Shown: piece by piece, positions 1-64,000 of the stretch
How the letters are laid out: every line of letters begins with the position of its first letter
How positions within the stretch are numbered: position 1 is the first letter of the stretch
From: an uncultured Acidobacteriota bacterium
GTDB lineage: Bacteria; Acidobacteriota; Thermoanaerobaculia; Multivoradales; UBA5704
Direction of reading: 5' to 3'
NCBI GenBank assembly: GCA_963698025.1
Contig: OY969112.1
Location: forward strand, 6,629,101-6,693,100
Length of the DNA: 64,000 bases
Position numbers and translations under genes: made by a program
Notes under the pieces: generated by a model
Told to the model about the DNA's origin: nothing
The model's input: the letters and a program-made list of their open reading frames with translations, nothing else
Databases searched by the model: none

Positions 1-753
1 TTGCGCCCGTAAAGCATTGGCCAGGAGGGCCGAGGCGTAGCCCCGGAGCTTATAGCGCGACCGGTCCTCTACGGGAACCAGTTCGGCTACTTGAACCGCA
101 AGCTTTCCAAGCTGGACCGCCAGGGCAGGATTGTTTGAAGCCTGTTGCTTGCTTTCAAGACAGAGATGCTCGCAGAGTGCCCAGCTCTGAAATTCCCTTG
201 CTTCGCGGACGAGAGCTTCCTGAAAGGAGAAGGGATATCTCTGCAATCGTTCCCAGAGGCCAGCGGCATGAGAGGAGTTCTCCGGAGAGAGCATGGTGAC
301 TCCACTCCCGGCGGCATTCATTGGGCCGCTCTTCTGGCATGAGCTCGCGGAGGAGCGATGTCGCACGAGCAAGGCGATGGCCCCGGTGAGCCGAGATACT
401 GCCTCTCCTGCTTGGGCGGTCATCGATGCGATCTGCTCCGAGAGGGCATCTGAGACCTCGGGGGGCACCGTATCGACCCTCTGCCGCGCTCCGGCAGAAC
501 CCCGGCTGAAACGGAGTGCGAGGAGAAAATCCCGTGCCCTGTCGAGATCCGAAAACCCATATTCCATTGAGGAGAGCATGCGCATCAGGCTTTTAAGCTC
601 CGGGAGCTTTTTTCCCGTCTCATACTGAGAGACCGAGCTCGCGGGGACGCCTGACACCCGTGCCAGTTCCGCCTGTGACCAGCCTCTCCCGGTTCTCAAT
701 AGCGCGAGAATCACCCCGAGGTCCGGATCGATATACGACGCGTCTTCTCCCAT
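1..753 (-). CDS. XRE-family HTH transcriptional regulator with a C-terminal helical (TPR-like) domain. The 5' end is complete and the 3' end is truncated by the window edge.
   Basis: ATG at 753-751 on the minus strand, preceded by a GGAGGA Shine-Dalgarno sequence. Translation: MGEDASYIDPDLGVILALLRTGRGWSQAELARVSGVPASSVSQYETGKK..., a classic HTH_XRE. Later residues (...EFQSWALCEHLCLESK...VPVEDRSRYKLRGYASALLANALRAQ) align with the 42173..43645 protein (EFRSWALCELICKESI...RRRLQGYAWAHVGNARRVRG), so the two are paralogs. The frame stays open to position 1, which is why the ORF track (which needs a stop) does not list it. Confidence 0.7.
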   Translation of the reverse strand, partial: MGEDASYIDPDLGVILALLRTGRGWSQAELARVSGVPASSVSQYETGKKLPELKSLMRMLSSMEYGFSDLDRARDFLLALRFSRGSAGARQRVDTVPPEVSDALSEQIASMTAQAGEAVSRLTGAIALLVRHRSSASSCQKSGPMNAAGSGVTMLSPENSSHAAGLWERLQRYPFSFQEALVREAREFQSWALCEHLCLESKQQASNNPALAVQLGKLAVQVAELVPVEDRSRYKLRGYASALLANALRAQ

Positions 754-1005
754 TCTTCCTCCAGAGCAGAGTGGAACCACCGCCCTCTATTTTCGTACAG
801 AGTGAACTCTTTCCTCAAGAAGGGCATGTGTCTTCGAGTTCCGAGTAGAACGATCTGTCCACAGGGTCATTCAGCCTTTGCCTTTGACGAAAGAATCTTC
901 TGCATTGGTGGATCGAGCGCCTCTCTTGCGCCACACTTCCCGCAGGAATCGGCTCGCCGGTGGCCATGGTGGCCCCGGCCCGCAGCCGTTCCAGAGAGGA
1001 ACGCT

Positions 1006-1296
1006 ATGACTCGTGCCCAGATCCGGTATACCGCCGTGCTGTTCCTAGTGCTTCTGGTTTCTGTGCCTCTTGTCTCGGCCGCCGCACCCATCGCCGTCAA
1101 TCGCCACGAGCAGGTCAAGTGGTTCCCCTCTGTTAAAGAAGGGATTGTCTCCAGGCTGTGGAGTCTCCTCGGCAGCTTCTGGGAAAAGGAGGGAAGCTCT
1201 TTGGACCCTGATGGCAAGCTTGTCGCCTACCCTGCCCATGGCAGTGCCGCGGACGAAGGATCGTCGCTTGATCCGAACAGCATGTTTAAGCCCTGA
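1006..1296 (+). CDS. Small secreted protein (97 aa) with a signal peptide and a conserved LWxxLxxFWxK...GSSLDP(D/N) motif. It is a paralog of 43702..44010.
   Basis: ATG at 1006 with an AGAGAGGA Shine-Dalgarno sequence 6 nt upstream. N-terminus MTRAQIRYTAVLFLVLLVSVPLVSAAA is a typical Sec signal with an AxA cleavage site. The mature part contains RLWSLLGSFWEKEGSSLDPDG and a second EGSSLDPN, encoded by different codons, so this is not a recent DNA duplication. It is divergent from the XRE regulator at 1..753. Confidence 0.55.
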   Translation: MTRAQIRYTAVLFLVLLVSVPLVSAAAPIAVNRHEQVKWFPSVKEGIVSRLWSLLGSFWEKEGSSLDPDGKLVAYPAHGSAADEGSSLDPNSMFKP

Positions 1297-1495
1297 AGAC
1301 CGACCGCTGGGGCGCCGGTCGCTTCCACGATGCGAGAGAGGAGAAGGCCGGCGCTCCGACGACTCCCCCGCACCACGATAGCGTTTGGTGAATCCTCCGT
1401 GCCTTTCAGTGAACCGCCGGTGCCGTGGTTTGACAGCAGAAAAGCCCTCTCTCTAGGCTGCCTTCATGGTTCCGGCGCGGAGGAAGTTCTGAACG

Positions 1496-2203
1496 ATGGA
1501 CACACTTGAGATTCCGATCCTGGAGACGGAACGGCTGCGGCTCAGGTCTTTCGGCAAAGGTGACATCGAAGACTACGCCGCGATGAACGCCGATCCTGAA
1601 GTCTTGCGGTATTTGGCAGGAGCTGGAGCCGAGCCGTGGGACCGGGGGCGGTCCTGGCGGCATCTGGCATTCCTCCTTGGACACTGGCAACTCGGGGATG
1701 CCGGAATGTGGGCGGTGGAGCACAGAGAGACCGGCGGCTTCATCGGGGTGGTCGGTTTCGCCGCGCCTGAAGGCTGGCCCGGCTTTGAGCTCGCATGGAC
1801 TCTGGCGCGTCGATGGTGGGGGCACGGCTACGCTACCGAGGGCGCACGGGCAGCTCTGGCCCATGCCTTCACCGTCTTGGAAAAGGCTCACGTCATCAGC
1901 CTCATCCATCCGGAGAATCGGGCTTCCATCCGGGTCGCCGAGCGGATTGGCGAAAGGCTGCAAGACCACATCCATCATCTCGGGCGGCAGATGCTCTGCT
2001 ACGGTATCGACCGGAAAACCTTTCTGACCGAGAGGGTGCCGGCCGCGTCACGGCTTCCGGCCCTTGGCATAGGTTCCACGCCTCGATCGAGCTCCCGTTC
2101 AGCGTCTCTCGTTGTTCCCGAGGGCTCCTTCAATGTCCGCTGTACTGCCGGAGTACTCGAACAGCCCGTCCGCCCGGCCCGCGTAGAGGACGCCGGGACG
2201 TAG
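1496..2203 (+). CDS. GNAT family N-acetyltransferase (RimJ/RimL-like)
   Basis: ILETERLRLRSF...ELAWTLARRWWGHGYATEGARAALAHAF, matching the Acetyltransf_3 pattern. The GNAT fold ends near position 2035; the last ~55 codons overlap the convergent gene 2099..4099, so the true 3' end is uncertain. Confidence 0.75.
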   Translation: MDTLEIPILETERLRLRSFGKGDIEDYAAMNADPEVLRYLAGAGAEPWDRGRSWRHLAFLLGHWQLGDAGMWAVEHRETGGFIGVVGFAAPEGWPGFELAWTLARRWWGHGYATEGARAALAHAFTVLEKAHVISLIHPENRASIRVAERIGERLQDHIHHLGRQMLCYGIDRKTFLTERVPAASRLPALGIGSTPRSSSRSASLVVPEGSFNVRCTAGVLEQPVRPARVEDAGT

Positions 2204-4099
2204 CGGATCGAGCGCCAGTGAGAAGACGGGTGTCTCTCCCAGGCCCCCGTTCATCGCGGTCCACAGCCCGCCCCCGTTTCGCGTGACGTAGACGCCCCGG
2301 GTCGTGGCGGCGTAGAGCGTGCCCGGGGTCTTCGGGTCCGGCAGGAGATGCCCCACGAAGACTCCGGCCGCCAGGCCTCCCGACGCGGGCTTCCACGTTG
2401 CCCCGCCATCGGAGCTCTTGAAGATCTTCCGCCCCTTTGGCACGTAGATCGACGCGTAGAGCGTCCCCGGTGAGAACGGGTCCACCGCGAGATCCTGGAT
2501 GCTGCCGCGCAGCCCGCTCGCGGTCCGTTTCCAGCTCACGCCGCCATTCGTGCTCTTGAACAGGTGACTGCCCCCCGCGTACACGGTCGCGGGGTTCACC
2601 GGGTCCACGGCCAGGGAGGTCAGAAAATCGAACGGGTCCAGGCCCGGTACCCGCGCCCGCCGCCATTGAGCGGCGCCATCCACGCTCCGGAAGATGACGA
2701 TGGGGATGCCGTTCGCGTCGGAGATCGGAAAGCTGGACCACCCGATGGCGTAGAGCGCGTCCGGATTGGAAGGGGCGAGGGTGAGAGTGAAGACGAACTC
2801 GAGAAACCGGAGCCCCAGGCTGGCCTTCTCCCAGGTCTGTCCGCCGTCACGGGTCTTCAGCACCCAGGCGTTGGTCGCCAGGTACCAGGTTCCCGGCCGG
2901 GAGGGATCGGCCACGATCGCGTTGGCGAGGGGAGAGTTGTTGGGATCTCCGAACGGCGAATTCCAGGTGGCACCGCCGTCCGTGCTGCGGAGCAGGAACT
3001 GAGGCGTGAGCCCCAGTGAAGCGCCAGGCTCCGGCCTGACGATGGTAAAGAGAACTCCTGGCGTGTGGGGGTCGGCCGCGACCGCCGTGATCCCGAGCTC
3101 CCGCAGGCCGTGATTGGCGACCGTCCAGGAGCTTCCGGAGTCGTCGCTGCGATAGACCCCGCCGGCTTCTGTCCCCACGTAGATCCGCCCCGGGGAGCGC
3201 CCGTCCACGGCCAGATCTCTCGCGCCGTAAACCGGCAGGACCGGGGTCCAGCTCGCTCCACCATCGGTGCTCCGAAAAACCCCGTAGGAGCGATCCAGCA
3301 CGTAGACCGTGCCGGACGCGGGATCGATCGCCAGTTTCTCCGCATCCAAGAACACCCCGGCCGGCCCCGTCCAGACCGAGGACCACGTCGCTCCTCGATC
3401 GACGCTCTTGAAGATTCCCCCGAAGCCCGCCGCCGCGTACAGGGTCGCCGGCTGGCGGGGATCGATCGCCAGCGCCTGAAGGGACTGATATCCGCCGTTC
3501 GGGTTCTCGAGGCCGGCGCGGGCCTCCACCCATGTGGCCCCGCCGTCGTCGCTGCGGAAGCCTCCGGCATAGACGACGCGGGCGTCCACCGGATCGACGG
3601 CCAGAACGGACGCGGGGCCCGCGAAGCTCGTCGCCGTCCAGCTTGCGCCCCCATCGGTGCTCTTGAGGATCTGCTGATCGCGCGCCGCGTAGAGAACGTC
3701 CGGCGAGGACGGTGAGATGCGGAACGCCAGGAAAGCGCCTGCGAGCACGGGTCCCGCCCAGTTGGCCCCGCCGTCGGTCGACTTGAACAGGCCGTTGAAG
3801 GTCGTCGCGTACAGGATCCCGGCCCGCGCCGGGTCGGCCGTCAGCTCTCCAACGAACGGCAGGAGCTTGCCGCGCGTGGACCAGCTCGCCGCGCCCGCCG
3901 AGCTTTCGACGATGGTCCCTTGAGCAGTGGCCGCATAGACGCTCCCCGCCTCCCCGGGCGAAACGGCCAGAGCCTGGATCGAAGCCCCCTCGGGGCCGAT
4001 GGACCGCCATTGCGCCGCGGGGGAGAAGGCGGGCAGGGCGAAGAGGAGCAGGACGGTCAGCGGTAGAACCTTGAAGACACGCGCGGGGCTCTGGCTCAT
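2099..4099 (-). CDS. Secreted BNR/Asp-box repeat beta-propeller protein (sialidase/Ycf48-like fold)
   Basis: More than 10 Asp-box motifs (STDGGASWT, STDGGATW, STDGGANW, SDDGGATW, SVDRGATW, and others). Start chosen at internal Met 69 of the ORF (MSQSPARVFKVLPLTVLLLFALPAFSPAAQ, a signal peptide) with a GGAGGA Shine-Dalgarno sequence upstream. The longer ORF-track start has no signal peptide. Confidence 0.8.
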   Translation of the reverse strand: MSQSPARVFKVLPLTVLLLFALPAFSPAAQWRSIGPEGASIQALAVSPGEAGSVYAATAQGTIVESSAGAASWSTRGKLLPFVGELTADPARAGILYATTFNGLFKSTDGGANWAGPVLAGAFLAFRISPSSPDVLYAARDQQILKSTDGGASWTATSFAGPASVLAVDPVDARVVYAGGFRSDDGGATWVEARAGLENPNGGYQSLQALAIDPRQPATLYAAAGFGGIFKSVDRGATWSSVWTGPAGVFLDAEKLAIDPASGTVYVLDRSYGVFRSTDGGASWTPVLPVYGARDLAVDGRSPGRIYVGTEAGGVYRSDDSGSSWTVANHGLRELGITAVAADPHTPGVLFTIVRPEPGASLGLTPQFLLRSTDGGATWNSPFGDPNNSPLANAIVADPSRPGTWYLATNAWVLKTRDGGQTWEKASLGLRFLEFVFTLTLAPSNPDALYAIGWSSFPISDANGIPIVIFRSVDGAAQWRRARVPGLDPFDFLTSLAVDPVNPATVYAGGSHLFKSTNGGVSWKRTASGLRGSIQDLAVDPFSPGTLYASIYVPKGRKIFKSSDGGATWKPASGGLAAGVFVGHLLPDPKTPGTLYAATTRGVYVTRNGGGLWTAMNGGLGETPVFSLALDPLRPGVLYAGRADGLFEYSGSTADIEGALGNNERR

Positions 4100-4366
4100 C
4101 GGTCCTCCGATCAGAGTGCAAGGATCAATCCTCTCACGTGGGAGTGACTCGCTGCCGCGATTCATTTCTCGACCGGTCCCGCCGGGGTTGGGCTGGTCAC
4201 TGGTCGCACTCTGCCTGGGAACCTCAAACGCCCCCCCACCCATCGTAGACGCCGTCGTGCAAGTCCGCTCGCGAAGCGAGGGCGGCCGTCCAGCCGCTTG
4301 CACCGGGAAGGACGGCTTTGCGTCCGTCTATAAATTGCAGGACCAGGGAATCCGGCCTGACCGTGA

Positions 4367-6322
4367 ATGGACGATCGCGCATCGCGCACTGGAGGTACCC
4401 CGATGGAGCAGACGACGGAGCCAGGGCCTGAGCAGAATTCCTCCGTGAACACCCAGAGCGGCATTGAGGTCGGCACCGCGGTGAGCGCCACGGCCGAACC
4501 GAACAAGGTCGAGAAGGTCATCGTGGCGGTGCATGGAATCGGAGACCAGTACAGCTACGCGACGATCCAGTCGGTCGTCAACCAGTTCTGCGGCTATTAC
4601 AACCAGCCGGCCGCGGTTCCGCTGGGCAACTTCCATAGCGGTCAGGCCGCGTACTCGATCCCGCCGCCTTATCCGCGGGAGCCGTTCGGGCGGTTGGCTT
4701 TCGCGGAAGTCTACTGGGCGCCGATCGCGCGCAACGTAACGAATGAAAAGTACACGCTCGAAGAGACGAAGAAATGGGCGCGCACCATCGTCGAGCGCCT
4801 GCGATTGCGCTGGTGCGTGGAGGGCAGGAAAGGGCATTGTCACGAGGCTGACTTCCGGTTGACCCAGCAGGTGCTCGGCGAGATGATCCAGACGATCGCG
4901 GTCGTCGATCGGATCTGCTTCCTGGCCGACAAGGCCGGCCTTTTCACCTTCGACCTCAAGAAGCTGCTCGACGACTATCTCGGCGACGTGCAGATCGTGG
5001 CTGAGTTCAAGAAACAGCGCGACGAGATCCTGACGGCGTTTGACGAGCTCCTGGACAAAATCGAGGTAGCGTTTCCGAACGCGGATATCTACCTCGTAAC
5101 GCACAGCGAGGGGACGGTCGTCGCCTTGCTCGGACTGCTGCAGGCGTTCCGCGAGCCGGAGCCGCCCCGCTGGACCGATAAAGTGCGGGGCCTCATGACG
5201 CTGGGCTCGCCGATCGACAAGCACCTGGCCCTCTGGCCCGAGCTCTTCGGCGACAACCCGCCGAGCGTGAAGGCGCTCGCGGACCGGAGTGATCCACAGC
5301 AGAAGATCGACTGGCGCAACTACTATGACTTCGGCGATCCGGTCGGCTTCAATCTCGACGGCATTCGCGAATGGCTCGGGGCGAACCAGTGGAACGGCGT
5401 GTTCGATTTCGACGACTCTCACGACATGGGATTCACGCGCTACCCCTTTCCCGGCAAAGCCCATGTGGATTACTGGACGGACAAGGAGGTATTCGGCCAC
5501 TTCATCTCAACGGTTGTCGAGGCCGAGCCGGTCGCGCCAGCCAAGGCAGTTGGATCAGAGCTCAAGAAGGCTTGGCCGAAGCCCCCTGATTTGACGGATA
5601 AAAAATGGCTCAGCTACATTTTGCCCTATGCGGGAGTGATCGCTCTGCTGTTCGTCGCCTCCTATATTCTTTACAAGGCGGTCACCGGGGCCATGGGTTA
5701 TACCGGCCCCCTGATCGATGGAAGAGTGCCGCGAGAGCTGGCCAAGAGTCTCATCTTGCAACAGACCGCGGGGCTTGCGGCGCTCTTGCTGGGCATCACC
5801 GTCGTGGCCCGCATCCCTCGTCTCACGCGCAGCACTTTTTGGCGGGCGATCTCGTTCGCCATCGCAGGGTTTGGGGCGATCGCGTACATGTGGAGCGTGC
5901 GCGATAACGAAAGGATCACGCTGAAGGGTTTCTCGCTACTCCCGGGTGCAGTCACGCTCACTCTAGCCATCCTGGTGGTATGCCTGGTCTACCTGGCGAG
6001 CATAAAGCGACCTTCCTGGGGTTTGACGCCGCTGATGGTGCTCGGGGCGATCGCGGTTGCGACCATGGTCGTTTCTCACCTCGTGAGAGCCCCTGAGCGC
6101 ACTCCTGGACCTTTCTGGCCGTTATTCCTGGCGACCGTGGCCTTCCTCTATCTGTGGTGGCTCGCGGCGCTGCTGTTCGACCTGGTTTTCGTCTGGCACC
6201 TGTACATCCGCCATTCGAGGCTGATGGTGCGGGTCAACGAGGTTTTGGGAAAATACAAGGACCGGGTCAGTCAGCCTTTGCCTCAGCCTGTACCAACGGT
6301 GGTGGGAGTGGGGTCAAAATAG
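4367..6322 (+). CDS. Membrane-anchored alpha/beta-hydrolase (lipase/esterase-like N-terminal domain fused to a C-terminal polytopic membrane domain)
   Basis: N-terminal VIVAVHGIGDQ ... LVTHSEGTVV (a nucleophile-elbow-like THSEG) ... GSPIDKH. C-terminal ~260 aa contains about 8 hydrophobic helices. An alternative start MEQTTEP at 4403 has a better Shine-Dalgarno sequence (GGAGGT). Confidence 0.65.
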   Translation: MDDRASRTGGTPMEQTTEPGPEQNSSVNTQSGIEVGTAVSATAEPNKVEKVIVAVHGIGDQYSYATIQSVVNQFCGYYNQPAAVPLGNFHSGQAAYSIPPPYPREPFGRLAFAEVYWAPIARNVTNEKYTLEETKKWARTIVERLRLRWCVEGRKGHCHEADFRLTQQVLGEMIQTIAVVDRICFLADKAGLFTFDLKKLLDDYLGDVQIVAEFKKQRDEILTAFDELLDKIEVAFPNADIYLVTHSEGTVVALLGLLQAFREPEPPRWTDKVRGLMTLGSPIDKHLALWPELFGDNPPSVKALADRSDPQQKIDWRNYYDFGDPVGFNLDGIREWLGANQWNGVFDFDDSHDMGFTRYPFPGKAHVDYWTDKEVFGHFISTVVEAEPVAPAKAVGSELKKAWPKPPDLTDKKWLSYILPYAGVIALLFVASYILYKAVTGAMGYTGPLIDGRVPRELAKSLILQQTAGLAALLLGITVVARIPRLTRSTFWRAISFAIAGFGAIAYMWSVRDNERITLKGFSLLPGAVTLTLAILVVCLVYLASIKRPSWGLTPLMVLGAIAVATMVVSHLVRAPERTPGPFWPLFLATVAFLYLWWLAALLFDLVFVWHLYIRHSRLMVRVNEVLGKYKDRVSQPLPQPVPTVVGVGSK

Positions 6323-6433
6323 ATAGGATGGGCTCGCATGGGGTTTGCATTGGAATCGGGTCCCACGGTCGCCCAGGCGCTTGGCGACCGCCTTCCCTGC
6401 GCGCGGTTTGGCTGAGGAGCGAGCCCACGGTCC

Positions 6434-6802
6434 ATGAAGAACATCCTCTTCGTCTGTAGCCAGAACGAGCTGCGCAGCCCGACGGCGGAGCGGGTGTTCT
6501 CCGGGCGGCGGGACATCGAGGTCGCCTCCGCGGGACTCAATCACGACGCGCCTCAGCCGGTGACGCCGGAGCTGCTCGAGTGGGCCGACCTCATCTTCGT
6601 GATGGAGAAGGCCCACTTGAGCCGGATGCGCCGGCGGTTCCGGAAACACCTCAACCGGCAGCGTCTCGTCTGCCTGGACATCCCGGACCTCTACGACTAC
6701 ATGGAGCCGGCCCTGGTAGAGTTGCTGGAGGCCAAGGTCCCGCGACACCTGGGGCTGTCGATCACCCGCGGGCGCGATCAGCCCTTCCGCCCCTTGGCAT
6801 AG
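6434..6802 (+). CDS. Low-molecular-weight phosphatase family protein (LMW-PTP/ArsC-like)
   Basis: N-terminal ILFVCSQNELRSPTAE matches the CX5R(S/T) P-loop signature of LMW phosphatases. Length is 122 aa. Confidence 0.6.
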   Translation: MKNILFVCSQNELRSPTAERVFSGRRDIEVASAGLNHDAPQPVTPELLEWADLIFVMEKAHLSRMRRRFRKHLNRQRLVCLDIPDLYDYMEPALVELLEAKVPRHLGLSITRGRDQPFRPLA

Positions 6803-7260
6803 ATGGCCTCGTGGAAAGGTTTCCCCGCCCGCACGAGGTGGACGGAGCCGAGGGCGGCCAGCCGGCTGAGCGCCACCGAGGCGGTACGGCCGGTGACCGG
6901 CCGGCGCAGGCGCTTCTTGAAGGTCTCGTTGACCTCTCCGGCCATGGCGGAAGGGGTGAACCTCTCGCCGTCCACTTTGCCCGCGATCACTCGGCCGATC
7001 ATCTTGCTGAAGGTCGCCGGCGGGGCGGACTCGTCCGCGCCTTCCACCTTGACCCGCCGCACGACCTCTCCCGCCGCCGTCGCCGCGGTCTTGAAGGCCT
7101 CGTAGCGCTGGCGGATGCTCTCGAGCTCGCCCGCCCGCAGGGCGCGCTGTTCCCGGTGGAAGACCTCCTGCTGGGCATGGAAGGCTTCCTGGCCTTCGAG
7201 TTGCCGGACCTGCGCTTCCAGATCCTTCAAGACCTGGGCAATAGAGAGATCGGAGCTCAT
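6778..7260 (-). CDS. Hypothetical protein (160 aa)
   Basis: Start at internal Met 39 of ORF 6778..7374 (MSSDLSIAQVLKDLEAQ...), preceded by a GGGAGGAAG Shine-Dalgarno sequence. Protein-like composition and no recognisable domain. Overlaps the 3' end of 6434..6802 by 25 nt (convergent). Confidence 0.45.
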   Translation of the reverse strand: MSSDLSIAQVLKDLEAQVRQLEGQEAFHAQQEVFHREQRALRAGELESIRQRYEAFKTAATAAGEVVRRVKVEGADESAPPATFSKMIGRVIAGKVDGERFTPSAMAGEVNETFKKRLRRPVTGRTASVALSRLAALGSVHLVRAGKPFHEAIYAKGRKG

Positions 7261-7548
7261 CGCTTCCTCCCGGCCGGTTTGCGAACATGCGTCATCGGAT
7301 TCAGGTCGCAACAGTACCTCGGCAGCGGGCCCTCCGTCCAGTCCGGCGGCTCCACTGGGCTGACGATGCGTCATATCTGCCGGCGGCGAGAAAGAATCCC
7401 GGTCCTTGGGAACGAGATGCCAAAAAAATGGCGCGACCTCTCTGGAATCGCTTCAAAGAACGGAACGATGCATCAAGCGACGCCGAGATGCGACAGTTTT
7501 CGCGGTAAGATGTATCAATCCTGGAGGTGTGACGTCAAATGAATCGGC

Positions 7549-7691
7549 GATGCGACATATCCGGCGGAGTTGCGCCGTATCCAGAGGAGATGAAGCGTCG
7601 CCGGTGGAGATGATGCGTAGTCGATTGGGTATGCGGCGCCGTCTAGAGACGATGCATCATCTCCCGGAGAGATGCGCCGTATCTCCGGGCG
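7549..7691. repeat. Tandem array of seven degenerate 20-21-bp direct repeats (approximately GATGCGNCGTATCNCCGGNGGA) upstream of fhs
   Basis: Units begin at 7549, 7569, 7589, 7609, 7630, 7651 and 7671: gatgcgacatatccggcgga, gttgcgccgtatccagagga, gatgaagcgtcgccggtggag, gatgatgcgtagtcgattgggt, tatgcggcgccgtctagagac, gatgcatcatctcccggagag, gatgcgccgtatctccgggcg. Related single copies lie at 7363 (gatgcgtcatatctgccggcgg), 7487 and 7728. Confidence 0.6.
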
Positions 7692-7867
7692 TCACGACAC
7701 CGTCCCGTTCTGTCGCTTCATACGCTGTTGCGTTGCATCATATCCAGGGGCTCTGCATCAGAGAGGCGAGCGCTGAATGAATCCGCGCTTGTCGAAACCG
7801 CCCGGATTGGCGATGATCCCCCTCTCACCGCACTTCCGCGAGACTTCCGCGAGGAGGGGAGCCGACC

Positions 7868-9535
7868 ATGGCGTCTGACATCGAAATCGCGCAGCAGGCC
7901 AAGCTCGAACGGATCACCACGGTCGCCGCGAAGCTGGGGATTCCCGAGGAGCACCTCGAACCCTACGGCCACACCAAGGCCAAGATCTCGCTGGAGTATC
8001 TGAACGGTCTCGCCGGCCGGCCGGACGGCAAGCTGATCCTGGTCACGGCGATGACGCCGACGCCGGCCGGCGAGGGGAAGACCACCACCACCGTCGGCCT
8101 CGGCGACGCCCTGAACCGCATCGGCAAGAAGGCGGCGATCTGCCTGCGCGAGCCGTCGCTCGGGCCGGTGTTCGGCATGAAGGGGGGCGCCGCCGGCGGC
8201 GGCTACGCGCAGGTGGTGCCGATGGAGGACATCAACCTCCACTTCACCGGCGACTTCAACGCCATCGCGCTGGCCAACAACCTGCTGGCGGCGATGCTGG
8301 ACAATCACATCCACCAGGGGGGCGAGCCGGCGATCGACGTCCGGCGCATCGCCTGGAAGCGGGTGATGGACATGAACGACCGGGCGCTGCGCGAGATCGT
8401 CGCCGGCCTCGGCGGCGTCGCCAACGGCTTTCCGCGCCAGGACGGCTTCGACATCGTGGTCGCCTCCGAGGTGATGGCGATCCTCTGCCTCGCCACCTCG
8501 CTGGCCGATCTCAAGGCCCGCCTGGGCAACGTCGTCGCCGCCTACACGCGCGACCGCCAGCCGGTGCGCGCCCGCGACCTCCAGACCCACGGCGCGATGG
8601 CCGTGCTGCTCAAGGACGCCATCAAGCCCAACCTGGTGCAGACGCTGGAGAACAACCCCGCCTTCATCCACGGCGGGCCGTTCGCCAACATCGCGCACGG
8701 CTGCAACTCGGTGACCGCCACCCGGGCGGCGCTGAAGCTCGCCGACTACGTGGTCACCGAGGCCGGCTTCGGCGCCGATCTGGGGGCCGAGAAGTTCGTC
8801 GACATCAAGTGCCGCAAGGCGGGGCTGAAGCCGTCCGGGGCGGTGATCGTCGCCACCGTCCGCGCGCTCAAGTACCACGGCGGCGTGGACCTGAAGAACC
8901 TCACCGAGGAGAACCTGGAGGCGCTGGAGAAGGGGATGGCCAACCTCGAGCGCCACATCGAGAACGTGCGGGATCACTACGGCATCCCCTGCGTGGTGGC
9001 GGTGAACCGCTTCAGCTCCGACACCGCCGCCGAATTCGAGCGGGTGCGGTCGCGGCTGGCGGAGAAAGGGGTCACCGCCGTGCTCGCCTCGCACTGGGCC
9101 GAGGGTGGGAAGGGCGCCGAGGACCTGGCGCGGGCCGTGGTCGAGCTCTGCGACCGCGCCCCGAGCGTCCGGTTCGTCTACGACGACGCCGACCCGCTCT
9201 GGGAGAAGATGGAGAAGATCGCCACGAAGGTCTACCGCGCCTCGGCCGTGACCGCGGACTCCAAGGTGCGCGAGCAGATCGCCCGTCTGCAGGCCGACTA
9301 CGGCCATTATCCCGTCTGCGTGGCCAAGACCCAGTACTCGTTCTCGACCGACCCCAGCCTGCGCGGCGCCCCCACGGGCCATACGATCAACGTGCGCGAG
9401 GTGCGCCTGTCGGCCGGCGCCGAATTCGTGGTGATGATCTGCGGCGACGTGATGACCATGCCCGGCCTGCCCAAGGTGCCCGCCGCCTGCCGCATCGACA
9501 TCGACGACGACGGCAGGGTGGTGGGGCTGTTCTGA
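7868..9535 (+). CDS. fhs: Formate--tetrahydrofolate ligase
   Basis: 555 aa. [45 protein letters not shown]...[21 protein letters not shown]... shows the P-loop and is collinear with FTHFS throughout. A GAGGAGGGGAG Shine-Dalgarno sequence is upstream. Confidence 0.95.
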
Positions 9536-9549
9536 GGGCCCGCCCGCCC

Positions 9550-10179
9550 TCAGTCCGCCCGCACCAGCGGCACGTCCACGAGGTGCTGCGAGAGGAACCA
9601 GACCTGGAGCTCGTTGGTCCGGATCACGTCGCTCACCAGGAGGTCGTTGGTGCCGTCGTCGTCGGACTCGTCGGCCTGGCCGGCCATCGAGCGCGACTCC
9701 TCCAGGAGGATCTCGTGGGCGTGCAGGAGCCGCGAGATCTGCACCGGAACCTCTTCCCGGCCGCGCGGGGGGCGCGGGATGATCGTCGTCTCCGCGATGT
9801 CGGGCGCCATCGCCAGGCTGACTCCGCCCAGCAGCTGAATGCGCTCCGCGATCTGGTCGACGAGCTCGTTCTGCTCCTCGTAATGCTTGTCGAAGAGGAG
9901 ATGGAGCTGGTAGAACGTGTGGCCCGCGACCTGCCAGTGATGCTTCTTGTAGAGATCCCGCAGCGTGATCGTATCCGCCAGAACCTGGTTCAGGTTCTCG
10001 ACGCTCTGGCGGCAGGCCGTCTCGCTCAGCGCGATCGGAAGCTTGACGATCGTGCCGAAGGGCTGGATCTCCATGGCCTTCTGGCCCACCAGCGGCCGGG
10101 CCCGGTCCATCACCTCGGGCTCCTTCGCCGCTCTCTTCGCGATCGTTTTCGAAGTCGTTTTCGCCGTCCCCTTAGCCAT
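9550..10179 (-). CDS. dps: Dps (DNA protection during starvation) ferritin-like protein with a Lys-rich N-terminal tail
   Basis: LYKKHHWQVAGHTFYQLHLLFDKHYEEQNELVDQIAERIQLLGG is the Dps ferroxidase-centre region. Start at internal Met (MAKGTAKTTSKTIAKRAAKE...) with an AGGAGGA Shine-Dalgarno sequence. The ORF-track N-terminal extension (391 aa) has no support. Confidence 0.85.
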   Translation of the reverse strand: MAKGTAKTTSKTIAKRAAKEPEVMDRARPLVGQKAMEIQPFGTIVKLPIALSETACRQSVENLNQVLADTITLRDLYKKHHWQVAGHTFYQLHLLFDKHYEEQNELVDQIAERIQLLGGVSLAMAPDIAETTIIPRPPRGREEVPVQISRLLHAHEILLEESRSMAGQADESDDDGTNDLLVSDVIRTNELQVWFLSQHLVDVPLVRAD

Positions 10180-10446
10180 CACCCATCCTCCTATCGGACC
10201 GGACCCGATCCGGCCGCGTTCAAAGTTTGTCGTTGCGTGATACCGGCAGCCCAGGGCACACGCCCTCCCGGGAAGCCGGCAAAAATAATCAGCACGAGGC
10301 ATGCCAACCCGGCAAGATTGTTCTGGATCCACCCATCCGGGAGAGAATCGGGCCGGACATCGCCGGGAGGGGGAGGAGAGACCATGGCCTGCCCGAGGTT
10401 CGCCGGCGCTGACGCGGTGGGGGCGGCGGAGTGACTCGAACCGGAC

Positions 10447-10821
10447 TTGCGGATCATGCTTGGACTGGAGTTTGCGACGGTGCGTATCGTTTGCACATCC
10501 TGCGGATGGCAACGTCCGCTGGGCTGTACCGGCGAGAAAAATGGCGTTCGCGCCGTCATCCGCATCCGCGATTGTCCCGACGCCTGCAACCTCTTGAGCG
10601 CACGAACACGATTCGTTCCGGCGGAACGAACGTTTCAGGAAATTGGCGAGCTCCTGCCAGGGTATCGAGACTTGCAGGAAGAGGCCTATGACAAGGGGCT
10701 GCTCAAGACCTTGGGCGAGCTCCAACCGCTCCTCATGGGAAAGCGTTGCCCACGTTGCAACGTGTCGGAGAAGCTGTCATTGAATCAGACTACATTCTTG
10801 GGGCGAGCACCCCGTTATTAG
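10447..10821 (+). CDS. Hypothetical Cys-rich small protein (possible zinc ribbon)
   Basis: TTG start in the ORF track; an ATG lies 9 nt downstream. Contains CTSCGW...C...C and CPRCNV pairs. Sits in a locally lower-GC stretch (10440-10960). No homology recognised. Confidence 0.3.
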   Translation: MRIMLGLEFATVRIVCTSCGWQRPLGCTGEKNGVRAVIRIRDCPDACNLLSARTRFVPAERTFQEIGELLPGYRDLQEEAYDKGLLKTLGELQPLLMGKRCPRCNVSEKLSLNQTTFLGRAPRY

Positions 10822-11194
10822 CCTGGAGACTGTCATCCAGCATGAACAATGATCTTTCTCTCGATGACCTCTGGAAATCCGTCCGCAGTGGATCTGTGTT
10901 CTTCGAGGAACTCCTGTCGCCCCTGACGGGGCTCTGGAGAGAATGAAAACGCGTCCTTCCCGGGGCTTACGCCGCCGGGCTACTTCCTGTCGCCCTCCGG
11001 GCTGGAGGCTGAGATGTGTATAGAGGGTGCGCTTCAGCGCCAGGTTGGCGGCCCCCCCAATCCCCATCCACCCTGAAGGGGTGGAACCCGACTCTCCGCT
11101 CATCCGAAAACTGTGCTGCAAGGGCATCCCCCCCTCGGGGCGAGGGGGGGAGCGGGAATGCCTACCTGGCGCTAAAGCACCAGGCTATTCAAAT

Positions 11195-11213
11195 TTCGCC
11201 CTTGCAGGGCGAA
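11195..11213 (-). terminator. Candidate intrinsic terminator downstream of the DUF1015 gene
   Basis: On the minus-strand RNA: UUCGCCC-UGCAA-GGGCGAA (7-bp stem) followed by AUUUGAAUAG, beginning 14 nt after the TAG stop at 11228. Confidence 0.3.
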
Positions 11214-11227
11214 GCCCCGGAGCGCGC

Positions 11228-12427
11228 CTACTCGACCTTCGAGTCGTGATCCGCCCAGACCAGGCCGGACATGACTTTCGGCAGGAACCGGGTCGACTTC
11301 GCCGGCAGCATCTGGCCGTCGGCGATCGCGGCGGCGAAGGCGGCGGGCTGCATGGGGGGGAGCCAGACGCCGGTGCCGAGCTCGCCGGCCTTCACCTGAT
11401 CCCAGAGCTCGTCGGGGTTCGCGCGGTAGACGACGGTGCCGTTCGTCGACGCCTCGGGCGGATGGCCGAGGGCGGAGAGGATCGTCTCCTGGAAGATCTC
11501 GACCGGCAGCTTGGTGGTGGAATGGAGATGCCAGATCTCGGGGTCGTGACCCTTCACCCAGACGCCGATCGCCGGCTGCCCGGCGGCGGCCACGGCGGCG
11601 GCGAATTCGCGGCCGTTCGCGCCGCGGAAGGTCTCCGTGGAGTCCGGCACGCCGGCCAGCTTGGCGAGATCGATCGGCTCCTTGAAGGCCCGATGGATCG
11701 GATCGATCGTCAGGGCGGGGGAGTCGAGGCTGGTGATCACGGTCAGCTTGGCGGCGGCGGCGGTGTCGGCCGCCGCGCCGTGCTCGCGGGCGAAGCGCTG
11801 GCCGACCTTGTAGCGATGGTGGCCGTCGGCGATGGCGGACGGCACGTCGAGCGCCTGGCGGTAGAGGGCGATGCGCGCCGGGTCGTCGATCCGGTAGAGG
11901 ACGTGGAAGTGGCCGTCGGCGTCGCGGTGGCGCACGAGGGGGGTGGCGCCCTGGAGATCCTCGTGGAGCAGGGCGTCGAGCCGGCCGCCGTCCTCGGAGA
12001 GGATGAGGGCGGGCTCGAGGTCGACCCGCATCGCCTCGAGCAGGGAGGTGCGGTCGGCGATCGCCTTCTCGAGCGTAGCCTCGTGCGGCCGGATGACCGC
12101 CGGATCCTCGTAGCGCACGAGGCCGAGGAGGCCCAGGCGCTCGCCGCCCCCCGCCAGCTCGATCACGTAGGGGTAGATCGCCGGCCTGGGGTCGCGCTCG
12201 ATGATCCCCTCCCGCAGCCAGCGATGGTGGAGAGCCGCGGCGAAGCGGTAGGGGTCTCCCCCCTCCGGGGCCACCGGCCGGGTCAGGTGGACGAACTGAT
12301 GCGGGGACTGGGTGTGGAACCGGTCCCGCGCGGAATCGTTGATCTGGTCATACGGCGGCGCGGCCAGCTCTCCGGCATCGCCCGCGTTTGGCGTGTAGTG
12401 CAGTCCTTCGAAAGCGTAGAGTCGCAT
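11228..12427 (-). CDS. DUF1015 family protein
   Basis: 399 aa. Conserved IADGHHRY motif and overall DUF1015-like layout. ATG preceded by a GGAGGAG Shine-Dalgarno sequence. Confidence 0.7.
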   Translation of the reverse strand: MRLYAFEGLHYTPNAGDAGELAAPPYDQINDSARDRFHTQSPHQFVHLTRPVAPEGGDPYRFAAALHHRWLREGIIERDPRPAIYPYVIELAGGGERLGLLGLVRYEDPAVIRPHEATLEKAIADRTSLLEAMRVDLEPALILSEDGGRLDALLHEDLQGATPLVRHRDADGHFHVLYRIDDPARIALYRQALDVPSAIADGHHRYKVGQRFAREHGAAADTAAAAKLTVITSLDSPALTIDPIHRAFKEPIDLAKLAGVPDSTETFRGANGREFAAAVAAAGQPAIGVWVKGHDPEIWHLHSTTKLPVEIFQETILSALGHPPEASTNGTVVYRANPDELWDQVKAGELGTGVWLPPMQPAAFAAAIADGQMLPAKSTRFLPKVMSGLVWADHDSKVE

Positions 12428-12512
12428 GGGTCTCCTCCGTCAGGCTGGGTATTGTAGCCGGCTTGCGTGTGCCGCCCGCCACCCCCGCCCGGGCATCAAT
12501 GCCCGGGCGGCC

Positions 12513-13244
12513 TCAGATCTCCCGCGCCAGCCACCGCGCCACCGCCATCCGCCTTTGGGTGTGGCGGACCTCGCGCAGGTAGGCGGGACTCTTGACGCCG
12601 GGGTGCCAGCTCTTGGGACGGGGGAGGCTGGCGGAGAGCTCGGCGGCTTGGCGGTCGGTGAGCCCCGCGGCGGACCGGCCGTAGTAGTGGCGGGCGGCGG
12701 CCTCGGCGCCGTAGATCCCCTCGCCGAATTCCGCCACGTTCAGGTAGATCTCCAGGATGCGTTGTTTCGAGAGCTCACCTTCCAACTGGTGGGTGAGGAT
12801 CGCCTCCTTGACCTTGCGCAGCGGGTTGTAGGAGCCGGAGAGCCAGAGGTTCTTGGCCACCTGCTGGGTGATGGTCGAGGCGCCGCGCGGGATCGACTTC
12901 TCCCGCCAGGCGTCCTGGAGGGCGGCCCGGATCTCGGCCTCGTCGAAGCCGTTGTGGGAGAAGAAGCGCATGTCTTCGTTGACCAGGACCGCCCGCTTGA
13001 GGCCCGCGGAGATCCGGGAGTAGGGCACCCAGGTCCACTGGACCTCCAGCTTCGGCCCGAGCAGCCCCCACCCTCGGTATTTCTCGATGAAGGCGGTGGA
13101 GCGCGGGTGCCCGTGGGCCAGAGCGGCGACGTCCGGCCAGGTAACGGCCTCCCAGGCGAGCCAGGCCGCGAGCAGGCCGAGGATCGCGAGGAGGAGACGG
13201 CGCCCGCGCCGGCGCCGGGATGGGGGGTAGGAGGGATCGGTCAC
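12513..13244 (-). CDS. mtgA: Monofunctional biosynthetic peptidoglycan transglycosylase
   Basis: Signal-anchor (RRRRGRRLLLAILGLLAAWLAW), then the GT51 motifs RFFSHNGFD and GASTITQQVAKN. GTG start. Confidence 0.85.
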   Translation of the reverse strand: MTDPSYPPSRRRRGRRLLLAILGLLAAWLAWEAVTWPDVAALAHGHPRSTAFIEKYRGWGLLGPKLEVQWTWVPYSRISAGLKRAVLVNEDMRFFSHNGFDEAEIRAALQDAWREKSIPRGASTITQQVAKNLWLSGSYNPLRKVKEAILTHQLEGELSKQRILEIYLNVAEFGEGIYGAEAAARHYYGRSAAGLTDRQAAELSASLPRPKSWHPGVKSPAYLREVRHTQRRMAVARWLAREI

Positions 13245-13338
13245 AGCCGGGTCATCCTATCGAAATGGAGGAAATGTGTGGAAATTGCGATATGCTTTGG
13301 CGGCATTGATACACGTCACCTTTCGACAAGGAGCCGCG

Positions 13339-16300
13339 ATGAAGAAGCAGATCCTGGGATTACATCTTGCCTTTCTCTTTCTGCTGTCCCTGGCGGCCCC
13401 CGGCGGTCTCGCCGCGGCGGGGCCGGCCTGCGACCGCTCGGGTTGCGGGTTCGCCACCTGCGCGACGCCCGCCGCGCCGGCGCCCTCGGACCGCTGGGGG
13501 GGCCTGCGACCGGTCAGCACCTATACGTCCTGCGGCCGGTTCGGGCCCGCCTTCTGCACGGATTCGAGCGCGTTTCTCGAACAGCAGCAGGCCTACTCGA
13601 GCTTCCCCTGGTTCATGTCGCTGGACACGGAGAATCAGTACCTCTTCATCGCCCTCTCGCACGGGCTCCAGGTCTGGGACGCGCACAGCGGGATCGCGCA
13701 GCCGCTCTCCCAGCTCTCGTTCCAGGCCTTCCCGGTCTGGAGCGGCAACCCGGAAGTGAAGTGGCCGCTCCAGGACGTGGACGCGCCGGCCAACGTGGAC
13801 GACGAGGTGGCGGTCGCCGGGGCATCGGGCATCGGCCTCGGCATCATCGACCTGGCGGACAAGAGCAACCCCAAGTTCCTCTACCAGAACTACAAGAAGG
13901 AGGGGAATCAGGTCTACGCCGCGACTCTCGGCGGCCGGCGCTATGCCTTCCTGGCGGCGACGGGCGGCGAGCCGACCGGCGGTCTCTACGCCTATGACAT
14001 GACCCTGGCGAAGTCCTACAGCTCCTGCGCCGAGGCGGTTCCCGCCGGCGGCGAGGCGGTCCACTGCCCGGGGGTCTTCCTGGGCCGGATCGGCGCCAAG
14101 ACGTCGGTGGGCTTCGTCGACGGCGTGGACCAGTTCGTGGTGGCGAGCGCGGGCTCCTCGCGCGGCCTGGAGATCTGGAACCTCGCCAATCCGACGAGCC
14201 CGCAGCTGATGATCTCGGCGCTGACCGACCGGACGGTCAACGGGGTCGCCCTCTGGAAGCAGGGGGGCGCCTACTACCTCGCCGCGCGGACCGCGGCGTT
14301 CGAGGCCGCCGCCGGACGGGAGGTGCACCGCCTGGCCATCTACAACGTCAGCTGTCTCGCGAGCTCCTGCTCGGGACTCGGCTCGCCGCTCTTCACGGGC
14401 GAGTTCGACGGCCAGGGGAACGAGCTCATCGACTATTCGGTCAGCAACGGCACCCCCTTCCTCTACCTGGGGACGGACAGCCGCTGCTTCACCGGCATCC
14501 AGCGTGAGTGGCTGCTCGACGTCACCAACCCCGCGGCGCCGCAGGACATCTCCCCCTTCAATTACTGGGGGTGGTACTACCGGACCGGACCGACCGGCTT
14601 CAACCTGGTCGCCCCCCGCTCGGGCAAGTTCGTGGGGAGCGTCTTCTATCGCGCGGCGCTGTCGCTCTTCGACTCCCACCAGCGCACCGGCACGACCGGC
14701 GGCGGCGGCTCGGCGATCGACATCGCCGGCCCCGACAACGGTCAGACCGGCGGCCTCTACTCGTTCACCGCCACGGCGACCGGCTGCACGCCGAACCCCA
14801 ACGGCTGGACCTGGAGCGTCGGCGACGGCGCGATCGTGGGGGCGGCCACCGGGCCGCAGGTCGCGGTGACCTGGTCGAACCCGGGGAACAAGCCGGTCTC
14901 GGCCACCAACTCCGCCTGCGGCAGCGCCCTCGGGTTGAAGGGGATCTCGATCTCGGGGACCGGCTCCCTGACCGCGAGCTTCACCTACTCGCCGAGCGCG
15001 CCGCAGCCCGGGCAGGTGGTCACCTTCGACGCCAGCTCCTCGGCGGGCGGCCCCACCCAGTACGCCTGGGACTTCGGCGACGGCACGACCGCCGTGGGCA
15101 AGATCGTCACCCACAGCTTCGCCAACGCCGGCGGCTATATCGTCCGGCTGACGGTGAGCCGCGCGGATTCCTCCGCCCAGGTCCAGCGGTCGGTGGCCGT
15201 GATCTCGAACGCGCCGCCGCCGCCCGACGCCTCGTTCCAGACCAGCGCCACGTGCGTCAATCAGTTCGGCTTCCTCCAGTGCCAGGCCAACGCCGGCGAC
15301 GTCGTGAGCTTCACCGCCAACGCCACGGGCGCGGTGACCTACGCCTGGGACTTCGGCGACGGCGGCACGGCCACGGGGCGCACGGCGACCCACGCCTGGG
15401 CTCAGGCCGGGAGCTATTCGGTCCATCTCACGGTGAGCAACGGCCCGACGACCAGCAGCACGAACAAGACCTTCCAGATCACCTCGACCGGAGGACCCGA
15501 CCCTGGTGACCCCGGCTCCCCCTCCCCCGTGCAGGGGGTGCTCCTCCCGTGGATCGCCGAGACCTCGGGAGCGCTGGTGCAGACCACCGGCCTCTACGTC
15601 TACAACCCGGGGATCTCGGCCGTCACCGTGACGATCGAGTTCCGCAAGCGCGGCCTGCCCGAGGCGAATCCGCCGCGGGCGAACCGCACGATCGCTCCCG
15701 GGGCGACCCTCTTCCTCGCGGACGTGATCAAGGATCTCTTCGGCCTGCAGAACGTGAGCGGCTACCTCTCGATCACCCCCCAGGGAACGGTCGACACCGC
15801 GCCCGTGGTGGCCTCGTTCAACACCACGATCCAGGGGGGCCTCCGGTTCGGCCAGACCGTGCCCGGGGTGACGCTGGGCGGCACCGTGCCGGCGACCCAG
15901 AACCTGGTGGGCCTGAGCGGGGACGCCGACCGGCTCTCCTACTTCGGCGTCACCAATCCCAACCCGGCGCCCGCAACCTATCGCGCGCGCTTCTTCAACG
16001 CCGCGGGAGTCCAGATCGCCGTGACCCCCGTGCTGACCGTGTCGGCCTTCGGCCAGAAGCAGTTCCAGGGGGCGGAGATCCAGGGGACCTACGGCGTCTC
16101 CGGCCATGACTACCGCGTCCAGGTGGAGACGGTCACGGGCGGCCCGCTCTACCCCTACGGCTCGGTCATCCGGCTGGCCACCAGCGATCCGTCCTTCCTG
16201 GAGGCGGGGATGACGCAGACCTCCCGGGTCTACCTGCTGGGATCGCTCTCCGCGCCGGGTCCCTTCGGCAGCCTCTGGCGGACCGACGCGGTGATCGGCA

Positions 16301-16923
16301 ACCCCGGCGCCACGGCGCTCCACGCGGACCTGTTCTTCACCGGCGTCGGCGTCTCCGCGCAGCCCACCGCGCCGGTGTCGCTCACCCTCCAGCCCGGAGA
16401 GACGCTGCGCCTCGTGGACGTCATCCACGGCAAGTGGAACCTCACCAACGCCATCGGCGTCCTGACGCTGGTCAGCCGCGAGCCCTCGGGCGCGCTGCCG
16501 ATCTTCCAGGGGGACAGCTACAACAACGCGCATCCGACCCAGCTCTTCGGGCAGTCGATCGCGGCCCAGGGGGACCTCGATGCGGCGGCGGAGGGGCACC
16601 AGGTGGTGCTCACCGGCCTGCGGCAGGACACCGCCTACCGGACCACCCTCTGGCTGTTCAACCCGTCGGCGAGCCAGGCGGGGCTCTATGACGTGATCTA
16701 CCGGGCGCTCGACGGCACCGTGCTCGGCCGCCTCAACGCGGTCGCGCTCGCTCCCGGCAGGGCCCGGCAGCTCAGCGCCAACCAGCACCCCATTCCGGCC
16801 GCCGGGGTGACGGGGGGCTTCACGGTGGAGGTGGTGGTGCGGGCCGGCAAGCTCCTCGCCGCGGGGCAGGTGGTCAACAACGCCACCAACGACCCGGCCT
16901 ACGTACAGGGTGCGGCGCGTTGA
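13339..16923 (+). CDS. Large secreted PKD-domain protein (about 1195 aa)
   Basis: Start at internal Met 22 (MKKQILGLHLAFLFLLSLAAPGGLAAAG, a signal peptide) with an AAGGAG Shine-Dalgarno sequence. Three PKD-like modules, including two classic YAWDFGDGTTA/YAWDFGDGGTA motifs, followed by about 440 aa of two roughly 200-aa C-terminal repeats. Confidence 0.75.
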   Translation: MKKQILGLHLAFLFLLSLAAPGGLAAAGPACDRSGCGFATCATPAAPAPSDRWGGLRPVSTYTSCGRFGPAFCTDSSAFLEQQQAYSSFPWFMSLDTENQYLFIALSHGLQVWDAHSGIAQPLSQLSFQAFPVWSGNPEVKWPLQDVDAPANVDDEVAVAGASGIGLGIIDLADKSNPKFLYQNYKKEGNQVYAATLGGRRYAFLAATGGEPTGGLYAYDMTLAKSYSSCAEAVPAGGEAVHCPGVFLGRIGAKTSVGFVDGVDQFVVASAGSSRGLEIWNLANPTSPQLMISALTDRTVNGVALWKQGGAYYLAARTAAFEAAAGREVHRLAIYNVSCLASSCSGLGSPLFTGEFDGQGNELIDYSVSNGTPFLYLGTDSRCFTGIQREWLLDVTNPAAPQDISPFNYWGWYYRTGPTGFNLVAPRSGKFVGSVFYRAALSLFDSHQRTGTTGGGGSAIDIAGPDNGQTGGLYSFTATATGCTPNPNGWTWSVGDGAIVGAATGPQVAVTWSNPGNKPVSATNSACGSALGLKGISISGTGSLTASFTYSPSAPQPGQVVTFDASSSAGGPTQYAWDFGDGTTAVGKIVTHSFANAGGYIVRLTVSRADSSAQVQRSVAVISNAPPPPDASFQTSATCVNQFGFLQCQANAGDVVSFTANATGAVTYAWDFGDGGTATGRTATHAWAQAGSYSVHLTVSNGPTTSSTNKTFQITSTGGPDPGDPGSPSPVQGVLLPWIAETSGALVQTTGLYVYNPGISAVTVTIEFRKRGLPEANPPRANRTIAPGATLFLADVIKDLFGLQNVSGYLSITPQGTVDTAPVVASFNTTIQGGLRFGQTVPGVTLGGTVPATQNLVGLSGDADRLSYFGVTNPNPAPATYRARFFNAAGVQIAVTPVLTVSAFGQKQFQGAEIQGTYGVSGHDYRVQVETVTGGPLYPYGSVIRLATSDPSFLEAGMTQTSRVYLLGSLSAPGPFGSLWRTDAVIGNPGATALHADLFFTGVGVSAQPTAPVSLTLQPGETLRLVDVIHGKWNLTNAIGVLTLVSREPSGALPIFQGDSYNNAHPTQLFGQSIAAQGDLDAAAEGHQVVLTGLRQDTAYRTTLWLFNPSASQAGLYDVIYRALDGTVLGRLNAVALAPGRARQLSANQHPIPAAGVTGGFTVEVVVRAGKLLAAGQVVNNATNDPAYVQGAAR

Positions 16924-17091
16924 AGCGGTAAACAAGCCTTGGGGGGGCCGGCTCGGTTTTCGAGAGGCCCCCCGGGTAACTTAGTGGTAAAATGCTATGA
17001 ATCGGAAGAGGCGGCCGCCGCGGTGTTTCCTCCACGGGCGAGACTCGGCGATCGGCGGCGCTCCGCAGCACCTCGAAAAAAAGGAGATCAG

Positions 17092-18876
17092 ATGGACAGA
17101 TTCTTCGCTCCCAGACGGCTCGCGCTGGCGGTAGGCCTCGGCGCTCTGCTGGCGTCGAGCGCCACCGGCTGGGCCGAGCCCCCGGCTTCCAGCGACGATC
17201 CGGCCGAGACGTTCGGCGTCCAGGGACCCGCGTCCCGCAAGCCCGTGCAGGCGGTGCGCCCCACGCCCGCGGAGAGGATGGGAGTCACCCTGGGCAATCT
17301 GCCGGAGGTCCGCCTCCCCGCCCTGGACACCGGTGCGCTGCTCAAGGAGGACGCCCTGGTGGAGCGCGGAGCGAGGATGAAGGCCCTTCGCTTCGGCGTC
17401 GGCCGCGGCGTCCAGGTCTCCGTGCAGGACGGCAACTGGTACGACGTCGCGGGCGGCGCCCGTCTGTGGGCGGCTGAGATCGCCTCGACCGACGCCCTCG
17501 GCCTCCGCCTCCACTTCAAGAACGTCCAGCTGCCGGACGGCGCCGAGCTGGCCATCTACGCGACCGGCACGAACGGCGTCGCCAAGAGCGGCTATTCGCG
17601 GTTCGATCCGGAACGACACGTGGAGTTCCACGAAGCCTCCGCGGCCGCGGGCAACGAGTTCTGGACCGGCTCGTTCTTCGGCGACCGGGTGCGCATCGAA
17701 TATCTGACTCCGGCTGGCGCCCCGGCCGAGCTGCCGTTCGCGGTGGACAGCCTGCAGCACTACTACCTCGATCCGGTGGCGAAGGTCGCCCGCAGCCTGG
17801 TGGGCGAGAAGGCGGCCGGCGCCTGCGAGAACGACGTGACCTGCTACCCCGAGTGGGCGGACGTGGCCCGGGGCGTCGCCAACATCGCCTTCGTCGACGG
17901 CGACGGCACCTTCTTCTGCTCCGGCCAGCTCCTCAACGACAATGCCCAGGACTTCACGCCTTACTTCCTGACCGCCAACCACTGCATCAGCAAGCCGGGT
18001 CCGGCGGCGTCGGCGGAGTTCTTCTGGTTCTACCAGACCTCGGCGTGCAACGGGAACCCGCCGTCGCTCGAGAGCGTTCCGCGGTCGGTCGGAGCGTCGC
18101 TGGTGTCGACCAACACCGTTTCCGACTACACGCTGTTGATGGTCCAGGGAGCGCTGCCGGACAACGTCTACTGGGTCGGCTGGACGGGGAAGGCCGTGCC
18201 CGACGGCACGGACGCGGTAGCCGTCCACCATCCGGCGATGGATTACAAGCGGATCAGCTTCGGCTTCAAGCAGAACAACTCCGCCTGCTACGGCTTCCAG
18301 GGCACGCGGGGGCTGCAGCTGGTGCGGACCACCTGGACCGACGGCGTGACCGAAGGGGGCTCTTCGGGCTCGGGGATCTACCGGGCCGACACCCAGCAGC
18401 TCTACGGCCAGCTCTTCTTCGGCCCCTCGTCCTGCAAGGCCGCCGATGAAAACCGCTGGGACTGCTACGGCGCGTTCACCACCACCTACACGAAGATCAA
18501 GAAGTTCCTGACCAGCGGCTCGGACGACAACTCGGAGCAGAACGATTCCTGCGCCAGGGCGAAGACGGTGAGGAACGGCAAGCTCAACGGCCGCATCGTC
18601 AAGGTGACCGATACCGACTGGTACAGGATCAGCGTGCCGAAGGGCAAGACCGTCACCGTCACCGTGAGCTTCAGCAACGGCAATGGCGACATCGACCTCG
18701 CGGGCTTCGGCAGCTGCTCCGGCGGCGACCCCGCCGCCAGCTCGACAGGAGACGGCGACTCCGAGACGATCTCGCTGACCAACGTGGGGAACAAGTCGAC
18801 CTTCGCCTACTGGCAGGTCTACCTGGGCTCCTCGACGCGCAACCTCTACAACATGTCGGTCTCGGTCCACAACTAG
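17092..18876 (+). CDS. Secreted trypsin-like (S1 family) serine peptidase with a C-terminal pre-peptidase (PPC) domain
   Basis: Start at internal Met 52 (MDRFFAPRRLALAVGLGALLASSATGWA, a signal peptide) with an AAGGAG Shine-Dalgarno sequence. FFCSGQLL...LTANHCI (His motif) and GGSSGSGIY (Ser motif). C-terminal CARAKTVRNGKLNGRIVKVTDTDWYRISV...GDIDL is PPC-like. Confidence 0.7.
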   Translation: MDRFFAPRRLALAVGLGALLASSATGWAEPPASSDDPAETFGVQGPASRKPVQAVRPTPAERMGVTLGNLPEVRLPALDTGALLKEDALVERGARMKALRFGVGRGVQVSVQDGNWYDVAGGARLWAAEIASTDALGLRLHFKNVQLPDGAELAIYATGTNGVAKSGYSRFDPERHVEFHEASAAAGNEFWTGSFFGDRVRIEYLTPAGAPAELPFAVDSLQHYYLDPVAKVARSLVGEKAAGACENDVTCYPEWADVARGVANIAFVDGDGTFFCSGQLLNDNAQDFTPYFLTANHCISKPGPAASAEFFWFYQTSACNGNPPSLESVPRSVGASLVSTNTVSDYTLLMVQGALPDNVYWVGWTGKAVPDGTDAVAVHHPAMDYKRISFGFKQNNSACYGFQGTRGLQLVRTTWTDGVTEGGSSGSGIYRADTQQLYGQLFFGPSSCKAADENRWDCYGAFTTTYTKIKKFLTSGSDDNSEQNDSCARAKTVRNGKLNGRIVKVTDTDWYRISVPKGKTVTVTVSFSNGNGDIDLAGFGSCSGGDPAASSTGDGDSETISLTNVGNKSTFAYWQVYLGSSTRNLYNMSVSVHN

Positions 18877-18924
18877 AACGGGACCTTTCACGCCGGGCCC
18901 GGAACGAGTCTCCGAGCCCGGCGC

Positions 18925-19989
18925 TTGCGCGCCCCACCCTCTCCCTTGCCGCCCATCTCCGTCCCCCTGCACGCTCCCGAGCTGGCGCCCGGCCTGTGGG
19001 TCCAGGGGCCGGAGGTATCGATTCGCGCCGCTCGCGGCCGCGTCGTGCTGGTGGACTTCTGGGAATCCACCTGCGTCAACTGCCTGCGCACGCTGCCATA
19101 TCTCAAGGCCTGGCACGAGCGCTACGCCGGCCGCGGGCTCGCGATCGTGGGCGTGCACACGCCGGAATTCGAGCTCTCCGCCGATCCCGCCCTGGTCGCG
19201 GCGGCCGTGCGGGACGAGGGGATCCCCTACTCCGTGCTGCTCGACGCCGGCCGTGCCACCTGGGACCGCTTCGCCAACCACTACTGGCCGGCCAAGTATC
19301 TGATCGACGCCCGCGGCTACCTGCGCTACGAACGGTTCGGCGAGGGGGCCTACGGCGAGACCGAGGACTGGATTCAGCGCCTGCTGCGTGAGGCCGGGGA
19401 CACGGGCGCGATGCCTGCCATCCTCGAGCCAGTGCGCGCCGAGGACCGGCCCGGGGCGGTCTGCCATCCGGCCACCCGCGAGACCCACGTCGGCTTCCAT
19501 CGCGGCCGGCTGCTGGCGGCCGAGGGGTACCGGCCGAGCGAGGAGGTGAGCCATCGCCAGCGCGAGGAGGGTCCGGCGCCGCCGGGGATGTTCGCCGTCC
19601 GTGGCCGCTGGCTCCACGAGGCCGAGTTCCTGGAGACCCGCGAGCCGGGAGCGGAGCTGGATCTGGTCTGCGACGCGGCCGGGGTAAACCTGGTGCTGGC
19701 GCCGGCGGGGGAGTTGGAGATCGAAGTGGATGGCGCCCCGGTCGCGACGGCGGAGCGTGGGGCCGACCTGGTGGAGCGCGACGGCCGCACCTTCGCCGTC
19801 TGGGAACGCGGACGGATGGTTCGTCTCGTCGACTCCGGCGTATTTCGCCGCCGGCGCCTGGTGCTGCGGTTTCCGCGGGTGGGGGTGCGGGCCTACGTGT
19901 TCAGCTTCTCGACGTGCGTGCCCTCATCACCCCGGCCCTCTTCTCCCGACCCGGGAGAAGAGGGGGGCTCTCCGTCGAAGGCTTCGTAG
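18925..19989 (+). CDS. Thioredoxin-fold (TlpA/redoxin-like) thiol-disulfide oxidoreductase with a C-terminal extension
   Basis: VVLVDFWESTCVNCLRTLPYL has the CxxC motif. TTG start in the ORF track, so the start is uncertain. The last ~25 codons run into the palindromic element at 19921-20059. Confidence 0.6.
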   Translation: MRAPPSPLPPISVPLHAPELAPGLWVQGPEVSIRAARGRVVLVDFWESTCVNCLRTLPYLKAWHERYAGRGLAIVGVHTPEFELSADPALVAAAVRDEGIPYSVLLDAGRATWDRFANHYWPAKYLIDARGYLRYERFGEGAYGETEDWIQRLLREAGDTGAMPAILEPVRAEDRPGAVCHPATRETHVGFHRGRLLAAEGYRPSEEVSHRQREEGPAPPGMFAVRGRWLHEAEFLETREPGAELDLVCDAAGVNLVLAPAGELEIEVDGAPVATAERGADLVERDGRTFAVWERGRMVRLVDSGVFRRRRLVLRFPRVGVRAYVFSFSTCVPSSPRPSSPDPGEEGGSPSKAS

Positions 19990-20059
19990 GAGCGCGTCTA
20001 CGTTTCTGTCTTGCTGGTCTCCCCTCTCCCGGGTCGGGAGAGGGGCCGGGGGTGAGGGT
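19921..20059. repeat. Composite palindromic (REP/MITE-like) element, copy A
   Basis: ccctcatcaccccggccctcttctcccg-acc-cgggagaagagggg ... cccctctcccgg-gtc-gggagaggggccgggggtgagggt. The outer arms tcaccccggccc / gggccgggggtga are inverted repeats. The 28-nt left end is identical to copy B at 51134. Confidence 0.6.
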
Positions 20060-20081
20060 CCGAGCGGGGGGGGCCAGCTCC

Positions 20082-20363
20082 CTACCCTTCGGCCATCCCC
20101 TCCCGATGCTCCGGGTGGTTCTTGAGGTAGCTCTGGATATACGGGCAGCTGGGCAGGAACTTGGCCCCCTGCCGCTTGATCTCCTCCAGCGCCCCGCCGA
20201 CCAGCTGCTCGGCGACGCCGTGGCCGCGCAGCTCCTCGGGGACGAAGGTGTGCAGGAGGTTGTAGACCCCGCCCGTCTTCTCGTACTCGATCACCGCCTC
20301 ACGGCCGTCCACGTCGGCGTAGAACTTGTTCGCCTTCTCGTCGTTCTTCACTTCCAGGCTCAT
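20082..20363 (-). CDS. Small GNAT-family acetyltransferase (YjdJ/Acetyltransf_CG type, 93 aa)
   Basis: KFYADVDGREAVIEYEKTGGVYNLLHTFVPEELRGHGVAEQLV...FLPSCPYIQSYLKNHPEH is collinear with the ~90-aa GNAT family. Confidence 0.75.
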   Translation of the reverse strand: MSLEVKNDEKANKFYADVDGREAVIEYEKTGGVYNLLHTFVPEELRGHGVAEQLVGGALEEIKRQGAKFLPSCPYIQSYLKNHPEHREGMAEG

Positions 20364-20412
20364 CGTTGCCTCCTCTCCGCCGCGAGAAGAGTATCGTAGA
20401 TCCCTCCGAGGC

Positions 20413-21396
20413 TCATCGCCGGCGCTCGCGGGCGCGGACGGCCGTATCGGAGAAGTCGCTGAACAGGCCGTCCACGCCGATGGAGAAGAACTGGCCGTAC
20501 TCCCGCTCCGGATCGCCCTCGTATTCCGCGGCGAGGAAGGAGCCGTCGCTGCGGAACGTCCACGGATGGACGAGGAGCCCGGCGCGGTGGGCGTCCTCGA
20601 CGAGCGAGGTGGGGGGGAGGAGCCGGCCGCCGGGACCCGCGGGGACGATCATGCGCTTGTTCGGGCCGATGCCGTCGGCGTAGGTGGCGATCTCCGCGAG
20701 CCCGGCCGGAGTGGCGAGATCGCGATACGTCCGGGAGTCGCCCGCGACGGTGAAATCCCACGGCTGACCCTCGGCCTCGAGGAGTTGGATCAATGGGAGA
20801 TCGGTCAGCTTCCGCAGCTCCCTCAGGTTTCCCACCTCGAAGGACTGGATGTAGACCGCCGCTGTCCGGCCACGGTACCCCTCATCCGCCAAAGCGCTGA
20901 GCAGCGGCTCTTCGAGCGGGATTCCGAGCGAGCGGAAGTAGCTGGGGTGCTTGGTCTCGGGGTAGACGCCGATCGTCCGTCCGGTCTCATCGCTCTTCCG
21001 GCGCGCGAGCTCGAGGACCTCGGCGAAGGTGGGCACCTCGAACCGATCATTGAAAGCCTGGTCGCGAAACGGCAGCCGCTCCCTGGCCCGCAGCGTCTTG
21101 ATCTCAGCGAGCGTGAAGTCCTCGGTAAACCAGCCGGCGACCTCGTGGCCGTCGATCTCTTTGACCGCCCTTCGCGCCGCGAATTCCTGACGGCCGGCGA
21201 CGTCGGTGGTCTCCGAGATCTCGTTCTCGTGGCGGGCGATCAGGACGCCGTCCTTCGTCGCGACCAGATCGGGCTCGATGAAGTCGGCGCCCATCCCGAT
21301 CGCCAGCTCGTACGACGCCAGCGTGTGCTCGGGCCGGTAGCCGCTGGCGCCGCGGTGGGCGATGACGATGGGATGAATGGCCGTGCTCACCTTCAA
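20413..21396 (-). CDS. Glycerophosphodiester phosphodiesterase (GlpQ/UgpQ family)
   Basis: IVIAHRGASGYRPEHTLASYELAI...EPDLV...E... ; GDPD domain throughout. TTG start. No signal peptide, which would favour a UgpQ-like protein. Confidence 0.85.
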   Translation of the reverse strand: MKVSTAIHPIVIAHRGASGYRPEHTLASYELAIGMGADFIEPDLVATKDGVLIARHENEISETTDVAGRQEFAARRAVKEIDGHEVAGWFTEDFTLAEIKTLRARERLPFRDQAFNDRFEVPTFAEVLELARRKSDETGRTIGVYPETKHPSYFRSLGIPLEEPLLSALADEGYRGRTAAVYIQSFEVGNLRELRKLTDLPLIQLLEAEGQPWDFTVAGDSRTYRDLATPAGLAEIATYADGIGPNKRMIVPAGPGGRLLPPTSLVEDAHRAGLLVHPWTFRSDGSFLAAEYEGDPEREYGQFFSIGVDGLFSDFSDTAVRARERRR

Positions 21397-21402
21397 GGCG
21401 GC

Positions 21403-21819
21403 TCAGAGAAGGAAATCTTCCAGGCTCTTGCCGACGATCAGGCCGGAGATGGGCTTGAAGTGGCGATCGTAAGTGAAGAGACCGAGGTCGTGACGGAGAG
21501 CAGAGGCGGCAATCCACATATCGTTGGTGGGGATAGGACGGCCCAGGCGTCTCAGCTCGATGTAGATCCTTGCGTAGTGCTCGGCGGTCCGCTCATCTAC
21601 GAGGAATCGCTGTACTCGGTTGGAAGAGCAGAATTCCTCGAACTGCTGCCGATTCCATGCTTCTCGCGTCCCGGCAGCAAACCCGCCGAGCAATTCTCCG
21701 GTGACGATGCTATCGAGTCCGATGAGTGGCGCGTGCTTGAGGATCTCCAGAGCCTCGGATCTACCCTGCTTGAACGCGGTATAGGCGTTGCTGTCGAGCA
21801 GGACGCTTTTCACCGCCAA
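21403..21819 (-). CDS. vapC: PIN-domain toxin VapC
   Basis: VLLDSNAYTAF...GELL...NDMWIAASA...TYDRHF carries the PIN acidic residues. Overlaps the upstream antitoxin gene by 10 nt. Confidence 0.75.
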   Translation of the reverse strand: MAVKSVLLDSNAYTAFKQGRSEALEILKHAPLIGLDSIVTGELLGGFAAGTREAWNRQQFEEFCSSNRVQRFLVDERTAEHYARIYIELRRLGRPIPTNDMWIAASALRHDLGLFTYDRHFKPISGLIVGKSLEDFLL

Positions 21820-22091
21820 AGCTCTTCGTCCACCTGCCTGAAACTCGCCGTCGCCTTATCGAATTCGGCGGCGTCCTCCTCGCTCCAGGTTCCCGCCAAG
21901 GCATCCAGATCGTGATGGACGGGGAGTTGCTCTTTCTTGAGCTCCAGATCGATTCCCCGATGAATCAGGTGGAGCACGATCTCTTCCCTGTCGATGCCAC
22001 GCTGAGACGCCTGCTCCTCAATCCACTCCGCGCTCGCGTCGTCAAGGTGATGAATGGTGATTGGGTCGTTCACAGTCACCTCCGGATTCAT
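21810..22091 (-). CDS. VapB/FitA-like ribbon-helix-helix antitoxin
   Basis: Start at internal Met 23 (MNPEVTVNDPITIHHLDDASAEWIEEQASQRGIDREEIVLHLI...), a beta-strand/helix RHH pattern. It sits immediately upstream of vapC and overlaps it. Confidence 0.6.
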   Translation of the reverse strand: MNPEVTVNDPITIHHLDDASAEWIEEQASQRGIDREEIVLHLIHRGIDLELKKEQLPVHHDLDALAGTWSEEDAAEFDKATASFRQVDEELWR

Positions 22092-22092
22092 G

Positions 22093-22695
22093 TTAGCAGA
22101 GCCCCGCCATCCGCTCGTAATCCTCCGGCGTATCGACGTCCTGCACCACCCCCGCATCCTCGACCTCGATCTCCAGCAACTCCGCCGCGTGCCGGTCCCG
22201 CAACTGCCTCAGGCCCACGTTCGGATCGAGCGTGTCGATCTCGGGGATCAGCGCCGGGGCGATCGCCAGCGGGTGGCCGTGCTTGCCGTGGAAGACGGGC
22301 TGGGCGATCGGCGCGCCGGATTCGCGCATGCGGCGGAGCAGCCCGGCGACCGTCCCGGCCTCCAGGTTGGGGAGATCGGCGGGGGAGACGAGGAGGATCG
22401 AGCCGCGCCGGGCCAGCTCCGCGGCTCCACCCAGCGCGGCGACCCCCTCACGGATGGTGGAGAGCATGCCGCGCTCCGGCTCGGGGTTCACCGCGCTCGC
22501 GATGCCGGCCCGTCTCGCCCAGCCCCGCAACTCCTCGTCCTTCGGAGCGGTCACCAGGACGATCTCGTCCACGCCGCCGCCGAGCAGGGCGTTCACCACG
22601 CCGGCCACCAGCGGGCCCGCCTTGAAAGGGAGCAGCAGCTTGGGCCGGCCCATCCGGCGCGAGGCGCCGGCGGCGGGGAGGACGGCGACCGTCAT
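22093..22695 (-). CDS. MobA/MocA-like molybdenum-cofactor nucleotidyltransferase (NTP_transf_3)
   Basis: MTVAVLPAAGASRRMGRPKLLLPF...VDEIVLV...RGMLSTIREG...LLVSPADLP. Start at ATG 22695, which overlaps the upstream GNAT stop by 4 nt. The ORF-track upstream extension to 23847 is rejected. Confidence 0.7.
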   Translation of the reverse strand: MTVAVLPAAGASRRMGRPKLLLPFKAGPLVAGVVNALLGGGVDEIVLVTAPKDEELRGWARRAGIASAVNPEPERGMLSTIREGVAALGGAAELARRGSILLVSPADLPNLEAGTVAGLLRRMRESGAPIAQPVFHGKHGHPLAIAPALIPEIDTLDPNVGLRQLRDRHAAELLEIEVEDAGVVQDVDTPEDYERMAGLC

Positions 22696-23255
22696 GGCTC
22701 GCGGCTCCAGGCGATCGCCCGGTAGGGAGAACCGTCGACGGGGAGCTCTCCGCGCGAGATCCCGTAGCGCGCGGCTTCGAGGCCGAGAAACTCGAACGTT
22801 CCCTCGAACCGCATGCCGATCTTTTCGAGCACGCGGCGGGAGGCGAGGTTGTCCACCTTGGCCGCCGCCATGATGGAGTCCAGCCCGAGCTGCTCGAAAC
22901 CGAAGCGCAGGCTGGCGCGGGCTCCTTCGGTGGCGAACCCCCGCCCCCACCAGGAACGGCCGAGGGCGTAGAAGACCTCGATCTCGGTTGAGTCGAGCCA
23001 ATAGCGCACGCCGCAGTGGCCGATGACCTCGTCGTCCTCCTTGTGCACCACGATCCAGGGACCGAAGCCGTGATGCTCCCAGGGTTCCATCAGGACGTGA
23101 TAGATCCGGGCGTCGAACGCTTCGCGGGGGACCGGCTGGCCGGACGGCAGAGCCCGCGTGACTTCCGGGTCCGCGAAGATCCGCTCGTAATAGACGTCGA
23201 GATCCTCCGGCTCCAGGGGGCGCAGATAGAGGCGCTCGGTTTCGACGTCGTACAT
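22692..23255 (-). CDS. GNAT family N-acetyltransferase
   Basis: ERLYLRPLEPEDLDVYYERIFADPEV...GHCGVRYW...ALGRSWWGRGFATEGARASLRFGFEQLGL... Confidence 0.8.
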   Translation of the reverse strand: MYDVETERLYLRPLEPEDLDVYYERIFADPEVTRALPSGQPVPREAFDARIYHVLMEPWEHHGFGPWIVVHKEDDEVIGHCGVRYWLDSTEIEVFYALGRSWWGRGFATEGARASLRFGFEQLGLDSIMAAAKVDNLASRRVLEKIGMRFEGTFEFLGLEAARYGISRGELPVDGSPYRAIAWSREP

Positions 23256-23273
23256 GAGCGTCTAGTCCGGCCT

Positions 23274-24932
23274 CTAGCCTGGCGATCGCCGGACCAGGAC
23301 GAGCGTCCGGTCGTCCGCGAAGGGGACGCCGCGGGCGAACTCCTCCATATCGCGCGTGAGGATTCCGGCCAGAGCCGTGCAGGCCTCGGCGCGGCCGCAC
23401 AGGCAGACCTCCCGGAGGCGGTCCAGGCCGTACTCGTTCGCCTCCGGATCGGCGGCCTCGACGAGCCCGTCGGTGTAGAGGACGAGGATGTCCCCGGGGC
23501 CGAGCGTCGTCTCGCCGGCTCTGTAGGTCGCCTGTGGGAGGAGGCCGAGGGGGACCCCCGTCGATCCCAGCTCCTCGGCCGTGCCCTCGGCGCGCAGGAC
23601 GAGCGGCGGGTTGTGGCCGGCGTTCGTGTAGCGCAGCCGGCCGGTGGCCGTCTCCAGGATGCCGAGGAACGCCGTGGCGTACTTCTCGGGGGGCGTGCGG
23701 CGGTAGAGCTGGCGCGAGAGGCGGGCGCAGATCTCGTCCGGCGGCAGGCCGTCCTCGATCGGACCGGCCGAGAGGGCCTGGAGGGAGACGGTGAGCAGGG
23801 AGGCGGCCATCCCCTTGCCGGAGACGTCGGCCACCATCAGCACGCATTCGCGACCCTCGCTACGGGTGACGACCTCGTAATAATCCCCCGAGACGCCGCG
23901 CGACGGGATGTTGCCGCCGTAGAGCTCCCAGCCGGGAACCTCCGGCAGGTGGTCGGGGAGGAGGGCCACCTGAATCCGTCGCGCGAGGGCGAGCTCCTCC
24001 TGGAGCCGGCGGCGTTCGGCAGCGTCCATCGCCAGGGCGAGATTGCGCAGATGGAGGGCCGCGACCGCGGCGAGCGAGACCAGGAGCTCCAGATCCTCTT
24101 CCGAGAACTGGCGGACGCCGGCCCGGGATTCGAGGACGATCAGGCCGAGCGACCCCTCCGGATCGAGAAGGGGAGCGGCGATCAGGCTGCGGATGCCGGA
24201 GAGGAGCATACTTTGGGCGGCGGAGAATCGCGCATCCGACTGGACGTCGAACACGATGGCGGCCATCCCCTTTTCGGCGACCTCGCGAACCAGGCTGCGC
24301 GAGAACGCGAGCCCCTCCGAGCCGCCAAGGGAGGAGCGGTTGGCGGCCGGCCGGTAGCCGCCGTCCTTCTCCTTGAGCAGGATGGCGCCGCGGTCGGGAC
24401 GGAGGTGGTCGAAAGCACGGTCGAGGATCAGCTCCAGCAGCTCCTCCAGGGTGAGCGAGCGGCCGAGCGCCTGATGGACCTCGTTGAGCAGCTTGAGACG
24501 TTCCGCGTAGCGCCGGAGATCGGCGGCGCTGGCGGCGGCCGGCGCGCTCTGCCGGTCGAGCAGGTCCGAGGCGCGGCGAAAGACCGTGCCGTCGAGAAAA
24601 TCGTCCTCGGGCTCCGGAGCCTTGGCCGGGGCGTCCGCCAGGACGGTGAGCACGCTGTTGGAGATCCTGACCACGTCCCCCGGCCGCACCTGAGTCGCCT
24701 GCTGGATCGCCTTGCCGTTGACGAGCGTCCCATTGCGCGACCCGAGATCCTCGACGAAGAGATCGGTACCCGTCCGGAAGAACCGCGAGTGCCGGCGCGA
24801 GAGGAAGGGATCAGCGAGCGTGAGGTCCGCGTCCAGGGCCCGGCCGACGACGAGGGCCTCGCCGCGCAGCGGGTAGTCGAAGGGAGCGCCTTCGGCGGGG
24901 GTGATTTGCAGGCGTAGGGTCGGGGTGTCCAC
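23274..24932 (-). CDS. FHA-GAF-PP2C (SpoIIE/RsbU-type) serine phosphatase
   Basis: N-terminal FHA (GRALDADLTLADPFLSRRHSRF...SRNGTLVNG), a central GAF domain, and a C-terminal PP2C (GVSGDYYEV...VADVSGKGMAASL...YTDGLVEA). Confidence 0.85.
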   Translation of the reverse strand: MDTPTLRLQITPAEGAPFDYPLRGEALVVGRALDADLTLADPFLSRRHSRFFRTGTDLFVEDLGSRNGTLVNGKAIQQATQVRPGDVVRISNSVLTVLADAPAKAPEPEDDFLDGTVFRRASDLLDRQSAPAAASAADLRRYAERLKLLNEVHQALGRSLTLEELLELILDRAFDHLRPDRGAILLKEKDGGYRPAANRSSLGGSEGLAFSRSLVREVAEKGMAAIVFDVQSDARFSAAQSMLLSGIRSLIAAPLLDPEGSLGLIVLESRAGVRQFSEEDLELLVSLAAVAALHLRNLALAMDAAERRRLQEELALARRIQVALLPDHLPEVPGWELYGGNIPSRGVSGDYYEVVTRSEGRECVLMVADVSGKGMAASLLTVSLQALSAGPIEDGLPPDEICARLSRQLYRRTPPEKYATAFLGILETATGRLRYTNAGHNPPLVLRAEGTAEELGSTGVPLGLLPQATYRAGETTLGPGDILVLYTDGLVEAADPEANEYGLDRLREVCLCGRAEACTALAGILTRDMEEFARGVPFADDRTLVLVRRSPG

Positions 24933-25031
24933 GGAGAGCCTCAGAGGGCCAGCGTATCAAAGCCGGGATGGGGGAGCCATCTTCCCTCTGGCATTGAGAG
25001 TGGGCTCTGCGGAAGGCCCAGCGGGCCGTCT

Positions 25032-25125
25032 TTCCTCAGCCCAGGGCATCGCCCTGGGATTGAATCCGATGGACCATGCCACGTGCCTCTTTAAAAATTC
25101 AGATGCGGCCTGAAGGGCCGCGCTG
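25032..25125. repeat. Dispersed hairpin-forming repeat, copy 1 (second copy at 32293..32364)
   Basis: Block i: ttcctcagcccagggcatcgccctggg, containing the hairpin cccaggg-catcg-ccctggg. Block ii: gatgcggcctgaagggccgcgctgg. Both blocks recur with the same order and spacing class at 32293-32364. Confidence 0.45.
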
Positions 25126-25263
25126 GCATGAAACCAAGGGACTGGTTATCGCGCCCCGTCAGGGCGCGGTGCGGTGTTACCTCCTCCTTGACCCAGCCCG
25201 TTGGGCTGGGCTGAGGGAGCCCGGGCCTTTGGCCCGGACGATGCCGTAACAGAGACCAGGAAT

Positions 25264-25470
25264 CTACAGCTCGAAAGGCTCACACCCCTCGAACGTGCCT
25301 CGCCGTCGAATGATCTCCTCGAGATTGGGGATCTGCTGCGACACCCTTGTTAGCTGATTCAGCCAATCCTCTCCTCTCTTGGGACGGTTCTCCCGCAGGG
25401 CACGGATATCCTCAGGCGTGGTCGGGATATCCCTTTCGAGATTGAGGAGGTCAGGTTTTCTCGAAGTCAT
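25264..25470 (-). CDS. Hypothetical small protein (68 aa) overlapping the 3' end of the nucleotidyltransferase gene
   Basis: ATG at 25470 overlaps the last 20 nt of 25451..25981 in another frame. MTSRKPDLLNLERDIPTTPEDIRALRENRPKRGEDWLNQ... Coding-like codon usage. Sits in a low-GC islet. Confidence 0.3.
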   Translation of the reverse strand: MTSRKPDLLNLERDIPTTPEDIRALRENRPKRGEDWLNQLTRVSQQIPNLEEIIRRRGTFEGCEPFEL

Positions 25471-25981
25471 CGAACCGGTCCCGCATGCCCTGTCGATCAA
25501 AGTAATCCCTGATCTGAAGGCGGTCAACTCCCGGCAGGTTCAAGAGAAACCGGACATCCGCCATGTCCTGGAACGCTCGCGCCGGATCGTTCTTCATCGC
25601 CGTGATCTTCAACGCAGCCAGATGCTCGGGCGTCGGCACGCGAATCTGAAGGCCACTCGGACCTGTCGTGGTCCTGCACGCGGCAAAGAGCTCCTGACTC
25701 GTTTCGCCACTTACGTAAACGAAATCGAGACTTCCCCAGAGTAGCAGGTCGGGATGGACATGGTTCGAATAACCGCTGGATCTGTGGAGCGTCTTATACC
25801 CATGAGATTCCAGGAACCGGATCAGATCGTCCTGGGCCGAGAATTCGACGATGAAGTCGAGATCCAGGGTCGTCCGTGGCAGTCCATAGGCAATGAGCGC
25901 CACGCCGCCGATCACGGCATAGCGGAATCCTTTTTCTTCAATAAAACCCGAGACGACGCCGAGGACGGTAGCGAAATCCAA
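25451..25981 (-). CDS. Minimal nucleotidyltransferase-fold protein (Pol-beta superfamily)
   Basis: AVIGGVALIAYGLPRTTLDLDFIV is the G[GS]x9-13DxD NTase motif. 176 aa. Lower GC than the flanks. Confidence 0.55.
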   Translation of the reverse strand: MDFATVLGVVSGFIEEKGFRYAVIGGVALIAYGLPRTTLDLDFIVEFSAQDDLIRFLESHGYKTLHRSSGYSNHVHPDLLLWGSLDFVYVSGETSQELFAACRTTTGPSGLQIRVPTPEHLAALKITAMKNDPARAFQDMADVRFLLNLPGVDRLQIRDYFDRQGMRDRFDDFEKT

Positions 25982-25994
25982 GAATAATCCTTCG

Positions 25995-27050
25995 CTATCC
26001 CACCACTGGCAACACCGTCCCCGCGTGCTTCGGCGCCAGCCGCCCGGGATCCAGCCCGGCGACGTCGCAGAGCGCCGCTTCCGTGTAGCGCTGGACCATG
26101 GTGCCGCGCCACTGGGTCTGGAAATCGGTGTTGTCCATTGGAGTCGCGACCTTGCGGGTGAGCTTCGCGGCCTGGGCGATCGTCTCGCGGTCGAGCTTCT
26201 TGCCGAGCAGGAAGTCGGCGCTCTCCTGGGCGGCCAGCGGCCGGGAGGAGACGGCCCCGAGATAGATCCTCGCCTTCTCGACCGTGCCGTCCGGCGCGGT
26301 CCAGATGGCGGCGGCGGCGGAGAGGACGGCGAAGTCGATCGAGCCGCGGCGGCGGAGCTTCCAGAAGGAAGAACGGCAGCGGCCGGCGGTGGCGTCGGCC
26401 GGGAGGTAGAGGCCGGTCAGGATCTCGTCCGGCCGCTTGGCGAGATACTGGATGCCGTCGTCCCGGTAGAGATCGTCGATCGGGATCACCCGCTCGCCGT
26501 CTTTCGAGACCAGCTTCACCTTCGCCCCCAGGGCGCAGGCCATCGGCGCGGAATCGGTGGCGGTGTGCGCCCAGCAGCGGGGGGAGCTGGTGGCCACCCA
26601 GCAGATCTCGCCTTCCGCCTTCATGCAGTAGTCGATCGAGCGGCGCCACTCCTCGGTCTGGTTGTAGTAGGTGCAGCGGGTGTCCACACAGAGGTTGCCG
26701 CCGATCGTCCCCATGTTGCGCAGCGGGGGAGAGGAGATCGACTGCACGGCCGCCGCGAAACCGGGATAGCGCTCGCGCACGGCCGGGTGGGCGACGACGT
26801 CGTTCAGCAGCGTCGTGGCGCCGATGTGGATTTCGCCGTTGACGTCGATCCCCGCGAGGCCCGGGATGCCCATCAGGCTCACCACGGTCGTCGCCTGCTG
26901 GTGGCGGCGCTTCATGTTGGGCCAGAGGTCCGTGCCGCCGGCGACCAGGCGGACGAGCTCGCCTTCCGCGGCCCCTTCGCCGGACAACACCGACGCCGCC
27001 TCGGCGAGCGTGCCGGCGTGGACGAAGTTGAATTGCGGCAGCCGCAGCAT
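25995..27050 (-). CDS. Xanthine dehydrogenase family FAD-binding (medium) subunit
   Basis: RLVAGGTDLWPNMKRR...GATTLLNDV...NMGTIGGNLC...; CO-dehydrogenase flavoprotein C-terminal domain. Start at internal Met (MLRLPQFNF...) with a Shine-Dalgarno sequence. The ORF-track extension to 27707 overlaps the large subunit gene and is rejected. Confidence 0.85.
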   Translation of the reverse strand: MLRLPQFNFVHAGTLAEAASVLSGEGAAEGELVRLVAGGTDLWPNMKRRHQQATTVVSLMGIPGLAGIDVNGEIHIGATTLLNDVVAHPAVRERYPGFAAAVQSISSPPLRNMGTIGGNLCVDTRCTYYNQTEEWRRSIDYCMKAEGEICWVATSSPRCWAHTATDSAPMACALGAKVKLVSKDGERVIPIDDLYRDDGIQYLAKRPDEILTGLYLPADATAGRCRSSFWKLRRRGSIDFAVLSAAAAIWTAPDGTVEKARIYLGAVSSRPLAAQESADFLLGKKLDRETIAQAAKLTRKVATPMDNTDFQTQWRGTMVQRYTEAALCDVAGLDPGRLAPKHAGTVLPVVG

Positions 27051-27052
27051 GG

Positions 27053-29638
27053 CTATTTGACCCCCTTCAAATCGGCCCCCTTCAGATCGGTCGTCAGCGC
27101 GGCCAGCTTCTTCTTCCGCAGCGCCTCTTCGCGGGTCATCATCGTGCCGGCGGACGAGCGCATGCCGGAGCGGAGCTTCTCGCGGTAGTCGTTGATGGCG
27201 GTGCCGTCCCCCCCCTGGTCGGGAGTGGGGACGTGGAGATCCTCGCCGAAGTCGACCTCCGGGAACCCCTTGGGGCCGAAACGCGGCTCGGCCCCCTTGC
27301 GCTTCGCCTCCAGCGCCTTCAGCACCATGTGCGGATGGATCGGCACCTGATCGACCCGCACGCCCACGGCATCGTAGATGGCGTTCGCCACCGCCGGCAT
27401 CACCGGCAGCAGCGGCCCCTGGCCCACCTCCTTGGCGCCGAAGGGGCCCTGCGGGTCCGGGTCCTCGATCAGATAGGTCGTCACCGGCGGCATGTCGTTG
27501 AAGGTCGGGCTCTTGTACTCCAGCACCGAGGGGTGCTTGTGCACCAGGGCCGAGGAGAGGTGCTTCGGCAGCCGCCGGAAGACCTGCTCCTCCATCATCA
27601 CCTCGCCGAGCCCCATGTAGACGCCCCCCTCGACCTGGCCCATCACCAGCACCGGGTTGAGCGAGCGGCCGACGTCGTGGGCCATCCAGACGTGGACCGG
27701 GTTCCACAGCCCGGTCTCGGGATCGACCTCCACCTCGATCACCGACGCCGAGTAGGAGTAGGCGGGGGAGGGGCCGACGCCGGCACCCCGATAGCGGCCG
27801 GGGGAGCGCGGCGGGATGTAGCTGCCGGTGGTGGCCATGGTGCCGAAGCGGGCCTCGGCGGCGATGACGGCGTCCTGGAAGCTGAGCCCCTTGTCGGGGT
27901 CCTGGGCGTCGAACACCCGGCGCTCGGCGAAGACCACGCGCGAGGTGGGGATCTCGAGCTGCTCGGAGACCGCCTTGGCGATCATCTCGCGTGCCCGTTC
28001 GGCCGCCTGCAAGGCGGCGTTGCCGACCATCAGGGTGACGCGCGAGGAGTAGCTGCCGAGATCGACCGGGGTCAGGTCGGTGTCCGCCACGCAGAGCCGG
28101 ATGTCGGCGAGCGCGACGCCGAGCACCTCGGCCACCACCGCGGCGAGGATCGAGTCCGACCCCTGGCCGATCTCCGATTCACCGCAGAAGACGGCGACGC
28201 CCCCCGAGCGGTCGAGCTTCAGCATCACGCCCGACTGCGGCATGTGGTTCCAGTAGATCGGCAATCCCGCGCCGCAGAGATAGGAGCCGCAGGCGAGGCC
28301 GAGGCCGCGCCCCTCGGGCAGCCGCCCCCAGCGCTCGCGGAAGCCGCTCCCCTCGACGACCGCCTCGATGCAGCGCCTCAGGCCCATCGAGCCGATCTTC
28401 AGCCAGTTGGCGGTGATCGAATCCGGCTCGGCCAGCATGTTCAGCCGCAGGTCCGCCGGGTTGATCCCCAACTTGATGGCGATCTTGTCGAGATGGACCT
28501 CGAAGCCGAAGCGCGGCTGCGGCGTGCCATGGCCGCGCTTGGGTCCGCACGGTGGCTTGTTGGTGAAGCAGCGCACGCCCTGGAACTCGTAGGCCGGCAT
28601 CTTGTAGGTCACCGTCTGGAGCGCGCCGGTGTAATAGGTCGAAGCCACGCCATAGCTGCCGTAGGCGCCGCCGTCGAGGGCGGTGCGCAGGCGCTGGGCG
28701 GTGATCGTGCCATCCTTTTTCACGCCGGTCCGCATCTGCATCAGCACGGGGTGGCGGCCGCGGTGGCAGTAGAAGACCTCCTCGCGGGTGAGGGTGATCT
28801 TGGCCGGCCGGCCGAGCTTGAGCGCCATCTTCGCCGCCACGATCTCGTGATTGAACGGATCGCTTTTCCCCCCGAAGCCGCCGCCGTTGGGGCATGCGAC
28901 CACGCGGACGCGCGAGGCCGGCAGGTCGAGCACCTTGGCGAGGGCGCGGTGGACGTAGTGCGGGGTCTGACTGGAGGAGTAGAGGGTCACCCGGTCGTCG
29001 TCCTCGGGCACGGCCACCGCGGCGTGCTGCTCCATCGGCAGGTGGGTGTTCCCCTCGTAATAGAAAGTATCCTCGAAGATCTCGTCCGCCGCTTCGAAAC
29101 CTTTTTCAACGTCGCCGAAGGTCATCGAGACGACCTTGTGGAGGTTGCCGCGGTCGCCGTAGTCGTGGATGCGCGGCTCGGGGGTGGCGAGCGCCTCCTC
29201 GATGGAGGAGATCGTGGTCAGCGGCTCGTACTCGACCTTCACCTTGAGCGCCGCCTCGTAGGCCGCGTCCTCGGTGATGGCGGCGACGGCGGCCACGGGA
29301 TCGCCGACGAAACGGACCTTGTCCGGGCAGAGCGCGTGCTCGTCCTGGGAGACGGGGAGGATGCCGAACGGGATCGGCGTCTCCTGGCCCGTGAGCGAGC
29401 CGAGGAACCCGGGGACCTTGACGGCCTCGGAGAAGTCGATCGTCTTGATCAGTGCATGCGGATGGGTGGAGCGCACCAGGCGGACGTAGCACATGCGCGG
29501 GAAGGCGAGGTCGTCCGCGAACTTGGTGGCGCCGGTCACCTTGGCGCGGCCGTCCACGCGGCGGAACGGCTTGCCGATGATGTTGGGCTCGCGCTGCGGC
29601 GCGTCCTCGGTCTCGGGTTTTCTGATCGGTTCAGCCAT
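27053..29638 (-). CDS. Xanthine dehydrogenase/aldehyde oxidase family molybdopterin-binding (large) subunit
   Basis: 861 aa. KVTGATKFADDLAFPRMCYVRLVRSTHPHA...; a/b-hammerhead plus MoCo-binding domains. No CODH-type VAYRCSFR motif was seen, so this is not a bona fide CO dehydrogenase. Confidence 0.9.
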   Translation of the reverse strand: MAEPIRKPETEDAPQREPNIIGKPFRRVDGRAKVTGATKFADDLAFPRMCYVRLVRSTHPHALIKTIDFSEAVKVPGFLGSLTGQETPIPFGILPVSQDEHALCPDKVRFVGDPVAAVAAITEDAAYEAALKVKVEYEPLTTISSIEEALATPEPRIHDYGDRGNLHKVVSMTFGDVEKGFEAADEIFEDTFYYEGNTHLPMEQHAAVAVPEDDDRVTLYSSSQTPHYVHRALAKVLDLPASRVRVVACPNGGGFGGKSDPFNHEIVAAKMALKLGRPAKITLTREEVFYCHRGRHPVLMQMRTGVKKDGTITAQRLRTALDGGAYGSYGVASTYYTGALQTVTYKMPAYEFQGVRCFTNKPPCGPKRGHGTPQPRFGFEVHLDKIAIKLGINPADLRLNMLAEPDSITANWLKIGSMGLRRCIEAVVEGSGFRERWGRLPEGRGLGLACGSYLCGAGLPIYWNHMPQSGVMLKLDRSGGVAVFCGESEIGQGSDSILAAVVAEVLGVALADIRLCVADTDLTPVDLGSYSSRVTLMVGNAALQAAERAREMIAKAVSEQLEIPTSRVVFAERRVFDAQDPDKGLSFQDAVIAAEARFGTMATTGSYIPPRSPGRYRGAGVGPSPAYSYSASVIEVEVDPETGLWNPVHVWMAHDVGRSLNPVLVMGQVEGGVYMGLGEVMMEEQVFRRLPKHLSSALVHKHPSVLEYKSPTFNDMPPVTTYLIEDPDPQGPFGAKEVGQGPLLPVMPAVANAIYDAVGVRVDQVPIHPHMVLKALEAKRKGAEPRFGPKGFPEVDFGEDLHVPTPDQGGDGTAINDYREKLRSGMRSSAGTMMTREEALRKKKLAALTTDLKGADLKGVK

Positions 29639-29650
29639 GGTGAATCCTTA

Positions 29651-30220
29651 TCATCTCTGCACGGGTCGCGGTCCGGGGCGATGCGCCGGATCCATGGGAT
29701 CGTCGGAGCCGTAGAACACCTCGCTCGGCGGCGTCCAGTCCTCGCCGCGCATCCTGGCGGCGGCCCATTCGATCCCTTCGAGAATCTTGTGATAGCCGGT
29801 GCAGCGGCAGAGATTGCCGGCGAGGGCCTCGCTCATCTCGCCGCGAGTGGGTTGCGGATTCTCGGCGAGCAGGGCCTTGGCGGCCATCAGGATGCCCGGC
29901 GTGCAGTAGCCGCACTGGGCGGCGCCGAGGTCGGCGAAGGCCGCCTGCAGCGGATGGAGATCGTTGCCGAGCTGCATCCCCTCGACCGTCTCGATCGACT
30001 TGCCGCGCGTCTCGGCGGCGAGGATCAGGCAGGAGAGCACGGGGCGGCCGTCCACCAGCACCGTGCAGGTGCCGCATTCGCCGAGCTCGCAGCCGTGCTT
30101 GGTGCCGGTGAGGGCACACTCCTCGCGCAGCACCTCGAGCAGCGTGTGATGGGTGGGGAAGACCACAGGGCGATCCTCGCCGTTGATCCGCAGCTTCAGG
30201 GTGGTCAGGTCGTCGTGCAT
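29651..30220 (-). CDS. (2Fe-2S)-binding (small) subunit of the molybdoenzyme
   Basis: [12 protein letters not shown]...[20 protein letters not shown]...AQCGYCTPG...NLCRCTGY has both [2Fe-2S] Cys clusters. Start at internal Met (MHDDLTT). Confidence 0.9.
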
Positions 30221-30269
30221 TCGTCCTCGATCCTCGTGATTCTCGCTTCGTCTCGATTCGCACCGTTGA

Positions 30270-30336
30270 GGGCGACCGCAGGTCGCCCCTACACCAGACG
30301 TCGGTCGGAGGTTGTAGGGGCGACCTGCGGTCGCCC
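30270..30336. repeat. REP-like element family 1, inverted pair (GGGCGACC-GCA-GGTCGCCC-CTACA)
   Basis: gagggcgaccgcaggtcgcccctaca (30270-30293) and its exact reverse complement tgtaggggcgacctgcggtcgccc (30313-30336), separated by 19 nt. Each unit is an 8-bp GC hairpin with a 3-nt loop. It overlaps the TetR gene 3' end. Confidence 0.7.
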
Positions 30337-30990
30337 ATCGGCGTTCGCCCCGCCTCCATCGTCGGATAACGCGATCTCCACCCCCGCCGCCAGCACCCCG
30401 CGCACCAGCAACTCGGCCTGCTCGCGGCCGATCTCGCGGGCGGTCTTGCGCCCCTCCGGCCGGAACCATTTCACGGTCCAGTTGACGGCTCCCAAGATGG
30501 CGAGCGCGCTCACCTTGGGATCGGTCGGCCGGAAGACGCCCGCCGCCATCCCCTCCTCGAGGAGGTCGCGGAAAGCGCGCTCGTACTCGTCGCGCCGCTC
30601 CTGCACCTCCCGCCGCCAGGTCTCGCCGAGCGCCTCCACCTCCAGGTGAGCGAGCGAGCCCGGGGTCCCCTCGTTCAGGCGGACGACGTGCTCCTCGATC
30701 AGCCGGAAGAGCTTGGCGTCGGCCCGCAGGGGAGCCTCCCGCACCCGCGCGGCGATCTCCAGCAGGCCCGTGAGGGCGTCCTCCTGGACGAAGGCGAGCA
30801 GCTCGTCTTTGTCCTTGAAGTAGTAGTAGAGGTTGCCGACCGCCATCCCCAACTCCGCCGCGATGTCGCGCATCCCGGTCGCCTGCAACCCCCGGCGGCG
30901 GAAGACTCGCGAGGCGGCGTCGAGGATCTCGCGCTTCCTTTCGAGGATCTTGTCGCGGGGTTCCGGCCGGGTGGCGGAGATTTGAACCAT
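30289..30990 (-). CDS. TetR/AcrR family transcriptional regulator
   Basis: ILDAASRVFRRRGLQATGMRDIAAELGMAVGNLYYYFKDKDELL is the TetR_N HTH. Confidence 0.8.
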   Translation of the reverse strand: MVQISATRPEPRDKILERKREILDAASRVFRRRGLQATGMRDIAAELGMAVGNLYYYFKDKDELLAFVQEDALTGLLEIAARVREAPLRADAKLFRLIEEHVVRLNEGTPGSLAHLEVEALGETWRREVQERRDEYERAFRDLLEEGMAAGVFRPTDPKVSALAILGAVNWTVKWFRPEGRKTAREIGREQAELLVRGVLAAGVEIALSDDGGGANADGRPQVAPTTSDRRLV

Positions 30991-31033
30991 GGTTCAAATT
31001 ATCCTGCGGCTGTCCCTTGTTGTCAAGGTTGGA

Positions 31034-31057
31034 GGGCGACCGCAGGTCGCCCCTACA
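31034..31057. repeat. REP-like element family 1, single copy
   Basis: gggcgaccgcaggtcgcccctacaccagatg is nearly identical over 35 nt to the 30270 copy. It lies in the divergent TetR / AI-2E-transporter intergenic region and directly abuts ATG 31062. Confidence 0.65.
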
Positions 31058-31061
31058 CCAG

Positions 31062-32171
31062 ATGTCCAACGTTCCCCTTTCCTCCATCCGGGATACGATC
31101 CCGGGCGTGAAACCAGGAGACGACACCACCATAAAGGCCCCCCTTGTCGCCGGGACCCGGCGCCGCCCAACGGTCACCGAGATCGCTTCCTGGATTCTCG
31201 CCGCCGTGGCGCTGATCCTGGTCCTCTATCTTCGCCTGCTGTCGGCGCTGCTGGGGGGGCTCGCGGTCTACGAGCTGGTGCACATCCTCGGCGGCAAGTT
31301 GCCTTTCCTGCGGGGGCGCCGGGGGGCCGGGAAGCGTTGGGCGGTTGCCATCCTGGCGGTGTTCGTGGTCGCCGCCCTGGTCCTGGCCGTCGTCGGCGTC
31401 ATCGCGTTCTTCCGGGGCAGCGGCGCTCCGGCGAGCCTCCCGGCGCTGCTCGGCCAGATGGCGGACATCCTCGAGACGTCCAAGGAGCATCTTCCCGTAT
31501 GGCTCGCCGCCGAGATCCCGGACAACACCGAGGATCTGAAGAATGAAGGGGTCACCTGGCTTCGCGAGCACGCCGGGCAGTTGCAGATGTTCGGAGCCCA
31601 GATCGGGCGCAGTTTCCTCCACGCGCTGATCGGCATGGTGATCGGCGCCCTGGTCTCGCTGAGCGAGGTGGCGGCGGCCGGATCTCGTGGACCCCTGGCC
31701 GCGGCCTTGACCGAGCGGACCCGCCGCCTGGGCGAAGTCTTCCGGCGCATCGTGTTCGCCCAGGTACGGATCTCGGCGCTCAATACCCTGCTCACCGCCC
31801 TCTACCTGACCGTGCTGCTCCCCCTGCTCGGCGTCCGGCTACCTCTGGTCAAGACGCTGATCGTCCTGACCTTCCTCGCCGGCCTGCTGCCGGTGATCGG
31901 CAACCTGATCTCGAACACAGTCATCGTGGTGGTCAGTCTGTCCTACTCCCTGGGCGCCGCGCTCGGCTCGCTGGTCTTCCTGATCGTGATCCACAAGCTC
32001 GAATACTTCCTCAACGCGAGGATCGTGGGGAGCCAGATCAAAGCCCGAGCCTGGGAGCTCCTGCTGGCCATGCTGGTCATGGAGTCCGCCTTCGGCATGG
32101 CGGGCCTGATCGCCGCGCCGATCTACTATGCCTATCTGAAAGAGGAGCTTTCTTCGCGGGGGTTGATCTGA
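31062..32171 (+). CDS. AI-2E family transporter (UPF0118/PerM-like)
   Basis: About 8 TM helices. C-terminal LIVIHKLEYFLNARIVGSQIKARAWELLLAMLVMESAFGMAGLIAAPIYYAYLKEEL matches the AI-2E signature region. Start moved to Met 16 because the ORF-track N-terminus is encoded by the REP element, so the start is uncertain. Confidence 0.7.
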   Translation: MSNVPLSSIRDTIPGVKPGDDTTIKAPLVAGTRRRPTVTEIASWILAAVALILVLYLRLLSALLGGLAVYELVHILGGKLPFLRGRRGAGKRWAVAILAVFVVAALVLAVVGVIAFFRGSGAPASLPALLGQMADILETSKEHLPVWLAAEIPDNTEDLKNEGVTWLREHAGQLQMFGAQIGRSFLHALIGMVIGALVSLSEVAAAGSRGPLAAALTERTRRLGEVFRRIVFAQVRISALNTLLTALYLTVLLPLLGVRLPLVKTLIVLTFLAGLLPVIGNLISNTVIVVVSLSYSLGAALGSLVFLIVIHKLEYFLNARIVGSQIKARAWELLLAMLVMESAFGMAGLIAAPIYYAYLKEELSSRGLI

Positions 32172-32292
32172 AGCCGAGGACTAACACACCATCAATCTTG
32201 AACTGACGGGTTCTTTATAGGTCGGCCCTATGTGCCGCCCCGGCGACATCACCGCATTACCGAGCGAACAATACCGGGCCAACGGCTCGGGC

Positions 32293-32364
32293 TTCCTCAG
32301 CCCAGGACACCGCCCTGGGTTCCGAGGGGATCCTGGAATGCGATGCGGCTGAAGGGTCGCGCTA
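32293..32364. repeat. Dispersed hairpin-forming repeat, copy 2 (see 25032..25125)
   Basis: cttcctcagcccaggacaccgccctggg ... gatgcggctgaagggtcgcgct. Confidence 0.45.
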
Positions 32365-32384
32365 ACCGGAGGCGGAGACGGCCG

Positions 32385-32465
32385 GCCGCCAGCGCTCCGG
32401 CCAGACCGATCCCGAGGCCGGTCAGCACCCAGCGGAACCCTTGCCTTACGACGACAGCCAGCACT
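32385..32465 (-). pseudogene. Remnant of an ADOP/FtsX permease C-terminal segment
   Basis: The minus-strand translation VLAVVVRQGFRWVLTGLGIGLAGALAA matches VLAVVVRQGFRWVLIGLAIGLVGALAA of the intact permease (encoded around 36380-36460). The 40-nt core cagcacccagcggaaccc(t/c)tgccttacgacgac(a/c)gccagcac has only 2 mismatches. There is no upstream ORF, and the frame then diverges into the repeat at 32293-32364. Confidence 0.4.
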
Positions 32466-32496
32466 TTAGTTGGCGCTCTTCCTATCGGCAGCCCTT

Positions 32497-35400
32497 TCAG
32501 GGGAGCGGAGAGTAGAGGAACACATCGCTCAGCGAGCCGTCTGGACCCCCGTTGAAATCTCCAGGCACCAGGTTCGAGGCGAGGCTGTCGAGGAGCACGA
32601 AGCCGCCGGTCCCGCTGAGCACGAGACCCGTGGAGTCTCTATTTCCCCCACCACCCGGCGGCCGGAACGAGCGGCTCACCAGGGTCATCGTCATCGTCAC
32701 CCGGTCATAAAGATAGATGTTGATGGGCGCGATCGGCGGGGAGCCGATGGCCGTGATGGGATCGGCCGTCAGGTTGGTAGCCTGGCTGGCGAACGCGATG
32801 TAGCGCCCGTCCGCCGCGATTCTGGGCCGCGAGCAGCTACCGTTCGCCTCCTCCCCCTGCGTGCCGGCGGACACGAGTTGCACCTGGCCCGAGATCCGGT
32901 CGAAGAGAAAGATGTTCCGGTGCTGCGCGCCGGGGGGGCGGGCAGCGTAGACGACGAAGCTCCCGTCGCCGCTGATCGCGGGGGGCTCCTCCCCGGAGAG
33001 CTCCGGGGTCGTGGAGGCGCCCGGAGCGTGGCTGACCCAGCGCGTCGTGCCGGCCAGGCGATCGTAGAGGTAGACGTCGATCGAGTGGAGGTCGCCGGCC
33101 TGCCCGGGCACCAGATCATGGAGGTAGCTCTGGAAGGCGACGAAGCGCCCGTCGGCGCTGATCTCCGCCGAGACGCCCAGGTGCGGGTACATCACGGTGG
33201 CATGGCTGATCAGGGCCGGCTTTCCGGTGACCCGGTCGTACAGGTAGAGCGCCCTGTCGCCGGGTTGGGTCGGCTGGACGCCGGTCAGCAGGTCGCGGGC
33301 CCGGCTCGAGATCACGACGGAACGGCCGTCGGCGCTGAGCGATTCGAAGAATGAATAGTGATCGCCCGGGCGGGCGGGGTGGCCTTCGGCATGAGAGAGC
33401 AGGGCGACGGTGCCGGCCGCGCGCTCGTAGGCGAAGACGTTGGTCACGTGGAATCCTGTGTCCACCTGCCCCGGCACCAGATCGAGCGCCAGGCTCTCGA
33501 ATGCGACGGTCGAGCCGTCCGCACTGATCCGCGCATAGGACACCTGACCGGTGGTGGTCACCGCGGAGTCGGCGGACCGGGAGACGAGCGTGGTCTCGCC
33601 GGTGACCCGGTCGAAGAGGAAGACGTCGAAGCCGGTGGCGTTTCCGCCTTCGGCCTGCCCCGGGACCAGATCGGTCGCCACGCTGAGATAGGCGACGAAA
33701 CGGCCATCCGCACTGATCGAGGGATCGGCGGACTTCCGGTTGCCGGCCTGCGCGGAGGAAGCGGCGGCATGGCTCACCAGGATGGTCTTCCGGAGCGTCC
33801 GGTCGTAGAGGAAGACGTCCGCCACACCGTTGGCGTCGCGGGCTCCGGGGACCAGCTGCGTCGAGCCGCTGACGAAGGCGGCGTAGCGCCCGTCCGCGCT
33901 GAGATCGCCGGCGCCGCTCCGGGCCTGCGGGGTCGCCGAGGGCAGGCCCGGGTCGCGGCGCGAGACCAGCTCCCGCTCCCCGGTGCTCCGCCCCCACAGG
34001 TAGATGTCCGTCGCCTGGTTGAGATCCCGCCGGTCTGGCGCCAGGTCGGTGGCCTGGCTGCTGAACGCGACCCAGCTTCCATCCGCGCTGAGCGCGCCCT
34101 CCAGCGAGTCGCCGTTGCCGCCGAGATCGCCGTCGGCGCCGGCGTGGCTGACCAGGACGGTCCGGTCGGAACCGCGGTCGTAGAGGAAAAAATTGGCTAC
34201 CGAGGGCGAGGCGGGATCGCCGGGACCGACGAGGTCCGGGGCCGCGCTCGAGAACAGGACCCGCTCGCCATCGGCGCTGAGGCCTGTCAGAACGGAGTAG
34301 TTCCCACCCTCCGTCAACGGCTGGCCGAAGGAGTGGCTGACCAGGCGGATGGCTCCCGAGGCCCGCTCCCACAAAAACACGTTGGTGGGGTACAGGGCGG
34401 GATCGGGGGGCTGCGCGGGCCTCTCTCCGGGCACCAGGTCCTCGGCCACGCTGTAGAAGGCCACCCGGCTCCCGTCGGCGCTGACATAAAAACCGAACGT
34501 GCCGCCGGCCGCCCGCGTTGGCGAGCCGGCCGCGTGGCTGATCAGGGTCACGGCTCCGGTCGGGCGGTGGAAGAGGAAGACGTTCGAGCCAGCCTCGCCG
34601 GTCTGGCCCGCCACCAGGTTCGAGGCGCTGCTCAGGAAGGCGATGTCGTCACCGTCGGCGCTGATCACCGCCGCCGCTCCGTCGAGCCCTGCGCCCGTCT
34701 TAGGCGAGCCGGCCGCGTGGCTGACCAGGACGTTCCGCTGGGTGATGCGGTCGTAGACGAAGGCGTTCACGAGGCCGGAGACCGGGGCAGTCTGGCCGGC
34801 GATCAGATCATCAGCGAAGCTGCCGAAGGCGACGTAGCGACCATCGGCACTGATCGTGGGGGAAAACGAGTCGCTATCGCTCACCTGCGTGGCGGTACCG
34901 GCCTTTCGGCTGACCAGCACCGTCTTCCCGGTGACCCTGTCGTAGAGAAACACGCCGTCGGCGGTACCGGTCTGCCCGTTGACCAGATCCGTTACGTCGC
35001 TGCTGAAGGCGACATAACGGCCGTCCGCGCTCACCGCCGGCTCGCCGCTGAAATCGCCGGAGCTCCGGGTGCTCAGTGAGCGGCTGACCAGGATCGTCGC
35101 TCCCGTGATCCGGTCGTAGAGAAAGACGTTGCTCCTCCCGGCGCGGAGCTTCCGCGGAACCAGGTCGGTGGCCTGGCTTACGAAGGCGATCCAGCGGCCG
35201 TCGGCGCTGATCACGGGGCGATTGCAGGCGTACTCGCAAGCCTGATCGCCGGCGGTCCGGTCCGAGCGCGCCGTGTGGCTCACCAGGGTGACGGTGCCGG
35301 AGATGCGGTCATACAGGAAGACATCGCCCCCCTGGTTGTCGTCGATCTGGCCCGGCGACAGGTTGGCCGCGGCGCTGAAGAAGACGGTCCAGCGGCCGTT

Positions 35401-35574
35401 GGCGCTCAGGGCCGCGCTCCCGCTCGCGCCCCCCACCGCATCCGAGGCCCGCCGGGGAGGGATCCTGCTCAGCAGATCGAGCTGGCCGGCGTGGGCGGTC
35501 GGCGGGACCCCGAGCAGCAGGGCCGTCAGGATGCCGAGGGGGATAATCGTTCGCATCGGGACGGCTCGCGGCAC
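32497..35574 (-). CDS. Secreted PD40/TolB-like WD40-like beta-propeller repeat protein (1025 aa, about 20 repeats)
   Basis: Recurrent units resemble ISADGR(Y/F)VAF.S.A.DLVPG...DVFLYDR.TG.T.LVS. GTG start with an AAGGAGG Shine-Dalgarno sequence. Signal peptide MPRAVPMRTIIPLGILTALLLGVPPTAHA. Confidence 0.8.
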   Translation of the reverse strand: MPRAVPMRTIIPLGILTALLLGVPPTAHAGQLDLLSRIPPRRASDAVGGASGSAALSANGRWTVFFSAAANLSPGQIDDNQGGDVFLYDRISGTVTLVSHTARSDRTAGDQACEYACNRPVISADGRWIAFVSQATDLVPRKLRAGRSNVFLYDRITGATILVSRSLSTRSSGDFSGEPAVSADGRYVAFSSDVTDLVNGQTGTADGVFLYDRVTGKTVLVSRKAGTATQVSDSDSFSPTISADGRYVAFGSFADDLIAGQTAPVSGLVNAFVYDRITQRNVLVSHAAGSPKTGAGLDGAAAVISADGDDIAFLSSASNLVAGQTGEAGSNVFLFHRPTGAVTLISHAAGSPTRAAGGTFGFYVSADGSRVAFYSVAEDLVPGERPAQPPDPALYPTNVFLWERASGAIRLVSHSFGQPLTEGGNYSVLTGLSADGERVLFSSAAPDLVGPGDPASPSVANFFLYDRGSDRTVLVSHAGADGDLGGNGDSLEGALSADGSWVAFSSQATDLAPDRRDLNQATDIYLWGRSTGERELVSRRDPGLPSATPQARSGAGDLSADGRYAAFVSGSTQLVPGARDANGVADVFLYDRTLRKTILVSHAAASSAQAGNRKSADPSISADGRFVAYLSVATDLVPGQAEGGNATGFDVFLFDRVTGETTLVSRSADSAVTTTGQVSYARISADGSTVAFESLALDLVPGQVDTGFHVTNVFAYERAAGTVALLSHAEGHPARPGDHYSFFESLSADGRSVVISSRARDLLTGVQPTQPGDRALYLYDRVTGKPALISHATVMYPHLGVSAEISADGRFVAFQSYLHDLVPGQAGDLHSIDVYLYDRLAGTTRWVSHAPGASTTPELSGEEPPAISGDGSFVVYAARPPGAQHRNIFLFDRISGQVQLVSAGTQGEEANGSCSRPRIAADGRYIAFASQATNLTADPITAIGSPPIAPINIYLYDRVTMTMTLVSRSFRPPGGGGNRDSTGLVLSGTGGFVLLDSLASNLVPGDFNGGPDGSLSDVFLYSPLP

Positions 35575-36202
35575 GGGACCTCCTTGTATCCGAAGGGAAG
35601 CTCAAGGCAAGGCGGCTTGCCAAGATCTTATATCCTACGCCCCGCGGAAGCTTAAGAACCGATTTTGTCGGTTTCCCGTTGAGGATCTGCGGGTGCTCTC
35701 CGCTCGCGATCGCCACAGCCACGAATTTCCGATCGCTGGGGTCGAATGCGGCGAGCTCTGGGTCCTCAGGAAATTCCTCGAAGCCTGCTCCCGAATCTCG
35801 ATCAGGGCACCGATGCAGGAGCTGACGCGTTCGATACCGGCTTGGCTCATCGCGGCGATCTCACCGAATTCATCGCCGAAGAAATACGGCACCCGGACGG
35901 CGCGCTGGGAGCAGGCCTTCTCCACGGACGGCGGCGCGACGTGGGAGACGAACTGGACGATGGACATGACGCGGATCGAAGATTGAGGACGACGATGCTA
36001 CGATTCTTCCTGACGTTGCTGCTCCCCCTGGCGCCCTTGACGGTCGACGCCGATCCGGCGCTCCTCGCGCGCTTCCAGGCGCTGGCGGAGGGGACCGCGC
36101 GCTCGATTTCCGCAACCGGCCTGCTTCGCGGCACGCCCGAGCTGGTGATTCTCGATCCCGCCAGCCGCTCCCGGCTGCGCTGGCTTTGAAGAGAGGAAAC
36201 CC

Positions 36203-38635
36203 TCACCCCTCCGCCCGCAAAGTAATCCCCGGCTCCACCCGCGTAGCCCTGCGGGCCGGCAGGTAGCAGGCTAACAAAGCGATCGCCCCCAGCAGGATAG
36301 GCGCCCCCAGGTAGTACAAGGGATCGAGGGCGCTCACCGCGAAGAGCAATCCCGTCAGGGCTCGCGAAAGCAGGAAGGCCGCGGCCAGCGCTCCCACCAG
36401 GCCGATTGCCAATCCGATCAGCACCCAGCGGAACCCCTGCCTTACGACGACCGCCAGCACCTGGGATCTCTGGGCGCCTAGCGCCATGCGGACGCCGATC
36501 TCCTGCCGGCGGGCCGAGACCGATTGCGCCACCAGGCCGTAGATCCCGAGCGCGCAGAGGAGCAGCGCCACGGCCGAGAAGCCGGTGAGCAGGCCCATGG
36601 TCATCCGGCGGCCGGCCAGGGAGTCGGCCACGATCCCCTCCAGCGTCTGCAGGTCGGCCACCGGCTGCTCGGGATCGAGGGCGCGCACCTCCCGGCGCAC
36701 GCTCGCGGCCACCTGCGCCGGCGGCAACGAGGTGCGCACCAGCAGGTTCATGAACGGCGTCGGCAGGTTGATCTGCTGGCCGGCCGGGAGGAAGAACTCG
36801 GCGTCCTTCGCGACGTCCGGTCCGAGCTGCTGGACGTCCTGGACCACCCCGATGATCTCCAGCTTGACCTTGCGGCTCCCCATGACGATCCGCTTGCCGA
36901 GCGGATCCTGGCCCGGGAAGTACTGGCGCGCCAGCGACTCGTTGACCACCGTGGTGAGCGGCGCGTCGACCGGAGTCGCCGGATCGAACTCTCTACCCTT
37001 CACCAGGCGCGTCTGCAGGGTGCGGAAGTAGCCGGGGCTCACCACCATCAGCCAGGCGATCGGCTGGTCGCGCACCTCCAGCGGCCGCCCCTCGACGGCG
37101 AACGGCGATTTCCCCGACCCCTGCACCGGCAGGAAGTCGGACATCGCCGCCGACCGCACCCCCGGCAGCGTCCGCACCCGCTCCAGGATCTGGGCAAAGA
37201 ACGCCCGCCGGTGCCCCTGGTCCGGGTACTTCGCCGTCGGCAGCGAGATCTGCAGCGCGAGCAGCCCCGAGGGATTAAAACCCAGATCCACGCGCGAGAG
37301 CTGGCGGAAGCTCTGGATCAGCAGCGTCGCCCCGATCAGCAGCACCAGGGAGAGGGCGACCTCGACGGCCACGAACACCCCCTGCGCCCGAGCCCGGCGC
37401 GGGCCTGCCGTCGAGCCCCGGGAGCTCTCCCGGAGCTGCGCCGTGGCCTCGGTGCGCAGGCTCTGCAACGCCGGAATCAGCGAGAAGAGCACGCCGGTCA
37501 GCAGCGACAGCAGCAGTGTGAAGACGAGCACCCGGAGATCGATCCCCACCTGGTCGGCGCGCGGCAGGTTGGCGGGGTGGAAGGCGACCAGCAGCCGCAG
37601 CCCGGCATACGCCAGCGCCAGGCCCGCCAGGCTGCCGAGCAGGGCGAGCGCCACCCCCTCGGCCAGCCGCTGGCGGAGCACGCGACCTGCGCTCGCGCCC
37701 AGGGCCATGCGAACCGCCACCTCCTTGCGCCGCGAGAGCCCCTGGGCCAACAGCAGGTTGGCTACGTCGGCACAGGCGATCAGCAGCACCAGGGCGACCG
37801 CCCCCAGCAGCAGGACGAGGGACGAGCGGACGTTGCCCACCAGCTGCTCGGTCATCGGCACCAGGTCCAGGCGGAAGCCGGTGTCCAGATTTCCCGGCAG
37901 CGCCTGGGCGTAGCGGGCGTTGATCCGCCGCACCTCGCCGCGCGCGGCCTCCAGCGCCACCCCCGGCTTCAGCCGCGCCGCCACGTCCAGGTATCCGGCG
38001 CCCAGCTCGATCGCGCGCTCCGGGAGCATCGAGATCTCCTGGGGGCGTGGCAGCCAGACCTGGATGTCGCGGAACGGGAAGTGGAGCACGTCGGGGAGGA
38101 CGCCGACGATCGTCCACGGCTTCCCTTCCAGCCGCACCGCCTTGCCGAGGATCGCCGGGTCGCCGCCGAAACGCTTGCGCCAGAGCCCTTCGCTCAGGAT
38201 CGCCACGTCGCCGCTCGCCTTCTCCTCCTCGGCCGGCGAGAAGCAGCGCCCCAGCAGTGGTTTCACCCCCCAGACCTCGCAGAACTCCTGGCTGATCCGC
38301 TCGCTGTGGAGGACCTCGGGATCGCCGCGCTCGGTGAGGTTGACGTCCTCCTGGTAGCAGGAGGTGACGGCGGCGAAGAGGCCGCTCTCGTGCAGCGCCC
38401 GGACCTTGGGCACCGACAGCCCGCTCTGGCTCAGGCCCTGCTCGGGCGAGCTGGCCCAGATCTGCACCAGGCGCTCGGGATGGGGGTAGGGGAGGGGGCG
38501 CAGCACCACCGTGTTGAGCAGGCTGAAGATGGCCGTGTTGGCGCCGATCCCCAGCCCCAGGGCGAGGACCGCGATCAGCGTGAAGCCGGGGCTCTGCCGC
38601 AGCCGGCGGAAGCCGTATTTCAGATCTCGCAGCAT
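36203..38635 (-). CDS. ABC-transporter permease, duplicated FtsX/MacB-type (ADOP family), 810 aa
   Basis: MLRDLKYGFRRLRQSPGFTLIAVLALGLGIGANTAIFSL... followed by two MacB_PCD plus FtsX modules. There is no adjacent ATPase gene, so it is an orphan permease. Confidence 0.85.
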   Translation of the reverse strand: MLRDLKYGFRRLRQSPGFTLIAVLALGLGIGANTAIFSLLNTVVLRPLPYPHPERLVQIWASSPEQGLSQSGLSVPKVRALHESGLFAAVTSCYQEDVNLTERGDPEVLHSERISQEFCEVWGVKPLLGRCFSPAEEEKASGDVAILSEGLWRKRFGGDPAILGKAVRLEGKPWTIVGVLPDVLHFPFRDIQVWLPRPQEISMLPERAIELGAGYLDVAARLKPGVALEAARGEVRRINARYAQALPGNLDTGFRLDLVPMTEQLVGNVRSSLVLLLGAVALVLLIACADVANLLLAQGLSRRKEVAVRMALGASAGRVLRQRLAEGVALALLGSLAGLALAYAGLRLLVAFHPANLPRADQVGIDLRVLVFTLLLSLLTGVLFSLIPALQSLRTEATAQLRESSRGSTAGPRRARAQGVFVAVEVALSLVLLIGATLLIQSFRQLSRVDLGFNPSGLLALQISLPTAKYPDQGHRRAFFAQILERVRTLPGVRSAAMSDFLPVQGSGKSPFAVEGRPLEVRDQPIAWLMVVSPGYFRTLQTRLVKGREFDPATPVDAPLTTVVNESLARQYFPGQDPLGKRIVMGSRKVKLEIIGVVQDVQQLGPDVAKDAEFFLPAGQQINLPTPFMNLLVRTSLPPAQVAASVRREVRALDPEQPVADLQTLEGIVADSLAGRRMTMGLLTGFSAVALLLCALGIYGLVAQSVSARRQEIGVRMALGAQRSQVLAVVVRQGFRWVLIGLAIGLVGALAAAFLLSRALTGLLFAVSALDPLYYLGAPILLGAIALLACYLPARRATRVEPGITLRAEG

Positions 38636-38663
38636 TCTTTCTCTTCTCCCGTGATCTCTCTCG

Positions 38664-38689
38664 CCGGGCGGGATTTCAATCCCGCGCGG
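38664..38689. repeat. Degenerate copy of the palindrome family CCCGGGATTGAAATCCCGGG
   Basis: ccgggcgggatttcaatcccgcgcgg (hairpin gcggga-tttcaa-tcccgc), in the divergent ADOP-permease / mgtE intergenic region. Confidence 0.4.
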
Positions 38690-38754
38690 CTGCGGTATGG
38701 TACGCCCTGCTCCCGGGCCGCTCCGGGAGCCGTCCGGGAGAGGAAGATCCGATC

Positions 38755-40068
38755 ATGGCCACGACCCACGTCAGCGCGGACGAGCTTCACGAAGCCTGGC
38801 GGCTGCTGTCGTCCGAGGAGCGTGTCGAGAGCTTCGGCTTCCTCTCCCCCGAGGAGGCCCAGGACTTCTTCCTCGACATGCGCGCCGCCGATCAGCTGAT
38901 GATCGTCCGCCAGTCGCCGCCGGCGATCCGCCGCTCGTGGCTCCGCCTGCTGGCGCCGGACGACGCCGCCGACCTTCTTCAGGGGGCGCGGCCGGAGGAG
39001 CGCTCCGATCTGCTGGCCCTGCTCGATCCGGCGACCCGCCGGGAGGTCAGCGCCCTGCTCGCCTACGAGGAGGACGACGCCGGCGGCCTGATGAGCCCCC
39101 GCTACGCCCGGCTGCGACCGGACATGACGGTCGACGAGGCGATCGGCTACCTGCGCATGCAGGCGCGCCAGAACGTGGAAACGATCAACTACGCCTATGT
39201 GCTCGACTCCCAGCAGCACCTGCTCGGCGTGCTGTCGCTGCGCGAGCTGTTCACCGCGCCCGGGGACCAGCGGGTCGCCGACGTGATGAAGACCGATCTC
39301 GTCACCGTTGCCGAGGACACCGACCAGGAGATCACCAGCCAGCTCTTCTCGCGCTGGGACCTGATCGCCGTGCCGGTGCTCGACGCCCAGGGGCGGATGA
39401 AGGGGATCGTCACCGTCGACGACATCGTCGACGTCGTCGAGCAGGAGGCCACCGAGGACATCCAGAAGATGGGCGGCTCCGAGGCCCTCGACGCCCCCTA
39501 CCTCCAGGTCGGCATGATGGAGATGCTGCGCAAGCGCGCCGGCTGGCTCTCGGCGCTCTTCCTGGGCGAGCTGCTGACGGCGACCGCCATGGGGTACTAC
39601 GAGAAGGAGATCGCCCGCGCCGCGGTGCTCGCGATCTTCATCCCGCTGATCATCAGCAGCGGCGGCAACTCGGGGTCGCAGGCGACGACGCTGATCATCC
39701 GCGCCCTGGCGCTCTCCGAAGTGCGGCTGCGCGACTGGTGGCGGGTGGTCCGCCGCGAGTTCGCCGCCGGGCTCGGCCTGGGAGCGATCCTGGGGGCGCT
39801 CGGCTTCACGCGGATCATGATCTGGCAGAAGGCGTTCGGCACCTACGGCCCGCACGGCACGCTGATCGCCTTCACGGTGGCGATGAGCCTCGTCGGGGTG
39901 GTCCTCTGGGGCACCCTGACCGGCTCCTCGCTCCCCTTCCTCCTGCGCCGTCTCGGCTTTGACCCCGCGAGCGCCTCGGCGCCGTTCGTGGCCACGCTGG
40001 TCGACGTCACCGGGCTCATCATCTACTTCTCGGTGGCGAGCCTGATCCTGCGGGGGACCCTCCTCTGA
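38755..40068 (+). CDS. mgtE: Magnesium transporter MgtE
   Basis: N-domain, a CBS pair (...VLDSQQHLLGVLSLRELF... / ...VLDAQGRMKGIVTVDDIVDVV), and a TM domain with the GGNSGSQ motif. Confidence 0.9.
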   Translation: MATTHVSADELHEAWRLLSSEERVESFGFLSPEEAQDFFLDMRAADQLMIVRQSPPAIRRSWLRLLAPDDAADLLQGARPEERSDLLALLDPATRREVSALLAYEEDDAGGLMSPRYARLRPDMTVDEAIGYLRMQARQNVETINYAYVLDSQQHLLGVLSLRELFTAPGDQRVADVMKTDLVTVAEDTDQEITSQLFSRWDLIAVPVLDAQGRMKGIVTVDDIVDVVEQEATEDIQKMGGSEALDAPYLQVGMMEMLRKRAGWLSALFLGELLTATAMGYYEKEIARAAVLAIFIPLIISSGGNSGSQATTLIIRALALSEVRLRDWWRVVRREFAAGLGLGAILGALGFTRIMIWQKAFGTYGPHGTLIAFTVAMSLVGVVLWGTLTGSSLPFLLRRLGFDPASASAPFVATLVDVTGLIIYFSVASLILRGTLL

Positions 40069-40103
40069 TCCGGCGCCAGCTGGTTTTCGTCCCATGGATT
40101 GGC

Positions 40104-41105
40104 GTGCTGCTGGCAGGCCTTCTGGGAGGATTGGCCGCCTGCGGGCCGGTGGCACCCAAGGGGAAGGCGCCGGCCGCCGCGGCGAAAGGGCGTACCGTGC
40201 CGCCGGTGGGGATCGAGCTGCAGCGGGGGCAGGACCCGCGGGAGCTGGTGCGGATCGAGACCCGCGACGTGGTGATCGGACCGGTCTCCGGGCCTCTGGA
40301 GCGGAAGTTCTTCGCCGATCCCCGGCGGTCGGACATCGCCTGGTACCTCCTGCGCACCTACGCTCCGTTCGAGATGAAGACGCCGGAAGGGGATCTCGCC
40401 TTCAACGGGCAGGGGAAGGTCAAGGCCGGTGCCACCGAGCAGCGGATGATCTTCGAGTGGACCCGCCAGTCGGCGGCCGAGGCGGCGGGTGGGAGGAGCG
40501 GCAGCGCCTACGGGCTGGCGTTCGCCTGGCACCAGGGGAACTCCTCGCTGGACTGCCAGGACGTGGTCGTCTACCTGACGGGCGAGGTGGCCGCCACCTC
40601 GTGCGGTTGGGACGGCGAGGTCCAGGGGCGCCTCGAGCCGGGAGCGCTCGGCCGGGTCTACGCCTGGTTCGACCGCCTGCAGCCGTTTCAGGGGGGAGGC
40701 GCCCAGACCGAGGAGAGCCTGCGCCCGGGCGCTCTCGAAACCAGGCTGGTCTTCGCCGGCAAGGGAAAGCATCCCGCCGCGGCCGGGGAGCAGGCGGAGA
40801 TCCAGTCCTTCGCCGCCGAGCTCTATTCGGAGCTGAACGCGAGGCGGTTAGGAGGAGCCCCCCCCGCGCCACCGCCGGCCGTGCCTCCGGGAACCAAACC
40901 CCCGCAGAAGCCCGCGCCCGTGCCTGTCGAAGCCCCGCCCGCCCGCCTCCTGCTGCCACCGGCGGCTCTCAATCCGAAGCCGGAGGAGATCGTTCTCCAG
41001 CTGCCCGAGAAGCCGCCGGCGCCGCCGCCGTCCGAGAGGCCGCCCAGGGAAGCCCCGCAGCGTCCCGCTCCGGCCGAGGCCGTCCAGCCGCCCGCGCAAC
41101 GGTAA
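40104..41105 (+). CDS. Lipoprotein with a Pro-rich C-terminal tail
   Basis: GTG start. MLLAGLLGGLAACGP has an L-A-A-C lipobox. The C-terminal 90 aa are Pro/Ala-rich (PPAPPPAVPPGTKPPQKPAPVPV...). Confidence 0.5.
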   Translation: MLLAGLLGGLAACGPVAPKGKAPAAAAKGRTVPPVGIELQRGQDPRELVRIETRDVVIGPVSGPLERKFFADPRRSDIAWYLLRTYAPFEMKTPEGDLAFNGQGKVKAGATEQRMIFEWTRQSAAEAAGGRSGSAYGLAFAWHQGNSSLDCQDVVVYLTGEVAATSCGWDGEVQGRLEPGALGRVYAWFDRLQPFQGGGAQTEESLRPGALETRLVFAGKGKHPAAAGEQAEIQSFAAELYSELNARRLGGAPPAPPPAVPPGTKPPQKPAPVPVEAPPARLLLPPAALNPKPEEIVLQLPEKPPAPPPSERPPREAPQRPAPAEAVQPPAQR

Positions 41106-41523
41106 GTTGGCGAGCCCGAGACCTCTCCAGCTGCCGTTGGTATATAGAACGGAGCGATTCTTATATAGAACAGCCATGCGGAATGGACTTCGTGCCTTCT
41201 CTCTATATACAAACCTCCCATTTCTATATAGGCAGGTCTCATCGAGACCTTAAAAGCACGCAAAATTTGCACAGAACCTCATCTCGGAACCTTACAAGCC
41301 CCCATTTTTTGATAGAAACAGACCAAATTCACAGCTTTATGGGGCGTGGAATCCTTGGCAGGACCCCTTTGTATATATAAAAGACCGATTTATATATAAG
41401 AACCAGCCACTGAGCTCATCCGAGGCCACCTGCGTATATATTTTTGGGTCATCTCTATATAGAAAGCACCTCTGGAGTCCTCCCAAAGAGGCGCGAAGTG
41501 GAGACGACGCTAGAGAAAGACGT
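41106..41523. repeat. AT-rich intergenic island (about 42% GC) with nine phased TATATAGAA-like motifs and a short perfect palindrome
   Basis: Motifs at 41140 (tatatagaac), 41161 (tatatagaac), 41203 (ctatatacaa), 41223 (tctatatagg), 41308 (ttgatagaaac), 41371 (tatatataaaag), 41391 (tatatataagaac), 41435 (tatatatttttg) and 41457 (tatatagaaag). Spacings are 21, 42-44, 20, 85, 63, 20, 44 and 22 bp, all multiples of about 21 bp. ggtctc-atc-gagacc lies at 41234-41248. The island sits between convergent gene ends. Confidence 0.6.
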
Positions 41524-41808
41524 TCATCGGCCCCCCGGCTCCCGTTTTTTCCGCGAGTAGGCCGCCGCAGCCAGGAGATCCCGTATGGCGGGGCCGATGC
41601 AGTCGGCGAGGACGCACTCGATCACCGCGCGGAGCTCCGTGGCGACATCGTTCTCCTCTTCGCTCTCCTCTTCCCGATCTCCGGTGGCCGGCGCCGGCAG
41701 GCTTCCGTGAAGCGTCCGCAATCGCTTCTCGATCTTTTTCAGGTCCTCGGCCACACCCTGTAGATTGTCCTGCACCGCGGCTTCCAGCTCCGAATCACCC
41801 TCGCTCAT
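41524..41808 (-). CDS. Small acidic hypothetical protein (94 aa)
   Basis: ATG with a GGAGGGAGG Shine-Dalgarno sequence. MSEGDSELEAAVQDNLQGVAEDLKKIEKRLRTLHG...REEESEEENDVATELRAVIECVLADC... Divergent from the XRE-TPR regulator. Confidence 0.5.
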   Translation of the reverse strand: MSEGDSELEAAVQDNLQGVAEDLKKIEKRLRTLHGSLPAPATGDREEESEEENDVATELRAVIECVLADCIGPAIRDLLAAAAYSRKKREPGGR

Positions 41809-42093
41809 CCGGCTTCGCCTCCCTCCAGAACCTCCGTTTCAAGAGAGGCTAAAGAGATGGCGCGATCTGCCGGAAGGCGCCGGCGGTCTCAGGCCGCCGG
41901 GCTCACAAATCAGGGCACAGGCGGGGTGATCCCCGGCGGAGTCATCCCCGGCGGGCCTCTTCTCCCAGCCGGACCCTGGGCAGCTGGGACCGAACGAACG
42001 AGGGGCGGGCCGCTCACGGGCGATCGCGGCAGGGGTAATGCCCAGCCGTGCCGGTTTCCCTTCAGGCGTATCGTACGGCGGCATCAAATGATC

Positions 42094-42152
42094 CCTTCAA
42101 CGTGTGGGGGTGTCACGCCATGGTCCTGGCTTACACTCTATATCGTTGAAGG
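42094..42152. promoter_or_regulatory. 9-bp inverted repeat (ccttcaacg ... cgttgaagg) 21 nt upstream of the XRE-TPR regulator start; a candidate operator
   Basis: Arms at 42094-42102 and 42144-42152 with a 41-bp spacer. The position is consistent with autoregulation. No -10/-35 assignment was attempted. Confidence 0.2.
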
Positions 42153-42172
42153 ACGACATCGGAGGGAGCTGC

Positions 42173-43645
42173 ATGGCGTCGAAGAAATTGTCGGATCTGA
42201 ACCTCGCGCTGACGGTGATGCGGTCCGCGCTGAGCTGGAATCAGGCGGAGCTGGCCCGGGTGGCCGGGCTGCCGCCCAATGCCGTCTCGGACTTCGAGCG
42301 TGGGAACCGGGCGTTCTCCCTCGAAAGGCTGGAGGAGCTGGCCAGCGTCATGGGGCTGCCGCCGGGGGCGGTCGACCAGGCCCGCATCTTCGTCCGTTCC
42401 ATGGGCCAGCAGGCCAGGGCTCCCGGCGATCCCGACGAGGACGCCGAAGCGGACCGCAGGCACGTGGAGCAGGTCGCCGCCCAGGCTGGGAACGTCACCA
42501 TGGAATTCGCTCGCACGCTGCTGAATTCCCTCACCGCCGAGGGCCGGGCCCTGGTGTTCCGCCGGCAGGCGCGGGTGCTCTGGCGGAGGATGCAGAGGCA
42601 CACGCCCTCCGAGCGGCGAGCGTTCGTCGAGGCGGATCCGGAATTCCGGAGCTGGGCTCTCTGCGAGCTGATCTGCAAGGAGAGCATCAAGGCGGCAGCC
42701 GACAATGCCGATCGCGCCGGCGAGCTCGCGGATCTGGCCCTGCTCATCGCAGACCTCGCGCCCCTCGAGGCGAGCTGGCGCCGGCGCCTCCAGGGCTACG
42801 CCTGGGCTCACGTCGGCAATGCCCGGCGGGTCCGGGGTGACCTGCCGGGCGCTGAAGAGGCCTTTTCCCGTGCAGGCGAGCTCTGGAAAACCGGCACGCA
42901 CGGTGATCCGGGGCTCCTCGATGAGGCCCAGGTGTTCAGCCTGGAAGCTTCCCTGCGCACGACTCAGGGGCGCTTGCCAGAAGCCGCGATCCTCCTCGAT
43001 CAGGCGCTCGCGCTTGCTCCCAGGAATCTCAGACCGAATCTGCTCCTTCAAAAGGCAAGGCTGCTGGAGTGGGCCGGGAGCTATGAGAGTGCCTTAACGA
43101 CGCTGGCGGAGGCGGCTCCTCTCATTACTCAACAGAACGAGCCGAGGCTACTCTTCATGCTACGGCACAACTATGCCTCGAACCTGACACATCTCGGGCG
43201 GTATGCGGAAGCCGAGGCGTTACTGCCCGAGATCCAGCCGCTGGCAGTCCGGCTCGATAACCAGCTTGACGGATTGCGAGTGCATTGGATGCGGGGGCGG
43301 ATCGAGGCTGGCCTGGGAAAGATGGATGACGCTCTCGTGGCGTTGTCCCAGGTACGGACAGAGTTCGCGGCCCGGGGCACCGCCTATGACGCCGCACTGA
43401 TTACGCTTGAGTTGGCCACACTCTATCTGGAGCAAGGGCGTACCTGGGAAGTCAAGACGCTCGCGCGCCAGATGACGCCGATTTTTCACACGCAAGGAGT
43501 TCATCGCGAGGCTTTAGCGGCTCTAAAGCTGTTCTGTGAAGCGGCCGAAAAGGAATTGGCCACTGTGGAATTAGCGCGACGAATGGTGGAGTACCTTTAT
43601 AGAGCTCGCCACAACCCGACACTCCGTTTTGGGGAGCGCCCATGA
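42173..43645 (+). CDS. XRE-family HTH transcriptional regulator with a long C-terminal TPR-like helical domain (490 aa)
   Basis: Start at internal Met 24 (MASKKLSDLNLALTVMRSALSWNQAELARVAGLPPNAVSDFERGN...) with a GGAGGGA Shine-Dalgarno sequence. The C-terminal 300 aa form repeated helical hairpins (…YESALTTLAEAAPL…LGRYAEAEALL…LGKMDDALVAL…YDAALITLELATLYLEQGRTWE…). Paralog of the partial gene at 1..753. Confidence 0.8.
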   Translation: MASKKLSDLNLALTVMRSALSWNQAELARVAGLPPNAVSDFERGNRAFSLERLEELASVMGLPPGAVDQARIFVRSMGQQARAPGDPDEDAEADRRHVEQVAAQAGNVTMEFARTLLNSLTAEGRALVFRRQARVLWRRMQRHTPSERRAFVEADPEFRSWALCELICKESIKAAADNADRAGELADLALLIADLAPLEASWRRRLQGYAWAHVGNARRVRGDLPGAEEAFSRAGELWKTGTHGDPGLLDEAQVFSLEASLRTTQGRLPEAAILLDQALALAPRNLRPNLLLQKARLLEWAGSYESALTTLAEAAPLITQQNEPRLLFMLRHNYASNLTHLGRYAEAEALLPEIQPLAVRLDNQLDGLRVHWMRGRIEAGLGKMDDALVALSQVRTEFAARGTAYDAALITLELATLYLEQGRTWEVKTLARQMTPIFHTQGVHREALAALKLFCEAAEKELATVELARRMVEYLYRARHNPTLRFGERP

Positions 43646-43701
43646 GACACCGGACCGGAGTGAGTACACGCCGGTCCAGTGGAGCTATAGGCGTACTCCG
43701 T

Positions 43702-44010
43702 TCAATGTCCGCTTACGCAACGGCCATTGGGATCGATCGACATCCCATTTTCGCAGGGCCCTGCGGAGCTACTGGTGGTGGGCTGGCTCGTGAGCAGGCC
43801 ATTCGGATCGGCACTGCCCCTGGCCTTGCTCCAGAAATTGGCGAGAGCTCCCCAAAGCTGCCCGAAAACTCCCCCCACCTCCTGGGCGACGGATGGGCCG
43901 GAGCGATGTGAGACACGGCTCCGGAGCTCGGAGGCGGAGACCCACGGGCTGACGAGGGTCAATCCCAGGACGAGAGCGACCACGGCACGGCGGAACGACA
44001 GACTGGACAT
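43702..44010 (-). CDS. Small secreted protein (102 aa), paralog of 1006..1296
   Basis: Start at internal Met 12 (MSSLSFRRAVVALVLGLTLVSPWVSAS, a signal peptide) with an AAAGGAG Shine-Dalgarno sequence. Mature region GQLWGALANFWSKARGSADPNG ... NGMSIDPNG aligns with RLWSLLGSFWEKEGSSLDPDG ... EGSSLDPN of the 1006..1296 product. It supersedes the opposite-strand ORF 43642..43911. Confidence 0.55.
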   Translation of the reverse strand: MSSLSFRRAVVALVLGLTLVSPWVSASELRSRVSHRSGPSVAQEVGGVFGQLWGALANFWSKARGSADPNGLLTSQPTTSSSAGPCENGMSIDPNGRCVSGH

Positions 44011-44151
44011 GACAGCGGCTCCTTTCGAGGCGGCTTCCACCACGGCCTTCAGGGCCGGGCCGGCGCCTCACCTGGGTATGTTGCCTCCAGACGTGCCGGA
44101 AAATCACCCCAAGAAGTGCATGAGGTATGCGTACCGAGGAGGAAAATCAGG

Positions 44152-44559
44152 ATGCCACGCCGGGACAACACCGAAGACGCGAAGGTCGTCGTCGCCTTTC
44201 TGCGCCTGCTCCGAGGCTGGACTCAGACGGAGTTGGCGGAGGCCGCGGGGCTCTCCGCCAGTGCCGTCAGCCGCTATGAGAGCGGGGACATCGTCCCCAG
44301 CCGCGAGGCACTGGAGGAGATCGCGGTGGCCACGGGCCTGCCGTTGCGGATGCTGGACCGGGTCTTCATCTGGGTCGGCGCGGCGCGAGCCGCCGTGGAG
44401 AGCGCGGCCGATCCGGGCGATCCGGACCGGCTGATCGCCGCCGCCGCGAGTGAGATGACGGCCGGGCTCACAGACCTCTTCGACTCCATCACGGCCAGGA
44501 TGCTCGCCGGCCTTCCGGACCTCGAAGCCGGCCCCTGGGGGAGGCGCTCCACGGTATAA
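44152..44559 (+). CDS. Short XRE-family HTH protein (135 aa); equals the N-terminal module of the XRE-TPR regulators and lacks the TPR-like domain
   Basis: Start at internal Met 13 with a GAGGAGGA Shine-Dalgarno sequence. LRGWTQTELAEAAGLSASAVSRYESGDIVPSREALEEIAVATGLPLRMLDRVFIWV...PGDPDR aligns with ELARVAGLPPNAVSDFERGNRAFSLERLEELASVMGLPPGAVDQARIFV...PGDPDED of the 42173 protein. Divergent from the secreted peptide gene, 141 bp away. Confidence 0.7.
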   Translation: MPRRDNTEDAKVVVAFLRLLRGWTQTELAEAAGLSASAVSRYESGDIVPSREALEEIAVATGLPLRMLDRVFIWVGAARAAVESAADPGDPDRLIAAAASEMTAGLTDLFDSITARMLAGLPDLEAGPWGRRSTV

Positions 44560-44641
44560 TGTCCGGCATTCGGATTTCCTGATGCCGGCGTCAGGCGCAC
44601 GTCTGCCTGGCGATGAATAAGCAGAATAGGAGAGAGAGACG

Positions 44642-45616
44642 ATGAGGCGTGCGGTATCTGCTCTGCTGGCGTTGGTAATGATCGCAAGCTGCGGCATCCT
44701 GTCCCCGGTCACGGCACAGACCAAGGCGGTTTCATCCGGCGTAACGATGACCAACGCCTATGATGCCTTTGGGCCGGAACGCAAGGGCCTGAAGCAGGAT
44801 TTTGGCTTCTCTTGCGTCGTGAGCTACAAGGGAAAATGGATCTTGTTCGACTCGGGGACCGACGCCAGGGTTTTCGAAAGCAATCTCAGGGCGCTGAAGA
44901 TCGATCTGCGGAAAATTGACATCGCCATCGTGTCGCATGGGCATTACGACCACATCGGCGGCTTCGATTACCTGCTGAGCGTCAACCCGAAGGTCAAGAT
45001 TTACCTCCCCAACGATTTTTTCTCTCTCGGCGCTCCCATCAAGTTTCCCTTTCGCGAGCCCGAGCTGGACGCGGCGAAGGCACTGCCTAAAGACGAGCAG
45101 TATTTTCGCGGCGAGCGCGTCGTCGAGGGCATGGTCACCGTGCCGACGGGCAGGTTCTGGAAGTCGAACGTGGAGTACGTCACCGAACCGAAGGAAGTGC
45201 TGCCCGGCGTTACCTTGATCCCGACGACCTCCAAGTTGATGGGAACGTTCATCAAATATCCTCCTTTTGGTGATGAGCATCCTCAGTTCATCGGCATGCC
45301 CGAGCTGTCGGTTTCATTTGCCACCGCCAAGGGCGAAATCATCCTGGCGGGCTGCTCGCACAGCACCATCGAGACGATCATTCAGGAGACCCAGAAAGTC
45401 CGGAAGGGAAAGATCTACCTGGTCGCCGGAGGGTTCCACCTCATCCCCTATGGCCGCGAGTACATCGAGGGCTTGGCGAAGCGCATGCGCGAGCAGTACG
45501 GTGTGGAGTCCGTCGCTCCGGCGCACTGCACCGGGCAGCTGGCGTTCTCGATTTTTCATCAGGTGTTTGGCGATAACTACAGAGTCTTTGGGCTCGGTAC
45601 GACGATTAACCTCTAG
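44642..45616 (+). CDS. Secreted MBL-fold metallo-hydrolase
   Basis: AGGAGAGAGAGA Shine-Dalgarno sequence. Signal peptide MRRAVSALLALVMIASCGILSPVTAQ. Contains SHGHYDHIGG (the HxHxDH motif). About 55% GC, lower than the surroundings. Confidence 0.8.
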   Translation: MRRAVSALLALVMIASCGILSPVTAQTKAVSSGVTMTNAYDAFGPERKGLKQDFGFSCVVSYKGKWILFDSGTDARVFESNLRALKIDLRKIDIAIVSHGHYDHIGGFDYLLSVNPKVKIYLPNDFFSLGAPIKFPFREPELDAAKALPKDEQYFRGERVVEGMVTVPTGRFWKSNVEYVTEPKEVLPGVTLIPTTSKLMGTFIKYPPFGDEHPQFIGMPELSVSFATAKGEIILAGCSHSTIETIIQETQKVRKGKIYLVAGGFHLIPYGREYIEGLAKRMREQYGVESVAPAHCTGQLAFSIFHQVFGDNYRVFGLGTTINL

Positions 45617-45641
45617 TTTTCTGGCAAGGGGCTGAATTCCC

Positions 45642-46133
45642 ATGGAAACACGGACGCGCCGCAACCCTGCTGTTTTCGCGATTCTTGTCGGCGGCTTCAT
45701 CGCCGGGGTGCTCGACATCACGTATGCGATCGTGTTCTCGGGCTTTCGCGGTGTTTCCGCCGTTCGCGTCCTCCAGTCCGTCGCCAGCGGCCTCCTGGGC
45801 TCGGCGGCCAGTGAGGGGGGGCTGTCCACGGCGGTGCTGGGGCTCTTCCTTCACTTCTTCATCGCCTTTTCGATCGCGGCCATCTTCTACGCCGCCAGCC
45901 GGCGGCTCCCTTTCCTCACTCGTCAGGCGGTCGTCTCGGGTCTCCTCTACGGCATCGTCGTCTATGGGGTCATGAACCTCGTCGTCCTTCCCCTGTCGGC
46001 GTACCCGCGCAAAATCACCTTCACGCCTCTGTACCTGACGATCAATCTGGTAGCTCACATGTTCTTCATCGGTCTTCCGATCGCTCTGGCCGCTCGCAGG
46101 GCCAACTCCCAAGCGTTCCAAGCGTCGACGTAG
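45642..46133 (+). CDS. Hypothetical 4-TM membrane protein
   Basis: Four hydrophobic helices (AVFAILVGGFIAGVL..., GLFLHFFIAFSIAAIFY..., LLYGIVVYGVMNLVVL..., INLVAHMFFIGLPIAL). Tightly linked downstream of the MBL gene. Confidence 0.5.
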   Translation: METRTRRNPAVFAILVGGFIAGVLDITYAIVFSGFRGVSAVRVLQSVASGLLGSAASEGGLSTAVLGLFLHFFIAFSIAAIFYAASRRLPFLTRQAVVSGLLYGIVVYGVMNLVVLPLSAYPRKITFTPLYLTINLVAHMFFIGLPIALAARRANSQAFQAST

Positions 46134-46145
46134 CCTTGCCGGTCC

Positions 46146-46634
46146 ATGAAGGCGCTCACGATGACGCAGCCCTGGGCCACGCTCGTCGCGATTGGCGAGA
46201 ACCGCATCGAGACGCGTAGCTGGCCGACGAAGCATCGCGGGCCGCTCGCCATCCACGCCGCGAAAGGCTTTCCGGCCGACGCCCGCGCGCTCTGCCGCCA
46301 GCCGCCGTTTCGCGAAGTGCTGGCGCGGCATGGCTACGCGGACGCCGCCGACCTCCCGACCGGCGCCGTCATCGCCCTCGTCCGTCTCGACGACGTCCTG
46401 GCATTCGACGACTCGACCCTCCTTGAGGTTCGAGAGCGGTCGGCCGCCGGGCTGCTCCCGGAGCACGAGGGGGACTTCGGCGACTTTTCGCCCGGACGCT
46501 ACGGGTTCGCGCTGAGCGACGTGCGGCGCCTCCGCGCGCCGATTCCCGTGCGCGGCATGCTGGGTCTCTGGGAGCTCCCCGCGGACGTCGAGGCCGCCGC
46601 GAGGGCGCAAGTCGCGGTCCGCTCGGAAACGTAG
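46146..46634 (+). CDS. ASCH (PUA-like) domain protein
   Basis: MKALTMTQPWATLVAIGENRIETRSW matches the start of the ASCH domain. Confidence 0.65.
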   Translation: MKALTMTQPWATLVAIGENRIETRSWPTKHRGPLAIHAAKGFPADARALCRQPPFREVLARHGYADAADLPTGAVIALVRLDDVLAFDDSTLLEVRERSAAGLLPEHEGDFGDFSPGRYGFALSDVRRLRAPIPVRGMLGLWELPADVEAAARAQVAVRSET

Positions 46635-46636
46635 GA

Positions 46637-47389
46637 ATGTCGATCATGCGGGTCGCTGCCATCTATGACATTCATGGGAATCTTCCCGCGCTGGAGGCCG
46701 TGCTCCAGGAGATTCGCCGAGCCGAGGTCGACCTCGTGGTGGTCGGTGGCGATGTGCTGCCGGGGCCGATGCCCCGTGAAACCCTCGCGTGTCTGCGGGA
46801 TCTCGAGGTGCCGGTGCGGTTGATCCACGGCAATGGCGACCGCGAGGTGCTTGCAGAGAGGGCAGGCACGGAAGTCTCCGTCCCGGAAAGCTATCGCGAG
46901 ACCTTGCGCTGGGTGGCGGAGCAGCTCGATCCGGAGCACGAGCGGTGGCTGGCCGGCTGGCCGGCGACGATCCGCGTCGAGATTCCCGGCTTGGGCGAGG
47001 TGCTGTTCTGCCATGCCACACCGCGGAACGACACGGAGATCTTTACCCGCTCGACGCCCGAGGACCGCGTTCTGCCGGCCTTCGCGGAAGTCGACGCACC
47101 CGTGGTCGTCTGCGGTCATACCCACATGCCGTTCGACCGCGTGATCGGGGGAGTCCGGGTGGTGAACGCCGGCAGTGTGGGAATGCCGTTCGGGGAACCC
47201 GGTGCCGATTGGCTCCTGCTCGGACCCGGCGTTCAGCCGCGGCATACGCCCTATGATCTCGAACGGGCCGCCGAGCGCATCCGGCGCACGAGCTATCCGC
47301 AAGCGGAAGAATTCGCGGCGCGCGACGTCCTGCAACCCCGATCCGAGGGAGAGATTCTCGAATTGTTCGCCAGGGTCGAAATCAGATAG
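46637..47389 (+). CDS. Metallophosphoesterase (calcineurin-like)
   Basis: AAIYDIHGN ... VVVGGDVL ... IHGNGD ... VVCGHTH motifs. Confidence 0.8.
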   Translation: MSIMRVAAIYDIHGNLPALEAVLQEIRRAEVDLVVVGGDVLPGPMPRETLACLRDLEVPVRLIHGNGDREVLAERAGTEVSVPESYRETLRWVAEQLDPEHERWLAGWPATIRVEIPGLGEVLFCHATPRNDTEIFTRSTPEDRVLPAFAEVDAPVVVCGHTHMPFDRVIGGVRVVNAGSVGMPFGEPGADWLLLGPGVQPRHTPYDLERAAERIRRTSYPQAEEFAARDVLQPRSEGEILELFARVEIR

Positions 47390-47392
47390 GAG

Positions 47393-49948
47393 CTACTTCG
47401 CCACCACGCCGCGGAAACCCTGTCCGATGAGGGCCGCGATGTCGGCCAGGACGAGGGGGAAGGCGAGGCCGCCCGGGCAGGCGAGGTAGCGCGGCTCCCA
47501 GACGGGATCGTATTTGTCCTTGTAGGCGCGCAGCCCCTGGAAGTTGTAGAAGTGCTCGCCGTGGCGATAGACCAGCGAGCCCAGCCTGCTCCAGAGGGGC
47601 GCGATCGACCGCGCCTCGAGCCCGGCCAGCGGCGCCATGCCGAGGTTGAACCAGCGGTACCCCTGCTTCGAGCCGTAGAGCATCAGCTCGATGAACAGGT
47701 AGTCCATCACCCCGAGCGGGGCGTCGGGCGTGTGGCGCATGAGGTCGATCGAGATCTCCTCGTTCTCGCCTCCCGGCCAGAGGTTGGCGAAGGCCACGAT
47801 CGCGCCCCCCTTGCGCACCAGGGCGAGCGGCAGGCGGCGCAGGTAGCCCTGGTCGAAGAAGCCGAGCGAGAACCCCTTCTCCCGCGTGTTCTTGGTGCGC
47901 AGCCAGTCCTGCGAGATCCGCTCGACGTCGGGCATCAGGGCCGGGATCTCCTCGGGCGGGACCACCTCGAAGGTGCACCCCTCGTCGCCGGCGCGGCGCC
48001 AGGCGTGGCGCAGCTTCTTGCGGTTCCGCCCCTCGATGGTGAAGCCGGTGAGCGGCACGCGCGCCTCCTCGCCCAGCTTGACCAGCGTCAGGCCGAGGTC
48101 GACGTAGAGGTGGAGCATCCGCTCGCTCACCTGGTAGAAGCAGGTCCAGCCGTCGTGCCGGTCCACCATCTCGCGGAACTTCCAGACCAGCTCGGCGCGA
48201 TCCTTTTCGGGTCCCACCGGCCCGCCCATCGCCACCCAGCTCCGACGCTCGACGCCGAACATCACGAAGGCGTTGCCGGCGTCGTTGAACAACAGCTCCT
48301 TGTCGCCGAGCAGGGCGAGGTAGGAGTAGGTGCGCGGCGCCAGGGCGGCGATGGCGGCGGCGCGGTCGATCTGCTCCTCGGTAGGCGGCGCCGGCTCGGG
48401 TCCCGCCGGCCGCATCAGGTGCCGGATGGCGATGCCGAGCGCCACCGCCGTCACCGCGATCGAGGCGCGCAGGAAGCGCGGCGCGTTGCCGAACAGGGTG
48501 AAGTGCCACCAGAGGTCGCGCGAGTAGTCGACGTGCTTGTAGGCGAAGAACCCGAGCCAGAGCGAGCCCAGGATGACGATGACGATGGCCACGCTCCAGC
48601 TCGGCGTGAACGGCTCGGCGGTGAGCGAGGTCTTGCGGTAGAAGTGGCGATGGCAGGGGATGAGCGCGGCGAGCATCAGCGCCAGGATCAGCGCCTCCTC
48701 CCAGTCGAGCCCCTTGGCGAGGGAGAAGACGATGCCGCTGCCGAGCATCAGCAGGGTGAGCTGGTAGGCGGCGTCGAGACGCCGCTGCAGGCCGATCGCC
48801 AGGAAGAGGAGCGCGACCCCGGCCAGGCTGCCGGCGAAGTGGGAGAACTCGATGACCGGCAGCGGCAGGATGTCGTCGAGCCAGGAGAGGCGGGAGTGGA
48901 CCTCCGGCGTGGCCCCCGAGATGAGCAGGATGGCACCGCCCAGGAAGGTGGTGACGGCGAGGATCTGCGGCACCACGTCCGGCGCCCGGCCGCCGAAGGC
49001 GCGGGCGATCTTGCCCACCTGCTCGCGCCGGCGCACGACCTCGTGGGCGCCCAGCGAGACGGCGGCGATCAGCAGCGGCATGAAGTAGTAGACGCCGCGG
49101 AAGGCGACCATCGCCGCCAGCAGGTCGGCGTGCGGCAGCTCCTGCGGCATCAGCAGCACCATCATCGTCTCGAACACCCCGAGCCCGCCGGGCACGTGGC
49201 TGAGCAGCCCCGCCACCTGGGCGAACAGGAAGATGCCGAGGAAGTGGAGGAAGGTGATGTTCCAGGAGGAGGGGAGAAGGGCGTAGAGCACCGTGCCGGC
49301 GAACGCCCAGTCGAGCGCGGCGACGGCGATCTGCGCCGCCGCCATCGGTGGGCGGGGGACGGCGAACTCCAGCCCCTTGAAGGTGAACGGCCGCCGGCGG
49401 ACGAACGAGGCGATGAGGAAGGCGGCGATCAGTCCGAGAAACAGCACGCCGACCGGCCGCGCGGTGGCCACCGGCAGGTGCAGCAGCGCCGGCACGGCGA
49501 CCGGATCGAGCAGGAAGGCGGTGCCGGAGAGCCCGATGAACCCCAGCCAGAAGGTGATGTAGCTGAACAGGACGACGCGGGTGATGTCGATCGCCGTCAT
49601 CCCCCACCCCGAGTAGAGGCGGGCGCGCAGGGGGGTGCCGGTGAACAGCGGCAGCCCGAGGGTGTTGCTGAAGGCGTAGCCGGTGAAGGAGGCGAGCGCG
49701 ACCTTCCAGTAGGCGATGCGCTTGCCGATGTAGCGCAGGGCGAGCGCGTCGTAGCAGGTGAGGGCGAGATAGCTCAGCACGGTGAAGGCTACCGCCATGA
49801 TCACCCGGTGCGCCGGCAGGTTGTGGAAGAAGAGGATGATGTCCTTGTAGCGGAAGTCGCGCAGCTCGCGGCGGAGCAGCCAGAGGGCCAGCGCGAAGAA
49901 GAACAGGCTGAGCAGCGAGGTGAGCTTCGAGAGCTGAATCTTCTTCAA
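47393..49948 (-). CDS. mprF: Bifunctional lysyl-phosphatidylglycerol flippase/synthase MprF
   Basis: 851 aa. N-terminal ~14-TM flippase domain plus a C-terminal DUF2156/LPG-synthase domain (…LGDKELLFNDAGNAFVMFGVERRSWVAMGGPVGP…HAWRRAGDEGCTFEV…). Confidence 0.9.
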   Translation of the reverse strand: MKKIQLSKLTSLLSLFFFALALWLLRRELRDFRYKDIILFFHNLPAHRVIMAVAFTVLSYLALTCYDALALRYIGKRIAYWKVALASFTGYAFSNTLGLPLFTGTPLRARLYSGWGMTAIDITRVVLFSYITFWLGFIGLSGTAFLLDPVAVPALLHLPVATARPVGVLFLGLIAAFLIASFVRRRPFTFKGLEFAVPRPPMAAAQIAVAALDWAFAGTVLYALLPSSWNITFLHFLGIFLFAQVAGLLSHVPGGLGVFETMMVLLMPQELPHADLLAAMVAFRGVYYFMPLLIAAVSLGAHEVVRRREQVGKIARAFGGRAPDVVPQILAVTTFLGGAILLISGATPEVHSRLSWLDDILPLPVIEFSHFAGSLAGVALLFLAIGLQRRLDAAYQLTLLMLGSGIVFSLAKGLDWEEALILALMLAALIPCHRHFYRKTSLTAEPFTPSWSVAIVIVILGSLWLGFFAYKHVDYSRDLWWHFTLFGNAPRFLRASIAVTAVALGIAIRHLMRPAGPEPAPPTEEQIDRAAAIAALAPRTYSYLALLGDKELLFNDAGNAFVMFGVERRSWVAMGGPVGPEKDRAELVWKFREMVDRHDGWTCFYQVSERMLHLYVDLGLTLVKLGEEARVPLTGFTIEGRNRKKLRHAWRRAGDEGCTFEVVPPEEIPALMPDVERISQDWLRTKNTREKGFSLGFFDQGYLRRLPLALVRKGGAIVAFANLWPGGENEEISIDLMRHTPDAPLGVMDYLFIELMLYGSKQGYRWFNLGMAPLAGLEARSIAPLWSRLGSLVYRHGEHFYNFQGLRAYKDKYDPVWEPRYLACPGGLAFPLVLADIAALIGQGFRGVVAK

Positions 49949-49949
49949 C

Positions 49950-51047
49950 CTAGAACCAGCCCTTCCGCTTGAAATAGAGCGCCAGCAATCCGCCGGTGAT
50001 CGCCATCAGCGTCAGCACGGCGGGGTAGCCGAAGTACCAGCCGAGCTCCGGCATGTTCATGGGGCTCGCCTGGCGGTCGAAGTTCATGCCGTAGACGCCG
50101 GCGATGAAGTTCAGGGGGATGAAGATGGTGGAGATGATGGTCAGCACCTTCATCACCTCGTTGAGGCGGTTGCTGGTGCTGGAGAGGTAGACGTCGAGCA
50201 GGCCGGCGGCGAGGTCGCGGTAGGTCTCGATCATGTCGATGACCTGGATGGCGTGGTCGTAGCTGTCGCGCAGGAAGACCCGGGTCTCCGGCCGGATCAG
50301 GTGCGCCTCTTCCCGCTGCAGGCTGCTGATCACCTCGCGCTCGGGCCAGGCGATGCGCCGCAGGTCGAGGAGGTCGCGCTTGATGCGGTGGACGTCCTGG
50401 AGCGTCGCGGGCTCCGGCTTGAGGACCACCTCGTCCTCCAGCTCCTCGATGCGCTCGCCGTAGCGTTCGAGGACGGGGAAGAACTCGTCCATCAGGGCGT
50501 CGACCAGGGCGTAGAGGAGATAGTCGGACCCGAGCCTGCGGATCTGCCCCCCCTTGTTCTGCCGGATGCGCTCGCGGACCTTCTCGAAGGAGTCCCCCGG
50601 CACCTCCTGGAGGGTGATGACGTAGTTGCCCGAGAGGAAGAAGCTGATCTGCTCGAGCTCGAGCTCCTCCTCCCGCAGCAGCAGCGACTTCATCACCAGG
50701 AAGTGGTAGGCGCCGTAGTCCTCGAGCTTGGGGCGCTGGCCGCAGTTGAGGACGTCCTCCAGCGCCAGCGGATGGAACTCGAAGAGCTTCCCGAGCCCCT
50801 CCAGGAACGGGACGTCGTTCAACCCCTCGACGTTGATCCAGGTGACGGTCGGGGTGTCGCGGTAGGGCTCGAGCTCCTCGACGCTCTTGATCTCCTTCTC
50901 GTCGAGGTGGTCGGGCCCGTAGTCGATGACGGTGACGCGGACGGGACCCGCCGCCTCCCTCTCGGACGCGCGCAGCGTCCCCGGCGCCGTCCCCGGAGGG
51001 TGGTACCGCGATCCAACTTTCATCCGTCTGCCCGCAACAACGGCCAT
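49950..51047 (-). CDS. corA: Magnesium/cobalt transporter CorA
   Basis: Two C-terminal TM helices with the YGMNF motif (FIAGVYGMNFDRQASPMNMPE). Met 9 (MKVGSRY, 51023) is an alternative start. Two bp upstream of mprF on the same strand. Confidence 0.9.
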   Translation of the reverse strand: MAVVAGRRMKVGSRYHPPGTAPGTLRASEREAAGPVRVTVIDYGPDHLDEKEIKSVEELEPYRDTPTVTWINVEGLNDVPFLEGLGKLFEFHPLALEDVLNCGQRPKLEDYGAYHFLVMKSLLLREEELELEQISFFLSGNYVITLQEVPGDSFEKVRERIRQNKGGQIRRLGSDYLLYALVDALMDEFFPVLERYGERIEELEDEVVLKPEPATLQDVHRIKRDLLDLRRIAWPEREVISSLQREEAHLIRPETRVFLRDSYDHAIQVIDMIETYRDLAAGLLDVYLSSTSNRLNEVMKVLTIISTIFIPLNFIAGVYGMNFDRQASPMNMPELGWYFGYPAVLTLMAITGGLLALYFKRKGWF

Positions 51048-51133
51048 ACCTCCTCCTTGTCGTCCGCCGGAGGGCGGGCGCGAGGGGGATTATGTCGCAG
51101 AGCCGGTCCTGGGGGCAGTGCCCCCCGCCCGGC

Positions 51134-51287
51134 CCTCATCACCCCGGCCCTCTTCTCCCGCCCCCTCCCGCCTCCCTCACCGGGAGAAGAGGGGAGACCC
51201 CTTCGGGGGTTTTTCTTTGGGCGGGGGTTCCCCTCTCCCGGTGAGGGAGGGTGGGAGGGGACGGGAGAGGGGCCAGGGGTGAGGGTT
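51134..51287. repeat. Composite palindromic (REP/MITE-like) element, copy B (the same family as 19921..20059)
   Basis: ccctcatcaccccggccctcttctcccg ... caccgggagaagagggg ... cccctctcccggtgaggg ... gagaggggccaggggtgagggt. The arms are shared with copy A and the interior differs. Confidence 0.6.
51196..51218 (+). terminator. Terminator-like hairpin inside the palindromic element (GACCCC-UUCG-GGGGU followed by UUUUUCUUU)
   Basis: A 5-6-bp GC stem with a UUCG tetraloop followed by a U-run on the plus strand. There is no annotated plus-strand gene upstream, so the target transcript is unknown. Confidence 0.3.
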
Positions 51288-52498
51288 TACGGGCAGCCAA
51301 CCCCGGACACGCTCGCCACCGCGGCGCAGGCGTCCACCTCGGCGACGGGGTCGGCGGCGATCGGGCGGGCGGTCTTGTGGAGGATCGCCGCGATCTCGGA
51401 CGGGGTGAGCTTCGGGTTCTTTTCGAGCAGCAGGGCGGCGATGCCCGAGACCTCGGCCGCGGCGGCCGAGCTGCCGGAGAAGAGGTCGTAGGTGCCGTGG
51501 GGCATGGTGGTCAGGATGTCCACCCCCGGCGCGGCCAGCGTGGCGAGGGAATGCCCGGCCGGCACGGAGGGGGGGCCGCTGAGGTCGTCGCTCCCCATGA
51601 CGCCGATCACCCCCTTGTAGCTGGCGGGGAAGTCCTGCGCGGCAGCGCCGCCGCCGCCGGCGGCCACCACCACGATCCCCTTGGCCAGGGCGTGGTCGAT
51701 CAGCTCGCCGAGCAACGGATCCGCGGGGCCGGACAGGCTGAAGTTGAGCACCTGGGCGCCGCGGGCGATGGCGTAGTCCACCGCCTTGGCCAGCGTATAG
51801 CTGTTGCACAGCGCCTGGCGCGCCCCCGGCGGCTGCTCCCAGCAGGCCTTGAGGGCGTAGATCTCCGCCTGTGGCGCGGCGCCGGCGATCCCCACGTCGT
51901 TGTTCGCCGTGGCCGCGATCACCCCGGCGACGGCGGTGCCGTGGATGTCGCTGGTGAAGCTGCGCTCCCCCCGGTCGACGAAGTTCTGCGCCTTTTTCAC
52001 CCGCTCCCGCAGGTCGGGATGATCGAAGTCGACGCCGGTGTCCACCACGGCGATCTTCACCCCCTTGCCGGTCGCCCAGCGGTGCGCCTGGTCGAGCCGG
52101 AGCGTCGTCGAGCCGTGCTGGAGGTTGGCGTACGGATCGCCCCCCTGCGTCCGGAAGGTCTCGACGGTCTGCGCGATGCGCACTCTGGGGTCCGAGGAGA
52201 GGCGGCGGACGATCTCGGGCGCCGAGCCGCCGGGCGGCACCTGGAAGACGACGCACTGCTCGCCGAGCGACTCCATCGTCCAGGCATAGACGAGGGTCAG
52301 GCGGTAGCGCTGCGCGAGCGCCGCGGTGTTCTGCTCCCAGATCACGGGCAGGGCCTTGGGGTAGGTCACCATCACCTGCCGGTCGGTCGGGGGCGGAACG
52401 GCTGCAGCGCGACCGCCGTCCGCGGCGGGGGCGCTGGCGCAACCGAGGACGAGGAGCAGGGCGCCGGCGAGCGCGGCGCCACGGAGCCGGCCGGTCAC
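51287..52498 (-). CDS. Secreted subtilisin-like S8 family serine peptidase
   Basis: VKIAVVDTGVDFDHPDL (Asp), HGTAVAGVIAA (His) and GSSAAAAEVSGIAALL (Ser). Signal peptide. Start overlaps the upstream anti-sigma gene by 4 nt. Confidence 0.85.
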   Translation of the reverse strand: MTGRLRGAALAGALLLVLGCASAPAADGGRAAAVPPPTDRQVMVTYPKALPVIWEQNTAALAQRYRLTLVYAWTMESLGEQCVVFQVPPGGSAPEIVRRLSSDPRVRIAQTVETFRTQGGDPYANLQHGSTTLRLDQAHRWATGKGVKIAVVDTGVDFDHPDLRERVKKAQNFVDRGERSFTSDIHGTAVAGVIAATANNDVGIAGAAPQAEIYALKACWEQPPGARQALCNSYTLAKAVDYAIARGAQVLNFSLSGPADPLLGELIDHALAKGIVVVAAGGGGAAAQDFPASYKGVIGVMGSDDLSGPPSVPAGHSLATLAAPGVDILTTMPHGTYDLFSGSSAAAAEVSGIAALLLEKNPKLTPSEIAAILHKTARPIAADPVAEVDACAAVASVSGVGCP

Positions 52499-53244
52499 CG
52501 GATGGCCTTCCCCGGATCCCCCATCGCCGGCTCGGCAAGCATCACCTGGGGCTCGGAGCGCAGGCGCGCCAGCACGACCCCGGCCGGATCGCCGGCCGGA
52601 ACCTCGATCGCTTGAACCTCGACCGTATAAGCGCCGAGCCGCGAGGGGCCGGCGATGATCTCCCCACGGATGCCGAGCAGGAGCCCGCGGATTTCCCGCT
52701 CCGTCGCCTGTGGCGAGAACATCACCCGCAGACGGAGGGTCGGCACCGGCGGCGCGGCCGGATCGGAGAGGGTGCGGTAGACGGCTCCGGCAGCCGGGGT
52801 GCCGGCGGCCGGCGCGGCGGGAGAGACCGGGCCGGCGCGCAGGGCGTCCCAGGCCAGGAATCCCACCAGCAGCACGATCACGGCCGCCTGCGCCACCAGG
52901 GCCCCGCGCAGCGGGCGGGGGGTCGCCTGGACGAGCGACCGGAAGGGTGCGAGGAGAGGCCAGCCGCCGGCCTGTTGCCGCTCCTCGCGCTCGCTCTCGT
53001 CGACGCGGGCGAGCATGCGCTGGAATTGGATGGGGTGGGGAGAGGGGGCCACCTCGCCGGCGCCGGCGATCTCCGCGGCCGTCCGCCGGCAGACCCGCTC
53101 CTCTTGCTGGCAGCGCGGGCAGGCCGCGAGGTGGGCCTCCACCCGTTCCCGCTCCTGCTGGGCGAGGCTGCCGTTGACGTACCAGGGGAGCAGCTCCCAG
53201 ACGCGCTGGTGGCTCCGCTCGCCGTGATCCTCCCGTTCTCGCAT
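52495..53244 (-). CDS. Zinc-finger (ZAS-type) anti-sigma factor, membrane-spanning
   Basis: HxxxCxxC motif (EAHLAACPRCQQE) in the N-terminal cytoplasmic domain, one TM helix (AVIVLLVGFLAWDAL), and a C-terminal extracytoplasmic domain. Lies between the ECF sigma factor and the S8 protease. Confidence 0.65.
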   Translation of the reverse strand: MREREDHGERSHQRVWELLPWYVNGSLAQQERERVEAHLAACPRCQQEERVCRRTAAEIAGAGEVAPSPHPIQFQRMLARVDESEREERQQAGGWPLLAPFRSLVQATPRPLRGALVAQAAVIVLLVGFLAWDALRAGPVSPAAPAAGTPAAGAVYRTLSDPAAPPVPTLRLRVMFSPQATEREIRGLLLGIRGEIIAGPSRLGAYTVEVQAIEVPAGDPAGVVLARLRSEPQVMLAEPAMGDPGKAIR

Positions 53245-53258
53245 GGTCTCAGGGTCTC

Positions 53259-53855
53259 CTAGCCCGCGAATCCCGAGACGCCCAGCTCCGGCAGCAGCGC
53301 CTTCAGGCGCCGGCGGGCGTGGAACATCCGGGTCTTCACCGTGTTCACCGGGCAGCCCACGATCTCCGCGATCTCGGAGTAGGCGAGCCCGTAATAATAG
53401 GTCAGCTCGACGACCGCCCGCTGGTCGGCCGAGAGGGAGCCGAGCGCCTGGCCCAGCACGCCCGCGAGCTCCCGCCGCGCCGCCAGGCTCTCGGGCTCGT
53501 CGCGGTCCACCGGCTCCGGGCGGTCCGGGTCGGAGTCCTGCTCCTCGGTCCGCCGGGCCAGCGCCTTGAGCGCCTTGTGGTAGGCGATGCCGAAGATCCA
53601 GGTCGAGAGGCGCGAGCGGCCGTCGAAGCTCGCGGCCCCCTTCCAGATGGCGAGCATGACGTCGTTGAGCACCTCTTCCACCAGCTCCGCCCGGCGGGTC
53701 ATCTTCAGCAGGTAGCCGAACAGGCGCCGGTAATAGAGATGGTAGAGCGCCTCGAAGGCCTTACGGTCCTTCGCGGCCACCTTCCGAAGCAGGGTCAGCT
53801 CGTCGGGCGAAGACATTGCGCTGAGTATGTTCCCAAACCGGGAGGGATGGTTCAA
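53259..53855 (-). CDS. RNA polymerase ECF-type sigma-70 factor
   Basis: The sigma-2 region (LLRKVAAKDRKAFEALYHLYYRRLFGYL...) and the sigma-4 HTH (LSADQRAVVELTYYYGLAYSEIAEIVGCPVNTVKTRMFHARRRL). TTG start at 53855; an alternative ATG at 53816. Confidence 0.85.
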   Translation of the reverse strand: MNHPSRFGNILSAMSSPDELTLLRKVAAKDRKAFEALYHLYYRRLFGYLLKMTRRAELVEEVLNDVMLAIWKGAASFDGRSRLSTWIFGIAYHKALKALARRTEEQDSDPDRPEPVDRDEPESLAARRELAGVLGQALGSLSADQRAVVELTYYYGLAYSEIAEIVGCPVNTVKTRMFHARRRLKALLPELGVSGFAG

Positions 53856-53882
53856 TCCGGGCGGCGTTCGCGGCCTTTCGCG

Positions 53883-53998
53883 CCCGGGATTGAAATCCCG
53901 GGCTACTCACGGCCGTCCCATCCGGGACTTCCCAAAACCCTTTGCCTCCGAAGCCCCGGGAGGGGCGACTGTCGGTAGCCCGGGATTTCAATCCCGGG
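53883..53998. repeat. Pair of inverted 25-nt elements (gcccgggattgaaatcccgggctac) flanking 76 bp; MITE-like, and each terminus is itself palindromic
   Basis: cccgggattgaaatcccggg at 53883-53902 and cccgggatttcaatcccggg at 53979-53998 (the exact reverse complement, including the flanking gc...ctac). Lies between the ECF sigma start and the cytochrome-like lipoprotein gene. Confidence 0.6.
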
Positions 53999-54077
53999 CC
54001 GCGAGGCGTCTCCAGAACCTTTTCCCCGCCCCCGGGAACCAACACCCCGCAGCCACACTTCCGGAGGAGAGCCCCGC

Positions 54078-54521
54078 ATGCGGCAGGACGGATCAGGACC
54101 TCGACGAGCTCACGGCCTTCTCGCCCTGCTCCTGCTCGCCGGCTGCGGCACGGTGAAGAGCCCCACCGAGCCGCCACTTCCGGCCGGAGGGGGCACGGCG
54201 CTCACCTTCACGCAGATCCAGGGGCAGATTTTCACGCCGGTCTGCGCCAAGGCCGGATGCCACGCCGCCGGCTCGGCGCCGTCCGGCCTGGTGCTGGACG
54301 CCGGCCAGAGCTACGGCAACCTGGTCGGCCACGCCGCCAGCGAGAACAGCGCGCTGGCCCGGGTCGCGCCAGGGAATCCGGACGCGAGCTACATCCTCCG
54401 GAAGCTCCGTGGCGATCCCGACATCACGGGGGAGCGGATGCCTCTCGGCGGCCCCTACCTCAGCGCCGACCAGATCGCGGGGATCGCGGCCTGGATCCGC
54501 GCCGGCGCTCCGAACAACTAG
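54078..54521 (+). CDS. Lipoprotein with a PSCyt1-like cytochrome c domain and an unusual CX4CH heme-binding-like motif
   Basis: LLALLLLAGCG lipobox. FTQIQGQIFTPVCAKAGCHAAG...GLVLD...VAPGNPDASYILRKL...MPLGG...QIAGIAAWIRAGAPNN follows the Planctomycete-type cytochrome c domain pattern, except CxxCH is replaced by C-AKAG-CH. Confidence 0.5.
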   Translation: MRQDGSGPRRAHGLLALLLLAGCGTVKSPTEPPLPAGGGTALTFTQIQGQIFTPVCAKAGCHAAGSAPSGLVLDAGQSYGNLVGHAASENSALARVAPGNPDASYILRKLRGDPDITGERMPLGGPYLSADQIAGIAAWIRAGAPNN

Positions 54522-54552
54522 GAAACCATTAGGAAAATCATTGGGAGAACGG

Positions 54553-55383
54553 ATGCGAACGATCGTCCCCACGGCCCTGCTGATCTCCCTGCTCCTCGCC
54601 GGTGGTCCCGCGGTGGCCCAGGGCGCCGGGCCGTACGAGCCCGTCCGCCGCGACCCGCTGGGCACGATCCTGATCGACGGCGCGACCCCGTATACGCTGG
54701 GGTCGCGGCGGCTGGAGGTGCTGTTCACCCACCGCTTCCAGCAGCCGGTCAACAACGGCGGCGACTCCCACAACCTCTGGGGGCTGGACAGCGGCGCCGA
54801 CGTCGGCATCGGCCTCGCCTGGGGAGCGACCGACCGTCTCGACCTCTCGCTCTACCGCGCCTCGTTCCAGGAGGACTTCGAGCTGGCCGGCAAGCTCCTC
54901 GTCTTCGAGCAGGCCCCCCGCCTGCCGTTGACCTTCGCCGTGCGCGCGGGAGCCGACCTCCTGAGACGGCCGGGAGTGGAAGACCGCAGCCGCCCCTTCG
55001 TCCAGATCCTGCTGGCCCGCAAGCTCGCCCCGGGGATCAACCTCCTCGTCTCCCCCTCCTGGGTGGGCGATACGCCGCGCCTGAAGAACGCCTTCAACGT
55101 TCCGCTCGGGCTCACCTTCCCGCTCCCGGGCGAGCAGCTGCTCGAGATCGAGTACATCCCCGCCAACCGGGACCTGAAAGACAGCCTCGACGCCTGGCAC
55201 GCCGCCCTCTCCAAGAAGGTGGGGGGGCACATCTTCGAGATCGTCCTCGGCAACTCGCGCGCCAGCACGGTCGACCAGATGCTGGGCGGCGACTCCGCCG
55301 CCGGCTTCGAGAAGCGGGACGTCCGCCTCGGCTTCAACATCATCCGCGATTTCAGCTTCGGCGGCGCTAGCATCCCGCACTAG
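54553..55383 (+). CDS. Hypothetical secreted protein (276 aa)
   Basis: Start at internal Met 49 (MRTIVPTALLISLLLAGGPAVAQGA, a signal peptide) with a GGGAGA Shine-Dalgarno sequence. No domain recognised. Confidence 0.5.
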   Translation: MRTIVPTALLISLLLAGGPAVAQGAGPYEPVRRDPLGTILIDGATPYTLGSRRLEVLFTHRFQQPVNNGGDSHNLWGLDSGADVGIGLAWGATDRLDLSLYRASFQEDFELAGKLLVFEQAPRLPLTFAVRAGADLLRRPGVEDRSRPFVQILLARKLAPGINLLVSPSWVGDTPRLKNAFNVPLGLTFPLPGEQLLEIEYIPANRDLKDSLDAWHAALSKKVGGHIFEIVLGNSRASTVDQMLGGDSAAGFEKRDVRLGFNIIRDFSFGGASIPH

Positions 55384-55398
55384 CGTCGACCGCTGAAA

Positions 55399-55479
55399 GG
55401 GCGACCGCAGGTCGCCCCTACAACCTCCGGCGGACCCTCAGCGTGAGGCCAAGGTTGTAGGGGCGACCTGCGGTCGCCC
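55399..55479. repeat. REP-like element family 1, inverted pair with a central small hairpin
   Basis: gggcgaccgcaggtcgcccctaca (55399-55422) ... cctcagcgtgagg ... tgtaggggcgacctgcggtcgccc (55456-55479). Same family as 30270-30336 and 31034. Confidence 0.7.
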
Positions 55480-55513
55480 TTCCCCGGCACACCTTTCGCA
55501 ATGCCCTCGCCGC

Positions 55514-56284
55514 ATGGCCGATCTCCGCCTGCGGGTGATGTCCTACAACGTCGGGGGGCATGGCGCGCGGTGGTCGCGGCGGCACGTGGAGCGCCTGGCG
55601 AAGACGATCTCCGAGGCCGGGCCCGACGTGGTGGGGCTGCAGGAGGTCCACCGCGGCACCCGGCAGTCCCGGCTCGAGGACCAGGCCGAGGCGCTCGGCC
55701 GCCTGACCGGGATGGCGGTCCACTTCGGCAAGAGCTTCGCCATGGACGGCGGCGGCGAGTTCGGCAACGCCGTGCTCACCCGCGGCGAGCTGCGCTCCGC
55801 GGTGATCCACCCGCTCCCCGGACCCGGCGAGCCGCGGACGCTCCTCCACACCCGCGTCGCGCTGGCGGGCTCCGAGATCCACTTCTACGTCACCCACCTC
55901 GCCGCCTGGGGGCGGTGGGGGAGAGCGGCACGGAGTGTGCAAATTGGAGGACTCGTCGAGCAGCTCAAGCAGTCTGAAGGACCCTTTGTCATGGTGGGGG
56001 ACCTGAACGCCCCTCCGAACGCCCCGGAGATCGGGACCCTGATGGCCGCCGAGCTGTTCCGGATGTGTGGCGACGACGTTGCATTTACCCATCGGTACAT
56101 GCGGCAGCGTATCGACTACATCTTCGCCGACCCCGGCTGGACGACCGCCTCGTATCAGGTGATCCGGCAGGGACCCTCGGATCACTGGCCCGTGCTGGTC
56201 GAGATGTGCCGGCAGGCCGGGAGCGAAGAGGCAGGAGCGCTGACCGGGAGGTCGAGAGATGAGTCTTCCGCCCCGCGGGAGTGA
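55514..56284 (+). CDS. Endonuclease/exonuclease/phosphatase (EEP) family protein
   Basis: LRVMSYNVGGHG ... VVGLQEV ... GEFGNAVLTR ... VGDLNAP ... GPSDHWPVLVEM has the EEP catalytic motifs. Confidence 0.8.
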   Translation: MADLRLRVMSYNVGGHGARWSRRHVERLAKTISEAGPDVVGLQEVHRGTRQSRLEDQAEALGRLTGMAVHFGKSFAMDGGGEFGNAVLTRGELRSAVIHPLPGPGEPRTLLHTRVALAGSEIHFYVTHLAAWGRWGRAARSVQIGGLVEQLKQSEGPFVMVGDLNAPPNAPEIGTLMAAELFRMCGDDVAFTHRYMRQRIDYIFADPGWTTASYQVIRQGPSDHWPVLVEMCRQAGSEEAGALTGRSRDESSAPRE

Positions 56285-57617
56285 TGAGAAGAAGTCCCGG
56301 AAAGCCGGGAAGGTGGCGAATTCCCGTCCGATGCGATGGGCGGCCCGCAAGATCGAGGTCTCGCATCTGGAGGTGGTCCTCTGCGCCTTCCTCGTGCTCT
56401 TCATGTTCCTCATGATCTGGTCGATCCTGCACGAGCGCCAGTCGCACGTGCGCGTGCCGGACATCGCCCGGTTCGAGGAGGCCCTGCCGTCGATCGCCAA
56501 CCTCGGCGGCTCGCCGATCCTGGCGGGCAACGCCGTCCGGCTGCTGCAGAACGGCGACGGCTTCTTCCCCCCCTTCCTGGCCGACGTCGCGGCGGCCCGC
56601 GCCAGCATCCACCTCGAGACCTACGTCTGGTGGCAGGGGGAGATCTGCGAGCGCGTCGCCCGGGCGCTCGCCGGCAAGGCGCGCCAGGGGGTCGAGGTCC
56701 GCGTCACCCTCGACGCCACCGGCTCCCACCGGGGGGACGACAAGCTGTTCGACATGATGAAAGACGCGGGGGTGAAGATCGCCCTCTATCACCCCTTCCG
56801 GCCGCGGGACCTCGGGCTGCTCAACAACCGCACCCACCGGAAGCTGGCCATCTTCGACGGCAAGGTGGCCTACGTCTTCGGCCACGGCATCGCCGAGGAG
56901 TGGACCGGCAACGGCCAGGACGCCAAGCACTGGCGCGACAGCGGCGCGCGCCTCGAGGGGCCGATCGTCAACAGCGTCCAGGCCGTCTTCGCCCAGAACT
57001 GGATCGACGAGACCGGCGAGGTGCTGGCGGGGGAGAAGTACTTTCCGCACCTCGCGGCCGCCGGAACGGTGCGCGCGCACATGGTGGCGAGCGCCCCGCG
57101 CGGCGGCGTCTCCGAGATGGAGCTGATCGACAAGCTGGCGATCGCCACGGCGCAGAAGGAGCTGATCATCTCGAACCCCTACTTCATCCCCGACCAGGAA
57201 CTGGTGGACCTGATCACCAACGCCGTCCAGCGCGGGGTGCGGGTACGCCTGATGATCCCCGGGCAGATCACCGACAGCGCGGTGGTCCGCCACGCCGGCC
57301 ACAAGCAGTTCCAGGCCCTGCTCGACAAAGGGGTGGAGATCTATGAGTTCGAGCCCACCCTCAGCCATCAGAAGATCATGATCATCGACGGCCTCTGGTC
57401 GTTCGTCGGCTCGACCAACTTCGACGACCGCTCGCTCGACACCAACGACGAGGCGAGCGTCGGCCTGATCGACCGCCAGGTCGCCGGCGAGCTCAAGGCG
57501 GCCTTCGAGGCCGACCTCGCGCGCTGCCAGCGGCTGGACGCCCGCACCTGGAGCCAGCGCTCCCTCTGGCACAAGTTCGAGGACAGCGCCTCGTACCTGC
57601 TCAACGAGCAACTCTGA
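56259..57617 (+). CDS. cls: Cardiolipin synthase (PLD superfamily), copy 1
   Basis: N-terminal TM helix, then two HKD motifs (THRKLAIFDG; SHQKIMIIDGLWSFVGSTNFDDRS). An alternative start at 56331 (MRWAARKIEV) avoids the 26-nt overlap with the EEP gene. Confidence 0.85.
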   Translation: MSLPPRGSDEKKSRKAGKVANSRPMRWAARKIEVSHLEVVLCAFLVLFMFLMIWSILHERQSHVRVPDIARFEEALPSIANLGGSPILAGNAVRLLQNGDGFFPPFLADVAAARASIHLETYVWWQGEICERVARALAGKARQGVEVRVTLDATGSHRGDDKLFDMMKDAGVKIALYHPFRPRDLGLLNNRTHRKLAIFDGKVAYVFGHGIAEEWTGNGQDAKHWRDSGARLEGPIVNSVQAVFAQNWIDETGEVLAGEKYFPHLAAAGTVRAHMVASAPRGGVSEMELIDKLAIATAQKELIISNPYFIPDQELVDLITNAVQRGVRVRLMIPGQITDSAVVRHAGHKQFQALLDKGVEIYEFEPTLSHQKIMIIDGLWSFVGSTNFDDRSLDTNDEASVGLIDRQVAGELKAAFEADLARCQRLDARTWSQRSLWHKFEDSASYLLNEQL

Positions 57618-57636
57618 GACCTGGACCGAATACGGC

Positions 57637-58905
57637 ATGATCGAAATCCATCTCTGGCTGTTCATCGCGCTGATCCTGGTCATCCTCTTGCTGGGGACGA
57701 TGCTGTGGAACAACCTGCGCGAGCGGAAGTTCCACCTCCGCGTGCCCGACCTCGACTGCTTCGAGCAGGCCCTCCCCTCGATCGCCGGCATGACCAAGGC
57801 CATTCTGATGGACGGCAACCGCGCCGAGATCGTCCAGAACGGCGAGCTCTTCACCGCGCTCCTCGAATCGATCGCCGCGGCCAAGGTGACGATCAACTTC
57901 GAGACCTACGTCTGGTGGACCGGCGACATCTGCGCCCAACTCGCGGAGGCCTTCGCCGCCCGGGCTCGCGATGGGCTCGAGGTGCGGGTGATGGTCGACG
58001 CCATGGGCGCGAAGAAGATGAAGCCCCGGCTGCGGAAGCTGATGACGGAGGCGGGGGTCACGCTGGTCCGCTACCATCCTCTCCGCCTGAAAGACATCGG
58101 CCAGCTCAACAAGCGCACCCACCGCAAGCTCGCCGTCTTCGACGGCATCACGGCCTACATCTGCGGCCACGGCGTGGCCAGCCAGTGGACCGGCAATGCC
58201 GAGGACAAAAGACACTGGCGCGACACCGGCGTGCGGCTCCACGGGCCGGTGGTCAACGCCGTGCAGTCGGTCTTCACTCAGCACTGGGTCGAGGAGACCG
58301 GCGAGGTGCTGGTGGGGGAGAAGTACTTCCCGGCCATCGAGCTGCAGGGGGAGCTGAAGATGCACGTCCTCGCCGGCGCCCCGCTCGGCGGCGTCTCCGA
58401 CCTCGAGCTGATGTTCAAGATGTCGCTCGCCACCGCGCAGAAAGAGATCGTGATCCAGAACCCCTACTTCATCGCCGACGAGCAGACGACGTCGCTCCTC
58501 AAGCGCGCGGTCAAGCGCGGGGTGGAGGTGAAGATCATGGTGCCCGGCCAGGTCACCGACAGCCCGATCGTCAACCACGCCGGCCACCGCCACTTCAGCG
58601 AGATGCTCAACGCCGGGGTGAGGATCTTCTGTTTCGAACGGACGATGATCCATCAGAAGATCATGATCATCGACGGTCTCTGGTCGCACGTCGGCTCGAC
58701 GAACCTCGACTCCCGCTCCTTCAACATCAACGAGGAGGCCGGCGTCGGCATCATCGACGAGGGGATCGCCGCCGAGCTCAAGGCCGCCTTCGAGAACGAC
58801 CTCGAGGACTGCCAGGAGATGAAGGCCGAGGCCTGGGACCACAAGTACCATCTCTGGCACCGGACGCTCGACCGCGCGTGCTACCTGCTCAGCGGCCAGC
58901 TCTGA
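57637..58905 (+). CDS. cls: Cardiolipin synthase (PLD superfamily), copy 2 (tandem paralog)
   Basis: MIEIHLWLFIALILVILLLG (TM helix), then HKD motifs (THRKLAVFDG; IHQKIMIIDGLWSHVGSTNLDSRS). Collinear with copy 1 throughout, at about 60% identity by eye. Confidence 0.9.
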   Translation: MIEIHLWLFIALILVILLLGTMLWNNLRERKFHLRVPDLDCFEQALPSIAGMTKAILMDGNRAEIVQNGELFTALLESIAAAKVTINFETYVWWTGDICAQLAEAFAARARDGLEVRVMVDAMGAKKMKPRLRKLMTEAGVTLVRYHPLRLKDIGQLNKRTHRKLAVFDGITAYICGHGVASQWTGNAEDKRHWRDTGVRLHGPVVNAVQSVFTQHWVEETGEVLVGEKYFPAIELQGELKMHVLAGAPLGGVSDLELMFKMSLATAQKEIVIQNPYFIADEQTTSLLKRAVKRGVEVKIMVPGQVTDSPIVNHAGHRHFSEMLNAGVRIFCFERTMIHQKIMIIDGLWSHVGSTNLDSRSFNINEEAGVGIIDEGIAAELKAAFENDLEDCQEMKAEAWDHKYHLWHRTLDRACYLLSGQL

Positions 58906-58942
58906 TGGCTTTGCCGCCGGCCGCCGGCTATCATGTGCCGCC

Positions 58943-59509
58943 ATGGCCTGGATCCGCACCGTCGCGCCGGGAGAAGCCACCGGCCTGCTGAAGCGCCTCT
59001 ACGGCGAGGCCGTGGCGCGGGCGGGGAAGGTGTTCAACGTCCTGCGCATCCAGAGCCTCCGGCCGGAGGTTCTGCGGGCGGGCATCGCCCTCTACAAGGA
59101 GCTGATGCACTCGCCGCGCAGCCCGTTGAGCCGGGCGCAGCGGGAGATGATCGCGGTCGCCGTCTCCCGCGCCAACGGCTGCCACTACTGAACCGGCTCG
59201 CATGCGGACGACCTCCGGGTAGAGGTCGCGGATCAGGGTGAAAGCGGGGAGGCGCTGGTGGCGGCGGTGAAAGACGATTACCGCCAGGCGGAGCTGACCG
59301 CCGCCGACCGCGCCATGCTCGACTTCGCCGTCAAGCTGGCCGGCGACCCCCGCGCGATGACCCGCGGCGACGTCGAGGCCCTGCGCGCCGCCGGCCTCAG
59401 CGATACGGCGATCCACGACGTGGTCCAGATCACCGGTTTCTTCTCCTACTACAACCGGCTTGCCGACGGGCTGGGGATCGACCCCGAGCCACCAGCGCCT
59501 GAAGGCTGA
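58943..59509 (+). CDS. Carboxymuconolactone decarboxylase/AhpD-like protein interrupted by a single in-frame TGA (59189-59191) at the second Cys of the CxxC motif. Candidate selenoprotein (Sec read-through); alternatively a nonsense pseudogene.
   Basis: ORFs 58943..59191 and 59258..59509 are in the same frame, separated only by the TGA. The joined translation is ...MIAVAVSRANGCHY[TGA]TGSHADDLRVEVADQGESGEALVAAVKDDYRQAELTAADRAMLDFAVKLAGDP..., i.e. NGC-HY-U-TGS-H against the family motif NGCxYCxxxH (AhpD Cys-x-x-Cys...His). Confidence 0.5.
59209..59228 (+). other. Candidate bacterial SECIS-like hairpin 17 nt downstream of the in-frame UGA
   Basis: CGACCUC-CGGGUA-GAGGUCG: a 7-bp stem with a 6-nt apical loop containing GGGU. 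The position (17 nt after UGA) is within the range reported for bacterial SECIS elements. Confidence 0.3.
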
Positions 59510-59635
59510 TCCGTCCGGCTGGGAGGACGGTAGTGGCCTGGATTGGACACAGGTCCCGTCGAGTCCCCCCGCGCCGGCCGCGGGAATGAATTTTGCGAAG
59601 GAAGGGGGAGTCACCTTTTACAAAAGGAGGGGTCG

Positions 59636-61234
59636 ATGCCGGTCTCGCTTCGTTCGGGTACCTCCAGCGTGCTGGCCTTCGCCTGCGCCCTGGCCTTCGT
59701 CCCTGGAGCTTTCGGACAGGTCAACCCGCCGGAGCCCCCGAGGATCGCCGCCGGTGAAGCGGTCAACGTCGAGGTCAAGATCGTCCCCTTCTATGCCGTC
59801 GACGCCAAGGGGGATCCCGTCTACGACCTCAAGCCCGAAGAGGTCGAGCTGCGGGTGGGAGGGGCGACCGTTCCGACCGAGTCCCTGGACCGCTACGCGC
59901 TCTCCCCCTCCGGGCGCGCCGGTGCTCAGGCGTCTCCGCTGACGCCGACCCCCTCGCGGACCGTCTTTTTCCTCTTCGACCTGGCGTTCTCTTCGCCCAC
60001 CGGCTTCAACACGGACAAGCGGCTCGCCGCCCGGCTGGTCCAGAGCTGGCCCACCGGCGACCGGCTCTTCCTGATCGTTCACGGCACCCGGGCGGGCATG
60101 GAACGGCGGCTGGGCCCGGTGCCGCCCGACGCCGCAGGGAAGAAGGAGCTCCTCGCCGCCATCGAGGCCCTCGAGCCGGAGATCAAGCGCGTCGAGCTGC
60201 AGGCAAATCCGACCGCCGATTTCGGCCCCCCTGCCGGGAAGAATCCGGAATACGTGATGTACTCCGCCTTCGACGGCATCCAGGGGACCATGCGCGGCGA
60301 GTACCACAACGTGGCTCGGGATCTCGCGAGCTCGCTCGGGGATTTCGCCTCCGAACTGCGCGGGATCTCCGGACCCAAGCTGCTGATGCTCTTCTCGCAG
60401 GGGGTGGACGACAGCCTCTACTTCAAGGGGGACGAGGCGAGCGGCAGCGAAGAGAGCGCCGCGATGGCCGAATGGCGCTCGCCGCCGCTGGTGGACCGGT
60501 TCCGGGATCCGCTCACCGCCATCGCCGAGTCGGGCACGGTGGCCCTGCTGGTCAACACCGACCGCGGCAAGAGGGCCGACGCCGACGCGGTCCTCCGCCA
60601 CATGGCGAAGACCACGGGCGGCCTGTACGTCGAGGGACGGGACCCGAGGGATCTCGAAAAGCGCATCGCCGGCTCGACCACGGCCTACTACGAGGCGGCC
60701 TTCCATCCCTCGGCTCTGCTGCTGCGGAAGACCCGCGCCGAGGTGGAAGTCGTCATTCGCCGGCCAGGGGTCCGGGCCTGGGCACCTGCCGCGGTAGCGA
60801 CGCGGGAGTCCTACCGGACGTTGAGCGCCTTCGAGAAGCGGCGGCTGGTGATCGACCTCGTCGCCGGTGGCGCCGAAGCCCAGCACGCCCACGGCTCGGT
60901 GCGGCTGAACGTCCAGGAGCTCGGCGGCAAGGTCGTCGGCCGGCAGGAGTCCGGGCAGTCCCGGCTGCATTTCCAGGCGGATTGGCCGGCGAGCCTCGCG
61001 GCCCGCCCGCTCGATCTCTACAACGTCCTGCTGGCGCCTCCCGAAGGGGGGAACAAGGGGAAGGTCCTCCGCTTCGACCGGCGGGAGGGGACCATGGCCG
61101 CCGAGCGCGGCGGGCTCGAAACCGCGCTGGAAGAAGGGCAGGGCGCCCTGGTCTGGGGGATTCTCGCCGTCGATCCCGAGACCGAGCAGGCCTGGGTCCG
61201 CCGGCTGATGCTCAGGGCCGGATCACCACCTTGA
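59636..61234 (+). CDS. Hypothetical secreted protein (possibly a VWA-like fold)
   Basis: Start at internal Met 32 (MPVSLRSGTSSVLAFACALAFVPGAFGQ, a signal peptide) with an AAGGAGGGG Shine-Dalgarno sequence. TVFFLFDLAFSSPTGF resembles a degenerate MIDAS-containing beta-strand. The domain call is weak. Confidence 0.45.
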   Translation: MPVSLRSGTSSVLAFACALAFVPGAFGQVNPPEPPRIAAGEAVNVEVKIVPFYAVDAKGDPVYDLKPEEVELRVGGATVPTESLDRYALSPSGRAGAQASPLTPTPSRTVFFLFDLAFSSPTGFNTDKRLAARLVQSWPTGDRLFLIVHGTRAGMERRLGPVPPDAAGKKELLAAIEALEPEIKRVELQANPTADFGPPAGKNPEYVMYSAFDGIQGTMRGEYHNVARDLASSLGDFASELRGISGPKLLMLFSQGVDDSLYFKGDEASGSEESAAMAEWRSPPLVDRFRDPLTAIAESGTVALLVNTDRGKRADADAVLRHMAKTTGGLYVEGRDPRDLEKRIAGSTTAYYEAAFHPSALLLRKTRAEVEVVIRRPGVRAWAPAAVATRESYRTLSAFEKRRLVIDLVAGGAEAQHAHGSVRLNVQELGGKVVGRQESGQSRLHFQADWPASLAARPLDLYNVLLAPPEGGNKGKVLRFDRREGTMAAERGGLETALEEGQGALVWGILAVDPETEQAWVRRLMLRAGSPP

Positions 61235-62270
61235 GCGCCTCCCGCCGCCGCATGCTGCGCAAAGCGGCTTCGAGCTCGGCCAAGGGGCGCTCGGCGGAGA
61301 GCAGGGCCTCGGGGTGGAGCGTGCCACCCGCCAGCAGGTCCAGCGCGCGCCGGAAGGTCGACGGGCGGTGGTGGTAGGCGCTCTTGACCGTGATCTCGGA
61401 GTAGTGGAGGCGGTGGGCGTCCAGCGGCACGGTGGTGCCGGGCGGGCAGCCGCCGAAGAGCTGGACGAGGCCGCCGGGGCGCACCGAGGCGAGGGCGTCC
61501 TGCCAAGCGGCGGGGGAGCCGGTCGCCTCGATCGCGATGTCGAAGCCGTCGCCGTTGCGCGAGCGGCGGCAGAGCCGGGCCGCCTCGCCGCCGTCGCGGC
61601 CGACCTGGACGGTGGCGTGCGCGCCGAGCGTCCGGCCGACCTCCAGGCGCCAGGGATTGGGGTCCGCCAGCACGATGTGGTGCTCGCCGGCGGCGGGAAA
61701 GTCGACGGGGGAGCTGGCGAGCACGTCCACGAACAGCAGGCCGATCGGGCCGCCGCCGTAGATCACCACCTCCGAGGCCCGCTCCAGCCCCGAGATCTCG
61801 AGGCCGTGCAGCACGCAGGCGAGCGGCTCGGCCAGCGCGGCGATCTCGAACGGCAGGGCGGCGGGCAGCCGGTAGGTGCTCACACTTGCGAAGCGGCGAG
61901 GGATGAGCAGGTACTCGGAGAAGGCGCCGTTCAGATACTGCAGACGCGAGCAGAGATTCTCCCGCCCGCGGGAGCACCATTCGCAGTCGCCGCACGGCGC
62001 GGAGTTGGCCACCACCACGCGGTCCCCCGGCCGCCATTCCTCGACGTCCATGCCGACAGAGGTGATGGTCCCCGCCATCTCGTGCCCGAACGGAGTCGGA
62101 GCCTTCAGCATGCGGGGGTGGCCGCCGCGCTGGAACACCTTGAGGTCGGTGCCGCAGGTGGTGGCGGCGCCGACGCGCAGCAGCAGCTCCCCCTCGCCCG
62201 GCTCCGGCACCGGCACCTCACGCAGCTCCAGCCGCTCCGGGCCGATCAGGAACGCGGTGGTCTGGGTCAC
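61212..62270 (-). CDS. Zn-dependent medium-chain alcohol dehydrogenase (MDR family)
   Basis: GAATTCGTDLKVFQRG...FGHEMAGTI...CGDCEWCSRGRENLC...VIYGGGPIGLL; catalytic and structural Zn ligands plus a Rossmann GxGxxG. Confidence 0.85.
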   Translation of the reverse strand: MTQTTAFLIGPERLELREVPVPEPGEGELLLRVGAATTCGTDLKVFQRGGHPRMLKAPTPFGHEMAGTITSVGMDVEEWRPGDRVVVANSAPCGDCEWCSRGRENLCSRLQYLNGAFSEYLLIPRRFASVSTYRLPAALPFEIAALAEPLACVLHGLEISGLERASEVVIYGGGPIGLLFVDVLASSPVDFPAAGEHHIVLADPNPWRLEVGRTLGAHATVQVGRDGGEAARLCRRSRNGDGFDIAIEATGSPAAWQDALASVRPGGLVQLFGGCPPGTTVPLDAHRLHYSEITVKSAYHHRPSTFRRALDLLAGGTLHPEALLSAERPLAELEAALRSMRRREALKVVIRP

Positions 62271-63361
62271 CGGCTTTCCTCATCCGCAATCAGATCCGGC
62301 ACCAGCAGCACCTTGAGGGCCCGCCGCTCGCGCGCCAGCTCGACGGCCTCCTCGAAGCGGGAGAGCGGCAGCCGGTGGGTCACCAGCGGGGAAGGGTCCA
62401 GCCGCCGGGAGACCAGCAGGCGGTAGACCTCGCGCTGATCGGCCAGCGTGCTCGAGTAGGTGCCGAGAAGCCGGCGCTCCCCCTTGAAGAAGGTGTTGAG
62501 ATCGAAGCCGGCCGGCTCGCTGGTTTCCGAGTGAGCGAAGAGCACCACGGCGCCGCCGGGGCGGGAGATCGCCAGCGCCGCCGCCAGCGGCTCCGCGCCG
62601 CCCACCGTGTCGAAAGTGGCGTCGGCGCCGAGGCCGGCCGAAAGCTCCGCCACCGCCGCGCGGGTCGCCTCGCCGGGCACCGCCGCCGCGTCGGCTCCCA
62701 GCCGGCGGGCGAGCGCGCGGCGGTCCTCCAGGGGATCGGAGACGGCGACCCGGAGGTCCGGATGGACGGCCTTGAGCACCAGCAGGTGAAGGAGGCCCAT
62801 GCTGCCGCCGCCCAGGATCGCGACGCAGCCGGGGCCGGGGGCCGTCTCGGCCAGGCGCGCCTGGCGGACGCCGCGCAGCACGCAGGCCGCCGGCTCCAGG
62901 AAGACGGCGGCCTCGTCGGAGAGGTGCGGGGGGAGGCCGAAGGCCGCCTGGCGGACGGCGCGCTCGCGCACCAGCACCCACTCGGAGAAGCCGCCCGGCA
63001 CCAGCAGGTTCTCGCGAAAGGCGGGGCAGTGCGGCTCGCCGCCACGCCGGCAGAGCCCACACTCGCCGCACGCCGCGTGATGGGGGACGGCGACGCGGTC
63101 GCCCGGCGCGAACCCCCGTACCCCTGGGCCGAGCGCCGCGACCGTGCCGACGATCTCGTGCCCGAGCACCGAGCCGGCGGCCGCCGTGCGATGGCTCAGC
63201 TTGAAGAGATCGGTGCCGCAGAGGCCGGCGCAGCGCAGGCGCAGCAGCATCTCGCCGGGCCCGGGCACGGGGCGCGGGCGGCTCTCGATCCGCACCGCGC
63301 CCGCTTCGCCGCAGGCGGCCACGGTCGTCGATTCGGTCGGCGCGGGGGCTATCGTCTTCAT
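62267..63361 (-). CDS. Zn-dependent medium-chain alcohol dehydrogenase (MDR family), tandem paralog
   Basis: CGTDLFKL...LGHEIVGTV...CGECGLCRRGGEPHC...AILGGGSMGLL. Overlaps the downstream paralog by 4 nt. Confidence 0.85.
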   Translation of the reverse strand: MKTIAPAPTESTTVAACGEAGAVRIESRPRPVPGPGEMLLRLRCAGLCGTDLFKLSHRTAAAGSVLGHEIVGTVAALGPGVRGFAPGDRVAVPHHAACGECGLCRRGGEPHCPAFRENLLVPGGFSEWVLVRERAVRQAAFGLPPHLSDEAAVFLEPAACVLRGVRQARLAETAPGPGCVAILGGGSMGLLHLLVLKAVHPDLRVAVSDPLEDRRALARRLGADAAAVPGEATRAAVAELSAGLGADATFDTVGGAEPLAAALAISRPGGAVVLFAHSETSEPAGFDLNTFFKGERRLLGTYSSTLADQREVYRLLVSRRLDPSPLVTHRLPLSRFEEAVELARERRALKVLLVPDLIADEESR

Positions 63362-63404
63362 ATTGATTCCTCGGGAGTCCCGAAGGCGGGTAAACTATAT
63401 CTCC

Positions 63405-64000
63405 ATGTCTTCAGGTCGCCGCGCCGTCCGCCGTCCACGCCGGGTCCAGGTCAATTTCTGGAGGCATGGGGATTCGACCCCTCACATCGGCTACACCACG
63501 AACATCTCGCTCACCGGGATGTTCGTCGCCACCAGCAGCCCGATGTCGACCGGCTCCCGGATCCGGGTCGAGGTGGTCGACCGCGATCGGGGGTTCGTGG
63601 TGGAGGGGGTCGTCGCCCACGCGCGGAAGTTGCAGGCGGCGCTCGCGCGGCTCAATCAGTCGGGGATGGGAGTGCGCTTCCTGACCGTGGAAGAGCTGGT
63701 GCGGGAGCTGATCCCGGCCGCCCTCGAAACCGAGGAGATCCCCCGCGACGTCACTCAGCCCTGGCCCGTGCCGGAGACCTCTCCGGAGCCGCCTGTGGAG
63801 CCCCCCGTGGAGCCGCTCATCCCGCCGCCCTCGCTCCCGCCGCCTCCCCCCCGCCCTCTGCCGCGCCGCCGAGGCCGGCTCCGCCGGCTCCAGCGCCGAG
63901 GCCGGATCGATCCGCGGCCCCGGTCGCCCCGTCCGGCGGCTCCTTCACCGTGCACTTCTCCGGTGTCGAGGAGTTCCTGGAAGTCTACCGGCGGGACATC
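63405..64000 (+). CDS. PilZ-domain protein, 5' complete and 3' truncated by the window edge
   Basis: ATG at 63405. MSSGRRAVRRPRRVQVNFWRHGDSTPHIGYTTNISLTGMFVATSSPMSTGSRIRVEVV has the RxxxR and N-x-S-x-x-G PilZ motifs. It is followed by a Pro-rich linker. At the very end a different frame (…SGGSFTVHFSGVEEFLEVYRRDI) looks more protein-like, so a frameshift or second module is possible. Not listed in the ORF track because there is no stop in the window. Confidence 0.5.
   Translation, partial: MSSGRRAVRRPRRVQVNFWRHGDSTPHIGYTTNISLTGMFVATSSPMSTGSRIRVEVVDRDRGFVVEGVVAHARKLQAALARLNQSGMGVRFLTVEELVRELIPAALETEEIPRDVTQPWPVPETSPEPPVEPPVEPLIPPPSLPPPPPRPLPRRRGRLRRLQRRGRIDPRPRSPRPAAPSPCTSPVSRSSWKSTGGT

Follow-up and report, generated by a model that had tools for sequence, protein, structure and literature searches.

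A multi-copy, RRNPP-like regulatory cassette of Thermoanaerobaculia combines two XRE regulators with a small, probably exported protein

We analyzed a window of 64,000 nucleotides from an uncultured Acidobacteriota bacterium and found that the region 41524..44559 holds one copy of a regulatory cassette that is self-contained, present in several copies, and restricted to Thermoanaerobaculia (Acidobacteriota). The cassette is undescribed and lineage-restricted, and it has an RRNPP-like design in a diderm phylum. It consists of four genes in fixed order and orientation: orf94 diverges from a type A regulator, which converges on the gene of a putatively exported peptide precursor (PEP), which in turn diverges from a type B regulator. 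These four genes almost certainly work as a single functional unit. A preliminary description of this DNA had placed three of these genes correctly; nevertheless, its module was incomplete, as there are four genes, two regulator types, and sometimes a TPR-only paralog. The ORF at 41524..41808 (- strand), which it had left undescribed within its own coordinates, is the conserved fourth member.

Conservation of the cassette

The pairing of regulator and PEP genes across related genomes, which the preliminary description had proposed to examine, was tested from both sides, with regulator queries and with PEP queries, and it is conserved. A regulator adjoins the PEP gene in 47 of the 49 related loci with enough flanking DNA, an association far above chance. 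The layout was identical in all six genomic contexts fetched with five PEP queries, and in 40 of 51 testable loci an orf94 homologue occupied the same place, facing the same way. The TPR-only paralog is an occasional extra member, co-transcribed with orf94 in about 12 loci. Beyond the four gene families, no conserved neighbour gene and no conserved cargo were found beside the cassette; across ~60 loci, no enzyme gene was conserved within 5-8 kb, and no transporter or protease was linked to the cassette.

Copies are repeated through soil Acidobacteria of the class Thermoanaerobaculia, with at least 4-5 per genome as counted from contig names, and they sit in varied chromosomal contexts. More than 1000 regulator homologues were obtained at E <= 1e-5 among 8000 candidates scored, and all named homologues belong to Thermoanaerobaculia/Acidobacteriota. 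A search of 2.9 million viral contigs returned no relatives of the cassette. The cassette is old and vertically stable, and its regulators have differentiated into two clades. The preliminary description had named three outcomes that would speak against it (a regulator without structural similarity to peptide-binding TPR proteins, a widespread family of small proteins unrelated to the regulators, and a pairing that is not conserved), and none of the three was obtained; in particular, the PEP family is small and lineage-restricted.

Gene products and control regions

The type A regulator (42173..43645, + strand) has 490 aa and matches Pfam HTH_3 (3e-9) and TPR_12 (1.5e-11), in agreement with its earlier description as an HTH_XRE protein with TPR repeats. 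An XRE helix-turn-helix (residues ~8-65) is followed by a variable linker with PGDPDE (~66-125) and an all-helical TPR superhelix (~125-480). The model is all-helical throughout, across HTH and TPR, and the protein carries no hydrophobic N-terminal signal or membrane segment; type A is a cytoplasmic protein that joins an XRE HTH to an NprR/Rap-type TPR superhelix. The type B regulator (44152..44559, + strand) is a shortened copy of 135 aa, with an XRE helix-turn-helix plus ~60 residues and a match to Pfam HTH_3 only (3e-14). It aligns to type A residues 8-88 with 38-40% identity, the PGDPD segment included. The homology through PGDPD that had been reported for it therefore stands, but the protein is not a copy of its neighbour's N-terminal module and belongs, in shortened form, to an old regulator clade distinct from type A.

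The regulators fall into two old, separate clades. Type A is full-length and convergent with the PEP gene, whereas type B is usually truncated and divergent from it. Type B orthologues elsewhere normally have ~260-290 aa, covering the HTH and the N-terminal half of the helical domain, and are sometimes full length; the first 95 residues of one orthologue of 277 aa (L055) are nearly identical to the 135-aa protein. A second cassette at the window start contains a further paralog (1..753, - strand), of which 251 aa with an HTH and a helical region are visible before the window edge cuts it. It matches Pfam HTH_31/HTH_3, shares 33% identity with the type A regulator over 241 aa (tblastn), and groups with type B. 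Its start is the ATG at 753 on the - strand, not 763 as previously given. The HTH scores exceed the Pfam threshold (HTH_3/HTH_31) in type A (37 bits), type B (53 bits), and the 1..753 paralog (39 bits), which by that threshold assigns all three predicted proteins to the XRE-family (Cro/C1-type) HTH regulators.

The PEP gene of the main cassette (peptide 2; 43702..44010, - strand) encodes a precursor of 102 aa, and its 3' end lies 56 bp from the type A stop codon, with the two genes convergent, so that coordinates and translation bear out the earlier account. From translation and family alignments, peptide 2 contains a signal peptide (MSSLSFRRAVVALVLGLTLVSPWVSA|SE; by inspection RR, a hydrophobic stretch, and VSA), a polar stretch, the Trp-rich amphipathic helix VFGQLWGALANFWSK, and the unit GSADPNG, followed by a Ser/Thr/Pro linker, the loop C-ENGMSIDPNGR-C, and the tail VSGH. 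Its paralog, peptide 1 (1006..1296, + strand; 96 aa; tblastn 3.5e-9), diverges from the regulator paralog at 1..753, which had been noticed as its neighbour, and has no type A regulator downstream. The next ORF past it (1496..2203) is unrelated. Peptide 1 has a signal peptide, the helix LWSLLGSFWEK, and two cysteine-free units, EGSSLDPDG and EGSSLDPNS; the earlier observation that EGSSLDP occurs twice with different codons holds for 6 of the 7 codons.

The PEP family comprises 306 homologues of 93-178 aa, and 2186 cluster representatives at 50% identity. No match was found in Pfam or PDB, and no known structural or binding domain was detected. By inspection, essentially all members begin with a basic n-region, often with RR, that leads into 12-15 hydrophobic residues and an A/V-x-A site; since the RR is conserved, Tat export is possible. 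The DPxG units of the previously proposed peptide motif are present, but the family-wide form is a cysteine-bracketed loop, G-C-x-[IMLA]-D-P-x-G-x-C, in 1-4 copies per peptide, and both window peptides are cysteine-poor variants of it. Candidate loop peptides, linear or disulfide-closed, include CENGMSIDPNGRC, GMSIDPNGR, and SIDPNGRCVSGH. The DPxG core is invariant in all paralogs, and the Trp-rich amphipathic helix outside the loops is strongly conserved. Among 531 identical repeat residues, 265 use different codons, so that selection acts at the peptide level. The variable loop positions are more alike within than between precursors (x1, 0.47 vs 0.18; x2, 0.39 vs 0.15). Several cysteine-free precursors terminate exactly at ...DPNG, an ending that fits a C-terminal mature peptide. 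The repeat unit was also found ~40 times in two secreted proteins of 730-780 aa, which suggests a general extracytoplasmic property of the motif.

The fourth gene product, orf94, is an acidic two-helix cytoplasmic protein of 94 aa. In the family alignment, helix 1 is coiled-coil-like and the C-terminal motif RSVIECVLxDxIxPAIRDL is conserved. It belongs to no family in Pfam or NCBIfam, and its matches in PDB are designed coiled coils only.

The divergent control region of orf94 and the type A regulator (41809..42172) contains a tandem 15-nt repeat GGCGG(G/A)GT(G/C)ATCCCC (41920..41949) and a family-conserved TGTCAC box (~42110..42116), followed by TACACTCTATATCGTTGAAGGACGAC and the GGAGG ribosome site of the type A regulator. 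The box and the leader downstream of it are conserved across loci. A promoter-like site, GTGACA-17-GATCAT, lies on the - strand (42116..42088), and GGGGTGAT-type words are common to this region and the peptide-side control region in some loci; the region may function as an operator. The control region of PEP and type B (44011..44151; 141 bp) was aligned over 42 loci, and the paralogs share both its length (~130-145 bp) and its layout. The PEP ribosome site is followed by a GC-rich imperfect palindrome around GGCC-N5-GGCC, a TATG(G/T)TGC box, an A/T-centred inverted repeat of the GGTG..CACC type (GGGGTGATTTTCCGGCAC in the window copy), a second, paralog-specific inverted repeat (GCATGAGGTATGC in the window copy), and the type B ribosome site. 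Inverted repeats are modestly enriched in such regions (24% vs 7% of shuffles at score >= 6), no significant RNA structure was detected in 44011..44151, and its elements are candidate operators. The control region of the second cassette (754..1005; 252 bp) exceeds the usual length of the family and could not be aligned with it. Between the convergent stop codons, the 56-bp gap (43646..43701) contains a GC-rich hairpin (CUGGACCGG...CCGGUCCGG) with fold z-scores of -2.7 (- strand) and -1.7 (+ strand). The hairpin has no T-run and is likely a transcription stop shared by both genes.

Relation to RRNPP systems

The five-point RRNPP signature comprises a propeptide of 10-100 aa, a signal peptide, a receptor of 250-500 aa, TPRs, and direct neighbourhood of the two genes (PMC10075063), and the cassette matches or nearly matches it. 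The 490-aa type A regulator lies within the size range of a cytoplasmic receptor (~250-500 aa; PMC10075063) and has a TPR-type superhelical sensor domain (Pfam TPR_12). The adjacent propeptide is of borderline size, with 96 and 102 aa in the window and 93-178 aa in the family. The RRNPP-like reading given earlier holds for the architecture, an HTH_XRE plus TPR regulator beside a small signal-peptide protein; no sequence homology to any RRNPP subfamily was found. RRNPP-specific models in Pfam or NCBIfam gave no match at E <= 0.1. Against PDB sequences, the full-length regulator profile found HTH and generic TPR matches only among the best 60, and none of the 33 matches of the TPR-only profile at E <= 10 was an RRNPP receptor. 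In structural comparison, the fold similarity of the regulator to RRNPP receptors is not above that to generic eukaryotic TPR scaffolds, e.g., LGN and APC/C subunits. A distance-matrix covariation between PEP and the TPR domain gave a signal initially, which was lost in a cleaner data set. In the literature consulted, RRNPP(A) systems are confined to Bacillota and the mobile elements these carry (PMC10075063, PMC9765709, PMC12700828), much as the preliminary description stated, and the cassette falls outside this host range.

Compared with NprR-NprX of the Bacillus cereus group, the cassette regulators have no detectable sequence homology, the host is a diderm acidobacterium, and a second regulator type and orf94 are added. 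Rap-Phr, from Bacillus, its phages, and plasmids, shows no sequence homology either, and its Phr signals are linear peptides of five or six residues. Rap proteins have no HTH and instead target other proteins, among them Spo0F and ComA. Several copies per genome, as in the cassette, are a feature of both Rap-Phr and Rgg-SHP. For PlcR-PapR and AimR-AimP(-AimX), structural similarity to type A ranks below generic TPR proteins, and their propeptides are short with a single core, unlike PEP; AimR is phage-borne, whereas the cassette is without viral relatives. Another likeness is to the Streptomyces WhiJ/BldB-like clusters, which presumably also have many dispersed copies per genome and an XRE-family regulator beside small partner proteins of unknown mechanism. 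Their partners, however, we take to be a cytoplasmic DUF397 protein and an anti-sigma-like ATPase, with neither a TPR sensor nor an exported peptide. In Bacillales systems the receptor gene is directly followed by the pheromone gene (PMC9765709); PEP, by contrast, is convergent with type A, has 92-140 aa, and carries cysteine loops. The variable PEP repeat number resembles the Rap, NprR, PlcR, and AimR systems, whose propeptides can be multi-peptide (PMC9765709).

Peptide sensing and competing readings

We tentatively propose, at somewhat less than an even chance, that PEP-derived peptides are sensed by the type A regulator. PEP would be exported by Sec and its signal peptide removed; cysteine pairs would close the 9-residue loops in the periplasm, and proteolysis would free one or several DPxG peptides, which then leave the cell. 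At high density, these peptides would re-enter and bind type A on the concave side of its TPR domain, altering type A activity at the inverted repeats of both divergent control regions. In an autoregulatory loop, this would shift how PEP, orf94, and the regulators are expressed. The shortened type B, with its own recognition helix and without most of the sensor domain, could be blind to the ligand and act at the PEP promoter as a partner or competitor, and orf94, with the TPR-only paralog where present, might be a cytoplasmic output or modulator. The points counted for peptide sensing are the pairing, the RRNPP signature, the copy number, the repeats, the selection on the peptide, the likeness of loop positions, the DPNG ends, and the lack of conserved cargo, which is expected for a self-contained signalling loop. 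Counted against it are the lack of sequence homology to RRNPP subfamilies, the diderm host, in which a loop peptide of 1-1.4 kDa must cross the outer membrane twice although no transporter or protease is linked to the genes, a PEP longer than typical propeptides with a conserved Trp-rich helix outside the loops, and the ~40-fold unit in the two large secreted proteins. PEP and type A are moreover convergent rather than co-transcribed, the covariation signal is not robust, and the TPR domain has other candidate ligands in orf94 and the TPR-only paralog. The invariant DPxG core also argues against orthogonal pherotypes. The fuller claim, that this is the first RRNPP-type cytoplasmic-receptor quorum sensing outside Bacillota, with an independent origin from XRE and TPR parts, disulfide-closed DPxG nonapeptide loops from multi-copy precursors, and a ligand-blind paralog regulator, we consider less likely than not.

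Alternatively, PEP could be the regulated product, and the two XRE regulators a transcriptional switch for it. As a small exported protein, PEP would then have a role of its own outside the cytoplasm, for instance at the membrane or in the envelope, in binding Ca2+ or a polymer, or as an antimicrobial peptide. In that case the TPR domain would sense a cytoplasmic partner (orf94 or the TPR-only paralog) or a small molecule; the RRNPPA receptor ComR is reported to respond to non-peptide metabolites (PMC12998947). The conserved Trp-rich helix and invariant core, the ~40-fold reiteration, and the diderm host agree with this, as does orf94, which is as conserved as PEP and is co-transcribed with TPR-only paralogs; its strongly conserved helix could fit the TPR groove. 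Nevertheless, an effector would seldom have two to three dedicated regulators per ~100-aa secreted protein and no other conserved gene, which is what signalling loops typically show; with its variable repeat number and its C-termini at DPNG, PEP resembles a precursor, not a folded domain; and PEP has no detected structural or binding domain. We regard this explanation as somewhat less probable than peptide sensing.

The aromatic amphipathic helix, the many copies in varied contexts, and HTH domains that score against HipB, MqsA, RstR, CapH, and control-protein models could also reflect a cassette that is selfish or defensive, like toxin-antitoxin or abortive-infection systems, in which the XRE regulators repress a membrane-active PEP and orf94 neutralises it. 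This is improbable: among the anti-phage defence and toxin-antitoxin models of PADLOC, only the HTH matched, and PEP, orf94, and the TPR-only protein did not; viral relatives are absent; PEP, with a cleavable signal peptide, would act outside the cytoplasm where orf94 resides; and the cassette is old and vertically stable, with its two regulator clades. Very improbable is a multi-core RiPP precursor, with modifying enzymes encoded elsewhere and the XRE proteins as pathway regulators. Repeated short cores in variable number, with Cys and Asp at fixed spacing, and an upstream helix that could serve as a recognition sequence recall such precursors, but neither a conserved modifying enzyme, a peptidase-containing exporter, nor an immunity gene occurs beside ~60 loci, a genome with many independent copies, each under separate regulators, is not what one biosynthetic pathway would give, and Sec signal peptides are atypical for RiPP precursors.

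If the cassette signals as proposed, peptide sensing by cytoplasmic TPR receptors would no longer be limited to Gram-positive Bacillota, their phages, and plasmids, and the RRNPP-type design would have evolved more than once or be far older than thought. Peptides could then act as density signals across an outer membrane, with several such channels in each genome of Thermoanaerobaculia, part of a dominant and poorly cultured soil phylum. The more than 1000 regulator homologues and about 2200 PEP clusters provide enough pairs for coupling analysis, and the candidate ligands are simple to synthesize. Even if PEP is only a product, three of the four families (PEP, orf94, and the truncated regulator type) and the DPxG loop motif are undescribed.

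Gene content, conservation and regulator types of the cassette

The named ORFs were present as the preliminary description had them, as confirmed by translation of the window (Thermoanaerobaculia, Acidobacteriota; G+C content of 68%). The type A regulator (42173..43645, + strand; 490 aa) matched Pfam HTH_3 and TPR_12. The small protein PEP (peptide 2; 43702..44010, - strand; 102 aa) matched no family and begins with a typical signal peptide. A second PEP gene beside a regulator paralog was also verified: peptide 1 (1006..1296, + strand) is divergent from the regulator paralog at 1..753 (- strand), which continues beyond the window edge.

With the regulator as query, a scan of the genome collection resulted in 54 loci, the six-frame translations of which were then searched with profiles. 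The gene order was fixed across loci: orf94 (-), type A regulator (+), PEP (-), and a second regulator (+), where orf94 is a 94-aa ORF (41524..41808, - strand, in the window) with homologues in related loci. The module is larger than first described and strongly conserved. PEP adjoins a regulator in 47 of the 49 loci with enough flanking DNA, so the proposed regulator/PEP pairing is conserved in related genomes, and profile search found an orf94 homologue in 40 of 51 loci. In the reverse test from the PEP side, five PEP queries returned the same layout in all six contexts retrieved. The related loci all came from Thermoanaerobaculia or unclassified Acidobacteriota, and the 306 proteins (93-178 aa) retrieved by the PEP profile search belonged, where named, to Thermoanaerobaculia.

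No conserved neighbour was found outside the cassette genes, the flanks differing between the loci compared. The chromosomal surroundings in the window are ordinary, with a double MacB_PCD/FtsX permease (36203..38752, - strand), an MprF-like lysyl-phosphatidylglycerol synthase (47393..50005, - strand), and a formate-tetrahydrofolate ligase (7817..9535, + strand), none of which accompanies the cassette elsewhere. Judged from contig names, several genomes carry at least 4-5 cassette copies. Some cassettes (L048, L051, L058, and L047) have apparently decayed: either the type A regulator is split across several frames or into two genes, or PEP is missing between the two regulators, as in L047. Because some copies look decayed, the paralog set turns over.

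In a neighbour-joining tree built on the 230 N-terminal residues, the regulators fell into two clades. Type A regulators are always full length and convergent with PEP, whereas type B regulators are divergent from PEP and mostly of about 260-290 aa, usually comprising the HTH and the first half of the helical domain, and full length at times. The 135-aa HTH-only protein (44152..44559, + strand) had been equated with the N-terminal module of the regulator. It does align to regulator residues 8-88 with about 40% identity; however, it falls into the separate clade and is, judged by its sequence, a type B protein shortened further, with residues 1-95 nearly identical to a 277-aa orthologue. The regulator at 1..753 belongs to type B; the first locus therefore lacks a type A gene and is a partial cassette. 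Type A and type B have different recognition helices (NAVSDFERG versus SAVSRYESG) and so probably read different sites.

Two accessory genes were found near orf94. About 12 cassettes encode a TPR-only protein (approximately 390-400 aa) 3' of the orf94 homologue and co-transcribed with it; this protein is homologous to the regulator sensor domain, keeping the GNARR motif without the HTH (L055:10397-11575 and L057:7439-8647; also L001, L018, L044, L021, L003, L012, L034, L016, L006, L007, and L013). The gene is absent from the window copy, where an AT-rich stretch occupies its place. In about 11 related cassettes, an extra small ORF (55-80 aa) lies just upstream of orf94, between its homologue and type A (L025, L020, L026, L043, L039, L029, L042, L007, L044, L006, and L036), with a further instance at L060:7455-7694. 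Its motif, H-L-L-x-G-C-P-x-C, is that of an anti-sigma-like zinc finger, and Pfam zf-HC2 matched weakly (E 0.023); the window copy of the cassette does not have it.

The PEP family and its repeats

PEP members begin with a signal peptide, followed by a polar stretch and then by a Trp-rich amphipathic helix (LWxxLxxxWxK). The repeat region behind the helix has 1-4 units G-C-x-[IMLA]-D-P-x-G-x-C, with linkers rich in Ser, Thr and Pro between them; the tail frequently ends in GH. Some lineages, both window copies included, have lost most cysteines and kept S-x-D-P-x-G, and several cysteine-poor PEPs terminate exactly at DPNG. The EGSSLDP heptad, reported to occur twice in peptide 1 with different codons, indeed differs at six of its seven codons. 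Between repeats of the same gene, 265 of 531 identical residues, i.e., half, differ in codon; therefore, the repeats are old, and selection on the peptide maintains them. At the variable loop positions, similarity is higher within one precursor than between precursors.

The DPxG loop motif had no Pfam, PDB or literature match accounting for it. Pfam DUF6799 was considered and rejected: P0241, a related protein, scored 31 bits, but a match, and a weak one (E 0.087), was obtained for only one of the 37 family members scanned, which we treated as chance or partial resemblance. A full library search with the PEP family resulted in 2186 cluster representatives, almost all of 95-170 aa. Two outliers in the representative library, P0338 (783 aa) and P0373 (731 aa), are large secreted proteins without a Pfam family. 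They carry some 40 nonapeptide units in tandem, of the form GxG[ILVM]DP[ND]G[KR] and akin to the core of the PEP loop, as well as repeated VDEWDGEVVKR units in the C-terminal region.

Sensor domain and likeness to RRNPP systems

The AlphaFold2 model of the type A regulator, built from a 52-sequence alignment, was confident (pLDDT 90.3) and was used instead of a poor single-sequence model (pLDDT 66). It displays an HTH, a linker, and, over approximately residues 125-480, an unbroken domain of helical repeats. Invariant residues of the regulator include N216, R219, Q265, R369 and R376. In a Foldseek search against the PDB, the first ranks were LGN/Pins and OGT TPR domains, and the best TM-scores were those of RapJ-PhrC (0.49/0.65). 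From this ranking and these scores, receptors of the RRNPP families (Rap/NprR/PlcR/Rgg) are the closest bacterial folds. The expected structural likeness of the C-terminus to peptide-binding TPR regulators thus stands in part, although the domain is no closer to them than to generic TPR scaffolds. Sequence profiles found no RRNPP receptor in Pfam, NCBIfam or PDB (best 60 full-length matches; 33 TPR-only matches).

Five points make up the published RRNPP signature: a small propeptide, its export, a receptor of 250-500 aa, TPRs in the receptor, and direct neighbourhood of the two genes (PMC10075063). Receptor size, TPRs and adjacency agree with the signature; the propeptide size is borderline for PEP, and PEP export is suggested by a signal peptide recognized by inspection. 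The cassette further resembles RRNPP systems, in which multi-copy propeptides occur (PMC9765709), in its multi-copy propeptides, many paralogs per genome, and self-contained form without cargo. However, it shares no sequence homology with them, sits in a diderm host, has PEP convergent with the type A regulator, and includes additional genes, and PEP departs from RRNPP propeptides in its long precursor, extra conserved helix, and a DPxG core invariant in all paralogs. Distance matrices of mature PEP and the TPR domain gave a partial r of 0.54 over 22 loci, whereas in the cleaner set of 27 loci with intact regulators the values were 0.17 and -0.10; the co-evolution signal was not counted as evidence. 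Weighing the points of agreement against those of difference and the lost co-evolution signal, we hold it possible, at somewhat less than an even chance, that the cassette works like an RRNPP system, and we do not file it as a member of that family.

The literature consulted places RRNPP(A) systems only in Bacillota and their mobile elements (PMC10075063, PMC9765709, PMC12700828), and we found no literature description of the cassette, PEP, orf94 or the DPxG loop. The cassette is best regarded as a variant of the RRNPP-type design, probably of independent origin, and the signalling idea is directly testable with synthetic peptides. Two other affiliations were rejected: for a phage origin, no relatives were found among 2.9 million viral contigs, and for membership in a defence system, PADLOC matched at the HTH level only.

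Control regions and non-coding surroundings

Both the length (approximately 130-145 bp) and the element order of the PEP/type B spacer are preserved across paralogs that are just 45% identical. From the PEP ribosome site, it runs through a GC-rich palindrome around GGCC-N5-GGCC, a TATGGTGC box, an A/T-centred inverted repeat with paralog-dependent half-sites (GGTG/CACC, GGGG/CCCC or GTGG/CCAC), and a second, variable inverted repeat to the type B ribosome site. Inverted repeats were modestly enriched over shuffles in the PEP-side regions and are candidate operators. Of 42 such regions, only 6 contain the GGTG-N7-9-CACC palindrome in its strict form, which was rejected as a general operator. 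The orf94/type A spacer conserves a TGTCAC box, which is also part of a promoter-like site on the - strand, and a leader ahead of the type A start. Taken together, the spacer elements are putative promoters and operators.

Long operator words common to both control regions were weakly indicated and not retained (mean longest word of 8.9 nt within loci versus 8.2 nt between loci), and the GGGGTGAT/GGTGGAAAAA word was common to both in few loci only. An RNA element in the PEP leader was likewise dismissed as unsupported: RNAalifold returned no more than a hairpin of 4 bp, showing little covariation, and the window leader folded no better than shuffles (z -0.5).

Right past the orf94 3' end, the non-coding AT-rich stretch (41140..41470) contains 12 TATATAGAA-like words in both orientations and a 29-nt inverted repeat (41141..41169 / 41202..41230). 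Allowing at most one mismatch, the whole window has 13 such words versus 0.5 expected. No TATATAGAA cluster was found in the 60 related loci, L038 and L041 having single exact copies far from the cassette. The cassette itself had no Rfam match; the sole match in the window was a full-length Acido-Lenti-1 RNA (RF01687) at 53883..53929 (+ strand), scoring 38 bits (gathering score, 37).

Follow-up and report, generated by a model that had tools for sequence, protein, structure and literature searches.

Positions 58943..59509 on the forward strand of the window, which is the whole 64-kb stretch of DNA that was analysed, constitute with a probability of about 0.92 a single intact gene whose product is an AhpD-like thiol/selenol oxidoreductase with selenocysteine, namely the CxxU form of the TIGR01926 'peroxidase-related enzyme'. 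The in-frame UGA of this AhpD-like gene most likely encodes selenocysteine (Sec) instead of the second active-site Cys. Gene integrity, family, the alignment of the UGA with Cys, the conservation of the UGA, the coding constraint downstream of it, and the conservation, covariation and codon constraint of the hairpin that follows it were all computed directly. The features of the gene, by position in the window, are these:

58943..59509, + strand: complete AhpD-like gene (TIGR01926; Pfam CMD), 188 codons including the proposed UGA-Sec at codon 83, then the terminal TGA
59144..59146, + strand: GAG codon for Glu68, equivalent to Glu118 of M. tuberculosis AhpD by BLASTP to 1gu9/1knc
59180..59182, + strand: TGC codon for Cys80, the first Cys of CxxU, equivalent by alignment to AhpD Cys130
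59189..59191, + strand: in-frame UGA, putative Sec83, equivalent to AhpD Cys133; the TGA is conserved in orthologs
59201..59203, + strand: CAT codon for His87, equivalent by alignment to AhpD His137
59209..59228, + strand: predicted bacterial SECIS-type hairpin, with 5' stem 59209-59215 (CGACCUC), loop 59216-59221 (CGGGUA) and 3' stem 59222-59228 (GAGGUCG)
59507..59509, + strand: terminal TGA of the AhpD-like gene, without an equivalent hairpin context

The AhpD-like gene and its in-frame UGA

The first-pass annotation had described two ORFs in one frame that together give a full-length AhpD-like protein with a single TGA as the sole interruption, and translation agrees. The ORFs 58943..59191 and 59258..59509 share a frame (offset 315 nt), and 58943-59509 translates into 188 sense positions with one internal stop, the TGA at 59189-59191, which is flanked by the peptide ...SRANGCHY*TGSHADD.... 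Both ends of the protein, which starts MAWIRT... and finishes ...GLGIDPEP, are kept in orthologs. Its assignment to the carboxymuconolactone-decarboxylase/AhpD family is borne out by matches to Pfam CMD (PF02627, E = 8.7e-15) and to NCBIfam TIGR01926, the latter scoring 154.5 bits (cutoff 81.8) when U is modelled as C and running from protein residue 2 to 183, or profile positions 1-177 of 178. The more general TIGR00778 (ahpD_dom) is also matched, at 49.9 bits versus 27.8.

Placement of the TGA at the second catalytic Cys, likewise proposed at first reading, holds in two sets of alignments. The closest solved structures (6k40, 3c1l, 2oyo, 2pfx and 2prr; E = 1e-21 to 1e-26) all carry a CxxC...H motif, and in all five it aligns with C80/U83/H87. 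BLASTP alignment to M. tuberculosis AhpD (1gu9/1knc) equates E68 with E118, C80 with C130, U83 with C133 and H87 with H137, and these Glu, Cys, Cys and His residues are the proton-relay residues of the mycobacterial enzyme (PMC3141380). The relay of the AhpD-like protein thus reads E68-C80-x-x-U83-x-x-x-H87.

The TGA is conserved well beyond the window. It occupies the aligned codon in all 23 main-clade sequences (the window and L001-L022), and also in L023, L027, L029 and L045 and in the metagenome contigs L083 and L085, so that 28 sequences other than that of the window carry TGA where 54 more distant homologs have TGC or TGT. The 26 TGA-bearing loci other than the two contigs come from different MAGs, assigned to Thermoanaerobaculia, Polyangiaceae, Planctomycetota, Gemmatimonadota and Actinomycetes. 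A comparison of orthologs had been called for at the outset; once run, it returned TGA at the identical codon with no added inactivating mutations, the frame being intact, the C-terminus normal, and other stops and frameshifts absent in L001-L023, L027, L029 and L045 and likewise in L083 and L085. Synteny around the gene is common to L001, L003, L009, L010 and L013.

Sequence 3' of the TGA evolves as coding sequence. Pairwise differences at the first, second and third codon positions are 0.245/0.242/0.433 downstream of the TGA versus 0.239/0.200/0.417 upstream. When every in-frame TGA of the window was screened, 59189 alone had true coding composition on both flanks (GC3 0.98/0.88, GC2 0.48/0.47), and this GC3/GC2 read-through screen yielded no further credible selenoprotein gene in the window.

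In the protein database, the close relatives that were examined are either split into fragments or given Trp at the TGA codon. All listed matches above ~60% identity span only 43-54% of the query, and the fragments that were inspected stop at ...CHY or begin right after the TGA.

The hairpin downstream of the UGA

The hairpin CGACCTC-CGGGTA-GAGGTCG, which the first-pass annotation had noticed 17 nt past the TGA, was recovered at 59209-59228 within the D-D-L-R-V-E-V coding sequence, and it is present in the single-sequence minimum-energy fold. Its position and loop had been called SECIS-like, and published constraints on bacterial SECIS (bSECIS) elements support that description. These constraints (PMC13188914) comprise a loop of 3-9 nt, a stem of 4-16 bp, a UGA-to-apical-loop spacing of 16-37 nt, a minimum free energy (MFE) of -7.5 kcal/mol or lower, and a G among the first two loop nucleotides, mostly with a G or U after it. 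The hairpin lies within every one of them, with a 6-nt loop (CGGGUA), a 7-bp stem, a spacing of 24 nt and an MFE of -10.4 kcal/mol. The 24-nt spacing recurs in every main-clade ortholog, and the same criteria are passed by 24 of the 27 Sec forms, the divergent L023, L029 and L045 falling short of the -7.5 kcal/mol threshold.

As a single-sequence observation the hairpin is weak evidence, because its fold is no better than chance and because hairpins are frequent in Cys forms. Fold significance for the one sequence is z = -1.1 on 65 nt, where 27 of 200 shuffles fold as well, and z = -2.0 on 131 nt; 25 of 54 Cys-form homologs, whose genomes are GC-rich, likewise have a stem of 6 bp or more within the permitted zone. 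The presence of any hairpin was for this reason discarded as a discriminator of Sec from Cys forms, 46% of the latter having one. Rfam returned no SECIS-type match at the gathering threshold, and at E up to 10 on 59100-59350 there were only chance miRNA matches; the missing Rfam match is uninformative and says nothing on bacterial SECIS elements.

Comparative data place the hairpin on firmer ground. RNAalifold predicts the 59209-59228 helix independently from 23 orthologous sequences, and 98.1% of the helix cells are paired, versus 24-50% in a control in which the 3' partners were slid. Pair 21-40 is CG in 14 sequences and GC in six, pair 24-37 is CG in 20, UA in two and UG in one, and with double changes at two pairs the observed covariation score was reached by none of 500 shuffles. 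The earlier proposal to look for structure downstream of the TGA in TGA-bearing orthologs was therefore answered by a helix that is conserved with covariation.

Codon choice within the hairpin is restricted as well. The stem Leu codon is CUC in 22 of 22 sequences against 49% elsewhere (p = 3e-7), the stem Val codon is GUC in 19, GUU in two and GUG in none, where GUG makes up 41% elsewhere (p = 5e-4), and the loop Arg codon is CGG or CGU in 23 of 23 against 43% elsewhere (p = 8e-9), these being Fisher tests that count related sequences as independent, which a third-position divergence of ~0.43 mitigates and does not remove. The forced codons suggest that synonymous sites in the hairpin are under RNA-level selection. 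Since the stem encodes the conserved peptide DDLRxEV, conservation of the hairpin could also be partly protein-level. Overall, the comparative data lift the hairpin above chance, and its informative features are only the fixed position and the fixed loop.

Decoding of the UGA and competing readings

The hairpin 59209-59228, whose apical loop begins 24 nt past the UGA, would act in translation as a bacterial SECIS. As in Sec decoding elsewhere in bacteria, it would recruit SelB.GTP.Sec-tRNA(Sec), the UGA at 59189-59191 would be decoded as selenocysteine with no stop, and the ribosome, once past Sec83, would run on to the real stop at 59507-59509. Because that terminal TGA lacks a hairpin context, TGA doubles here as an ordinary stop. 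Sec83 would stand where the C-x-x-C redox motif has its second Cys, with an AhpD-type proton relay supplied by Glu68, Cys80, Tyr82 and His87. The enzyme may then alternate between selenol/thiol and selenenylsulfide forms, reducing either a peroxiredoxin-type partner or peroxide directly; activity and physiological partner are here modelled on the AhpD mechanism.

Genes for the Sec machinery were sought in the window and around the orthologs. ARAGORN found no tRNA genes in the 64-kb window, a Pfam scan of 40 of its genes found no SelA, SelB or SelD domains, and E. coli SelA, SelB and SelD had no tblastn match in the window and 80 related loci. No tRNA-Sec was present in the 26 TGA-bearing loci, and sel genes were absent from ~520 kb of related loci. 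Such absences from the window and related loci are uninformative about the whole genome, which we infer to have a Sec-decoding trait. Acidobacteria are known to have selenoproteins at the phylum level (PMC1794560), and no relevant literature on selenocysteine in Thermoanaerobaculia was found. The genetic code is not reassigned, since ordinary stops in the window are most often TGA; a code in which TGA specifies Trp or Gly was rejected on the grounds that TGA ends 23 of the 44 called genes.

It is improbable that the UGA is read through as something other than Sec, be it as Cys, through a tRNA-Cys(UCA) that resembles tRNA-Sec and perhaps a SelB paralogue, through an acidobacterial opal allo-tRNA, or as near-cognate Trp. 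The idea has precedent, in that the literature describes selC* tRNA-Cys together with selB*, as well as opal-suppressing allo-tRNAs, which were frequently on acidobacterial contigs (PMC5389517), and the Sec machinery of the present host is itself inferred. However, the groups from which selC* is reported are Firmicutes, Thermodesulfobacteria, Nitrospirae and Proteobacteria, with Acidobacteria not among them, and it was found beside complete Sec systems (PMC5389517). A general suppressor needs no position-fixed hairpin of the SECIS type and would be toxic where TGA ends more than half of the genes, whereas the hairpin fits the SelB-type bSECIS model. A gene that needed Cys at this position could more simply have TGC, a codon that more distant homologs do have there.

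Termination at the UGA has a very low probability. The gene would then yield an 82-residue N-terminal fragment, perhaps with a separate C-terminal protein starting from GTG at 59258, and the hairpin would be a coincidence or a regulatory or pausing structure. Both ORFs do have start codons and coding composition, and the halves are stored as separate proteins in databases, yet the C-terminal starts given there vary and sit just past the TGA, with no conserved start. The 66 nt between the ORFs (59192-59257) are in frame and conserved at the protein level, including the relay residue His87. Termination would also halve the CxxC...H active site, and the solved homologs are single chains covering both halves.

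A once Cys-encoding AhpD-like gene inactivated by a nonsense mutation, TGC or TGT to TGA, would require only one transversion, and gene callers do give two ORFs. This pseudogene, judged improbable from the outset, is effectively refuted by the comparative data: TGA stands at the identical codon in 26 loci from several phyla and in two metagenome contigs, other stops and frameshifts are absent, substitutions follow the same coding-type pattern by codon position up- and downstream of the TGA, and beyond the TGA stands a hairpin that is fixed in position, covaries and restricts its synonymous codons. An erroneous base in a TGC codon, from sequencing or from assembly, would take only a single-base difference and is refuted by the recurrence of the identical TGA in independent assemblies from many studies.

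Relation to known systems and biological meaning

Under the preferred reading, with Sec at the UGA, the gene is that of an ordinary selenoprotein: family, motif and decoding strategy have already been described, and no new mechanism is involved. That AhpD-like proteins are a recognised selenoprotein family, as the first-pass annotation held, is documented in the literature, where the AhpD-like CxxU proteins (TIGR01926, COG2128, 'AhpD-like 1') are catalogued (PMC13188914; PMC2398784). The family came to light in the Sargasso Sea and GOS metagenomes. The protein of the window shares with that family the HMM assignment, a CxxU motif with Sec in place of the second Cys, a single domain of ~185 aa, and a SECIS within the coding sequence right after the UGA. 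It differs in lineage, belonging to soil-type and other Thermoanaerobaculia/Acidobacteriota MAGs and not to marine plankton, Clostridia or Deltaproteobacteria, in having its own SECIS solution, CGACCUC-CGGGNN-GAGGUCG, within the clade-specific DDLRxEV peptide, and in that those close relatives which were examined have split or mis-translated entries in the protein database.

Comparison with M. tuberculosis AhpD (Rv2429; PDB 1knc/1gu9; TIGR00777) indicates an AhpD-type active site in a protein that is not an AhpD ortholog. The relay spacing Glu-x11-Cys-x2-Cys/Sec-x3-His and the local motif AVSxxNGC are alike, and the dithiol redox chemistry, here selenol/thiol, is presumably the same. In contrast, identity is ~33% over 81 residues, the TIGR00777 cutoff is missed (23.9 versus 191.95 bits), the topology class is COG2128/YciW-like, as in 6k40 and 2oyo, and position 82 is Tyr, as is Tyr50 of PA0269, and not His132. 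Nor does ahpC adjoin the gene: its neighbours are an Exo_endo_phos gene, two PLD-like genes, a gene for a secreted 563-aa protein of unknown function and two ADH genes, and the sole AhpC/TSA-domain gene found in the window lies ~39 kb off, at 18925-19989.

The AhpD_rel_CFYUT (seleno)protein family, NF041238, likewise has an AhpD-related domain and a C-[FH]-Y-U-T motif (C-H-Y-U-T in the window, C-F-Y-U-T in L012). Its proteins, however, are of ~357 residues, and the window protein matches only the C-terminal half (profile positions 151-337) and, with 72.5 bits where 175 are required, is not a member.

With the E. coli fdhF-type SECIS and the bSECIS consensus of Zhang and Gladyshev 2005 (summarised in PMC13188914), the predicted hairpin shares its place just 3' of the UGA inside the ORF and a small loop with a 5'-side G then G or U, and its spacing (within 16-37 nt) and stability (below -7.5 kcal/mol) agree with the consensus. 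Unlike the fdhF element, which is unrelated in primary sequence, it has a short perfect 7-bp stem with no clear lower helix, and no bulged U was identified.

The Sec forms constitute one clade with a single Cys form, L037, inside it (NJ bootstrap 100/100), and this clade covers MAGs assigned to at least five phyla. At least two types of putative SECIS can be distinguished: type A has its loop at +24, in the DDLRxEV peptide, and type B has its loop at +16, in HHGAGLR. Monophyly of the Sec forms is backed by bootstrap values of only 36% for type A and 60% for type B. Possibly, although we would lean against it, the clade harbors at least two non-homologous SECIS solutions, such that a single Cys-to-Sec conversion was followed by formation of the SECIS anew at another site, or conversion occurred twice, the gene crossed phyla with its SECIS, and the RNA element dictates seven residues near the active site. 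If true, the two solutions would represent a compact natural case in which SECIS elements turn over and protein sequence is shaped by RNA structure.

Once the Sec codon is recognised, a whole redox enzyme is recovered from what public protein collections now list, for this gene and the close relatives examined, as two fragments or with Trp as the catalytic residue. A Sec gene implies, in turn, selenocysteine decoding and a selenium requirement in a Thermoanaerobaculia-like acidobacterium and in many related soil and sediment MAGs, and such a requirement bears on their predicted physiology and on the media used for cultivation.

The interrupted AhpD-like gene

The gene at 58943..59509 is, with a probability of about 0.92, a genuine selenocysteine (Sec)-encoding gene. 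Its halves lie in a single frame.

58943..59191, plus strand, ORF, upstream half (same frame as 59258..59509)
59258..59509, plus strand, ORF, downstream half (same frame as 58943..59191)

Translation of 58943-59509 yields a 188-residue product. As the first-pass annotation had claimed, it is interrupted only once, by the TGA at 59189-59191 (...SRANGCHY*TGSHADDLRVEV...), and the gene closes with another TGA at 59507-59509. With Cys placed at the internal stop for domain and profile searches, the protein matched Pfam CMD PF02627 (E = 8.7e-15) and, end to end, NCBIfam TIGR01926 'peroxidase-related enzyme' (154.5 bits vs a cutoff of 81.8), in keeping with the proposed carboxymuconolactone-decarboxylase/AhpD-like assignment. 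True AhpD (TIGR00777, 23.9 bits, below its cutoff of 191.95) and the two-domain NF041238 'CFYUT' (seleno)protein (72.5 bits, below its cutoff of 175) were rejected. The closest solved structures, 6k40, 3c1l, 2oyo, 2pfx and 2prr (TIGR01926/COG2128-type; E = 1e-21 to 1e-26), all carry a C-x-x-C-x-x-x-H that aligns with C80, the stop at 83 and H87. BLASTP against M. tuberculosis AhpD (reference sequence identical to PDB 1gu9/1knc) aligns E68-C80-U83-H87 with Glu118-Cys130-Cys133-His137, which in AhpD serve the proton relay and catalysis (PMC3141380). Structures and AhpD alignment alike put the TGA at the second catalytic Cys, where it had been predicted to fall. Tyr82 is the counterpart of Tyr50 of P. 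aeruginosa PA0269.

A genome-collection scan restricted to a single genome for each species yielded 80 related loci and answered whether homologs carry Cys or TGA at this codon: TGA is present in 26 (L001-L023, L027, L029 and L045) and TGC or TGT in the remaining 54. The TGA loci, from MAGs labelled Thermoanaerobaculia/Acidobacteriota, Polyangiaceae, Planctomycetota, Gemmatimonadota/Longimicrobiales and Actinomycetes, show no further inactivating mutations; their frames are otherwise intact and reach the usual C-terminus, ...GLGI[DE]PEP. The Cys-form loci are mostly labelled Alphaproteobacteria, Gaiellales and other Actinomycetes, or Chloroflexi-type lineages. Five TGA loci (L001, L003, L009, L010 and L013) share neighbouring genes with the window and are therefore orthologs.

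A conserved SECIS-type hairpin

59209-59228, plus strand, hairpin CGACCUC-CGGGUA-GAGGUCG, 17 nt after the TGA

The hairpin noted in the first pass is present in the minimum-energy fold. In single-sequence folding the hairpin region does no better than shuffled sequence (z = -1.1), and because the region is 67% G+C such structure weighs little. Comparison carries the case, and the expectation of conserved structure in TGA orthologs held. From an alignment of the 60 nt from the TGA onward in 23 sequences, RNAalifold independently predicts exactly the same 7-bp helix; 98.1% of helix cells are paired, vs 24-50% in controls with the 3' side shifted by 1-3 columns. Two pairs covary: 21-40 is C-G in 14 sequences and G-C in 6, and 24-37 is C-G in 20, U-A in 2 and U-G in 1. 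The covariation score was reached by none of 500 shuffles, a comparison subject to the relatedness of the sequences.

[quoted passage not shown] The window element, with its 6-nt loop (CGGGUA), 7-bp stem, UGA-loop distance of 24 nt and -10.4 kcal/mol, fits this model, as its position and loop had suggested; 24 of 27 Sec forms (sequences with TGA) agree with it in every respect. No Rfam family matches the hairpin.

The stem encodes a conserved peptide, D-D-L-R-x-E-V, and synonymous sites were therefore tested. Leu in the stem is always encoded by CUC (22/22), a codon that makes up 49% of Leu codons in the rest of these genes (p = 3e-7). For the stem Val, 19 sequences use GUC and 2 use GUU; GUG, at 41% elsewhere, never occurs there (p = 5e-4). 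Arg in the loop is encoded by CGG or CGU throughout (23/23) and never by CGC, otherwise the most frequent Arg codon (p = 8e-9). These p-values are approximate, since the sequences are related. About 43% of third positions differ between pairs. The biases are those demanded by base pairing and by the loop rule G[G|U], and protein-level constraint cannot account for them. As a negative control, a stem of 6 bp or more within the permitted zone occurs in 26/26 Sec forms and in 25/54 Cys forms, so that the bare presence of a hairpin is a weak discriminator; it is the fixed position and fixed loop that are informative.

In a neighbour-joining tree with the Sec column and hairpin peptide masked, all Sec forms and one Cys form (L037) form a clade with 100/100 bootstrap; support for branching order within it is low (36% and 60%). 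This clade holds at least two SECIS placements. In type A, which includes the window element, the loop lies at +24, inside DDLRxEV; in type B (L023 and two further loci, L083 and L084) ACGG[GA]G-CGGGU-CUCCGU has its loop at +16, inside HHGAGLR. Sec forms outside the main clade carry other hairpins, so that one protein family employs several SECIS placements.

L023, 3244-3303, type B region
L027, 91-150, hairpin CAUGGAG-AGGAU-CUCCAUG

At L084 (99-647; JGI 3300039392, a 997-nt contig, protein P0002) AGA (Arg), one base from TGA, stands where relatives carry TGA, with the type-B hairpin intact; this may reflect an error in the reads or assembly of so short a contig, or the Sec codon may have been lost very recently.

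Decoding of the UGA

TGA is the stop codon of 23 of the 44 genes called in the window, the AhpD-like gene included, and is therefore not reassigned genome-wide. Reading of the UGA by a tRNA-Sec-like tRNA-Cys (selC*) or an opal-suppressing allo-tRNA is highly improbable: both kinds exist and the allo-tRNAs are often found on acidobacterial contigs, whereas selC* is without report from Acidobacteria (PMC5389517), and a general suppressor would have no need of a SECIS-type element and would not maintain one. Termination at 59189-59191 is very unlikely. Among the 23 main-clade sequences (window plus L001-L022), pairwise differences at the three codon positions amount to 0.239/0.200/0.417 before the TGA and 0.245/0.242/0.433 after it, a pattern showing that the 3' half is translated and under purifying selection. 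The same pattern excludes a nonsense-mutated pseudogene, already judged improbable in the first pass.

The Sec reading predicts that selA, selB, selC and selD are present in this genome, though little could be expected of a search confined to the window and related loci. No tRNA genes were found in the 64-kb window, and the 26 loci with TGA contain no tRNA-Sec; SelA, SelB and SelD domains are absent from the 40 window genes examined, and E. coli SelA, SelB and SelD gave no tblastn match in the window and ~520 kb of related loci. Four selenoproteins, in three families, had already been attributed to the phylum Acidobacteria (PMC1794560).

With Sec as the decoded residue, SelB.GTP.Sec-tRNA(Sec) would, by analogy with the bacterial pathway (PMC13188914), bind the hairpin and deliver Sec to the UGA. 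AhpD chemistry (PMC3141380) suggests that Glu68, His87 and Tyr82 would activate a Cys80/Sec83 pair, which would pass between reduced and selenenylsulfide states, the predicted substrate being a peroxiredoxin-type partner or peroxide.

Genomic setting and database record

18925-19989, plus strand, AhpC/TSA (peroxiredoxin-like) + Thioredoxin_10 protein, 354 aa
25451-25981, minus strand, 176-aa ORF, C-terminal part only of AbiEii nucleotidyltransferase toxin (E = 5.7e-8)
51287-52498, minus strand, subtilase
52495-53244, minus strand, zf-HC2 anti-sigma-like protein
53259-53855, minus strand, ECF sigma factor
53883-53929, plus strand, Acido-Lenti-1 RNA (Rfam, 38 bits vs cutoff 37; E = 4.8e-5)
55514-56284, plus strand, Exo_endo_phos family protein
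56259-57617, plus strand, PLD-like paralogue 1
57637-58905, plus strand, PLD-like paralogue 2, ending 37 nt before the selenoprotein start
59543-61234, plus strand, downstream gene, ~530-560 aa, probable true start ATG 59637
59568-59584, terminator-like hairpin between the selenoprotein gene and the downstream gene

No ahpC adjoins the AhpD-like gene. Just one gene of peroxiredoxin type was found in the window (18925-19989); it is ~39 kb away and hence not linked to the AhpD-like gene. Directly upstream lies a tight cluster (55514-58905) of the Exo_endo_phos gene and the tandem PLD-like paralogues; PLD genes also adjoin the AhpD-like gene in L001, L009, L010 and L013. The downstream gene has no counterpart in Pfam; its ATG 59637 is preceded by a Shine-Dalgarno sequence, AAGGAGG, the N-terminus MPVSLRSGTSSVLAFACALAFVPGAFGQ looks like a signal peptide, and in L003 a homolog with 68% identity lies next after the AhpD-like gene. 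Elsewhere, Acido-Lenti-1, the window's only Rfam match at gathering threshold, lies directly upstream of, and divergent from, the minus-strand sigma-factor cluster (51287-53855); its presence speaks for an acidobacterial origin of the window. AbiEii belongs to a type IV toxin-antitoxin system, and the 25451-25981 ORF may, judging from its partial match, be a truncated or degenerate defence gene.

The family, motif and mechanism are already described. As the first-pass annotation held, AhpD-like proteins are a recognised bacterial selenoprotein family: 'AhpD-like protein, TIGR01926, CxxU' is among the established prokaryotic families (PMC13188914), and AhpD-like 1 (COG2128, CxxU) is abundant in GOS data, with 299 genes (PMC2398784). 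Among the protein-database matches listed, all those above ~60% identity span just 43-54% of the query, and the fragments inspected stop at ...CHY or start right after the TGA. Two proteins, P0001 and P0003, are seemingly full-length with Trp at the site.

L083, 1056-1607 (NCBI GCA_025491055.1), P0003 gene, TGA codon after CHY in the DNA, Trp in the protein
L085, 104-682 (JGI 3300056878), P0001 gene, TGA in the DNA, Trp in the protein

Both were evidently called with a translation table in which TGA encodes Trp. In the window's lineage the examined database entries for the AhpD-like gene are mis-annotated, and calling TGA as Trp masks selenoproteins as seemingly complete Trp-containing proteins.
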